A stretch of 64,000 nt of DNA from Lingula anatina (lineage: Eukaryota; Animalia; Brachiopoda): NCBI GenBank assembly GCA_051362555.1, contig CM120641.1, forward strand, positions 20,150,001 through 20,214,000, given 5' to 3'. The notes below the pieces were generated by a model, which was not told the origin of the DNA, did not search any database, and worked only from the letters and a program-made list of their open reading frames with translations. Below are positions 1 through 64,000 of this stretch, piece by piece (positions within the stretch are counted from its first letter, which is position 1; each line of letters starts with the position of its first letter). The translations under genes and the position numbers were made by a program.

Positions 1-447
1 CAAGAATGTATGTCCAGCATCATGGCTTTTAATCTCAAAGAATATTGGAATAAAGGGTAAGTGAAATATTTTCAATGTAGACTTCATTATGAAAAATAGT
101 TGGGCGGGTGAGCACCAAAAACAGTTTATAGATGGGCTCAGGAAACAGCTTGCATTGGCCATCATAAATCCAAACATCTATGGCAAATGGTAGCAAAAAT
201 GAGACACAATCACAAACACAGAATCAGCAATCTTAACGGTGCAACAAGCGGCCATAGCAAAAGAGAAATGTAAGCATATAATGCAAACTTTTCTCAGTGT
301 GAGCAAACTTGTACATCAAAATTAAATCTAGGTCTCAAGTCACCAAAAAACATGCCGACACAGGCAAGATCCAACATAATACCCCATATGTGATACTTGC
401 ATGCTGAAGATAAATTAAATAATTTTTCCAGTGTTTTGAATACAAAC

Positions 448-919
448 CATAAGTTCTTCCATCAGTTCCACATATTGGTTCATAGAACTCAGGGCAATCT
501 TTTGCACAAAGTGAAGGCTGGCCATGCACATTTCCTGCTAAAAAAGAAAAAAAAATGGTGCAACATTTAGTTTTAATGAAGTACAAATAAATTAAATGGG
601 AATATTGATTGACAATAAATAAAGACAGAACATCTTCAAATTTTAAAGACAACATCTACACTAGACAGCAATAAATTAGCCAAATTTTTTAAAGTTAAAT
701 CAACAGGCACAATTTCCGTAAACAATTACTTCTGCAAAAATAATCCTATCATGTTGACCTTGCTAGGAACCTGCTTTTTCACCAAATAAAGCCACTCAGC
801 AATATTTTTTAAATATTAAATTTAAAAATAATACAAGATATAGTGACTATATATAAAAACCAGCAAATCTTATACATACCAAGAAAGCACAGCACCGATA
901 TAATTATAAACTTCATCAT
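448..919 (-). CDS. Secreted Kazal-type serine protease inhibitor, partial. Exons 919-880 and 537/534-448; the last exon was not found and probably lies left of the window
   Basis: Exon 1 MMKFIIISVLCFL is signal-peptide-like and ends at a phase-1 GTATGT donor. Exon 2 has a NAGNAG acceptor and encodes LCAKDCPEFYEPICGTDGRTY, the N-terminal half of the Kazal motif C-x3-C-x6-C-G-T-D-G-x-T-Y. GT donor at 447. Confidence 0.75.
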
Positions 920-2390
920 ACTGTAATGGAATGACTATCAGACTTGTTTAAAAATCTGTGTGATGTCCACTAAAGATGTGAACTTTACACCTGTCCAAAG
1001 ATTTGTTGACACCGAGACCAGTGTCCTACTTTGCTCTTATCTAATTGGCTTCAAGGTTATCTTTGACTAGACAGTTTGTTAAAGAACTCATAAGAAAATA
1101 ATTCCAATCACCATCTTGGGAGAGAATAATGAAAATATTGTATAATCCCTTCTCAGGTACCATTATTAATTTCATTGACCAGTTTTCTTTCCAGGTTATA
1201 ATTGGCGGTACTAAAGCAGTCACCGACTTTCTTTATGAAATATTGTAATCAAATATAATTTCTCAGCCTCTTCTAAAATTCTTAAATTGGTTATTTAACT
1301 CCTCAATATGATGGATTAAAAAAAAAGTAATAATAAGCCTGTGAGATCTCGTGTGGGCAATGGATAGAACAGACGATATTCCAAAATTGAAAACTTGTCT
1401 TTTTATAAAATTCACTTTCTAACAATGGTTTACAGTTGTTGTACTGTCAAATGATACCCCATTGTCACCCTTATGTTAGAAACCCACTTTAAACAAACAC
1501 AATAAGAAAGATACATAAGTTAAACATTCGTACACCCATTGAAGTTTCAGAAACTTTTTATTCAACAAAAGTAAGTTGCACAGTGAGTATGGTTACATGG
1601 CAAACTCAACTCCATACAAGCATGATTTAACCAACATGAAAAACAAAGTGTGCAAATCAATACTAAAGCAATCAGTCGTGAGTCATACTACAGTACTAAT
1701 TTGATCATGTCATACTGCAAAAGTGATTTGATCACAAAAAAAAAAAGAATTAATAAAAATAATAATAATAATAATGCAACAATCTTCTAAGAGAATTACT
1801 ACACACCCTAGTAATTGTAGAATTTCATTTAATCCCCTTAATTTTCTAGCTCAAGTTCTTCATCTGAAAAATGTTTATCCATGGAAGCTTGCAGAAAATA
1901 TTGGCAGGAAAATGAATAAACACAAAGAATTGTGATAACTTAGTACCTGTTACACATTCATTTTGTCGAAATTAAATATTTTTACGCAGACAGTGGTTCA
2001 ACTTTACCAGTATGATTAAAAAATTAACCCAATTTCTCGTGCAACTTTAACTATAGAATAGAGATGCCTACATTTTGTCTACTTCTGACCATTCAAATCT
2101 GCGTTGATCCCTCTTGTTGTCACAACCTTATCAAGCCACTCATAAATGCTTATTTCTGACATAACCACAAAACAGCTTTAACTTGACATCTATGATAGAA
2201 ATTGGAAGAAAAATATACTATGAAAATGTTTTCATTTAAAAGCCACTAATCAAATGACAAAATGTTTTTTTTTTCTGATGGAAGCACTTTACCAGACAAA
2301 TGCTTTTTCTTATTTTCACTGATAATAGTTTGTAGAAATTGCTGCTATGTTTTATACACCCATAATGTCCCTTCTATCTTCATTCCTAAC

Positions 2391-4650
2391 TTAACTTTTT
2401 CTTTTGATGACGAGTGGCCCTACATTGTCACCAGTTTCCTTGTTGTGTGCATTATGAGTACCATCACAGTATGGGAACTGAAATAAAGATTTAAATCATT
2501 AAAATTAAATAAAAGTAGACCTCACATATAGTACCTTTGATTTCAAACAGCTAAATATCACAAGGCACTTGCATCAAGAGTTTACTCCCAACACAAATGT
2601 TGACAAAAGAGAAGAAAGCCAGAACAATCCTGCTTGATCAGAAAGAACTTTCAAAACTGTTTTTCCCCACTCATTCAGGGGTTTTAATGATATTTAAAAA
2701 TAACTATTGGCATCTTTGATACCATACTCCTGAATATCTTAACTTCAATTCAAAAGTTTGCACTTAGAAATGGTTCAATTTGTCATAAAAAGGGAGCAGT
2801 TACTCTATAATTTTTTATTTGTTCTGGTCAAATAACTTTTTAAAAGAATACAATGATAAACTGAAGATAACAAAATTAATATTTTTATTGGTTATTTTCC
2901 AGCAAATTGACCTGGTTATAAGGCAACAATTCTAAAAGGCAGTATAGTAGTAGCCAGTGGTACAAAACAGTAGCAAACCTTCTTTGATCTCCAGCATCTA
3001 CAAAATACACTTTTCTCTGCAAGATCTTCAATGTCTACAGCTGTTGCCACTTTCTCACATTCTTTTTGAATATCTGGGTTGATTGGAATCTTTTTCTTCG
3101 ATGGCAGAAATGCTTGCACAGTGAAATATACCATCAATGACACTGTTCCAACAAATGGCAAAAGTCTCAACCAGTCACCGCCTACATTAATAAAGATAAA
3201 TTCTAAAAATAAAAATTTTTAAAAATAATAAAACTTTATGCATGTGCAATTACAAACACAACTGGGCATGCATACTTATTGCAAAAAGGAACCCTCTTAT
3301 CCTGTTGATTAAAAGGCTACTTGCAGACAGATAAATATGCATGTAATCAGTAGAGTTAAAAGACACGAGGTCATGCCAGCATTAAAACATATCATTCTAG
3401 TCACGCTCGGCTGTCACCTTGATTGGATAGTAAACGGTTGTTGTAAAATCGCTAAATGATATTAAAACCGGGTGCATAAACTTGAAAACCACCTAGGACA
3501 ACCTTAGACTGCCACATTAATCCAATACAATGTCCTCTCTAACCTCCAATTACGAAAAAGAAGCCATGCCATTGGACAATGCGACCTCTGCGGTTACGTC
3601 ATTTCCTGAATTGGATTGTAGAGAAGACCGATATAAACATCAGAGGTGGAATTTTGATTTACGGTTTGATAGTGCGTATGCCATGCACGGAATTTACAAA
3701 CGAGCGACGGGATGATGTAGCCTGCAGTATTTGCGGTAAGCGTGCCAAGTTTTAGGCCGCTCCGCTGCCCGGCAGTATTTTATTTCGATTATTATGTTTA
3801 ACTTGGTGGCTTTTTGTTTCACAAGCTCACTCTATTTTATTGTCTCTATGGAGGTATATGGGGACTTTACGACATTCGGTTTGAAGGTATTAACCACTTG
3901 TTATAGTTTATTTTTGCATTGTATTGGATTAATGTGGCAGTCTAAGGTTGTCCTAGGTGGTTTTCAAGTTTATGCACCCGGGTTTTAATATCATTTAGCG
4001 ATTTTACGACAACCGTTTACTATCCAATCAAGGTGACAGCCGAGCGTGATTCTAGTATTAATTCTAGTACCCAATATTTTCCCAATATCTTTATTTTGAG
4101 CCAACCATATCTTTATGTACATTACAAGTACAAGACACTGAGGGCATAAGGAAATCCTGTATAGATCCACAAAGGGAGCATTCACCTACAAATATGTGTC
4201 ACACTTCATTTTACCTGTATTTTTTCCTAGCCATTACTTATTGACAATGAGATGCTGTTATAGATACATCTACATATAGCTAAGTACAGTATAATCCCCA
4301 TCGTGATAACAATCAGGGGAATCTCCCGATAATACTTATAAGTGATCAAAACTGTATCTGTGGATGGTATAAAAGCGTTAGCGTCAAACCATTTACTTTC
4401 GAAATACGTATGCTGACAAAGCAGTTTCACAAAACTTCCTATCTTCCATATCAATTTCAAAAACGGTCTTTTGACCTCTGCTAAGACTGCCATAAAACTA
4501 ACATGATTAACTTTTTTATATCATATCTAAATTTCAACGGGCGACATTTTCACCTGACATATCGGCAAGTCCTTCAAATGAGTCGGGAAATGGAAGATTT
4601 TTCAAGTAATTGGGAAGAGAAACTCGAACAAGGCCTGATACCGCCTCCAT
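2391..4650 (-). CDS. CISD2: CDGSH iron-sulfur domain protein (NEET family, CISD2/Miner1-like). Exons 4650-4554, 3181-2979, 2477-2391
   Basis: Spliced protein [42 protein letters not shown]...[10 protein letters not shown]|[28 protein letters not shown]. It has the 3Cys-1His NEET motif, a TM segment and the CISD2-type LPNYL..LP.PDS N-terminal extension. GT-AG phases are consistent. Confidence 0.92.
3401..4049. mobile_element. Non-autonomous DNA transposon (MITE) in CISD2 intron 1
   Basis: ~132-bp near-perfect terminal inverted repeats (3401-3532 / 3917-4049, TCACGCTCGG...CCGAGCGTGA). Exact 6-bp flanking direct repeat TTCTAG at 3395-3400 and 4050-4055. Confidence 0.9.
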
Positions 4651-5010
4651 CACGCTATTTTTAAACCGAGGTTACAGGTAGGAGTCACCAGGAAGTGCCT
4701 GCTATTTAAAAGATTTTATATAATATAACAAATATGTGAAAAATTAACAATGAACTAAGATAGTTTAAATATATCATTTTCAAAATACATTACTTATAGT
4801 TATTTAATATGATGCACATTATGCATGTTTGAAAGCATCGGAAACCGCTCTTTACATTATAACACTCCGCGTTTTAGCACAAACCTATACAAGAGGTTAG
4901 AGGTCAGTAATTGGATGATGGAAAAATACCAGACAAGCCGGAGAATTTCCAGCGATAAAGAACTACTGCACGATAGCAAGGTAAGCATTGACAGCAGGTG
5001 TTAATGTAAG
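4651..5010. promoter_or_regulatory. Putative bidirectional promoter of CISD2 (-) and the F-box gene (+), with a non-coding first exon
   Basis: CISD2 ATG at 4650. ETS-like CAGGAAGTG near 4688. Two strong + strand donors (AAG|GTAAGC at ~4981 and ~5011) lie upstream of the F-box acceptor at 7805. Inference only. Confidence 0.45.
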
Positions 5011-7816
5011 GTAAGCATGTATTTTATACTGTATGTCCATATAAAGGATAATATGAAGGACAGCGGTGCTTTGTTCATATGTATTGTCTATTTTAATTGT
5101 ACCCCGAACGCAAAGTTTGACTTTTGCTAGATAATATTTTTCCTCAAATTAGTCGTTTTGTCGTTAAGCAAAATGATGACATTCTGTAATGAAATCACAA
5201 TGTATTCCGTCTGTTGAAATCGTGTGGGAATTTGCATTTGAAAAAGGCGCACGGTGTATACTTCATATAAATCGGCGATTTTTTTATCAGCATGCGTGGG
5301 GGGGGGGGGGAGGGGATGAACATATTAAAATTGTTACATTTTTATGTTAGAAGTATTAGATCTAATGAGAAAATAACTAAAGCTGTCATGTAAATACGGA
5401 AGGGGAATCCTAATTATTTGTCATCCCCAGTGCTTGTTCCTAGCGTTACTTTGATACATTTGCCCAGTAGTAGTGGTAGTATTATATCTATCATGAACAG
5501 TTACATACTATACTTATATTAGCACGAAAATCCATGCGTTAGCACTCCTATTGACGATTCTGATATGTACTGGTTACTGGTTAGCACACATGAATTTTCG
5601 TTCTATACTTATATGTGAGTTCTGCCAAAATGTATGTTGCTGAAATAGGTACTGGGATGTATTCTACAGATAAATGTGAACAAAATGATGGTAAAACTTT
5701 GATTTAACCCATTCAAAAGGGACACCAAAATGATAATTGGAATTTCGAAATGAAAAATTAAGAGTTGGTGAGAGGACTAAAAAAGTATAAATTTTACAGA
5801 TCTTCAATAGATCTTCAGTTTGGAACTGGCTTTTTGCATGACCAAGTATTTGGCAAGTGTAACACGAAATCATTCTTACTCCATCCTCTCATCTGTCTTC
5901 TGCATTACTCTTTATTTCTAGGTTGAATTATTTTATTTAAATATATGATATGTAACTACTGAACAAACTCCTTTTATCTTGTTCATCATGCAAACGTGTA
6001 CCCATTTTGAAAGCAGTACCTGTTAGAACATATTATGTCTTGTGGCTATTTGATCAGTAATTTGAAAAGAATGAAGACAGGTGTATTTTTGGCCTGTTTG
6101 ACATTGGCTGTATGGATGTGTTTTTCCTATATGGCATATACCTATAGGTTTAAGAAATACATCATAATTGTTTTGACTGTTATCTTGGGTGTTAAAAGGT
6201 GCAGTATGTTATCATCCATTTATCATCAGTTTGTTCTGTATCATACTAAATCTTTCCTTATAAAATTGGGTCAGTTACACAAAGATTCCACTGATAGAAG
6301 CTGTATACAGTAATTAAAGTAGGATTTTTGGAATTTTCCTACCAGTACAACAAGCGTGTCGACCTGATATATCAGTGGCAGGAGTTATCATTTTTCATTT
6401 AGTGTAAGGTTGTGGATACATGCGTGTACATGCTAGAGTAAGATCTATTATTGCTTAATGATAATTTTGTTAGATCTTTTTGAGGAATTTCACACACATA
6501 CAGTGACACACACAAACACACAGAGAAAAAATGTACTGTTTCATGCATTATAGCTTTTAATCTTGTCACAATACAAAGATGCCAAAGATACATAGTTCTG
6601 GTATTAGAAAAAAAAATGATTCAGCATAGGTAGAAACAAAAGAATTATGAGCCCAGATATATTTAGTAACTGATCAACTGGATTTAATCTGGTGTGACCC
6701 TAACTTTCCTCTTACATGTATAGACTGGCTATAGAAAATGGCAAATCACTTGCGTTACTGGAATGTATTTTATCATTAATTGCAAAATAAGCATAACAAG
6801 CACTGGCAGATATGAAGTCTGGATCTTATTGACAGTGGCGTTAGTTTAGTTCGCACCATTAAGATTAGGTAAAAAACTTAAAAATCCATTTGCAAAGAGT
6901 TCGCATTATTAAATGCAGCTTGGAATAATTTTACTGCTAATTTGATGAAGAGAGAAAAGAGTCCATAAACTGCATTTCTGCCATGCTACAAAGTATGCAA
7001 ATTTTGCACAGAATGTCTTAAGCAGCATCTATGTCCCTGGTTTATTTCAGTATCTACAGTGTTGCTTGTGCCAAGATCTGTGCAGTATGTTGGGGTTGAC
7101 GGGCAGGTAAAAATATACTGGGGTGCATTTTAAATACATTACATTTGGAATACTGCTTCCGTCATAATGGATTCTTAAGAAAGATCAAATTTGAAAAAAA
7201 AAAAACACTTTGATTTTAACTCCCGAAGCAGATGAGTAGTTAAGCTAGGTTATACTTTAATTGAATTTTTCCTTACAATAGAGATGATTATGTTTAAGTT
7301 ACTCATTAGGGTGGGGTTGGAAAGTGATGCTTTTTTTATTTATAATTCACAGTCACTAATTATTTTTTATCTGAGCAATTTGTCCCATATAGAATTTTGG
7401 CTTTAAAAGACTGGATTTGTAATTTCTTTATCAACATTAAGAAGTGAAAATTCAGATACTGGATATTATCTTATTTTTTAGAAGAATGCCTAAGCCAAAT
7501 GAAAACTCATATGCTTTGAATAGAATAGGTTTTGCTACACGAAATTCAATGAGAAGCATTTTATGGATGTTTACATGAATATATACTTCTTGAATCTCAT
7601 ATCTATTTTTATCAACTATGAACACAAATTTAATCAAATAAAGGAAAGAAAAATACTTATTTTCAACTTCTGGTCAGACACATGAAACATTTTGTATGAT
7701 CGTCCTTCCCCATTCTTGGCTGTATTTGTGTAGCTAGAACTGTACTATGAGGGATCATGAGATCTGTTTTATAACAGATGATTAATCTATCTCTCCATAT
7801 TTCAGATTTAATCATC

Positions 7817-10617
7817 ATGGTCATACCGTCGAAATGTCCGATGTCCGATGGCACTGTTCTGACACCATCAACAGTGTCTGTAGCTCATACAGAAACAAGA
7901 AGCACCTTCACTACAGATCAAGTGTCAAATGAAGTTCTTTTGAACATACTGCTCAACATTCCCTTTTTGGAGCTGAAAAAATGTACCCAAGTGTGTCAGA
8001 GGTGGAGGGTAAGTTTCACTTATATTTGGTCTAAATATAATGTTTGGTTAAAAGTTTACAATGAAAAAAATGATTTTCACTTCTACAACTATCTTTAAAA
8101 ATTATCTAATGAATTTTTTAAAATACCTATTTATTTTAATAATTTAATCAGTTTCAGGTATGTCTTGTGCTCTTTTAACAACCCCGAGTTGAATTGAATA
8201 TTTTTCTCTTGTTATAGGAGATGGTTGAAGGGTCATACTTCTGGCGATGTTATCTGCAGAAGAATTATTCACTGAAAACACAACTCAGGGTAGAAGGTAA
8301 AGATACTTATACATTCATTTATTTATCTTAGTGTTTTTTATGATATATGCTAATATATGCTAATGTTGGTGCTGAATTGGATTGCATTTGGAAATCATCA
8401 GTTAGCACTTTGTTGAAAATTTCAAATTCCAGAAAGACCTTCAGTATATGCAATGCAAGTACTAGTAACTGTGTCAAATTTTTGTGAAAAAATATCTCAA
8501 AATTGAAAAAAAATTTTAGCTCATATACATGTACAGTCAATTTCATTTCTACCATACTGATGTGCCAATATTTATTTTAAAGTCTTTGCAAACCTGTGCA
8601 CTTGCAAATGTATAACTGATAACCATGAAGTCTTGACCACGCCATAGTTTAGTACTCTTATCAGTCGCCTTAATTACCAGTTTTGATTACCTAGTCAATG
8701 AGTTAAAATAAAGATTCTCATTTTAGTCAGGCACAAATGAGAGAGGCCTTAACTGGTCTAAAAAGTCAGTCCACATATACATGTAAATCATGTTTTTCAT
8801 AGATGTCTTTACTCAAATGAATTTTGTACTACTGGGGCTAGAGGAAAACATTAGATTGCAGGAGCACAGACAGACCATTTCATTTTCACCGTGCTGGTGT
8901 GCTCTAAATATGTGTGTATATATAAATATGTGCTCTCTAAATATGTGCATATACTGGTGTATAATTTATGTATAAAGCTGTGTATATGTTTGTAGGTCCT
9001 CTGACTGACTGGCAAGACGGCCTGCAACCAATGTATAGAGGTGGCTTTGATGCACTTACTGTGCAGCCGGCAGAAGTCTTTCATAACCTACCCAAAAGAC
9101 TCGACAATGGTTTGTGTTATTCTGAATAGTTTTGATATAAAGCAGAAGGTCAAGGTGATAACTATAACAGGCTATTGACCGAGATGGCAATGTTGTAAAA
9201 GAATGAATGTGAATATACGGTTACTGTTATGCAATAAGTTATTTCAAGTTCAACACTTGGGAAATTTCCATAACACCATTCTTTAAGGCTGTATTTAAGA
9301 CTTATGAAAAGTTGTCTTTTATTTCAGGTGTTCTCTTTCCCATAAGCATCCAAGTGGACAAGGCTCCCTCTTCAAAAACTTTGATCACTCTGTTGGAGAC
9401 TTTCAAGACCATCAAATCTACAATAGACAGCAATGGTTTAGTCTATGGTAAGTGCTGTGCCCACAAGCAAAATTTGCTAGATACAGAAATATTTAACTTT
9501 TTAATGTAAGCTTAGCATTTCATAATTTGACAATATTTGTGGTACAAAATGTTTCTGAAAATAGATTTTAATTATATAGTATCATTTAACTTCTAAGATG
9601 TGATTTAAAGGATACGAGTTTCCTGGAAAGGTTTTTTATATAATTTTTCAAATTTTTTTTATCTAACAAAAGTCAGGCCTGTAGGAAGGAGGGTTCAGGG
9701 TTTCAAACAATTTGCCTTGTGGTTGAGAAAAGGTCTGTTATGAATTGAGACTTTTGCCACTATGGCACTGGTCCACTTTTTCACAAGAAGGAATTACAAA
9801 CCCATATATTTGTGAATTTGAATTTGCTGGCTACAGACCTGAAAAGTGTAGAGTAAATACGCAATATAAAATATGTGCCTAGGTCTATGTGGTTCATAAA
9901 TGTAAAGGGCATCTATCTTTAATTGGGCATCTATCTATGTGTATTGAATATGTGAAAGAAAAATAATGATATTTATTTCAGATGGACAGATGGGGTTTGG
10001 GTGGAAGAGTGAGGGCTTTTGTCTAATGGATGTGTTCTTGTTCCCTTGGCAAGAAGACCAGCAGCCAACCAGTGAGGACATTAGCAGAATCTTTATGCTG
10101 AATGAAGATCTGAAGGTAAACATCACTTTCAGTTTATATATTATCAGATTACTATATTCAGGACATTTCCTTCATGGATAACATATGGGTGTCCCTGCCA
10201 GAAGTATATTTAATAGAATTATGTGGACTAAACTGTGAAACAACATTATGATGTCTGGATAGCTTAATCTTAACAGGAAAACTGTGAAGAGTGAGCATTC
10301 CTTTACCTTTTCACCTCCTTATAATTAAAGATAGATGCCCTTTACATTTATGAACCAACCATGGTAACAAACCTCAACACTTTCTAATTCAGGACAGCAT
10401 AATACAACAGAAGAAAACTAAGAGCCAGCTGACCTGTGTTCTTAGCCACCTTGGCTTCCAGCATTGGGTCAGTGATGCCCTATGTCCAGGCAAAGAGTGG
10501 ACACAGCTGTGTTTCAATGTCCACGACCCCACACACATGATGTGCCCCAGTCCTGTATTCCTGTATAGTGATGTTGCACCTGGCTGGATCGGGGGCATTC
10601 TGACAGGATTATGGTGA
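7817..10617 (+). CDS. F-box domain protein (~287 aa). Exons 7817-8008, 8218-8296, 8996-9109, 9328-9447, 9982-10115, 10393-10617
   Basis: Six GT-AG exons total 864 nt in one open frame. F-box motif VSNEVLLNILLNIPFLELKKCTQVCQRWREMVEGSYFWR. The C-terminal domain is not WD40 or LRR. Confidence 0.85.
9674..9841. mobile_element. Degenerate MITE of the CAGGCCCGTAGCCAG-ended family (hAT-like)
   Basis: Ends CAGGCCTGTAG...CTGGCTACAGACCTG. Shares the internal GGTCCACTTTT motif with the copy at 32674. Flanked by AAAAGT on both sides (9668-9673, 9842-9847). Confidence 0.7.
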
Positions 10618-13600
10618 TTATTAGGATGTGGACTTCAATTGGATTCTGTTAACCCAGCGTTTGTAGGAATTATGTCAAATTGCCTTTCAACTCCATGTGG
10701 CCAAGGAGAATCTAAGTGTTATTTTATAAGTGATAAAGCCTTTCAACCCGATGTAACCAAGGAGAAACTTGGATGTTTGTAGAAATTTCAAAGAATTCTA
10801 ACCCCATGGATTTCGACTGAATACATGTAGGACCTGGATGCACACTATATGTGAAATGTGAATTTTGACTGTGATTTTTGAATGCCAAACAAGTGTCACG
10901 ATGGCTGTTGATCAATGTTGTTGATCAATGCAGGAGCAGGTCTGGACCCTATGACTTTTTCCCTAAATGGCAGTCTCATCCATGATAGTTGTACCACCCT
11001 CAGGGTGCTGGTGGTACACATGGTTTTAGTCCCAACCTGTCTCATTTATTACATATAGAAATCAGCAATTTGAATGATGGAGAGTCATTCTGGTTAACTA
11101 CACATTAAGTTTGCCAGTTGAGGTTAGACAGCTTTGTAAAGTTGATGAAATGTGGTGATGACACTGACAACTTAATTCATGAGTTTGGGCATATTTGTAT
11201 AGAGACTGGTATGCAGAAAATGGTCCTACTTTGTAGTAAATTACAGTATTAAAAATATATACATATATATATATTTCTGTTTTCCAGGAATTATTATTAT
11301 TAATATTATTATTATTAAATATCATATATTCAATTTTTATTATATTTATATGCCATAGTCATTTTGCTTTCATCTACATTAATCATCTACTCTCTTCCGG
11401 AACATTCTTTGAAGAAATCACAAGAGATCATTTTTATTTAACATTTATCAAAAACAACTTTGTTGTACACGTACGTAGCAATCTGACAATTCATTAACAT
11501 CATAAGTACATTACTGAATATATGTGATTCTTACATTTATAAATTTGGCCTCATCAGCAACACTAATCCATGGATTGGATCTGATAATAATGTTGGGCAG
11601 TTACCATGTATGATTTTCTGTATGTCACAAGCTTTTACATTTTCTTACTTGCTCAGTTACAAATCTTTGGTTTTGCCTTCATTTTTCATCATTTCACAAA
11701 CATATTTTTGTACAGGTGGATTGCACCATCATATGCTGGTATATTGGTCCAGCAAAATGCCTTAATAAATGGAAAAATTGAATTGTTTGAGTGCTTTGAT
11801 CACCGTCTCAGTAAAGCCACAGTTCTAGTCCTGGTGACATTTTCAGTGCCATTGTTCTTTACAATTTTTAAATTAACTTCATTTGTTGCATAAATCTATA
11901 AAATAACAAAATTGCTTGAAAGCATGCCAAAAATCTAGCATAAATATCTTGATCACAAAATATTTTACTTTCAACAACTTTTTAAAAATATAACCAACCA
12001 ACTTCTCTAAGAATCGTACTGACATTGGGTATGACCCCAACAATTACAGATATCCATGTTAAGAGCAACTGGCATATTTAAAGTTTGTACAACTTAGTGG
12101 GGAACTTGTAACACACTTATGTGTACTAGAAATTACATCAATTCCATAATGTATGGGTCCTAATATTGTAGACTTCAGACAAGTAACCTTGAAAAATGCA
12201 CGGAAATGGTTTCAACACTAACAAGTTGCTTAGGTAAAATTTCACTGACAAAATATGTCTTTATCTTAACATTTGTTGTTTACACAACGTACACCAGAAA
12301 AAAGTCTGTGAGAGCAAATTATAAGTATAATTAAATGCCCACAGTAATTAAATACTTGTTATAAATCTTGTATTAAGTTGAGAAAATAAAAATTTTTGAA
12401 GCACCAACTCCGACTTATCAAATATAACTTGCTGGATGAGAGTGGATGGAAATAAAAATTGCCATGAAAACAAAGCTGTAATTTTTGTGGTATCCTTCAA
12501 GACTAATTAATCTATAAATTAGTCTGCTTCTACCAAGTATATGCAAAGTAGCATTTCAAATGGCAATTCCAGTAATACTCCATAAAACAGGCAAACAATT
12601 TTTACAGCATTCATTAAAGCATTAATGGTGCACAATAAGCTATAATTTTCATTTCACGTTCATGTTTTTGTACAGGTGGATTGTAAAATGAATAATGTCA
12701 TAACACAAAAAATACCACATTTAACAGAAACCTGTTTGTTAAAAAATATTACTTTAGTCATGATGCCTTCCTCAAAATCTATTTTGTGATAAAGATTAAT
12801 GGATGCTCATCCTATTTTTCAGCAAAATTGAAAGTTTAAGGTAATTTTCTGTTATTCTTAAACTACTAATTTCCTGAGAAAATTAATTCACAAATCAATT
12901 AGGTAGTATCTGCTGGGCATTTCCTCCTTTTGCCTTCAAAATACAAATATTCTTAACTAGTTTTGGAAGATTGTTTCACAAAAAGTCTGCAAAAATTGTA
13001 GAGTTAACTTTCCAACATGGGTCTCAGAATGTTTTCTAAGTAATTGACCTAAACAATGACAAATTTAGGTAGGCTTTTGTCACCATGCACTGTCAATGAA
13101 ATAAATGTCAATATAAAGACACTTCTTCTCACCTAAAAAAAAGATTTGTAGCCTTCTAATTTTCTCTGTAAAGTTTACCAAATAATCTTAGCAGTCTTTG
13201 ATAAGGTCAATATTCACCATTTAATGAAACAGGCTCCAGTTACAACAAAAACTAAAACATAAATACATGTTTAAGCCTCCATCAAAGGAATATATCTATC
13301 GGATGCAATAAAAAAAGACAACTGTTTAAACTTGAGATACCATACACTACCAGTGAGGATGTAAACTGATTTTTAACCATGTCTCACCATCAAAATATCA
13401 TGTCATCCTTACAACAACAACATTTTACTGGAGCAGAATATAATATACACATCTTCCTTAAACTTAGAAATCCAACTGGTTCTCAAATGGTGTAAAAAAA
13501 TCAAGTTTTGTTTCATTCACCTGCATGCTGGACTTAGAGATAGATAAAGATGTATGGATTTTAGTGGGAACAGTTAATAATTCTAGGCGATTTGCCTGAG

Positions 13601-14192
13601 AATCTTTGATGTGACCATTCACGGAATTTTTTTATTGAGTTCAGCATCTTTATTTAAATATCCAGTGCCAATGTCTAAAGGAATGTTGATACTTTTTGAA
13701 TACTAACCCTCCTCAAAATTGCATGCAACTCTTCACTTGCTTCCAGCTAAGTTAAAAATAGTCGACTTCTCTAAGAGAGAGTGAAGGCCATGGTTGACAG
13801 GTATGAGGAAATTGGCAATGATGATGGAAAATCTTACAAACACATCCCTACTTACTGTAAGTAATCTTTAAATTGACATAATTCTAATAATTTTTAAAGC
13901 ACAAACCACAGTCAATGCTTCATCACAGCGAATCCCGCTGCCTCATTTTTGTTTTTGGTACAAAACGAAATGAAATTTCAGATACATGACTTGAATTTGA
14001 AACAGCATATTTGCTGCTTGCTGCCAGTATCCTATTGCCAATACAAATCACTTTTTGTGGCATCTTCTCAGTATATTCACCCACTGTCATTCAACATACA
14101 TTCCATACAAAAAAGCAGCAACTCTGACCAGACATAATTCTTATCTTGTATTAATTCAATGGCACAAACATTATGACAATACTCTGGGTTGG

Positions 14193-14850
14193 TTATGTAG
14201 AATCTTTTTCCTTTATCAACTGCCTGAATACGTCTACTTCTTTAATACTGGTGGATAACCTAAAAGGAAAATAATTAAGGAGGCTATGGTAATCTCAATT
14301 GCACAAGGTTGATAACAATATTTTGTTTCTCTGAACTGACCCATTAATTGATGATCTCTAGAATCAAAGCTGAAGAGAATAAAATACAAAGTGACAAATC
14401 CTTAAAATCACCATCATGCAGAGTTCACTGTACAAAGCTTTCTAGAGTTATAATAAATAAATCTAGTAACAAATAAAGTAAATATTAAATAATATAAATC
14501 ATCCACAAGACAGCAAATAATTACCTTCCAAAGGCATTAAACAATGAAACTATTTCTGATCTGCGTAGCTGGAAATTTTTCTTCTGTTGTGCGTCAACTG
14601 TGGAATCAGGGCCCATTGTATCTCCAGAGAAGAGGATTTTCAAGGCAGTACCCATACCCTGAGTCTGAAATTGTAATTAAACAATATCAAATCCTCAAAT
14701 TTTTCTTGGCCGTAACTGTAAGATATATCAAACTGTTTCATGACCTTTAATAGATTCAAAATTGACAATTTATAAATATAAATGTTTAAATCATTCGTTG
14801 TCCTGTTAAATTGCATGTGCTGTTGAAAGAATTTGTTGAATACACCTCAA

Positions 14851-14897
<47 letters not shown>

Positions 14898-17220
14898 GTA
14901 TATCCAATAAAAATTTCTAGTACATTATATATCCAAGATATTCATTGTACATAAAGTTAAAAACAACAAAAAAAAACTTCAGATCCATATTCTGGAAAAT
15001 AAGTTGGGTTTAAATACATTCAGCACTGAGAGGGATATAGGTTTTATAATTGTTTCTCTGGAAATCCACCAGCTTCTTTATCTGAAAGATTAAACTCAAG
15101 ATTCTTTTTCAGTATAAACATCTATTATCTATTCATCTACTTTTCACAAAAGACACTCAATATTAAATGAGCCATAGCATATGGTTATGAAAGACAAAGG
15201 AGACCTTCCTGTCTGGTTGTAACGTTACCACTTATCTTATTAAGACAGAGTACATACTAAGTTAAACCATCAGAATTAGGCTAGAAACGTGTCAAAAGAG
15301 TATTAATTACAAAATGTAATCTTCCTGTTGACTTTCCACCAACAACAAACACACATACCACCTGCACATAAACTAAGCATAAAATTCAAGCAAAAACTAT
15401 AAAGGATAAAAAGGTCAACCAAAAAGGTTAATGATATGTCCAAAAAATTGCTGGGTGTATACTATACATCACACACTTCCCGTAACTATTCTTGTTAAGA
15501 CATAAAAAGCAGGCTACCTAGCCAAGATGTTGCTACCTTCACATGACTTAAAGAGCAGATGTTATTCAAGATATAATTAAATGTATAATTTTAGTTAGTA
15601 AAGCCAGCTGACAGAATGTGAGTAGTAACTATATTTTCAAGGCAATATCATATTGTATAAAGATTTCCTTTTCTCATGTATTAATTACAAAAAAATACAG
15701 TGAATTTGATTATCACAGCAATTTTCTGTGGATTTTTTTTCCAAAATGTTTTTTTTTCCTTACATTTTTGTGTTAACATGACATGTTTATAATGCTAACT
15801 TGCTATATATCACAATAATAAACCTATATCAATCCTTGTCAATCTGTAAAAGTACAACTTATCTGATGTAGGTGAAGACATGATTATCAGGGAAGTTATG
15901 TGCAACTGAAATTGGGCAAATAAGCCACTCTCATGCAAAATATAAGGTATCACATCTACTGGAAAAAAAAGCAAATAATATCAATATCAGTTGCCCCTCA
16001 AGCAAATATTATATAAAAAGTTTAGTGCTGCAAAAGCTGTGGTTTTGACAGGAGGCAAACACGATTCTGTAAATGACATCTTTTACCTGCACTTTACCCC
16101 ATAATCTGCATTTCTGACATCCCACACAATTCATAATGCGATAAACCTTACGAAAAACTTGACGGAACTCTTCCTGAAATGGTTAAATGGATTATTATAA
16201 GCTGTCAAATGAGTTAAACTGTGAAACAAATTATCTCCACCATACCTGTGTCTTGCCCCATAACTTGCACTTGTCACACCCTACGCAATCCATTATTACT
16301 GATATGTTTCGAAAAAGTTTTCTGAATTCTTCCTGAAATATTTATGTTAAAGAGAGGCTAAAAAGACTGTAAATGTATGCTGATTTTTGATAACATCTGG
16401 TGGATGATAAAATTATCCACAATAATTCTATAATTTTTTGATGATACTTCACAAATATTTCATTTAATAGAAAACTATTATAACATCACTTTCCAACAGA
16501 CTCCCAAAATGCAATATTGTAATTTTTTTTGAAAAGCTAGTTGGTCTGTTCTATACACTTGCATCTTTGCATCAATGCATTTTTTTTTTCTGTTTTAGTA
16601 CATCCCGACCTATACTTAGATTTAATCTTTCAATCACAGATGATCTGATATATAGTCATTCTTTCCATCTTCAATGACATTCAGGTTGTAACCACCATAC
16701 ACATAAAGGTTTCAATTTGGTGAGTTAAGTTTACAAACAGATTTGTACAATATTATTTGTATCATTTTTGTACAGAAAGCCAAAGGGCTGGTATAAGATT
16801 AGCTCCGTCATTTGAAACTTTTCAGTGCCATAGTCACAAGGTATTGTAGCACTTGCAGGATTAAATCAAACTGAGTTGAATTACTGTGGATAATTTTATA
16901 GGAAATTATCATTCATAAAATTGTTGCTTTTATATATCCACAAGATATATTAATCATTTTTTCATCATAACAAGCAGAAAATAACTTTCACTGGTTTACT
17001 GGTTCTATCTGATATATAAAATGTATTTCATAACCAATAAAATCATATTACAACACTCTTTCATAACATTTTCTTCTAGGAATTGATACTGAAACATTTA
17101 AACATCTATCATTCCTTTGCATTTATTTGTAAATATACCAACCAACCTTTAACTGTTGGGCTTCCTTATTATTTCCTTGGAAAAGTCTACTTTCATCAAA
17201 CTGATCTGGGAATGACCTAA

Positions 17221-17255
<35 letters not shown>

Positions 17256-20106
17256 ATACAAAATATTTCAACTGAAAATTTCTTGCGACAAGTTAAACGC
17301 ACTTCATGCTTTTCTTTTAATCAAATCAATCATTCATTAGATAGTAAAGATAACTCTACAGGGCTCTATATGCACTTCCCTTTCATACAACGTGAATGCC
17401 AAGTGCCACTTTTTGATTCAAATTAGCATACCCTTTAAGATATCTAGAAAAATATTAACAGTTCTTCTCCAAACAGTTCTCCAAACTTAAATTTTAAATA
17501 TGAAAGATGAGCATACTTGATAATCTTGAGAAGATCTTTAACAGCATTTCTGGTTTCATTGTCTTCTTTTTCATCACCAGTGAAGAAATCTTCCTGAAAG
17601 ACCAAAACAGTGTAACACAATAATCCTACCTAAAAGTCTATGCTACACACATGTATCTCTCATGATATACAATGGGATATAAGAACCACTCATTTCTAGC
17701 AATTGTGAAAACCATCAATCCATTCCTTGTCTCTCTGGTTATTTGTGGTTTGTGCATTTTTCCCTATTTCAGATATCTATTAAACTAAATTCATTAATTA
17801 ATAGATTAATATCATAATGTGTTTGATTTACATACCATACAAGCATATATTATGAATTAAATTATTAAATAAAATTAACTACATAATCCTATGAATACGG
17901 TCTTGCCAATAACAAGGATTATGTTTTATTTACTTCACTTTACTATATAACATTTTTTCTTCTATTTTTTAATGCACGAGTCTGACCTGTTCTAGATATG
18001 GAGCAGCTTTTGCCAAGGCACGAAGTTCCACCAAGTATGTAAAATACAAATTCTTTAATCTCTGTGGGCCTTCTCCATTAGTTGTCTCTGGGTCAAAACG
18101 CTTCTGAAATTCTTCTACATTTGGACCCCATGTTCCTTTGCCATAACCATTTGCAGCTAGTAATACAAAGAAAATATTCATATGAGAGTAAACTGAGCAT
18201 CCTACTGGCAATCAAAACTCTTAAAATGGATTCTGATTGGATGTTTTTATTATACCAAGATGGTGGGAAAACCTTCAGTTTTCATTTTCATAAAATTCAA
18301 TATCCTTTAAACCCAGTACTGGCTTACATGCCTCATCTTGTAATGATTTTTATTACAACTAATTAATGAAAAATAAATAATATAAGCATAAAACATTTCA
18401 CACAATGCTTATCAACCACACACCTTACTGTTATTATATTTAAAAAAAATGAAAATAAAAATAAAAATAAAAAGGCCTTTATGTCTTAAAATTGTATCAT
18501 AAATGCCAACGATGCCCTTCAACCAACTAGCAGAATATAACAATTTTGTTTTGAGAGCACAGGATATGTAAGGGGGAAAACATGAATTAATTTAATTCTC
18601 AACTGAGATAAAAATATCTTCTACAACTCACCAGGCAAATAATTTTTGGCAGAGAGGTGGACATTTATGCTGGTGTGCAGTCCAGAGATCATGCGGAAGA
18701 ACACCCTCTTCTCAAGACACATCCCTTGAAAGTAAAAAAAAAAAAAAAAAAGAATTATATGTATGAAAAAAAAATACATTTAAGAGGTGTATGCTGGGAT
18801 CAGCAGCCATAATCTTGTTAGATTTTACCATTTTGTTTAAGTAATCCATGTCCTTAGAAGTGGGTCCAAACCAAATAGAGTAAATTTAAAAGTGTTTACA
18901 TAATTAACTACAACTTTTTTGTAAAGCAAATTAAATTAAAAATCACATTACGAATTTAGCCACAAATAATAAATCTATCCAAAAATTGTTCACTCACTTT
19001 ATTCTTATCTCACCATCCCAAACCTCCCTCCCAAAAATGAATAAAAAATCCACATCCAAAAAAAAAAAAAATAATAATAATAATAAAATAAAATAAAAAT
19101 AACACGAAAGAGTTCATTTATACAATTTAGAATCAACAAAACACTTCTTTTTGAAAAAAAAAAAGACAGAACAATCCAAGTTCACTGAAGGGTTACACCA
19201 AAACACCATAAACAAATTAATATCACCAGGAGACAAAGGTTTAGCTTCAAGAAAACTAAATTAAATATAAAGATCTCCCATATGCCAACATTACTGATGC
19301 AATATAATTTCACAAAGACATGGTAAACATTTAAAACTCAAATCACGTAAATTTTGTGGAAAAAAATTAAGCTTACATCTCATCTGAGAAAAGCTTCACA
19401 AAAGTTATGAAGTCATAAGCAACATCTACGTAATATTATACAATTGTTCATATGCTAAAAAGGGTGGGCTTTTTATGAAGCATTTCCCAAATGTATATAG
19501 TACACAGGACCCAGTTTCACAATGCAAGTACTTCCAGCAGAAAGGTCTACTTCAATCCAGAATATTTTTGCAGTAGTCCACAAGTTAGAAAAAATGAATC
19601 ATCAATCTAAAACATCATACAATCATTCTTACATTTTGTAAAACTTGCCCAATATTCTCACTTGAGTGGAAATACGATTATCTTGTGTAACGGCAGACTA
19701 AAACATTCTGTTTTGAAGTTAAGACCACCTTTTGACTTTGGTTCTTTAGCAAAACCAGCTCCCAGACACAAACCATCAAAAGAGATGCCACACCCACTGT
19801 TCTAATAACCTGTTACCTTTTAAGGATCCTACTGGGGTAAAGACAAAGCAAGGTTGTGATAAATAGTAACTGGCTACTCTATGCATTATGAACATTAAGC
19901 AAGCCTTTCAGTAGCTATACATACGTTATTGTCAGTTAGAGAATACAATATGCTCATAAAGATAAGAGTTAATAAAAGCAACAGTTCATAGTTGAACAAC
20001 TAAATTCAAAATGCCATAAAATACTTCTCTATCAAATTGTATAAAGTTGTGGATATTATTCATTTAATATACTTTAAGGCAAAATATTTACATAGACAGT
20101 GAGGCT

Positions 20107-20178
<72 letters not shown>

Positions 20179-23100
20179 CATTCACTTTAAAAAATAAAAG
20201 ATACAAATTCAAAAGTATGATGGTTGGTTATATAGATTTTATATCATTCTTGAAAGTTTTTGCAATTTTCATGTCAACACAAGGAATGGTTTTTTAAGTA
20301 AATGTAAATGAAATAAACATGGGGTATTCAGTACATCAAAATTACTTATTACTTTCATTCATAGCTGATACTTCAAAATGACAAAAATACAATTTGACAC
20401 TGACTGAGGAGAGACTGTATGTCAGATGGCCACAATAACTCTGACGATGATCACAAAATGGCAATGACATAGACAGATTGGTGATAGTATATATATATAC
20501 TGACACTGTGTCTGTATATAGAAATAAAGGAAATGGGAGCCTAGATCAATATCTAAAGTCTAATCTGACTTTTCATAAATTGCTGAAATGATGAGCTTAA
20601 GTCCTTATATCAAGCTGTTTTTATCTCCAGTTTTTATGTCAGTAGAGTTTTATCATGAGATGCCTAAACATAAACATGCACAAAATAAACATTTGAATAA
20701 ACAAACAAGAAGTTATACTTGGAAAATAGATAAATAATTTTCTATATGAAATGTTAGTGCACGTCACAAAAATATTAAAATACTAGACTAACAAAAAACA
20801 AAAGCACAAAAAAGAAAAAAATACTGTAGGGATTTGACACTTTTTTTTATAAATTCATTTATAAAAGAGACAGCAATCTACAAAAGAGCAACTTGAATAT
20901 GGGACTTCTATACAGTATGCACACTCATCAAATACAAAAATATATACTGTGGTAACCTCATCAAAATACAAAATAAACATAAAATAAATAGTATTACTTG
21001 GTATTTTGAATAGGCTACACGACCTTACTCATTAAATCAAGACCACTTTGTAAAGCTTTACCTTCAGCTCCTACATAAAAAATACATAAAAACCAAGAAA
21101 TAAACATTAACAATAAAAACAATGTAGCTGATACAAACTTATCTGAAAGTGAAATCAAATAATAATATGAAACAAGTAAGGTAATTTACTAACTGAATAA
21201 CAGATGTGCAAATCCTAGGTATCCTGTTTCCATAGACCTCTGTAAACTGTAGATTTTATGTGCAAAGCAAATGCTTATCAAATCCCATACCACATTAAAA
21301 TGGGTCTAAACACAGGCCTACTACCGGTGAACTATACAGCAAATACGCATACCAGTATTATTAGCATAACTGCAATGGCCAAACTGCTTTTTAGGGATTT
21401 TAGGCATTAAATGCTCTCTGGGGCAAATTCAGTAAAGCAAGGATTCAAATAATTATTAATATCATCAGCAAATATTAAAATTAGCATAGTTATCAAAGGC
21501 TTTTCTATACCCTTTACATACCTCTGGCTTCAGCTGGCCCATACCCAGGGACAGGCGTGTCAGGCCTACCGAGAAAAAAAATACTTGTAACCAAATGATT
21601 CAAATTAGTGCCTTCACTTTTATTTCCTGTAATATCAACCACTCATTAAATGATCACAGAATAAGAAAAAAACTCTGCAATAGAGATTATAGGGAGAATA
21701 TACTGATTTGAAATACCCAGGATCCATTCTTACTTAAAGCAATTCTCTTGATAAATTGTCCTCCAAATCCTCCAAGCAGACTCCCCTTTGTAACCTGTGT
21801 ACCTCTCAGGGTTCAAGGTCAGGTCAACATATTCCATGTCAGCTGAATTGTCATCTGGGAAAATAATAAAAATCATATTTGCCCAATTTCCATTAAATTA
21901 TATACTTTCATTAATTGTTTGACATAGGATGTACACAACCCTGTTCCAAATTTGAAATAATTTCTCAACAGTCAATTTAACAATTAAATCATCTCAATCG
22001 CACAGAAAATGACTTATGAAAATCAATAAATTTTTATATTATATATGTCTTTATAATCACAACCATGTCAAAATGTCTCAAAACTGGGTCATAATCTGTT
22101 TATCTTACCATCCAGCTCACAGAAATTGTCTTGAGCATCGTCATACTTTGACCAGCTTTCAAAGGATTCCCTGTCTTCAGAACTGGGAAGAAGAAAAGAA
22201 ATATGCTCGATATTAGTGTTACTTATCCAGGTGAAAATTGAGCATCAATATTTTGACAGTACTTTAATGAATTAAAAAATATTGCAGTGTCAAGAGTCTG
22301 TGTCAGGTGTGATGAAAAAAGATAGATGTATGTCATACCTGATTGTTTTATCAATACCTCCCAGCTCCTTCTGCTCCTTGCAGTCTGTATGGAGCTGCTC
22401 TTGAGCCTCTTTTGTATACTGAAATTTAAGTGATATCTTGACAATTATCTTGTGCTTTTATCTCAGGGAAAAGTGCTAAAATTTCCATGATATTTTTTAT
22501 ATATAAAGATTAAATGCTCACTGGATGCCTGTATAGTTACCTTGTTTTCTTCATGCTTTGATTCCTTGTAGCCAGGTGGTAACTGGTCCTGTAAAAAAGA
22601 TGGATGGTTTAATTAAGACACAAGATTATACTATCTGCTACTAAAAGTTAAATGTAAATTAAATTAAATGTAAAACAAGAATTCTTTAAAGCAACGTTGC
22701 ATGTATATTACTCTTGTATACAACCACAACATTTCTTTCCAGCTATCTCTTCAGCTAATTTATATAGGTATTGAGACTGAACAGAAACATAAATGCCAAA
22801 TAAATATCCCAATATAAAAATTATGTGATCTGTTGGTTATTGAAACATTTTGACCAATTAGTATTGTTTGTATACCAGTAATTACTGACTAGAAGTACTC
22901 TTTTGCTCTATGGTAATATTGTACATTACACTGATTGAATTTTATTTAAAAAAAAAACTCATTTCTGTAGAATTAAAAGTTTTGGTCTGTACTGACCAAT
23001 TAAAATTCACTACAATGTTGGCTGTGTGGCACATTTTCTAGTCAATGGCTATAACAATTTAGTTACCTTTTGTGTTTACCAATGCCACAATATACACAGA

Positions 23101-24583
23101 CCTCCAGCTTTGATGTGTGCCACCTTTTTTATTTTTACTGAAGCATACTCATAAAAATTTTATGGTTTCTAGAAAGTACAACAGCAGTTGCCATAGTTAA
23201 TAGACTGGGCCCCTGTTTCAACATTGCCAGACAGCACTACCCAGCCTTGATGAGACAGCTTTAACACAGTCAAAGATGTAATTGGCGCAACAAACTTCAA
23301 TCGTGCACCGTTGACATTCAAAAATGACCACTGACATACACGGAATTTTGAATTCGAAGAAGCTGGCCTTCGCTAGCTCTAAAACTCTGGTAAAGTAACA
23401 TAGTATAGTTCTCACCTCAGAACACTTGTCTACATGGCAGTCTCTCAAGGCACACCTACCATCATCACCCCAGAATGGACACGGTCTTTTTAAATTTACC
23501 TAAAATGAAAATTACACACCTCTTGATAAATTGGGTATAATAATAATAATAATAACAATAACAACAACAACAATAGTAATAATAACAATAGCATCCAGGT
23601 ATGATAATAATAATAATGATGATAAAAGGTATGTTGGAAAACTTATTCATGAATCCGAGTGAGTTTCATAAAATAAGGCAAGCCAAAAAATTAAACAAGT
23701 CTAACATTTTAAGATTCAGTAACAATTAATAGTACAGTAGTTCGCTTAAAAAAATTTTTTTCTGAAACTTGGGTACAACTTACTTGTTATAAAACAGGTA
23801 CAATATTTAATTCAAAGTGGACTACTACTGCTTAATTAGGGTCAAAGTCATTAATTTTTTGTCTTTAAGCTTACACCACTTTTCGAGCTACAACTGTTTT
23901 GTGAAACAGGCCCCAGAAACATGAATTAACAATACTAACAATGGCCTTTGTTTTTCAAATTTTATCTTCATTAGATTAGTAATAAAAATTCTGAATATCT
24001 CTCTGAAAGTAGTCATACAATGCCATGCCTGCTGAACTTATCTAAACTATCTTTTGAATAATATGGAAGTACTTTATGGTGTGACTAATTGTGCCATTTG
24101 TTCCATGACAGACAGTAATAAATCACTGCTAGGCCACACAATACTTCTTACCTGTTGCTGCTACCTTTTGAAGAATCAAACATTTTGAAGAATCATTCTG
24201 AACCAAATTGATTGGCAGTCTAGTTGAAATTTAAAATGGTAACAGAAGTAAAATAGGATGTATTCCCTTTTTCTTTCTGAAAGTCTTTGACTCACCTTGA
24301 AGAATCTAAAATAATCTTTATTTAGAAGGCTGTGGAGTCTGGGGAAAATCTTCAGATTATTAAAAGAATCCAAGCTTTCTATTTTACATGAGCAGTCATC
24401 TACTTCTCCTTTTAACTGAAAATATAATGTTTGTAATTTGTTCAGTTTTCAATGAATGTATTGAAATTAAATGGAGAATTGAATGTAAAAAAAGTAAAGT
24501 CATTAAAGATTAATTTACCTGTACAGATCAAATTAATAGATTAATTTTATTTCACTTAACTGAAAACACAAAATAATGTCTCC

Positions 24584-24667
<84 letters not shown>

Positions 24668-27039
24668 CATTTTTTCTTTATTTTTTTCATCAATAAAATT
24701 AGGTAAATTATCTGTTAATAATAGAATGAATATAATAAAAAAACTGAAAATGCAAAGCGTTCATAAAAAGAAATTCTCATAACTGAAATTCCCGGAAAAC
24801 TTAATAATAGAATAAATATTCTGAAAAATCCATATCCAGACTGCAAGTGAAAAGTATAAAAAATATATATGAAGTGCCCTGATAAAGCAGATAAAGCAGA
24901 ATCTTGAATATTATCTATTTGGGTCATTTCCCAAAATCTTTCAACTATTGTTAAGCTAAAAATGTTATGATCAATAAATCAGTGTGGTCACCTGTCACCC
25001 CTAATAACAATTGTTTCGCCTTCTGTTATCAGGTTTGAAACAAAAATTAAATATAGTTGTGCCCATCTCCATAATGCAATTAAAACAAAGCATTTACTTA
25101 CAGGAATCTAATGAGTGCATCATGTATTTTATATAAAAAGATTAATCACATAAATGTTCATGCTAAACAAACAAACAAAAGCAACAGAGGAACATGTTAA
25201 TTAATAAAAACATAAAAACATAAATTCTACAGCAGCATAGAGTGGGCAGAATAATCCTTTCAGCCTGAGTTTCATAGCCAACATGGACACTGTGCTTGTT
25301 TCAATGCATGCCCACTTGTTATTTCTAAGCTTTAGTAGCAGTTATTTGGAATTTACCGTGCAAATCAAAAATGTTAGGGACTTGTATCAACTTTGTCACA
25401 TGACTTTTTCAAAACCACAAAATCTGGATAAGCTGGATAACTGGGAGAGCCTCTGAGATTGGCTTGACAACCTTTAATATGTTTACTAGTACATGTATTA
25501 TCAAATCTACTTCCCATTTCTAATTTCAGACACTGAAAACAATAAAAAGCATCTGCAGTCAATATTTATTTCTGTACAGGAAGACAAGGTGGTCTAATAT
25601 ACTGGTAAGTTATTTAGAATTAAATTATTTCATCAAAAATGCTATAAAACATCTAAATCACGTGCAACGTGCAGGGAGGGGTTGAGCAATGGTTTTTGAG
25701 TAAAAGAAATATATACATAGTTTTTTTTAAAAGGGAATTCTGATTTGGTGGGAAAATCTTGCAAAAGATACCTTTAACAGAAAACAACCAGAAAAATATC
25801 CCTGGAAAAATTCTGTCAGCTTTTATGTGTTGCTGCACTGCAATCACTACTCTGCTATTATTTCTAACCCCACTCTCTCCACATCCTGCAAAATCTTCCC
25901 TCGAGTCGACCTTGGACTCTTGAGCCACTCACACGCTCAATTCATACCGTCCAGCTCGTATCCCTTTTGTTTTGGAGGAGAATTTAACAGGCTACAGCAT
26001 CTTAGACTGAACAGTGATTCTGGATACCATCCTACTTGACACAAGCGAGACACTTATGATCAAGCATGAGACTATAAAGCCGAGATGGCTCATATCATTC
26101 ACAATGGCGAGACACCATTGATGAAACCTCACTAAACAAAGGAGAGACACCTTTGCTTACCGACCCCCTCCGTCCCAAATTTTTTCTTTTTTTATTTCTG
26201 ACTCTGCAGCTGATGAAGGTCATTTGTTGACCGAAAAGCACTTTCTGCAACCAGTCCACCCTCCCCTTTTCCCCCCAACAGGCAAGACACCTCTATTGTA
26301 CCAATCAATCTTTTCAGGGCACCCTATGTATATCGGTATCTACAGGTATATAAATCTCATACTAGGTAGGCGAGACACCTACCTTCCTATCAGAGACAAT
26401 CTTTCCTCATAATAAAGGCGAGAAGCCTAACACACTTTAAAAGCCGCTTTCAACTCTGCAAAGGGCACTATCAAAACACATGTCCTCAGAGGCCCAGCTC
26501 TGAATCGTGTTATTTTGGTAAAGTGGAATCTAACTAGGGCAAGAGCCGACCACCCCCAACACAAAGTATCAATATTTTGGGCCATTTCAGATCCCATTAG
26601 GCTACATAAACTGCTATCAGATGTCCTCAGCCATCTGACACATTGACTGACAATGATTCATAAATTGTTATCACTTAATATCATCCCAACCTATATTTTA
26701 AAATTTAACATATAGTCTAAGACTCTTTAGAAAATTCATTTTAAAAGCTAAAATAAAATGTCATGGAAGGAAAACACTCTTTAAACTCATAAACCTTAAG
26801 CTCACTTTGTTAAAATGTTGAATTATTTCTAAATGTTTGTTCTAAGTGTTTGGAGAGTTGTGCAAAAATCAATGTTTTCATCTTGGACATGTACATCTCA
26901 ATGTCATTCATTCGTTGTCAATGTCAGCGTATACAGTAGTACTCACCTTACAAAAGCAATCTTTTTCGTCTGCTGACAAAGTGACTGTCACTCCTAGGAC
27001 AACGTATGCCGTCAGAATCCCAAGCTTTGGAAGCCACAT
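14193..27039 (-). CDS. ERO1L: ERO1-like ER oxidoreductin. Exons 27039-26947, 24415-24296, 23499-23416, 22588-22541, 22418-22339, 22182-22109, 21854-21734, 21565-21522, [21070-21062 or 21070-21029], [19831-19817], 18724-18632, 18156-17987, 17593-17517, 17216-17147, 16332-16246 (or 16173-16087), 14664-14525, 14259-14193
   Basis: Signal peptide plus [14 protein letters not shown]; shuttle region [17 protein letters not shown]; [16 protein letters not shown]; [22 protein letters not shown]; [19 protein letters not shown]; active site [29 protein letters not shown]. All intron phases are consistent. Confidence 0.95.
14854..14894. repeat. (CA)n microsatellite
   Basis: Direct reading. Confidence 0.95.
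16087..16173 (-). CDS. ERO1L: Duplicate ERO1 active-site exon (alternative exon B)
   Basis: 87 nt, flanked by TTTCAG and GTAAAA, phase 0/0. Encodes [29 protein letters not shown], homologous to exon 16332-16246. Confidence 0.85.
17218..17258. repeat. (TAAA)n microsatellite forming the polypyrimidine tract of an ERO1 acceptor on the - strand
   Basis: Direct reading; abuts the acceptor AG at 17218-17217. Confidence 0.9.
20108..20176. repeat. (CA)n microsatellite
   Basis: Direct reading. Confidence 0.95.
24586..24663. repeat. (AT)n microsatellite
   Basis: Direct reading. Confidence 0.95.
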
Positions 27040-27464
27040 TTTTTCTGTAATATTATTATCTATATTTAAACTATTATGCTGTTCTAGAAATTCTCTCCCA
27101 GCTGTCTTGTTGTTTATAATCGAGCGACAACCTTCCGGGAAATATCTTCGCCAAAAAAATAAATCCTTAAATGTTGCAAAGAAATGAAATCGTTAAAATT
27201 CAAGATCAAAGCACAGATTGACAGGCTTCTTGTTTGCTGAGTGCAAGCGCTACAAGTATATTCTACCTTTATAAGATTCCTTCCAACATATGCGCTAAGC
27301 AATATTATTTTTGGCTCAGGCGTACGTGGCGCTCGCAAAACCGGTATTGAAAACGAGGCTGAGGGGAATTCCGTCGCCATTTGTCATTTGTAAACACGAA
27401 CACGTGTATTCAAGCACGTCTGTTAAATTAATCAGTATATAGGCGCCATACAAACGCTATCGAC
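27040..27464. promoter_or_regulatory. Bidirectional promoter / 5' UTRs of ERO1L (-) and NDUFAF7 (+)
   Basis: The two start codons are 425 bp apart head-to-head. Locally CpG-enriched. YY1-like CGCCATTTG at 27375; ACGTG cores at 27323, 27401 and 27415. Confidence 0.7.
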
Positions 27465-32072
<4,608 letters not shown>

Positions 32073-32095
32073 GGAATTCCGCCAAATACTCCTAC

Positions 32096-32169
32096 GGGAC
32101 TGAGTGGGAGTCGAACCCACTCCACCGTGTGTGGCAGCCAAGGACATTACCACTTGGCCAGTAAATCTT
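32096..32169 (-). repeat. tRNA-derived (tRNA-Gly-like) SINE head or tRNA pseudogene just after the NDUFAF7 stop
   Basis: The - strand has an A-box TGGCCAAGTGG, a CT-GCC-A loop and a T-arm GTGGG-TTCGACT-CCCAC (B-box). The acceptor and anticodon stems do not pair, so it is not a functional tRNA. Confidence 0.55.
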
Positions 32170-32673
32170 GCTATTTGATGTGGTGTTATTGACAATATTT
32201 GATTCCTGTCATACATGCTGGAGTGTTACGGAAATTGTCGTAGCCTAGAAAATGCCTTCAAAATATACTTTTAACAGTCATAATCAAATTCAAACTACTG
32301 CCACTATCTTCCCACTGCCGTAAGGTATTGCTAACAACTGTCAGTTGTCAACAGATTGTTGTAGTTTGGGAGAAAAATGTGAAAAGGAGACTTTGGTTGA
32401 TCTCCTGTTAATATATAGATGTGCGCACAGGAGTGAACAATCTCTTTGTTTCATCGTCTGCTTTTACACAAGAATACAGGTCAACATCATACTTCTAAAA
32501 GTGGATCAATCTCCATTCTTTTGCCAGGTATGTAAAAAGCAATCTAGAAAAAAAAAAGAAGAGAATTTAGAAGTGGAAAATTTATGCACACATACTGTAG
32601 GTTGGTGACACTGAAGATCACATGGTCTGAACCAGGAAACCAGGAACAAGTGTAAGATGGAACATACTTAAAG

Positions 32674-32843
32674 CAGGCCCGTAGCCAGGGGGGGTTCGGG
32701 GGGTTCGAAAGAACCCCCCTTTTTGCTGGAAAAAGGTCCACTTTGGGTAAAATTTGACCTAGGTACATGGGGATTATATGGGAAAAGGTCCACTTTTTCA
32801 GAAAAAGAACCCCCCCCCTTTGAAATTGCTGGCTACGGGCCTG
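32674..32843. mobile_element. MITE with 15-bp TIRs (hAT-like)
   Basis: Perfect TIR CAGGCCCGTAGCCAG...CTGGCTACGGGCCTG. Flanked by TAAAG at 32669-32673 and 32844-32848. Confidence 0.88.
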
Positions 32844-33526
32844 TAAAGGGATAATAACTCTTCGTATGAGATCTATATTTCACAATAAAAACATTGTGAA
32901 TAACTCATAGAAATATAATATATTCTGTTTTACCACAAAAACGGCAGTTATAGCTATTTTTCTGATATCTGAGCTTGTCTTTAGACCACGTGACCTCCAT
33001 TGATGGCTATACTCTGTTAAAATCTCTTAAGAGATTTTAACAAAAAGCCAAACTTTTTAGAAAAAAAAAAGGGACTAACTTTGAATGTAAAAATTGATTC
33101 ATTTACCATTGGTAAATATGGGAAAATTTAAAAAATTAAACGAGACTTACCTTGGTTAAGTCGAAGTTTGATTTCAATTCTTTGAGTAAAGAATTGAGGG
33201 AGGGCTTAACTGAGATCCGGTTCCGCGCGCAGGGCACTTTTCAAAGTGTTTTGTCACATTAACCACATGGAATTAATTACATTAATTCCCCACAGCTCTC
33301 TTCCTCTATAATACAAGCAATGAGCTGTAACCCAAAGTTGGGTGGGAGGGTGGCAGTTAAGCCCTCCCTCAATTCTTTACTCAAAGAATTGAAATCAAAC
33401 TTCGACTTAACCAAGGTAAGTCTCGTTTAATTTTTTAAATTCTTTTTCGTAAGAAGAATTTCATTGGTCTTAACTGAGACTTTAAAGCTTGATGTGACAA
33501 ACATTTCATTCATTTCAAAAGATTCT

Positions 33527-34648
33527 TTATTTACCCAGAACTCCATCCTGGAATCTGTCTTGATTACTTACAATGCGCTTGTCATAGAACTTCGCAAAAG
33601 TACTTTTCTTAGACCAACCAGCTTTGTCAATAATGACTGATATAGGTACTGCAGAGGCTTTTGCCTTAGAGGTAGCTGCAGCTCTAACACTGTGAGAGCT
33701 AAATGTATAAGTGTCTATACCAGCTCTACTCATAACAGTTTTTATCCATCTTGCTACTGTGTCTCTTGCGACATTATGATGTGGTTTCATGTAACTTATT
33801 AACAAACATGCACAGTTCTTGTCATTTCTCATGACTTTCGTGCGAAACAAATATTCCTTCAATACAGTATACACACAAAGCCTCCTGTCTGGAGGGTAGG
33901 CCTTAAAAGATACTGAAACAACATTATAACCTGGCCTATTTTGTTTTAAAGAACCATCTAACTTGAACAAAAACTCAGTTCTCAATTTTTTATAACCTTG
34001 AAAACTTAACAACTGCAAAGTTTGTGTACGTGCAGCTTGAGTCAGAGCCATGAGCATCACTAGCTTTAATGTCAAATCTTTGAGAGTTATATGCTTAACA
34101 GGAAAAAGTTTCCTCAAATATGTCAATACTCTTTCAACATCCCACACCTCTGTGTATCTGGGTTGTGATGGTCTGGCTGCAAACACACCCTTCATGTATC
34201 TGATAATTAATGGGTGATTTCCAATTCTGAATCCATCAAAGTTTATTCCTAAAGCTGAGAGAGCTCCACGTGCAGTGTTCAAACTCTCATAACCCAAACC
34301 TTTATTAAATTGTTCAGTTAAAAACTCGATTACTGCTTCCAAAGTTGGCGAAAGTGGAGTAATCGTCCTTTTACTACAGTACTGAAACCACCTGTTAATG
34401 TGTGTGTTATATTGTTTTTGTGTCCCTGTTTTCCAAGACAACATAAGTATTTTGGTAGAGTCCTCTGAAAATCCTCGTTCTCTGAAACTATTCCTGACAC
34501 TTTGCAAGCAATCAGTCTTAATTTTCCTTCCAAAGGGTGTTTCAACTGCAGGTGAGGAAGTCTTAAAAGATTCTTCTTTTTCTGTATTATGACTGGTTTC
34601 TCCACCAACAATTCCATCAGTCTCGGAAACCATGCTTGTGTGGGCCAC
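33527..34648 (-). CDS. DIRS tyrosine recombinase (integrase)
   Basis: Open 373-aa ORF with the catalytic set R (QAART), K (LKQNR), HSVR, W (AGWS) and Y (TFAKFYDK). It overlaps the pol ORF, as is typical for DIRS. Confidence 0.92.
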   Translation of the reverse strand: MAHTSMVSETDGIVGGETSHNTEKEESFKTSSPAVETPFGRKIKTDCLQSVRNSFRERGFSEDSTKILMLSWKTGTQKQYNTHINRWFQYCSKRTITPLSPTLEAVIEFLTEQFNKGLGYESLNTARGALSALGINFDGFRIGNHPLIIRYMKGVFAARPSQPRYTEVWDVERVLTYLRKLFPVKHITLKDLTLKLVMLMALTQAARTQTLQLLSFQGYKKLRTEFLFKLDGSLKQNRPGYNVVSVSFKAYPPDRRLCVYTVLKEYLFRTKVMRNDKNCACLLISYMKPHHNVARDTVARWIKTVMSRAGIDTYTFSSHSVRAAATSKAKASAVPISVIIDKAGWSKKSTFAKFYDKRIVSNQDRFQDGVLGK

Positions 34649-35938
34649 ATTGGTGCTACAATGATTCCCTTGGCTCTGTCCTGTCTGACTTTCTGCACAC
34701 AGTTTCCCAGTAAGCTAAAGGCGGAAACAAATAAACTGAGTTAAAAGTTTCCCAGTCAATGGTAAAAGCATCAACAAAAGAGCAGTTTGGATTAGGCTTC
34801 CATGAACAATATGTTTCTACTTGACCATTTATTATAGATGCAAAGCAGTCTATATCTGGGATTCCCCAAAAATAACATATCTTATGAAAAATCTTGCTGT
34901 CTAATTTCCATTCAAGATCATCCTTGAATTCTCTGGAAGCCTTATCTGCTGCCTCATTATTTTTGCCAGCTATATGTGTACATGTTAACCAGACATCATG
35001 TGATATACACCAAATCCATATGTCACATGCTACTTTATTACAGTTTTCAGAAACTGTGCCTCCCATGTTGTTAATGTATGACACTGCCGTAGTGTTATCT
35101 GACATCACCTTAATATGCTTTGACTTAAGATCACGTTTGAGGGACTTGAGTGCATTCAAAATGGCCATTAATTCTAATACATTAATAGGCAATTTACCCT
35201 CTACATCCGTCCATCTACCTCCAATATTATTGTTTTTATAACTTGCACCCCAACCTAAAGTGGATGCGTCTGTATGTAAAGTCTCTGAGGGGTTTGGTCT
35301 AGCAATAACCCTATGCTGGGATTTCAAGTTGACAATCCACCAAATTAAATCTGACCTCATACTGTTTGATATTATCATGGGTGCATCATAGTTACCCTTC
35401 GATTCTTGTAAAGCCTTAATCTTTGCTCTTTCTAACTTCCTATAGTACAGTTTGCCATAATCCACAGCTGAAAAACTTGCTACTAACAACCCAATGACTC
35501 TCACCACTTGTCTAATATTTGCCTTTGAAACCTTATACAACTCTTTGCATGCAGAAATTATTTTCTCCTGCCTGTCAAGTGGCAGTGTTACTATCATTTT
35601 GTCAGAATCAATAACATTTCCCAAAAATTTTAACTTGCTTGTTGGTCTCAAAACTGATTTGTCTTCATTTATGATGAAACCCAATTTGGACAGAAGTGTA
35701 ACTGTTGCATTTAAGTTCTCCGTACATTCTAAATCATCACTGCCAATTATTAAACTGTCATCAATGTACCCTGAACTAACATAACATAAACTTCTCAGTT
35801 TCCCAAAAACTGGTTTAAGAAGTTTTGTAAACAATCGCGGGCCTTCACTGACCCCATTGGGTAAGCAAGTATATTGGTAGATTTTATCCCTCCACTGGAA
35901 TCTAAAAAATTTTTGCTGTTCATCTGCAAGTTTAATTG

Positions 35939-38900
35939 CAGGGTTCATACAGCAAAGCGAAAAGCAAATTCAAGGACTTTCAATGACTTTTGAAGCTATA
36001 ATTCAAGTACTTTTCAAGGACTTTTGAATGTTAACGAAAATTATCACCATCTATTAGTGTTCTCCCCTTTCTTTCTAATACCCTTTTTAATTACTTAATT
36101 CATACGCAGCAGTTTCTTCCAATGCCCATAACCTCTGACACTAATCGGACCAAAATCGATTTAATTTCATTTTATCATAATAATTACATGTATTCACAAT
36201 TAGTTGATAATAAAAACAGCAACAATTTAATCAAGGTTTTCAAACTTTTTTATTGCAACTATTCATGTGCCCTCACATCTTTCAATATTACCATCACCAA
36301 GTTTAACTTTTGAGTTTTTCAACTTTATCAGCTAGTTCATTTTTTAACAGTTCCAACTCTTTCATTTTCTCTTTAATAGTCCTTCGGAAAGAGTTTGATT
36401 GCGTAACAAAACTTATCTGACCAGTTGTTTCTGCTTTTTCAGCTAACTTGTCAGCTTTTTCAGCTAAGAGATCAATGTCTGATTGTATTCTTTTTTTTTT
36501 TTGTGCTTTAGTTCTTCTATTTCTTCACATCTGTCTTTCATTTTCCTCTTTTCAGCATCAGTTCTCTTTTTTTCACGCTTGCTTTCTAGATATTGTTCAT
36601 ATTTCCGTCTTGAAGAAGCTGCAGAGACAAGCAGAGCATTTGTAATTGGCACTTCCAATACACCGCCCTTAGATTTCACATAGTCACAGATAATCCTCTG
36701 GGCAACAATGCTTTCCTCCTTCAAGTTTTCCACCTCTACTTTTTTGTTAATAGAAAAACCCCTCTCAACATTGGCTTGGCCATGGGACAAGACAAGCAGC
36801 ATCCTACATACTTCAAATAACTTACAGTACTGATCAACCTTCATGTATGTACTCAAAAACTCGTCAAGTCTATCAGTGTTTTGATTGAAATTTGCAAATT
36901 TATCTGAACCAAATACTGAAATATTGTCTAGAAATGAATCATACTGATTTAACACAACATCACAGTCATTTTCATCTAGCCTGTTTGCATTTATCAACAA
37001 AGTAACAACTTTCTTCATCTTGACCCTACATTCATCTGGATGGGGGACCATTTCTTTGGGGTTCAGGGCAGAAAGATTCCTCACTAGAGAATAGGAAATT
37101 GGACATTTGGTCAGCATGTGCTGAGTGGTTTTAACCAAGAAGTCCTTGCACTGCATTCTAAAGTCCATCACATTTCTGTCACTTGGCTTTAAGGGTGCAG
37201 CTACATGTTGTGCTTCTTTTAGTGCTTTCTCTGTTAAAACACCAAGGTCTACTTTGCTGTAGCTGAGGTGATTTTGATCATCACTGACATCTATCTTTGA
37301 AAGCTGATCCACATTTCTGCATGCTGTGAGTACTTCTTTTTTGATGAACCTTCTCATCAGAGCCTTCACTAAACCTGCTAAGTCAGCAGACAAGAAAGGG
37401 ACCATAGGTTTATCCGTCTGGTAAGAAGCCAGAAAAGGCTGAAGGTGGGCTGATACACATTTGAAAAACTGCATTTTGGCCTTGATGAACTTGTCATTAA
37501 CAGCTTCCTTCACAACACTAAATGATGTGTTTACAGGTTTGGTCACCTTTCCGCTCTCAGCTGCCTTTACATATTTTTCCACGTCTTGCCACACTGAAAA
37601 TGCCCTGTCACAAACGGGCACATTCTCAAGCCACCTGTGGCTGCAAAATTTCAATGGAAAAACACTGCTCCCAGTAACTTTTGAGTAGTCATCCCTCCTT
37701 GCAGGAGAATCATGAAACAAATAGTACAAACTTTTGAAAACATCATCAATTTTCCATTTCGACGCGACACCACCAGCCTTGAAACTATTGTGAACTATAT
37801 GTAGGCCACAGGAGCCAATGTTTATTATTGAAGAATCGTAATCATTGGACAATGTCCTTTTAAGAATGTCAATGAATTTCCAGTTAACATTTGGTCCATC
37901 CATGCTTACTTGGATCATATTCCTAATGTCAAGTCCACTTTCTAAAACTCCCTTGCTAAAATGTGTCATCATGTCCTCAGCAGTAGAATGGCCTAAAATA
38001 TAAAAGTCAATATTTCAAAACAAATTAGGACTTATCTGAAAATTAATTTCTTGTTTCTCTTCATTCAATTCCAATTTTGACACTTTTGCAGTATTTATCC
38101 CCACCATATAACTCTGTGATATTCAATGTTTCTGCTACTCAGATAAATTAATTTAGCAATTCATTTACTGATTTTAATTTTAACTAATTTTACATGAAAC
38201 TAAGCCTTCCAGATAAAATGAGACCCAAGGCAGATTTGCTGTAATCTCACAGGTCAAGGAACTTAAAGGTTTATTTAAAAAAAGATTTTAAAAAATATGT
38301 TAGCAAATTTCCAAGCTAATTTATTTGAACAGCAAAGACATTGGCCAAAGTCACCACATAATTTTATTTTGATTTGCATTAAAAATTAGTTACAGGGTGG
38401 AGGGGAGAGGGATACTGCAAAGTTACCCAAATTTTCTCATTAAAATGGTAATATAATTATAAATAGTAAATACTTTTCATGGAGTTTATTTCAAAAAAAA
38501 AAAAAGAAAGAAACTGCTGTCCCTTTAAATTTCACTTAAAATACATACCCAAAAACTGTGACCCAAGGAAACGTGTTGTCACTTGGTTACCATCCCAATA
38601 CCTCACATGAATGTCCATTTGCTTTTTCTGGCTCTTTTTGTTCAGGCTCTCATCAAAAAGAATGGTAAAGTAACCCTGGATGTCCTTCTTCAACAATTGC
38701 AGAAAATAGTCACTAATGCCAAAGACACACAAGTATGAGGTCTTCCTTGAGCTGCATGAGAATTTGGCGGCAACGGCACTGTCCGGAAACATTGTCTTAA
38801 ACAGGTTGCCGATTTCGTCATTAGATGAATACGAGCAATGTGTTGTCACGGTTCTCAGTGCCCACAGAATCTCAGCTTTTAGCACCTCGTTGTTATTGAA

Positions 38901-39649
38901 ATGAGCTGCAATGCTTACCGATGCCTGTGGTTGACTTTCTGGAGCTGGTATCATAAGTTCATTGCACAAACTGGAACTAGTCGGCTGACTAGTGGTAGCC
39001 GGTTGCACACTCAGACTTTGTGCAGCTGATTTAGAATTCGTCTTATGCCGTTCCCCCCTTTCGTGCGATTTCAGAGCACTTTCTCCCATGCTTGAAATGT
39101 CAAGTGCCTTAAAACAAACAGTGCAGTTTGCTTTGTGAATATCTCCTTTAAAAGTTTTGACCCAAGGATACTTTCTTGTCCATTCTTTTTTAAAAACGCA
39201 CTTTCCCATGATAAAATATAACGTTATTAAAATCCACGTGAAATATCGGTACAAGTTATCCATTCAACAACTCTCGCGGTCCACGTGGTCTCACGACTCT
39301 AAAACGAGGTTCCTACATGCGAAATAGAGGCCCCATGACGTCATCGCTTCGTGAGGAATCACCAAGTATGGGAATCCCCATTCTTATCGATCATGCTAAT
39401 TTCTTTTCACTTCGGCGAGAATAACTAAGCGAATTATTATCTATATTTGGAGTAAGAACTAATCGACATGCAATATCATTATTGACCAATAGTTTATTGA
39501 ACAAATTCAAGCACTTTTTAAGGACAAAAATAATGAAATACAAGTACTCTTCAAGGAAAACGGCAGTTTCAAGTACTTTTCAAGGCCACCAACCAAATTC
39601 AAGGCACCAAGCTAAATTCCAAGCACTTTTCAAGCCTGTGCGAACCCTG
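35939..39649 (-). mobile_element. hAT-superfamily DNA transposon with 5-bp TSD (hAT5-like), inserted in the DIRS RT
   Basis: TIR CAGGGTTCATACAG / CTGTGCGAACCCTG. TSD AATTG at 35934-35938 and 39650-39654. Subterminal TTCAAG(G/C/T)ACTTTT repeats at both ends. Excision restores RT codons YYSIKLAD. Confidence 0.92.
36303..39209 (-). CDS. hAT transposase, two exons (39209-38549, 37992-36303), with one frameshift in an A12 run at 36491-36502
   Basis: N-terminal BED/TTF-like zinc finger (W..KYPW...CTVC...H...H). DDE core FDES..QMD, SMDGPNVN, CGLH, SHGQANVERGFS. Phase-1 GT-AG intron. The coiled-coil C-terminus continues in the shifted frame to TAA at 36303. Confidence 0.88.
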
Positions 39650-39931
39650 AATTGAATAATAAGCATGACGGATATCGACAGACCCCATTTTTACATTTTT
39701 GGTTATCAATGGTAGGGTTTTCTCAAAGGTTTCCATCTTAAAATGCTGATATGGAATGAACCGATTTAATTTCTTTAGATTCAGAATTAATCTGTATTCA
39801 CCATTTTCTTTTTGTCTCAAAAAAATCGGTGATAAAATTTGGCCTGCTTCACTATTCACAGGAATAATCACTTTCATGTCCAATAATTTTTTTAATTTCT
39901 ATGTCAATAATGGACATTTCTAACCTATTAA

Positions 39932-40296
39932 AGGTACATACGAACCGAGCGTGGATTCCCAGTAAAACATGTAAACCACTTCTACTAGTTTCTTAGACAA
40001 CTCAAATGAATTCGATTGGCCAAAGGATAAACTGAATTGATCACTCGATCAGCCATAAAAAGCTTTAGACTGCTCCTTTCTTTAAATTTTTGGTCAGAAA
40101 TTTAATCTACTTTCGTGACCTACTTTTCTGCCCCATTGACATGCAGCATATAATGCTAGCGGAAAAATCCATTCAAACATCATTTTCGTGTAAAATTAAA
40201 CACTGCCTTTTGGTAATTCCCTTAGTTATACTACTTGAAACTATATGCTGGCATTTGATCGGTTTTTGTGACAAAAAACTGACTTTGTATGCATCT
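39932..40296. mobile_element. Second Kolobok-type MITE, inserted in the DIRS pol N-terminus
   Basis: TTAA at 39928-39931 and 40297-40300. Imperfect TIR AGGTACATAC / GTATGCATCT. Removal restores the in-frame pol sequence SNCKFNRLEMSIIDIEIKK. Confidence 0.82.
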
Positions 40297-40462
40297 TTAA
40301 ACTTGCAATTTGATTTCACAATGGCGGGAATCCCACCGTTGAAATCTAGATTAATATGACAATGCTTTACAATGTCAAGAATAAATAGGTCACTTGTAAT
40401 CAGTTTCCATTGATCAATAAAGTCAGCCAATCTACCTGCTTCAAAATAATTATTTACCTCAT

Positions 40463-41676
40463 TTATTGCTTGGGCAGATTCCTCTGTCCCCTGCGTACAT
40501 AGTTTTTTGCAAAAGAAGGCCCTGCTCCAGGATCATCCTGCCACACTCTGGGTCTTCCCCCTCCAGTAGGTCGATTAACACCTCTGTACACAGATCCACG
40601 GCCTCTGGCACCACGTCCTCTACATCCTCTGAGAGATCTGTCAAACAATTTATGTTTGATTTTTGAGCAATCCTCTATATCCCTTGCCATTTTGGGAAGA
40701 TCGTCTCCAAATAAAAATTTTTGGCTGTAAGTCAGCTCATGACTGCAGAGGTGAGCATATTCTCCGCTCAATTGCGGTTTCAAAAAATCTTTCCTTGTCA
40801 TATTTATCTGCCTGTTCATATGTCCCATGAGTGCTAGGACATCGTTGCAGTTTTCGATCATGCTGCCAATATGATCACTCGTGTCCTTTTCTGGATTCCT
40901 TTCGTATAAGGCCATCTGGTTTACAGTTTTAACTAAAATGTTTGCACCTTTAACCAAAGTATGTGCTATGTTTTGCATTTTCCTATCGTTTGCTTTGGTC
41001 CAACCTGGGACCTGGTCCCATATCAACTGGTTGGTTTTCACGACTTGCAGGTAATCACAGTTACCTGGCCTGTGGTTCTGTTTTATCAACTCGTTTAAAT
41101 GTTGTTCGTCCAGGCCATTCATAAAAATATCGTTCACAGTTTTGGCCAGCACATCATCCACATTGTCGGCCATTTCCTCCGACATGTTAAACTTCTTGGC
41201 CATGTGCTTAAACAGGTTGTCTTCCGTGTCGGGAAGATACGAGTCCAACTTCCTTTTTTCACCCGTTGTGCCTGCCTCCTCCGGCTCAACACATTCATTA
41301 TCGACGTAAACTTCCGTCGTCATACTGAGAATATTGCGCCTCCATATTATCAATACGTACGGCTGACGATGTTCTCTAACCTGCCGTCCTGAGCGTCCAC
41401 AGAGGCTTTTAAAGATACAAGTAATGACATAATATTATCCTCTGACGAGGATTTCTCCACAGACTTAGGGTTTTTGGAAGCCGACTTCCCTTTACCCTTC
41501 CTGCCATCACTCACGTGTTCAGGTCCATTCTTAGTAATGGTACTACATGTAGTTTCGTCCGCCATGACACCACGTGTCCAGAAGCAGACGACGAAACCTG
41601 ACTGAAATTGCGCCAAATACCGTTGCAAACGGCAAGACCACTGTCTATAACGATATAGCATGTACCACGTGCACAA
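40463..41676 (-). pseudogene. DIRS gag-like ORF1, frameshifted near 41310-41360
   Basis: RPGNCDYLQVVKTNQLIWD, D..MQ.I, R.DFLKPQL..EYAHLC, FLFGDDL and an RG-rich tail are typical of DIRS ORF1. A 4-bp CGTA duplication lies near 41357. Confidence 0.8.
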
Positions 41677-42697
41677 TAAAAATCACCCAAAACCACGTTT
41701 CGGTGAAAAAGATCAGCGCCACTAGACAAATTCGCCCTTCAACCAAGGAGTAATACTCACCAAGACTCCTTGCTTCAACTAGCGTGCAACCTAAAGTGCC
41801 CTGCGCGCGCAACCGGATCTCAGTGAAGACCAACGAAATTCTTCTTACGAAAAAGAATTGTTGTTTACTCCAGGAAAATTCATTTTTTGGCCGAAACGAA
41901 TAGTTATTATCCCTTTAATAATGAGGATACAAGAGAACAGTTGATTTTAAGCAAATTGTGTGATGATTAGATTATCTGACACGAAATGTTCAGAACACAA
42001 ATGTCAAGTAGCAAAGATGAAGCAAGCTTTGACAGAGAGAAGTAAACTGCAGCTTTATTGATGCAACTTGACGTCTGGTGGTATAAAATCTCAATTTACA
42101 TAAAAAATGCATGGTTGTTGATTTACATATAGCTTATAATATGGTTCTTTCCCTATTCATTTGCAGTTATATTTTTTGACTGCCATGATTGTTGCTTAAA
42201 AATAAACTTTACACAATAAAATGTTTCTTTTTAATAATTGTTCAGCATTACCTTTTTGGAAAACACTTCATGTTCCAAACATTTCAAGACATTTTTCAAT
42301 TGGCCATAAAAATATTTATTTTGTATTGTACCCATTACAGCCAAGAACGTGAAAAATTAGTTTAAATTCCTATACAAAGAATCCAGAACCAATTTGATAG
42401 TATGTGAGCAGAACTTTTTCTCACACCCCATTTTGGATACCCATAACCTGAAAACAATGTTGAAAACTTCAAAATTACAACCCCATAACGCATTTTAACG
42501 ACAAATAAGCTATATAGGTCCAAATTCATAACACTTTAAATCCATGCACATAGTACTGTATACATCCCCTGGGTTGGAGTTATGTTAAGAATATCACATT
42601 AAAAAAGATCCTGTAACACCTGAAGCTTTTAGTCTAAGGATGGTCCCTATTACCATTACTGACTAAGTTATCCTAAAGGGTAGCAAATGTAATTTTC

Positions 42698-43559
42698 TAT
42701 GGGCGGCGGTTTATACAAAAATGCAAAACACGATTAGTCGTCATCGTTATCAGATCAGAAGGCAAAATACGACTAGTAGTCGTCAAAACGCAACTAGTCA
42801 TCAAAACGCAACTAGTCATCATCAAAACGCAACTTGTCATCAAAACGCAACTAGTCATCATCAAAACGCAACTAGTCATCAAAACGCAACTTGTCATCAA
42901 AACACGATTTGACGCCAGATGGCGCCCATTGTACGAAAATCTAGGCCAAGTCACATGATCCACAGTGATCAAAATGGCGGACGTTATTGAAGCAGCATTA
43001 TCATATTCCTCGCTCGAACTCGAGAATTATCTCGAGTTCGAGATATTATATATATATAATATCATTATTAGATTGTACGCGTAGAGATAATTCTCGAGTT
43101 CGAACTCGAACTCGAGAATTATCTCGAGTTCGAGATATTATATATATATAATATCATTATTAGATTGTACGCGTAGAGATAATTCTCGAGTTCGAGCGAG
43201 AAATATGATAATGCTGCTTCAATAACGTCCGCCATTTTGATCACTGTGGATCATGTGACTTGGCCTAGATTTTCGTACAATGGGCGCCATCTGGCGTCAA
43301 ATTGCGTTTTGATGACAAGTTGCGTTTTGATGATGACTAGTTGCGTTTTGATGATGACAAGTTGCGTTTTGATGATGACAAGTTGCGTTTTGATGATGAC
43401 TAGTTGCGTTTTGATGACTAGTTGCGTTTTGACGACTACTAGTCGTATTTTGCCTTCTGATCTGATAACGACGACGACTAATCGTGTTTTCATTTCGACT
43501 GATCTGATAACGATGACGACTAATCGTGTTTTGCATTTTTGTATAAACCGCCGCCCATA
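42698..43559. mobile_element. Foldback-type non-autonomous IS3EU-like element
   Basis: Ends TATGGGCGGCGG...CCGCCGCCCATA (TAYGG termini). 6-bp TSD ATTTTC at 42692-42697 and 43560-43565. The ~330-bp inverted arms contain 18/21-bp tandem units. Central 92-bp tandem duplication. Confidence 0.88.
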
Positions 43560-43951
43560 ATTTTCTTGTTTCCAAACAGAACAAATAATAAGCAATCCAG
43601 TGGCTCCATCTTCTCTTCAACATTTGAATTGGACTTTGGTTCTTTTAAACATTCATTACTTGCTCATTTTGTTAAATATTGGGCAAAAGGCTATTTCATC
43701 TACATTTTTTACAACACAACCCACTTTCCATTAAGAAGCAAAAGTATGTTTAATTTTTAAAATAATAAATTCTAACCATAGTGTTTTTATATCTTTGTTT
43801 TTCATACCCCAGCTTTTCATTATACAGCTTACTCTGAATTCTTGATATAAATGCTTTAATTGTGTACTTGATGTCATTATTTCCGGTCCACTGAGACAGA
43901 AAATGACAACAGACATGAAAATTCAAAGCCCTACCCTATAAAAAAAAATTC

Positions 43952-46424
43952 CTACTTTGTTGAGGAATAAGAAGTATAGTACCCCCACCAGGCTGTCAAA
44001 TGTTTCTGCACCCGTTGCTTCTCTTTGGGGCTGAATTGCAAGATGGTTGCTATTGCATTCAGCATTTGCTGTTTGCCCACACTGTCCCTGCATATCATAT
44101 AGTTATAAACCACATTTTTCAAATACTCCAGATTTGCACTTTCCCTTGACTTGCTCCTTTCATATTTCCTCACTTCTTCCTTCAGAAACTCAATTTGCTC
44201 AACATAGTGTTCCTCCTTAGCCATGAAACTTTGCTGCACCTCACGGAGAGCTTGCTCAGCCTGGTGCTTCTGCTTCCTGAGTGTGCTGTTCTCGACCACT
44301 TTCCTAGCCTGTTCTTGAGCAAAATGCAACAACGTTCCTTCATTCTGTAGAGAACTTGGAAACTGTGATAGCAAGTTCTCCACAGCAACACTCTCCTCAG
44401 TCTCATTTTCTTCCGATCCTAACGATCCCTGTCGTTCAGTTGGCCTCCATCCAGGTATACTGCACCGAAGTTGGTCTATTTCGCGGTCTTTCTCTGCAAG
44501 AAGAGCCACAGTCCTGTCCCGCTGTTTCTGTATCTGTTGCTCTAAGCTGGTCATCTTCTGTTGATGGTCCATCTCTGTGCTGGCTAGGTCAGCCTTGTGG
44601 GCCTCTGCCATCTGAGCCAAGGTCCTTTGTAACCCGGCTACTTGCTGTTTGTAATCTAACTCCATTTCTTCTTTGTCTGCCCTCTGTTGGCGAATACGGT
44701 CCTTCAGCTCTGCTATCTGGCTCTTGTAAGATTCCACTTCTTGGTTATTGGCTGTATCCTGAAAAATATAATTCATTTAAAATATTTAACAAATGTGTTA
44801 TGCATTCTTTAAAACGTTTAAGTAAAATACAGGCATTGCATTAGATTCTGTACCCTCTAGAAATATGAAACAATTTTTTAACATAAATACTTTTTGAAAA
44901 ATGGAAAAAAAAGATGAAAAAATTAGCATGTTACCAGAATAATTGGATATGAGCAGCATTAAGAAGTAACTGTTTCCACAAATCTTAACAATTTGGTGTT
45001 AATTTTAACTCATTTATCTTTACTGAAATTTTGTGCTCAAAATCACTATGTAGTGGCTATATAAAAATGGCAGTGCTTAAGAATAAAGATAAAAAATTTA
45101 AAACCTTGGCACTCTTGTTTTTCAGGACTGACTGAGCCCTGAGCTTGTATCTTTCAAACTCCTCTTTAAGCTGGCCTAACTCCTCATGGCACCTCTTGTG
45201 AAGGCTGTCATCATCTATCTGGATTCCACTTAAGAACAGTTCTAGTCAAATAAAGAAGAATTGTATAACAGAAGTAGTATTTTTAAAAAACGCATTGCTG
45301 GTTAATCTATATTAGAAAAGGCTTCTACAGCAAAGGTGGAAACATTGCAGGAAGCATTGAAATAATATTAATTATACACAAATTTCTTTACAGAAAGCCT
45401 GGAGTAAGAGATGACACACACACTTATTACACACACATTAACTATTTTTATTCAAACATATTTTAAATTGTTATTATTCTCAAATGCTGTCTCAAAAATT
45501 AACCATCTTTTGGTTCAACTGGATTCAAAACTATTGCTGACTACAGATAACAATTTTACATTTAGGCTGAACAATGTAATAGCCTAACAAATGATATATG
45601 AGGCACTACATACAGCTACAAATTACATCCACCTCCAATTTGTCATAGGTGAAGTAGCAAATCTAATCAATATCCCATTTTCTAAATAATAACAGTAATG
45701 ATGTTTTCAAAGTGCATCTACCACATTTACATAATATAATGTGGAAACATCAACGAATGGCAAGATTTTACGGTCCGATAAACCTGAACTGAAAATGGAG
45801 GGCTGCTAAAAGAACCTGAAATCCCATCATAAAATACATCAAATCTGGAGACTTTTTGACAATTTAAAATTGATGCCAACTGCAAAAAAAAAAAAAAAAA
45901 AATCCAAATTGAAATAAGATCCAGACCCAGTTTTGAACTTGGACTACAGCATCATAAACTCCAGCTAAGCTCCAGTAACTAACAAAAAATCATTTAAAGG
46001 TATTCTGGAATACCTTACCTTGCACATTAATAGGGTTCTCCGACTTCTCATTGGCCATTTTCAAAAGATCTTTCAGTTTCCCTATCTTGTCAGCCAATCC
46101 TTGGACATCCATATTGCGTTCATCCTCATCAGTGACTTCAGAGTGGACAGCCCTGGTCAAGGCTGAGTTTTCCATGTCCAGCTGAGCTATCCTGTCCTTC
46201 AGTTTCTGAATGGCTATCTGGTCCTGATAGCGAAGCCGTTCATAGTTTCCCACGGTCTCGGAGAGTTCTGACAGCTTGTTTTCCAGTCCGCATACCCTCT
46301 CCTCACCTTGCTGAGCTATCTGACCAAGTCTGCTTTCTGCCTCATTGGCACGTTTTTGCTCCTGTTGTACTTGCTGCTTGTACTGTGCCTAGTTAAAAAA
46401 GAAAAAAAATTCTATACGACATAA

Positions 46425-46455
<31 letters not shown>

Positions 46456-49400
46456 ATAGATTCTGAATACATGATCAAAAATGCACTCTTCGTGTAACAT
46501 GGATAAGAAAAGTGACAAAAACATGCTAAATCCATAAAGAATACAAAGGCCCTACCATATAAATTCCTACATTGGTCAACCTAAAATTATCTCAACTAGG
46601 TTTAAAGAGCATTATTTTTACCATGTCCACAGAAATCAACAAGACGCTATCAGAATATGAAATACAGCAAACTTCATCAAATGAATTCAATGTACACATA
46701 GGGCCAACTGATTTAATCGCATTAAAACAAATTTATGGCTAACCTTCATTTCAGCCATCTCTTTCTGCAACTCCAGTAACAGGGGGGACGGCTGATCAGA
46801 TTTTTCATCTGAGGCCTTTAGCTGAGACCTGAGATGTTCCAGCTCCTTAGACAGATCTGTGATCCTCTTCTCATACCGGTGTTCCAGCTCTGGCTGCTGT
46901 CTTCTGCTGTCTGCAAGAAGCTCCTTGGTGTCATCAAGCTGACAAGAAAAGAAATGTATTTCATATGGATTAGCAATCTATACATAATTTGACTTACATT
47001 AAACGTTCAAAATATGACTCTTTTCTTTTTTCACACTACATTTCTGTACTTTTAGGGATGCCTTAAAAATACTGGCCGACTGGATTTGTAAAGCTTTACC
47101 AATTTACACTTTATTTTGTCTACAAGTAAATACCTGGTTTTCCAAGTGTTCCTTGGCATTCCTTTCGTCTGCCAAAAGTTTCTGTAGCTCTCTCAACATC
47201 ACTGCATGATCATTCTGCTCCTTCTCTCTCTCTTCATGGTCACTTCTTAGTCGGTTCTTCAACTAAATTAAAGTCTCAAAATATTGCAATAAATACATTT
47301 TCTAGAGCTATCCTTGACACAATAGAAAAAGCTTGACTGTATTTTTCAAATAACCTTTGATGAAAATGTACTAAATAATCATTACATGAATGAGAGATTT
47401 CTGAAAACTTGAAAGAAAATATTTCAAACATAGAGGTGTAGGCTTTACACTTTAAAATACATGGATATATGTAAATCCGTTCTCAGGCTCTGAATGTCTA
47501 ATTTTTCCAATATAAACAACCTCTGTCCCCATTATGAGAGTGATTCAATATCTAGAAATTGGTTTATGGATTGTTATTCTGTGAATGGTCTTTGGTATGG
47601 CACACACTGGTTATTAGGTGAAAAATGAAATTTCCTGGAATATCAACATTTTGCTACATAAAGGTCTAATGTTCAATGTTTGCCTTTCTAGTAGAAAATT
47701 TTGCTCAGGAAGCATGCCTCTTATACCTGCAGTAACTGTTCTTGTAAAGATGCTTCTTTTTCTCCTTTTTGCTCCAACTCTTCTTTCAGCCTTTTAATCC
47801 TTTCATCATATTCTGCCTATACAATTGAATAAATATTTATGATTTCTGATCAAAACTTCAAATCCATGGACAGTGAACAATGTGTTTTACCACGTATCAA
47901 GTGTCAGCTATGCATATAAAATGTACATTAAGAAAAATAAATGGAATATCATAACAAATCTGATCAAGTTTTTGCAGTAAAATAATGGTTGCTACAATTA
48001 TCAGTGGTATATCTTGAATTAAATATAATTTAATTAAATATAATTAAATATGATTGCACATATGAAAAATACTAATGTTAGCTATAACATCTAATATCAA
48101 CTGAAAATAAATCTAGTTTTGTAACATTGTCAGTGCATAAAATCAGAACAATATGGAAAAAACCGCAAGGATCTGGTAGAATAAACATCAAAAGAGAGAC
48201 CACAAGGCCGTATGAATACTCTCATTTCCTTTTCATCCATTTCCAATTCTGCAAATCATCATAACAGAGTACTTGTCTAATACTGGTAATTTCCATGGGA
48301 TGAGCCATAATGAGGGTCAGGGAGCACTTCACAAATAGAATATAATCTCAACCATGCAACAATAGTGGTTTTAAAATAAAAGTAATGAATAATTGTGGGG
48401 AAAAAAGTAAGTTCAAAATTAATTTCCAAGTGTGAATAGAATACTGAATGGAAAAGAACAAGACTACTGCACTAAGTGCAGATTACAAGTCTGAATCCCC
48501 CCCCCCCTCCCTCCCTTTAGTATACGCCTGATGAGTACAATTCCACTATTATGGGCAATTAAACAGAACATCCAAATATCATTAGACGGATATTAAAGCT
48601 AGGCAGGAGTCAATGTGAATATAAGTTCAATGCGAATACAATATATTACTGCCTGTCGCTCCATTTCTGTTGAGTTTTATTGCTGAAAGTTGCATCTGCC
48701 TCAGAAATATAGTAGCACCATGAACAGAATATTGCTAGGGGGAATTTTGGTTCTAATTCTCCTTTCCTATCAATGCCATGGTAAGTTGAAAGGCCTTATT
48801 GACTGATATATTTTGCAAAACATTCAACAAACTGTACTTTTTTTATTTTTATTTGTAGATAGTTGCATAACAAAATCAATTTTATTCTTAATTAATTAGT
48901 GAAATGTTTTGGTGAAATAATCATGTTTTATCTTTAATAAAACATCAATCCTGATACCAGAAAATGCAAGTTTTAGAACAAATATTCAAAATATTTTATC
49001 CTTCCTCTCAGGTACTCCACTGAATGAAGTAGAAGTGACATTGGAAAAAACGTAAGTGCTTATGTTTATCATTTATTTTTTAACAATGCAATTATCAATA
49101 ATCAATGACATCACGAACTTAGGTGTTTATCTTGAAAAAGTTTGGTGAAAAAAAAAGAAGAGGTGAAAATCATTCACTTGAATGCTAAAATGTTATTGCT
49201 GTGCTTTTTTTTTGTAATGAACTGAATGAGAGAATCTATTAAATACTACAAACCAAAGGCAGTAGCCATAAAGTTTACCCAACATTTGCTATTATATCAT
49301 GACATTACTATTCAATTGTCACCTGAAACCCATTTCACAGTATGAATGTATCATTCTCAAACTTTAAGTTAGACCAAATTTTAGCCTACTTTGACTTAAT

Positions 49401-52400
49401 ATAAATCAGCAGTAGTCCAGTTACATAAGAAAGATATGGCGAATGTTTTAGGCCAACTGTAACATTATTCAATGGGCTACCATGAATTTACCTTAAACTG
49501 AAAAGCTGAGATCAAGTTTCGAACTGAAGTTCTATTATAAAATATGACTGAAATACAACTAAACTGGAGCTTGAAACATCTAAATTTATATTTTTCAGAC
49601 CACCAGAGAGAGAAAAAAGATCATGTTCATCAAAGAAATACAGCAAGTGTTGGAGGGATAAGGACTGCTGTTATCCATTAATGTGCATGTTGCCAAACAA
49701 TACAGGTTTTGTCTTTAGACAAAAAAGATGCCAGTGACACAACTCTGACAATTACCCAGTAACAGGTAAGCTTATTAAAACTACAGATAGAGAAAAAAAG
49801 GTCATTATCGCTCTTTCTTTCACCTTGAAAAAAATAAACATTTTCCTCTAACAGTTATTGTCACACTAGCAATTTTTTCACAATATTTTTTACAGTTATT
49901 GTAGCACTTACAAATCCCTGCATCTCATAAACATCACTTCAAACAACAAAAACCAAAGATGGGTTTTATAGAATATTTTCCCTTCATTTCAGAATCAACA
50001 ACATTTTTCCAATGGGAAAATGAAATGTCACTTGTGAAGATAAAATGAAAAGACTTGTATTGAGCACATCTAAGCACTGAGATTATTTACAGCCATGAAT
50101 TTCTGGTAAACATTTAGTCTCAGACTTTTTGTAAAAGGTTTACCCAAAATGCAATAAATCCTGGACTGTTAATAGTCAAGATATGGTTGTTGTGTTGTTG
50201 TATTTATTATATTTAACAAGATCTGTGGCCAGTGGTTATGTTAAACAGAGCTTTAATTCTCAAGATGCTTTTTTTCTTATCTCTTCCAACAACGAAGGTT
50301 AAGATTTTATTAGTGTTATTTGATATTTCAGACAAGTTATCTCAAAAAGTAAGCAATAAAATTTTCAAATGGACATTCATTCAGGGAAAGAAAGTACAAT
50401 TTCACCCAAATACAGGTGTCTTTATTTTCTTTATATATTTTTATTTAATTATAATCTACATTTTGGCTCAGAGGAGGTCTAGAGTCTTAGGCTCTATTCC
50501 CATAGATTTCAGATCGATCTATCCCCATGGGGAGTCTCACTAGATTACTTTAGATAATCCGACTTAAATGTCCGTCCCGCCTACTACAAGCTGGAAGGGG
50601 GTAATTAACTTTCGTGTCCGCCCGGCTGACAGCTATTTAACGTGAACCCCCAGGGAGTTAGGTCAATCTAAAGTAGGTCGATCTAATCTATGGAAATGGG
50701 GTGTTAGAGTGCTCTCTAGTTTGACCCTTCAACCTACTGAAAGGAGCTTACCCTCATCTTTTTCTTCTCGGCCTGATAGTTGGTCTCCATTTTAGTTTTT
50801 TCCTGCATTAGCGTCTGCAGAGAGGTGGTCAGAGTGGCCACCTGGTCATCACCTTCCTCCCTGTCATCTGCTCCATCTGTCTTGTCCTTTGACCCATCCT
50901 CTTTTGGATCCTAAAAGAACAAAATTTATATCAAGATAAAATTTGTTCATAAATAAAACACATTCAATTTAAAAGTTTTGATTTTCAGTTGACAGAACTG
51001 GCAAAAGGTTACTTGATAAGTCGATAACACTGCAGTCTGTTGAGACCACAGTCTCTGACAGAGGTAATGTAATCAAAGCTCACCTGACTGTATAATGGTA
51101 TTTTTTATCACATTTGATTTGCAACAACACAGAATTATATTAAGACAATGACATCTGCGATTAATCTACATACAATTCAACCTGGGTATGCATTAATCAA
51201 TCCATTCACAGTACTTTTCCAGACTGAGAATTTACAACAAAGAAACACTTAACACCAGCCCCTTCCAAAGCAACATACACAGGACAACAGCATTTTTTTT
51301 TAATCCACAAACATTTTTAAAACCCCTGCACAAATTATCAAATTTCCTAGTTTTCAATAAATTCTACAGCTATGAACTTCTACGAGCTTTAAGTGAAATA
51401 TCATATAAAGGTACACTATTCATATTTGACAATGTCCCAAAATTGCTTTTTTATCAAGGAAAATAAGAGTGGCACAAAAACCACATTTATAAAACAAGTT
51501 TTTGAGATGTTTTTGTCACTGGTCTATACATGTTAGAAGCTGTATAATTTGTAACATCAAATAATCATAAATCATCATTAAATTTCAAAACAATCATATT
51601 AATGCAGATATTTGGCAGAGTAGTTTACAAAAAAATTATTTCTTATTTCTTATAGACTAATTCCCACTGAACTAACTGCACACCCCAACTCCATTACACA
51701 GATAATTCCTACAGATTCAGCTCATTATAAATTTCAAAATGAAAATATGGCAATTATACACAAGTCCTCAACCCCTGAAGCTGTAAAGTACAAAATGTTA
51801 CCATAGACTGAAATAAATCATTAATTCCAAATTCATCCTGAAAAAGAAAGAAGCTCAGATTTACTGCCATGTAAAATGTTTTAACTCTCTATTCAAAGCT
51901 TTAGAGTCTACTGGTGTTTCACATCCCAGACACTGTTGTGCAAATCAACCTCAATCATACCATGATCTCACAATATATTTACAATTATTATTTAATGTAT
52001 ATAATCTAAGATTACTGGAAAAAGAACAGGCTGTTTACAATCTGCAAGATACTAATACATAGCCCTATCTGAGAGAGAATTTTTTCAAATTTTTTGCTGC
52101 TATGTTCAGATCACATATTTTTGACAAATCAATTTTCAAAAAGTGGCAAAAAGGGTTCGTAATAAAAAAGCAATGGGGGAAATAGTTTTTGCATTTGGTA
52201 AAGATTTAATAAATTATGCAAACGTAACCTGGACATTACGTTTTTCCGTCATTGGCTGATGATTTCCATCAATTCTTTGTATCTAAAAATAATAAAACAT
52301 TCTGCTACCTGGGCTCCTAATGGGTCTTGAACGTGTTCCCCACTGTGCCTGGTTGCGTGAGAAGACTCTGTTCCTTTCTTGGCTTTGTCTCCTCCATTTT

Positions 52401-52766
52401 TACTACAACTCAAGGCCTGAATGGTTGCTTCTAAGGCAGCTTTCTCCTTGTGCAAACTTTTATAAGCCTCAACAACATCTGTAACAAGAAAATTTACCAA
52501 TATTTTTCACAAAAGGTTGAATTTCCAACCAGTTAAATTTAATCAAATAGGAATAAATAAAGAGAATATTACCTTGCATCACTGCATGTAAAATATTTAG
52601 AAATTTATGAAACCCATCTAAAAAATAAAAAAATGTTCACTATTTAAGATGCTATTAAAGACAGAAGAAAATCAATCCTACCCCGAAGTCTCTTTTCATA
52701 TCTCCCCAGTTGCTCCTGTTGACTTGCTATGGTCTGTAGTAATTCTGACCTGCTGCTTCTATCCAT
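43952..52766 (-). CDS. GCC1: GRIP and coiled-coil domain golgin (GCC88). Exons 52766-52682, 52478-52309, 50910-50752, 47816-47727, 47262-47134, 46938-46744, 46388-46019, 45241-45105, 44758-43952
   Basis: N-terminus ELLQTIASQQEQLGRYEKRLRDVVEAYKSLHKEKAALEATIQALS; LKEEFERYKLRAQSVLKNK; C-terminal GRIP domain ESANLEYLKNVVYNYM...MLNAIATILQFSPKEK. Phases are consistent. Confidence 0.93.
50490..50703. mobile_element. Degenerate MITE with TTA flanks (PIF/Harbinger-like) in a GCC1 intron
   Basis: Imperfect ~30-bp inverted ends (GGCTCTATTCCCATAGATT..AGATCGATCTA / TAGGTCGATCTAATCTATGGAAATGGGGTG) with TTA on both sides. Confidence 0.5.
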
Positions 52767-53407
52767 GGCTGTGGCTTATTACAGTATTTGCATCTTAAAT
52801 GTTTAATTCCATTTTATCAGTACCACACAAAATAGTCTATGTTACAAAAATACGAAAACACAATGAATTTTTCAAACTATGAAATACAGTGTACGTGGGT
52901 GCTTGAGGCACATCATTCATACTAAAGACAAGAGGAGAAATTAAGGACACCTGATACCGAGATGGTACGAATATCTTAACATTTGACCTCTGACATACAA
53001 TCTATTTCAATGAAATAAATGCAACAGTTGTAGCATAAACGTAAGAGATCAGTTGTCGAGATGAGGTGGCAAGTTGAACACTCGGGCACATTTGACTAGA
53101 TAGCCTTCATTATGCTGTCTCAAACTAAATATCAGTATACATATTGTTGAACATATTTGTTTTTCAGCAAGCTTACCTCAACTTTTGAGTTCTATGTTCT
53201 TCATTATAAAAATTTAAGCACCAAACTTTTTAGCGTATGCTTGTGCTAATATTTACGAAAAAAAATAAGGTTAATCGTATTCAGATCTCCAACAACTGAA
53301 GACTGCATTTCCCACCAGAGGTCATCAAAAGGCGAACATGATTCAAGATAAGCTTTTTAGTCAAATGAGTCAAGTCAAACGTAAAGTTTAGTTAAGGTTA
53401 GGCTACC

Positions 53408-53454
53408 ATAAGATCTAATATACCAATATCTAATATCCGTTTATTAGATCTTAG
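53408..53454. mobile_element. 47-bp micro-MITE with 7-bp TSD
   Basis: TAAGATCTAATA...TATTAGATCTTA inverted ends. GGCTACC at 53401-53407 and 53455-53461. Confidence 0.65.
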
Positions 53455-53664
53455 GGCTACCGTTCCCTTTTATTTTTACCTTTATTTCTTCGCCATTATT
53501 TCGTTGGACAGGACAACTCTGTTCTTTACATTTTTGAGCAAAAGTAATTTTAGGCCTACTTTTAGTTCAGTTGGATACACTTTTTTCTCAATTTTTGCCC
53601 ATGTTTTTTTCTACACGAATTTTTTATTTATTTTTATTAAGGACAATGTAAATTTTAGTCTACA

Positions 53665-53691
53665 CTAGGACCCATGATTGGTGGGTCCTAG
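53665..53691. mobile_element. 27-bp micro-MITE with 7-bp TSD
   Basis: CTAGGACCCA-tgattgg-TGGGTCCTAG. GTCTACA at 53658-53664 and 53692-53698. Confidence 0.7.
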
Positions 53692-54307
53692 GTCTACATA
53701 AAAATGTGGCAAAAAGTAGTGAAGTTCTAAATTCGTTTAGGTATATCAAAAACACATTAAATAGGTTCAATGAGCTTTTGTCATTTTGTTGACCAGAATT
53801 GATATTCCCGCATAAATGATGAGAAATTATCAACTTTCGGATTCACGCGAGGAAGGACAATTGGATTACGCTTCCAACTTACGTAAATTGATACGTCAGA
53901 TTTAAAAGCATACTCAATCTAATTTAAAAAGCCATAAAGAGCATTGGTTTTTATGCGATAGGAGGGATATAAAACAAAATAAGGCATGGCACATTTTATA
54001 CAATTATATTTCGCACAGTCGCCACACATTTTAGAAATATTCTAAAAGAAGAATTATTTTGCACATTGCAGGTAATATTGAAAGAAGTGAACAGCATTAT
54101 AATATAAGTCCTACGGAAGATTAAACGGACTTTAAAGACTTGCATAGACGAAAGTTCTATACAGGTTTCGTTTTCTGAATGCAACTGTTTTGTCTTGGGG
54201 GTAGGGGCATTTTTATGGTGAAAAATGTGTTCAACATGCGTGTCAAATGCATCATATACATCATTGGCTGATCTTTTATTCCATTTTTATCTTCAATGTC
54301 ATGCTAT

Positions 54308-54308
54308 G

Positions 54309-54347
<39 letters not shown>

Positions 54348-54349
54348 TT
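54308..54349. repeat. (ATTT)n microsatellite
   Basis: Direct reading. Confidence 0.9.
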
Positions 54350-55014
54350 ATTTGTCAAATGCACGGATATTGAGAAACTTCAGCATTGTCTGACGTAAAT
54401 TGAGTCAGTTTTCTGATGCCTTATCTTGCAAAAAAAAAAGGCGGGAGGCGATTCCCCCTTTGAATAACAGCGTTTTATATAATTTTATATCAGATATTGA
54501 ACATCACAACAGAGAACAGGTATACAGTACACAATACGTATAAAAACAGAAACTTTATTATATACCCGGACACAACAGAAAACGAATGACACAGTAGGTT
54601 TATAGACTATTCAGCCAAGGTTAGTGTGTTAGTCCTTGGTTCTAATTAATATTGTCAATATTATGTAAGGAACGCGGTGGCGCCCCTTAACATGTCCCAC
54701 GCCCCCTAGGACGCGCGCCTAGACTAAATCCAGAAAAAAAGATTTATTATAAGGTCATATTGCAATTAGATATGAACGTACAGGGAGATATAAATAGGAC
54801 AGGTGGTGGGTAGAGAGGGAGAATTTAGGCAGTGGGAATAAAGCTGTTTGGAAATCCTAGAGTCTTGTTGCCCACTTCTTCAATTATATCCGTCAATCTG
54901 ACTTCTGCGCGGCGATTTGGAAAAATAAGTTTGACTGTTTTTGTCGATTTGCGCGTTTTCACTTGCTCAAATGTGGGAGAGTTGAAGACTTTCCGGTCAT
55001 TTGGGTGTGGCCCG

Positions 55015-56032
55015 TTAGTCACAGTGGGGTTTCAAGGTCGTCCAGCCATCTGCGTAACCTCTCTCTGTGCAGGAACACGTTAACCCCCCTTCTTTCCATA
55101 CTTCGTCAGCATCATGCCGGCCACAGTCAACTGTCAAAAACAAACAAACAACAATTTCATCCAATTTAACCGACTTCCCTAGTCGAATAAAAAACTCTTA
55201 ATTAACTTTTTTAAAATTCTTAATCTCGAAAAAGTGGTGGTTGAAAATATTTACAGAAAGTATATTTGGTTTTTACGGTAAGGTTGGACTTACGATTAGT
55301 AATGAGCCTATTTTTTTAATGTTATAGATACGAATTTAAGCATAAGGCGAAGTTTTTGACATCAATCTACAATTTTTGACACGAACTCTTGTTAAAGGCG
55401 TAAAGATCTTGTATACATGTCCGTGAAGAGCAAAAGTGGTTCTTGGGGTCTTTATCTAATATACATATATACATATACTTGTCAGTGATAAAATGAACAT
55501 AAGGATGTTTCTATGAAATTGAATTAGAAATGGAATGCAAAACTAAAAGTATTCCCCCTACGGGAAAAGTATTGAAATAAATGAAATTTCGGTCGAGTTA
55601 TCGCCAACTACATTTTTGAGGAGAATAAAGCATGCTATTCGAGCTAGTTATTCACATATTGTAAAAAAAAGAAGCACGAGATTTGCCTAAACAAAAAAAC
55701 AGAATCATGCCAGTGATTTGTCTGAGAATCAAAGCAATGGAATACATACCTTGTATACATGTCCGTGAAGAGCAAAAGTGGTTCTTGGGCCGACTTCTGG
55801 ACCCGCAGCTGCATAACTTACAGGCAAAATTAAACCTCGCCAATGGTCTATTTTCACAGAAAGGCTCTATCTCTCCGTCTGTCAAAGTCGGGTAAAAACC
55901 TGCATCGCTCATAAACTTTTCATAATCTGTAAATCGTCTCAACCTGTCGAAATCAAAAGAATCTGATCCTGAAAAGTAAACAGCCAAGAAGAGGCAGATA
56001 CAACGAAAGACAGATCTCCTGTGAATAAACAT
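55015..56032 (-). CDS. Small secreted cysteine-rich protein (~132 aa, pacifastin/VWC-like spacing). Exons 56032-55750 and 55130-55015
   Basis: Signal-like N-terminus (RSVFRCICLFLAVYFSGSDS). Module C-x11-C-x2-C-x-C-x10-C-x4-C. Phase-1 intron GTATGT...TTTTGACAG. Exon 2 reads VDCGRHDADEVWKEGGLTCSCTERGYADGWTTLKPHCD*. Confidence 0.65.
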
Positions 56033-59000
56033 GGTGCTCTTTCTAGTGTGGCTCTGGCCAATATAATATCTGCTGAAAAGTTTTTGTACTTATGAAGATG
56101 ATTCACGGAAAGACTACCAGGTTTCACTGTTCAAAATGAAGATAGATTTCGAGTACTTCAATTATTCCACAAAATTGCTAAATAAAACATCATTAAGTGT
56201 GGAACCGATAGTGCCAACGCAATCATCTGTCAGATGTGGTCTTTTAAACAATTTTTTTCGCGTGAGTTTCTCCACAATCACATTGTTTCAAAGCCAAACC
56301 CATTTAGGTCGTAAAACCCACCACCAGACGACAGAAATGGAACCAGAGGGTTTCAGCTGACCAGAAAGTAACCTAGACAGTCCACTGAATGAGGAGCCGC
56401 GGAGTTTCCCTGTGCGCTTTGGACGTTAAGCTTTGAATAAATTTGATCATTTGGCCGGACATTTCGAACCCAAAACGTTTACCTTTAATACTAGTCTGAA
56501 CGCGACTTAGAAAACGAGTCTCTAATGGAAATTACATCGATTCAAGGCTTGGTTTCACCATGATGATATCATGACGGACAATTGGTTTCATGACGCAGAC
56601 AGGAAAGATAGAGGATATTTTTTAAAACCTTGTTTTAACGTACGTTACTTTCTACTTACAAAAATGTAGGAGGTATAAAGGAGGTATAAATAGGAAAAGA
56701 AATTCTAGAATACTGGAATTAAAAAAAAAAAAAAAACACCATTGATCCCTACCCGGATTTTACAGCGTCCTTTGAAGAGTTGTCATCCTAAGCACGCAGC
56801 GCAAACATATACAAAAGATGTTTTGAAATAAAAAAAATGAGTCTGTAGCTGCAGTAGAGATTATGATATCATTGGGATATATTTACACGTGCCTAATCAC
56901 CGCTACAGTGAAATTTCCTCCAAGATAATCGATCACAAAAAGCTTTTATCAGCCATGCGTCAGCCAATTTGTGATCGTAATTCACTAAAGGTAATACACG
57001 TGAAATGCATTAAAAATCTCACGGCTCAATTACTAAAAAAAAGATCAAGTCTTGGGTGTTTTTTAGGCTTTTTCAAAACAAAGCACCAGGTTCCAGCCAA
57101 ATGTTCATATTCAATACAGAAATAAAAAAAGAAATTTCATTTTAATATTTTATTGAATTTTCACAATAATCAACATGTGGCGGGCATGCTTGGTTATTAA
57201 CAATGATAATAACAATTGGACAAGGAAGCATCATCATATGGCCACCAATTTATTGCCCTCTGAATAACCCAGAGTAATATGACAGGGGATATAAGGGAAA
57301 GAGGGATGACATACCTAGCAATTCTCTTAAATATACAGATATAAGGACACTGACTGGGCAGTTGGAGTGGTAGATGTCATGCCCATAGCAGGCATGCTTA
57401 TTTTGTCATATTTGACGTGATTTTTAAAATGAGATAACAATGCAGCCATCTTGACTGAGATGCTGTAAAACAGAATCTTCCTAACCAAAAACACATGTAA
57501 CATAATCACAGAGACAAATGTTGTGAAATAGACAACAGTTTCTTTACCAATCTACCTGTGTTAGTTTGAAATGTATTATCAGTAAAAACTTGATTCTAAA
57601 AAGTAGAAAATATTCCCAACAAGTCAACATGAGCCACCATATGGGAAGACTGGAAAACCTTAACAAGCCATATGCATTTATGTAGATTTTCCATGATCTG
57701 CTGTAATTTCTGCTCATTTTTTAGACATATGGAACAGTTTTAATTCAACACTCGACCAAAAAAAGGTCCGAAACATGCAATTGTTTTTGAATTAAAAAAC
57801 TTTGTAATGTAATGGGAAAATCTTCAGTGTACATAAAAAATGAATGGTGGGTGCATTATCCATCAATATTTGGTTAAAATATTCACTTTATTTCAATTTA
57901 TATGGTTATCTTATAATTATTCAAAATAACAATGTTTCAGAACTTTTTTGGCCGAGTTTACTTTGAAAAGCTTCCACAGTGTCTCCTCTCTTAGCAACTG
58001 CCAATGTATAAAAGTATCACAAAAATTAAGTTCTTAGAAATATATTTCAATGCATCAAGAAATTGAATTAGCCTTGTGAGGAAAGCAATATCGTACAGAA
58101 ATGATGGTAAATATGGAAATTCTTACAATTTTCTAAATGTAATAAACTGCACAATTTTCTTCTTGAAATTAAAAAGATTCAAGTGTATTGTCAAAGCAAT
58201 TATTAAGCTTACTGTATCATATATTTTGTTCAGACCAAATAACTAAATTTTCAACAAATGATGACCAACATAAATAATCGTTATCATTTTCTATAGCCAA
58301 AATTATTTATTTTAGCAACTGGGAAAAAATCAAAGCACGAGCATGGAATTGTAACAGTTACTGATACTCGGATTTCTACAGCATGATGTACTGTGGCAAA
58401 TGTGTATGATGCATAACAATAAAAACAAATGAAAGTTTTATGACTGATTGCTTTAATAGTGACCTGCTGGACATCTTTGTCTCAGTAACTTGGTTGTGGA
58501 ACTTCCTTTGGGAATATTTAAGACAAATATCGTAAGGCCACCTGATTGACTCACCAATATAAAAGGTGTTTGTGTGCATGTGTTTGCACACGTGCGCACA
58601 TTACAGTTTCTGTTTTTCATAAATAACATTTGTATATAATAAATGCACAAAAAGATCAGTTTTTACTGATAATTTACCTTCACTTATATCTCAGTCTTCA
58701 AACTAAAAAGATCCATAAAAATGTTATTGAAAATAGCCTTAGAAATGGTTGCAAAATTTAAAGAAGGTATTCCACAGAAAAAAATTCAAATTTCAAATTT
58801 GAATGATATTTGTATAATGAAGCACACCTGGTAAGATGCAATGGTGGAGTAGAGGGGGTGGAGTAGTAGATGTGAGAGTTCTCTACTCAGGGTACAAAAA
58901 AATGGCAGTTTGCAACATCAGTTTGGGACTGGCATTGGGGTGACACGAGGAGATGGGAGGGGGGGGGGGGGGGTCACAATAATTTTGCACCATTCAAAAC

Positions 59001-60022
59001 AAGCCCTTACTCTCCACTTCTCTGAAAGATTTGCACCCACACCATAACAGAAGGTGTGGTTAACCCCATCAATGTGCACCATGTGTGGCAGAGAAAAATT
59101 CCATCATATCTGATTGCACAAAGAAAAAACAGCATCCCAATATCATTCAATGATGTTGAAAAAATTATAAAAATATACCACTATTTCTTCACAGTCGCCA
59201 ACAGTGAAAAGTACCTGTTTTGTCTCCCTTAATTTGCACATGTATATTTTCAACTTGCCCATATACTTTTACATGTAATCTTTGCGCTTGTATTCTTCCC
59301 ATGTTATCTTTGCGCTAATATTGTTTCCATATGAAAGACACAGACATGACAATTAGACACAGCTGCCTTTTCAAGGCTTAAGAAGAACAATTAAGTAGGC
59401 TGAAGTAGCACGCCAGAACAACAACAATCCTGGTATCGGGAATGTGACTATAGTCTGACGAAAGTGAAAAACAACATTCAGTTCATTCTTGAAACGCGAA
59501 GAATTCCATTTCAGAAACTCCTTGCAAAACATTTTTCCAAGAGCTGAAATACAAAAACCTCTGCTTGTGGAGAATTTCACAGGAAATAAACTTCTGCTTT
59601 CATTGTGGATGCTGTTACTTTCCTTGAAGTTCAGTTTTGTTTGCTTCTACTTTCTTGGGAGTTTACCTGCTTTCCTAGAAGTTATCTTCACTTCTTGCAA
59701 GTACTCTACATCCATTCTGCATTCCAGGAATTCATCCAGTCTCCTAGAATTTCTGTGCTTAACTCCTGCTGTCATTGAACTCTGTGATGGATTCTTCAGG
59801 TTTCCAAATAATTATAAAAAACTTTCAATTTCTTAGAATTCCATTTCTTCTGCTCTCATTGGAACCTACTAGAGAGCTGAAAGCAATGAGCCATTGTATC
59901 ATCCCATGGCACTGGCGGACTTAGAGCTCTGATTATGATTATCAATTGACTATCGACTCCATATAATGAGTGATCACCCACCTCTCATATTACTATTTGG
60001 CAAATCATTACTCCTTGTAGTA

Positions 60023-63000
60023 CTAGCTGCTCTGATTTCTCTGCAGGGTTTTATAAGTTTTTGGCGGTAAAGCTGGTACAGAGTTGGGCTCTGAATCCCC
60101 GTTTACAAAAGCAGACGATGATGAGGATGAAGAAGTCTCTCTGTCAGAGTTCCGCCTCGTGAATAATGACGAGGTGGAACCTGCGTGTGAAATAATGTCT
60201 CCATGATAAAAATGCTGCAGAGCATAAGCACTATGAGTCCTCATATTGGGATCTGTGGTTCTTCGTGGTGGAAGTGGTGGCGGGGGTTGGTCAGGGCGAG
60301 GAGGGACTGGAGGAACACTGCTTGGGGGCTCCGAGGAGGAGGAGTGATCTCTCCGTCTAGGAGGAAGAGGAGGAGGAATTGGAGGGACCTCAGGTGGCTC
60401 ATTGTTTCCTTGGATGCCTTCTCCTAAAATAAAAATAAAATTCAAGCAATTCATATCTCTATTGGTTCTAATTAAAGAATCATTAAAGCATTGTTTCATT
60501 GAAGCAGTAAAGAAATCCACATAGAAGCTGCATCGAATAGAAATGTCATGGCTTCTGCGGCCAAGAGTGGCATTGATCTGGTCATTTCTGTAAAGAAATG
60601 CTAATATTGAAAAAACACTTTAATAAAAAAATCTTACCTGGGCCTATGAGAACTTGAGCAAACACACTGGAATCACTGTCACTGACATTACCCTGACTCA
60701 CTGCAGGGGGTGTGAGGGGGGTGCTGGGGGTAGATGGGGTACCACACTGACTGCCAGGGAGGTCAATATCCTCCTCTTGGAGCCTCGCAAAACTAAATGC
60801 TCTGCCTTCGTGAAGACTTTTGGGCAGTGTGCCATGACGGTCACGAATGGAGGAGGGTTTCAGGACTGAATCACGACCAGAGGAAGGCTTGATACCGGGA
60901 GATTTTAAAGGGTACCCATTTTTCCTTGGCTGAAAGGATAAGCAGATTATTACCATACAATTTTTTTGTCTTAACTGAGAAAAATAAGAACCTTTTCTAC
61001 AAAAGTTTAACATTAATTCCAATAACAATGGCACTAATCCCTGACAGGTTGTCTGAACCCAACATCTAATACTCTTTCAATAAATCCATCCCTACAGAGG
61101 TCAATTACTGGTGTCAGCTGCCATGGATAAGAAGTTTTGCTTAATCAAATTAGTCACTATATTAAATGTTCGTTATTGCAATTTTTTTTTACATGTTTTG
61201 TCGGTCCTTTGGCATGTCTGGGTTCTAGTTCCAGAGACTTGTTGTACAGATAGTCATTGAACTCCTTCTCAGTCATGTCCTCTAAAGGATTCAGGTTCTC
61301 AAAGAATTGCTGCAATTAGAACATAAAATACATTATATATCATTGTTTTATTCTCTGATCTATAGATAAGAGTATACCATGGCTATTATTAAAACTTCAG
61401 GATATTTTTTTTTTACTTTTTGTGTTATATAAAGGTATAATGTGCACTGCATATCTTTAAACACAATATGAATCCTTTACTCACCCTAATGCTGGGTTCT
61501 GGTATCAAACAATATGGCTGGTTTTGGTACTGCTGGATTTCTCCACATATCTCGGCCACTTTCCTTCTTTTACTGAAGTTTATCAAGCCTGGGCCACGGT
61601 TAACTAAGAAATCTGGATTCCCTTCTTCTGTGTATAAAATATTTGTCAGGTACATTCCTGAAACAAGGAGCAATTAAAATAAGAATTCCAAATGTTAATC
61701 TTTAAAACAATCAGATCCATCAGGTTTCTGTTAAAAAGTTTATTTCATGAATTTTTGTCAAACAATGGACATTAATTATTATCTTTATATAAATACATTC
61801 TGTTGCATGATAATCAGGTATTTTAACCAAAATGATATGAACAGTGATTCAAGTATTTAAAAGTTGTGATATTTCTATGATACATGCTACCAAAACATAA
61901 AAGGAATAATAGGTCATAAGAAATCCTAAAACAAATTAAATGAAAGCTGAAGCCTTACCCAGAAATGGAACACATGGTGGATTTATGGATCTTAACTTTT
62001 CGATGTATTTTTTAAAGTGGTCAGAGTTGAGCTCTTTGGCTTCATCAAATGCTTTTAAGAGTTTATGGGGCAACTCCTGCAAACAAAGCAAATATAAACT
62101 GTGTAGAAGAAGAATAGTTACATAAGTAAAACCAAGGAAAATATTCTTAAATCAATCAGACAAATTCTAATTACTATTTTTTAAAATTTAAACAGGTGGA
62201 TTATTGTTTTTTAAACCATCTTGTCAATGAGTAAATTGTAAAATCTCATGTGGGGTAAGCAGAAATAAAAGCAGCTTTTATTGGCCCAGTATCAATCAAG
62301 GAATATATTGTGTTTGCCATTCAGCTCTTCAACAGGATCATATATTACTCAAAATGGACAAGATATCAAGCAAGTAAAGTGGAAAAATTTTAACCTTTCC
62401 CACCTCCCCAGAAAGAACCACAAATGATGATAAAATGGAGAACAGAAATTCCTCTGTATTATACACTACTCACAATAAACGTGTGCTCTAGTCTGTACAC
62501 AGGAGCTGAGTGGAGAGCGCTGACAACTTCCAACATCCCGTTGAAGTTATTTAACTCTTGAAAGACCAGCAGGATTTCCAAGGTTCTGGACATCACAGCA
62601 ATTCTCTCCTCAAAGTTATCAGCCTCAATTATACATCGCTCCAGCCAGAATGTGAACTGAAATTGAGAAATGAAAATTACAGTATTAGCTGCTTGTTTAA
62701 TTCAGGCATTTGAGTCACACATATATTCATATTACGTTGGAATTCAGTGGTTGCTGAAAATCCACATCTATGTTATCAACATGCTGATGTGGTGAGTTTT
62801 CAGTGACCTCTGAAACTCAGGTATACTGTGGATTAAAAAAATGCTTAGTCTAAAATTCAATTTATGTCACTTCAATTTATCTAATTATTTATTTATATTA
62901 TATTATATATTCTTTATGAAAAGAATTCAAAGAATTGTGTGTCACCACTCGAATCAGTCATCAACAGGACAAACTGGGCTTTAACAACATGGGAACGCTA

Positions 63001-63891
63001 TTTCATATAACCTTCTTCGATCATAGCAACATGAATATTTATAATAAAATATGTTACATTCCTGTGTTCCATATCAACATGTAATGGTATTGTGTTATCT
63101 TTTGACTTCTAAATTCCAGCTTACCATGGTGGAGTGATGAATCATTTTAAGCAGATTTGGAGATGTCTGGTTCTTTTCTTTTTTTATCCACACACTGCCT
63201 ACAAGCTCTGAAGGTTTCACTGCTCGGTACAGATCAAATTCCAACAATGTCACCTGCCTTGCTATCTCTATTGGATGAAGCTAGAACAATATTATGAATA
63301 AACTCACATATCTAATGTACAAATACTGTTGTAAATGTTACAAATATTACAGATTAAAGAAATCTGTTATCAAATGTAAATTCAGCTTGAAAATATATAT
63401 CAACAAAACATGTCTCAGAAGTTGCAGACAGCTCTCACACCCATAATTTATGACTAAAAAGTGAATATCATGTGACTGACTGACTGACATCATTATTTAT
63501 TTAATTACAGACAAAATCACATTAGTTAAAATAAATGACACTTTAGAAAGCGCAAAAGGCAAAAGAAAAAAGTACAAAAAAGGATTGTAGGGGGCATTGA
63601 TTAACATATATTGATAAGCCAATAAACCATCAAAGAAAAGTTTCTAATGGAGAAACAGTCAAATAAATAAAATAAAAAAGAAAGCAGTGAAGTCTTATGG
63701 CATACTTAAAGGGTACAGCAAAGAGAGAGAGAGAGAGAGAGGGAGAGAGGGAGGGAGACAGATTGTCCTCTAACAGACACACTTACTGTCATGAGATTGT
63801 ACTCATCAGGTGTGCGGGCTGCATACCACTCAATCTGAGGTGGGGTCACACTTAGGACCACTTCCGGCTTCTCTCCACCAGGGATTTCCTG
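60023..63891 (-). CDS. SOS: Son of sevenless Ras-GEF, 3' part. Exons 63891-63787, 63280-63125, 62656-62474, 62076-61959, 61657-61485, 61309-61193, 60929-60638, 60423-60023; continues beyond the right edge
   Basis: CDC25 domain [91 protein letters not shown]. Proline-rich tail with Grb2-SH3 PxxPxR motifs (PPLPPRR, PPVPPRP). Confidence 0.96.
63722..63758. repeat. (GA)n-rich microsatellite in a SOS intron
   Basis: Direct reading. Confidence 0.85.
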
Positions 63892-64000
63892 CTGCAGGCA
63901 AACAAAACATACAACTAGTCCAAGACAAAGATACCCAACCACTTACTGAATTCCCTCTTTCTTTGTGAAACCACTATATATGCATTTTTACACAATATAG

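Follow-up and report, generated by a model that had tools for sequence, protein, structure and literature searches.

Mutually exclusive splicing of two active-site exons in the ERO1 gene of the brachiopod Lingula anatina

The ERO1 locus and its paired exons

The window, a stretch of 64,000 nucleotides from the genome of Lingula anatina, contains an ERO1 gene on its minus strand. The features of this gene are listed in Table 1. The peptide of exon B had its best match in Lingula anatina ERO1-like beta (three candidates in that search). The spliced model with exon B encodes 473 amino acids, three of which differ from RefSeq XP_013393688.1, and the majority of the ERO1 introns were confirmed by RNA joints. 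The Pfam ERO1 domain was found in both RefSeq isoforms at 422 and 419 bits (cut-off 27), and Lingula ERO1 matched the human Ero1alpha structures with an E-value of 1e-149. The protein has the same family domain, Cys positions and helical fold as human ERO1A/ERO1B and yeast Ero1p (PF04137). Cysteines are kept at the equivalents of human positions 35, 37, 46, 48, 85, 94, 99, 104, 131, 166, 208, 241, 391, 394 and 397. In the 475-aa isoform, the shuttle CxxxxC corresponds to Cys 89/94 and the inner CxxCxxC to 394/397/400, with the inner triad present in both exons.

RefSeq lists 13 Lingula ERO1-like isoforms from two near-identical loci, and both annotated loci carry both exons. Isoform X1 of each locus (XP_013400735.1 and XP_013393687.1) carries exon A, and the remaining 11 of the 13 carry exon B. 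The two loci are probably haplotypes, given the heterozygosity of 1.6% that is reported for the Lingula genome (PMC4595640). Two other observations concern the 5′ part of the gene. Most RefSeq isoforms have two additional residues where exons 1 and 2 meet (window 24420-24415), and a joint of six reads was found at 24420 in run X8. Reads from both strands, with many differences, cover 25888-26775 in intron 1, which is probably a transcribed repeat.

Table 1. Features of the Lingula ERO1 gene, in positions of the window
Feature	Position	Strand	Remarks
ERO1, ATG to stop	14193..27039	-	Lingula anatina ERO1-like, PF04137
Common downstream exon	14525..14664	-	RNA joints from A or from B
Mutually exclusive exon B	16087..16173	-	Sequon lost; D>N before first Cys, D>Q after second Cys
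Intron between A and B	16174..16245	-	72 nt, shortest of 15 measured; next 122 nt
Mutually exclusive exon A	16246..16332	-	Residues 379-407 of the 475-aa isoform
Inverted repeat, proximal arm	16407..16428	-	22 nt; ends about 75 nt upstream of the A acceptor
Inverted repeat, distal arm	16878..16899	-	22 nt; 449 nt loop
Common upstream exon	17147..17216	-	RNA joints to A or to B
Alternative microexon	19817..19831	-	15 nt, or 12 nt from the NAGNAG acceptor at 19828; RefSeq isoforms, splice sites
Alternative microexon	21029..21070	-	9 nt (21070-21062) or 42 nt (to 21029); RefSeq isoforms, splice sites, loose-end reads of run X5

An earlier note on this DNA, made from the letters alone, had described exons A and B as stop-free, minus-strand exons of 87 nt and phase 0/0, 72 nt apart, with TTTCAG acceptors and GT donors. 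All of this was verified, as were the coordinates and both peptides. As is looked for in a mutually exclusive pair, the two are neighbouring homologous exons of equal length and phase. They are identical at 58 of 87 nucleotides and 19 of 29 residues, and different codons are used at 10 of the 19 identical residues. The synonymous distance is saturated (NG86 dS undefined; maximum-likelihood dN 0.22 and dS about 25) and thus gives no usable dN/dS. The earlier note had taken the strong divergence of the DNA, with all three Cys and LWGKxQ kept, as a sign of selection on both copies, and the saturated dS together with the 19 identical residues does indicate that B is an old duplicate constrained at the protein level. 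Both exons also keep all three Cys and the C-terminal LWGK stretch, as had been proposed. The exon A peptide matched exon B with an E-value of 2e-11 in a tblastn search of the window and three loci; because of this value, and because both exons are spliced into mRNA, the likeness is not due to chance. No third copy was found within the window by tblastn. Among the read variants listed, none introduced a stop or frameshift into exon B. Those seen there were Arg>His at 16151, a variable position (run X4, also in RefSeq; the window has Arg), and a synonymous variant at 16090 (runs X7 and X9).

RNA junctions and sample-dependent use of the exons

Eight of the nine species-labelled RNA runs were aligned (X6 was left out), and 6-30% of each run was read. 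By study, the runs form the sets P1 (X1, X2 and X3), P2 (X4 and X5) and P3 (X7, X8 and X9). Joints were counted from three reads up; joints at repeat sites were dropped (one, then three), and two weak rows fell outside the listed joints.

Four joints were found at the pair: upstream exon to A, A to the downstream exon, upstream exon to B, and B to the downstream exon. They gave 299 junction counts over the eight runs, each linking A or B to the common flanks, where one read may count at both junctions. These are four of the five junctions that the earlier note had proposed for mutually exclusive splicing. The fifth, from A to B, was not among the joints listed, and neither was a joint skipping both exons, against the 299 single-exon counts. 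The same data answer the two simpler possibilities raised with that proposal, a dead duplicate and constitutive inclusion of both exons: joints of exon B were found, and no joint of A with B was listed. We are confident that Lingula ERO1 includes exactly one of the two active-site exons.

The choice differed strongly between the sample sets. The A/B counts were 16/0, 14/0 and 19/0 in the P1 runs X1, X2 and X3 (total 49/0), 0/10 and 0/16 in the P2 runs X4 and X5 (total 0/26), and 9/39, 4/55 and 4/113 in the P3 runs X7, X8 and X9 (total 17/207), where the share of B was 81-97%. Use of A and B is thus near all-or-none by sample set, with sample set confounded with study and two to three runs per set. 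At the downstream junction alone, P1 had 21/0 and P2 had 0/14 (Fisher p 4e-10, the units being reads and not animals). The notion of B as a minor form did not hold, since B is the dominant form in five of the eight runs and is carried by 11 of the 13 RefSeq isoforms.

The runs of P1 and P2 have the same variant letters at 14638, 22160, 22398, 22553 and 22568 and used opposite exons, and each P3 run holds both forms. Genotype is therefore an unlikely cause of the choice between A and B. In P3, reads were present in the intron after B (window 14665-16086) and were essentially absent from the intron before A. This is in keeping with the choice of acceptor being the first step. In X8, other long introns contain reads as well. 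Many intronic and UTR sites of the P3 animals have letters other than those of the window, which suggests a distinct population.

Introns and RNA structure around the pair

A scan for the weak motif YTNAY alone gave six branch-point candidates in the intron between A and B. Five of them are 24-48 nt away from the A donor; the sixth is at 63 nt, which leaves just 10 nt to the acceptor. A donor-branch distance below 50 bp is given as the accepted criterion for steric interference (PMC5740500). Judging from these predicted branch points of a weak motif, the 72-nt intron likely enforces A/B exclusivity sterically. The upstream exon would be spliced to the acceptor of A or to that of B. After a choice of A, the intron would be too short for the spliceosome to link A with B, its branch point being less than 50 nt from the donor, and A would therefore be spliced to the downstream exon. 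The choice itself would be made by a splicing factor specific to a tissue or stage. Motif counts for splicing factors around the exons were uninformative.

Two other enforcers were considered and rejected. The models with A, with B, with A and B and with neither all stay in frame; nonsense-mediated decay was ruled out as the enforcer, since the products that include or skip both exons keep the frame. Competing RNA structures of the docking-site/selector type were the second. No shared docking site was found, the single strong stem lies upstream of A only, and pairing within the A-B intron was no better than in shuffles (16/30 and 13/30).

The stem is formed by the 22-nt inverted repeat of Table 1, which is fully paired on the transcribed strand with one G-U pair; such a repeat arose in one of 200 shuffles. 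It may be a splicing bridge that brings the upstream donor nearer A, or a decayed MITE end or other transposon remnant. The latter is considered because several other inverted-repeat elements of similar span lie in the window. Long MITE- or foldback-like inverted-repeat elements were seen at 3401-4049, 9890-10357, 33123-33443 and 42698-43559, the last with tandem subrepeats within its arms.

Residue changes in exon B

Human positions were assigned by counting back from human Cys391 in an alignment to 3ahq. In this numbering, exon B changes Asn384 to Lys, Ser386 to Tyr and Asp390 to Asn. The changes to the N-I-S and M-D-C segments that the earlier note had pointed out were confirmed; it had missed that they delete an N-glycosylation sequon and that A is itself derived. 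The protein has two N-x-S/T sequons, one of which is lost with B. Exon A keeps the N-I-S sequon (Asn387) and the Asp before the first Cys.

The closest homologues (119, from the best 120 of 2278 listed) have the Asn in 119/119, Ser or Thr in 119/119 and the Asp in 117/119, so that B is without a sequon and an Asp found in nearly all ERO1 homologues. Exon A carries rare changes of its own: H>L (1/119), R>V (0/119) and L>T (0/119). Departures from the family majority were counted at 5 of 29 positions in A and 8 of 29 in B. The column-frequency score of B (-63) was below those of all 119 homologues (leave-one-out minimum -52), and that of A (-39) was also low; the median was -14. We take human Asn384 to carry a glycan, and no support for this was found in the open-access literature.

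Similar changes occur in more distant proteins. Among 148 divergent ERO1s examined, nine were without the motif. The other 139 comprised four with both the sequon loss and D>N, seven with the loss only, one with D>N only and 127 with neither (p 1e-4 for co-occurrence, uncorrected for kinship). With Lingula B included, about four changes or origins would be needed to account for the pair of changes on a FastTree tree with long branches. The carriers of both changes are P0259, P0298, P0313 and P0323, one of which is a choanoflagellate protein. Five proteins that form a separate clade, and two single ones, have lost the sequon and kept the Asp. From these sequence comparisons, the combined loss of the sequon and D>N appears to be a viable, coupled alternative state that recurs in nature; the pattern suggests as much. 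A Lys stands before the first Cys in P0093 (Cordylochernes scorpioides ERO1LB), a 678-aa model in which the middle of ERO1 is repeated letter for letter, likely an artefact of assembly or annotation.

The earlier note had described the exon as the FAD-proximal CxxCxxC. This stands for the second and third Cys, the active-site pair Cys394-Cys397, which is described as adjoining FAD (PMC13287676). It does not stand for the first Cys, which forms a long-range disulfide with human Cys85. The role of Cys85-Cys391 is disputed, being possibly regulatory according to some and structural according to others, and one group is reported to have been unable to produce a Cys85-Cys391 mutant (PMC6238587).

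An alignment-based model of the B form has a helix at residues 371-394 and a pLDDT of 84-93 for residues 371-410. The alignment on which it is based consists mostly of A-like sequences, and a single-sequence fold gave a pLDDT of 37. The model matched ERO1 structures only, with 3ahq and 3ahr the best (Foldseek E 8e-25 for 3ahq). In it, the changes of B are predicted to sit on the helix leading into the first Cys.

Conservation of the pair and loop microexons

The earlier note had looked to relatives for a conserved exon B, and none was found. Ten clusters from molluscs, nemerteans and annelids, with 58 members listed in all (for Mytilus, 15 of 29), showed no second version of the segment: each had a single one, bar a one-residue difference among Haliotis members. 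Of the three candidates found with the exon B peptide, only that of Lingula was B-type. Lingula's was also the only B-type sequence among the best 120 of 2278 matches listed, none of which held two motifs. Likewise, two motifs in one ERO1 were absent from the best 150 of 4537 matches, and no B-like or two-copy sequence occurred among 110 short matches. Three metagenome loci had one exon copy each. The protein and metagenome searches yielded no recognisable ERO1 of another brachiopod or of a phoronid. The searches for B-like exons covered proteins, mostly one per cluster, so that an unannotated second exon would be missed. On present sequence evidence, the exon pair is apparently restricted to Lingula.

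No paper on the ERO1 exon pair was found in the open-access literature, where supplements could list the event; MetazExp is described as including Lingula and calling MXE events. In this sense the pair is new, as the earlier note had supposed, but both isoforms are already in the automatic annotation of RefSeq. These isoforms have the same two peptides at the same position, and their records name no mutually exclusive event, switch or meaning. The ERO1 pair is a case of real, regulated mutually exclusive splicing, and has the features of the class that were tested except conservation across species.

The gene also has alternative microexons. Both fall in the loop that separates the equivalents of Cys208 and Cys241, whose disulfide has been described as sealing the site of oxygen reduction (PMC5979612). 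For the microexon at 19817..19831, no RNA joint was among those listed. The Lingula loop occurs in five lengths: 17, 20, 24, 25 and 35 aa. Loop length also varies among isoforms in eight of the 10 clusters (Lineus, Owenia, Haliotis, Gigantopelta, Mizuhopecten, Biomphalaria, Littorina and Octopus), often as 17 versus 22 aa; the pattern did not apply to the Mytilus and Tubulanus clusters. Loop splicing occurs more widely than the exon pair, and of the two regulatory splice events it may be the better conserved. No paper on an ERO1 microexon was found in the open-access literature.

Proposed functional difference and its alternatives

The two forms share all catalytic and regulatory cysteines, and each would work as an FAD oxidase that acts on PDI. 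B would lose a glycan site seven residues before the Cys391 equivalent, which in human ERO1 forms the disulfide to the shuttle-loop region (Cys85-Cys391), and would neutralise the Asp adjoining it. These changes would alter how easily this disulfide forms or opens and, with it, the activation threshold and H2O2 output. B would be expected to be the more loosely regulated form, although the direction is a guess. Overall, the one-of-two exon choice switches between sample sets, and we think it fairly probable that the activity of the two oxidases is under regulation of different strictness. A broader version is possible and is put forward tentatively. ERO1 splicing would act as a gearbox, in which swapping one catalytic helix for the other would switch on or off an N-glycan that is close to universal, together with an acidic residue beside Cys85-Cys391. 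This would give a tight or a loose ERO1 by tissue or life stage, while the microexons would independently adjust how long the oxygen-seal loop between Cys208 and Cys241 is across lophotrochozoans.

The switch could also be real and the enzymes equivalent. Each exon would have lost recognition in some tissues or stages, and both would be kept as the sole form somewhere, by passive subfunctionalisation. All-or-none use by sample set would suffice to preserve both copies, both have drifted from the family majority, the sequon has been lost in 11 of 139 other ERO1s, and the pair has not been seen outside Lingula. However, the changes in B hit the most invariant positions other than Cys, and they repeat a pairing from unrelated lineages, which one would not expect of drift alone. 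We regard equivalent enzymes as rather unlikely. It is a good deal less probable that the B form has little or no oxidase activity and serves to damp ER oxidation, for instance at low oxygen in the burrow, with PDI oxidised by other routes. In favour of this, B is the most divergent segment version by column score relative to the 119 close homologues, but it is the sole form in P2, with all 26 counts of the two runs, predominates in P3, keeps every Cys of the protein and the LWGK stretch, and has substitutions like those in other ERO1s. It is very improbable that genotype, population or an assembly artefact, and not regulation, lies behind the use of A and B: the confounding of sample set with study and the many differences of the P3 runs from the window would allow it, but P1 and P2 use opposite exons on common variant letters, every P3 run contains both forms and both RefSeq loci carry both exons.

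Mutually exclusive exons retune other enzymes, including pyruvate kinase M1/M2 and ketohexokinase A/C. OGDH exons 4a/4b resemble Lingula A/B as homologous tandem exons of equal length that are used one at a time and in a sample-dependent manner, and their exclusivity is reported to be enforced by branch points near the donor (PMC7969005). Unlike in OGDH, pyruvate kinase and ketohexokinase, the exon swapped in Lingula holds the catalytic cysteine pair and a sequon; we infer its functional effect, and the case comes from one invertebrate so far. Vertebrates have two ERO1 paralogues that are described as differing in regulation (PMC6238587), whereas Lingula has two active-site exons in one gene.

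The finding concerns a single species to date, and its isoforms already stood unremarked in RefSeq. The pace at which disulfides form is set by ERO1, which is also a main source of H2O2 in the ER, and its regulation is known to act via cysteine switches and paralogues. Splicing of the ERO1 active-site exon itself is a route that we did not find described in the open-access literature. B is a natural, highly expressed variant at otherwise invariant positions, beside the disputed Cys85-Cys391 disulfide. Comparison of A with B, or the introduction of B's three changes into human ERO1, makes the role of this disulfide testable. If the gearbox is true, B would be a natural mutant that reveals the role of Asn384, Ser386 and Asp390 in every ERO1, the human enzymes included.
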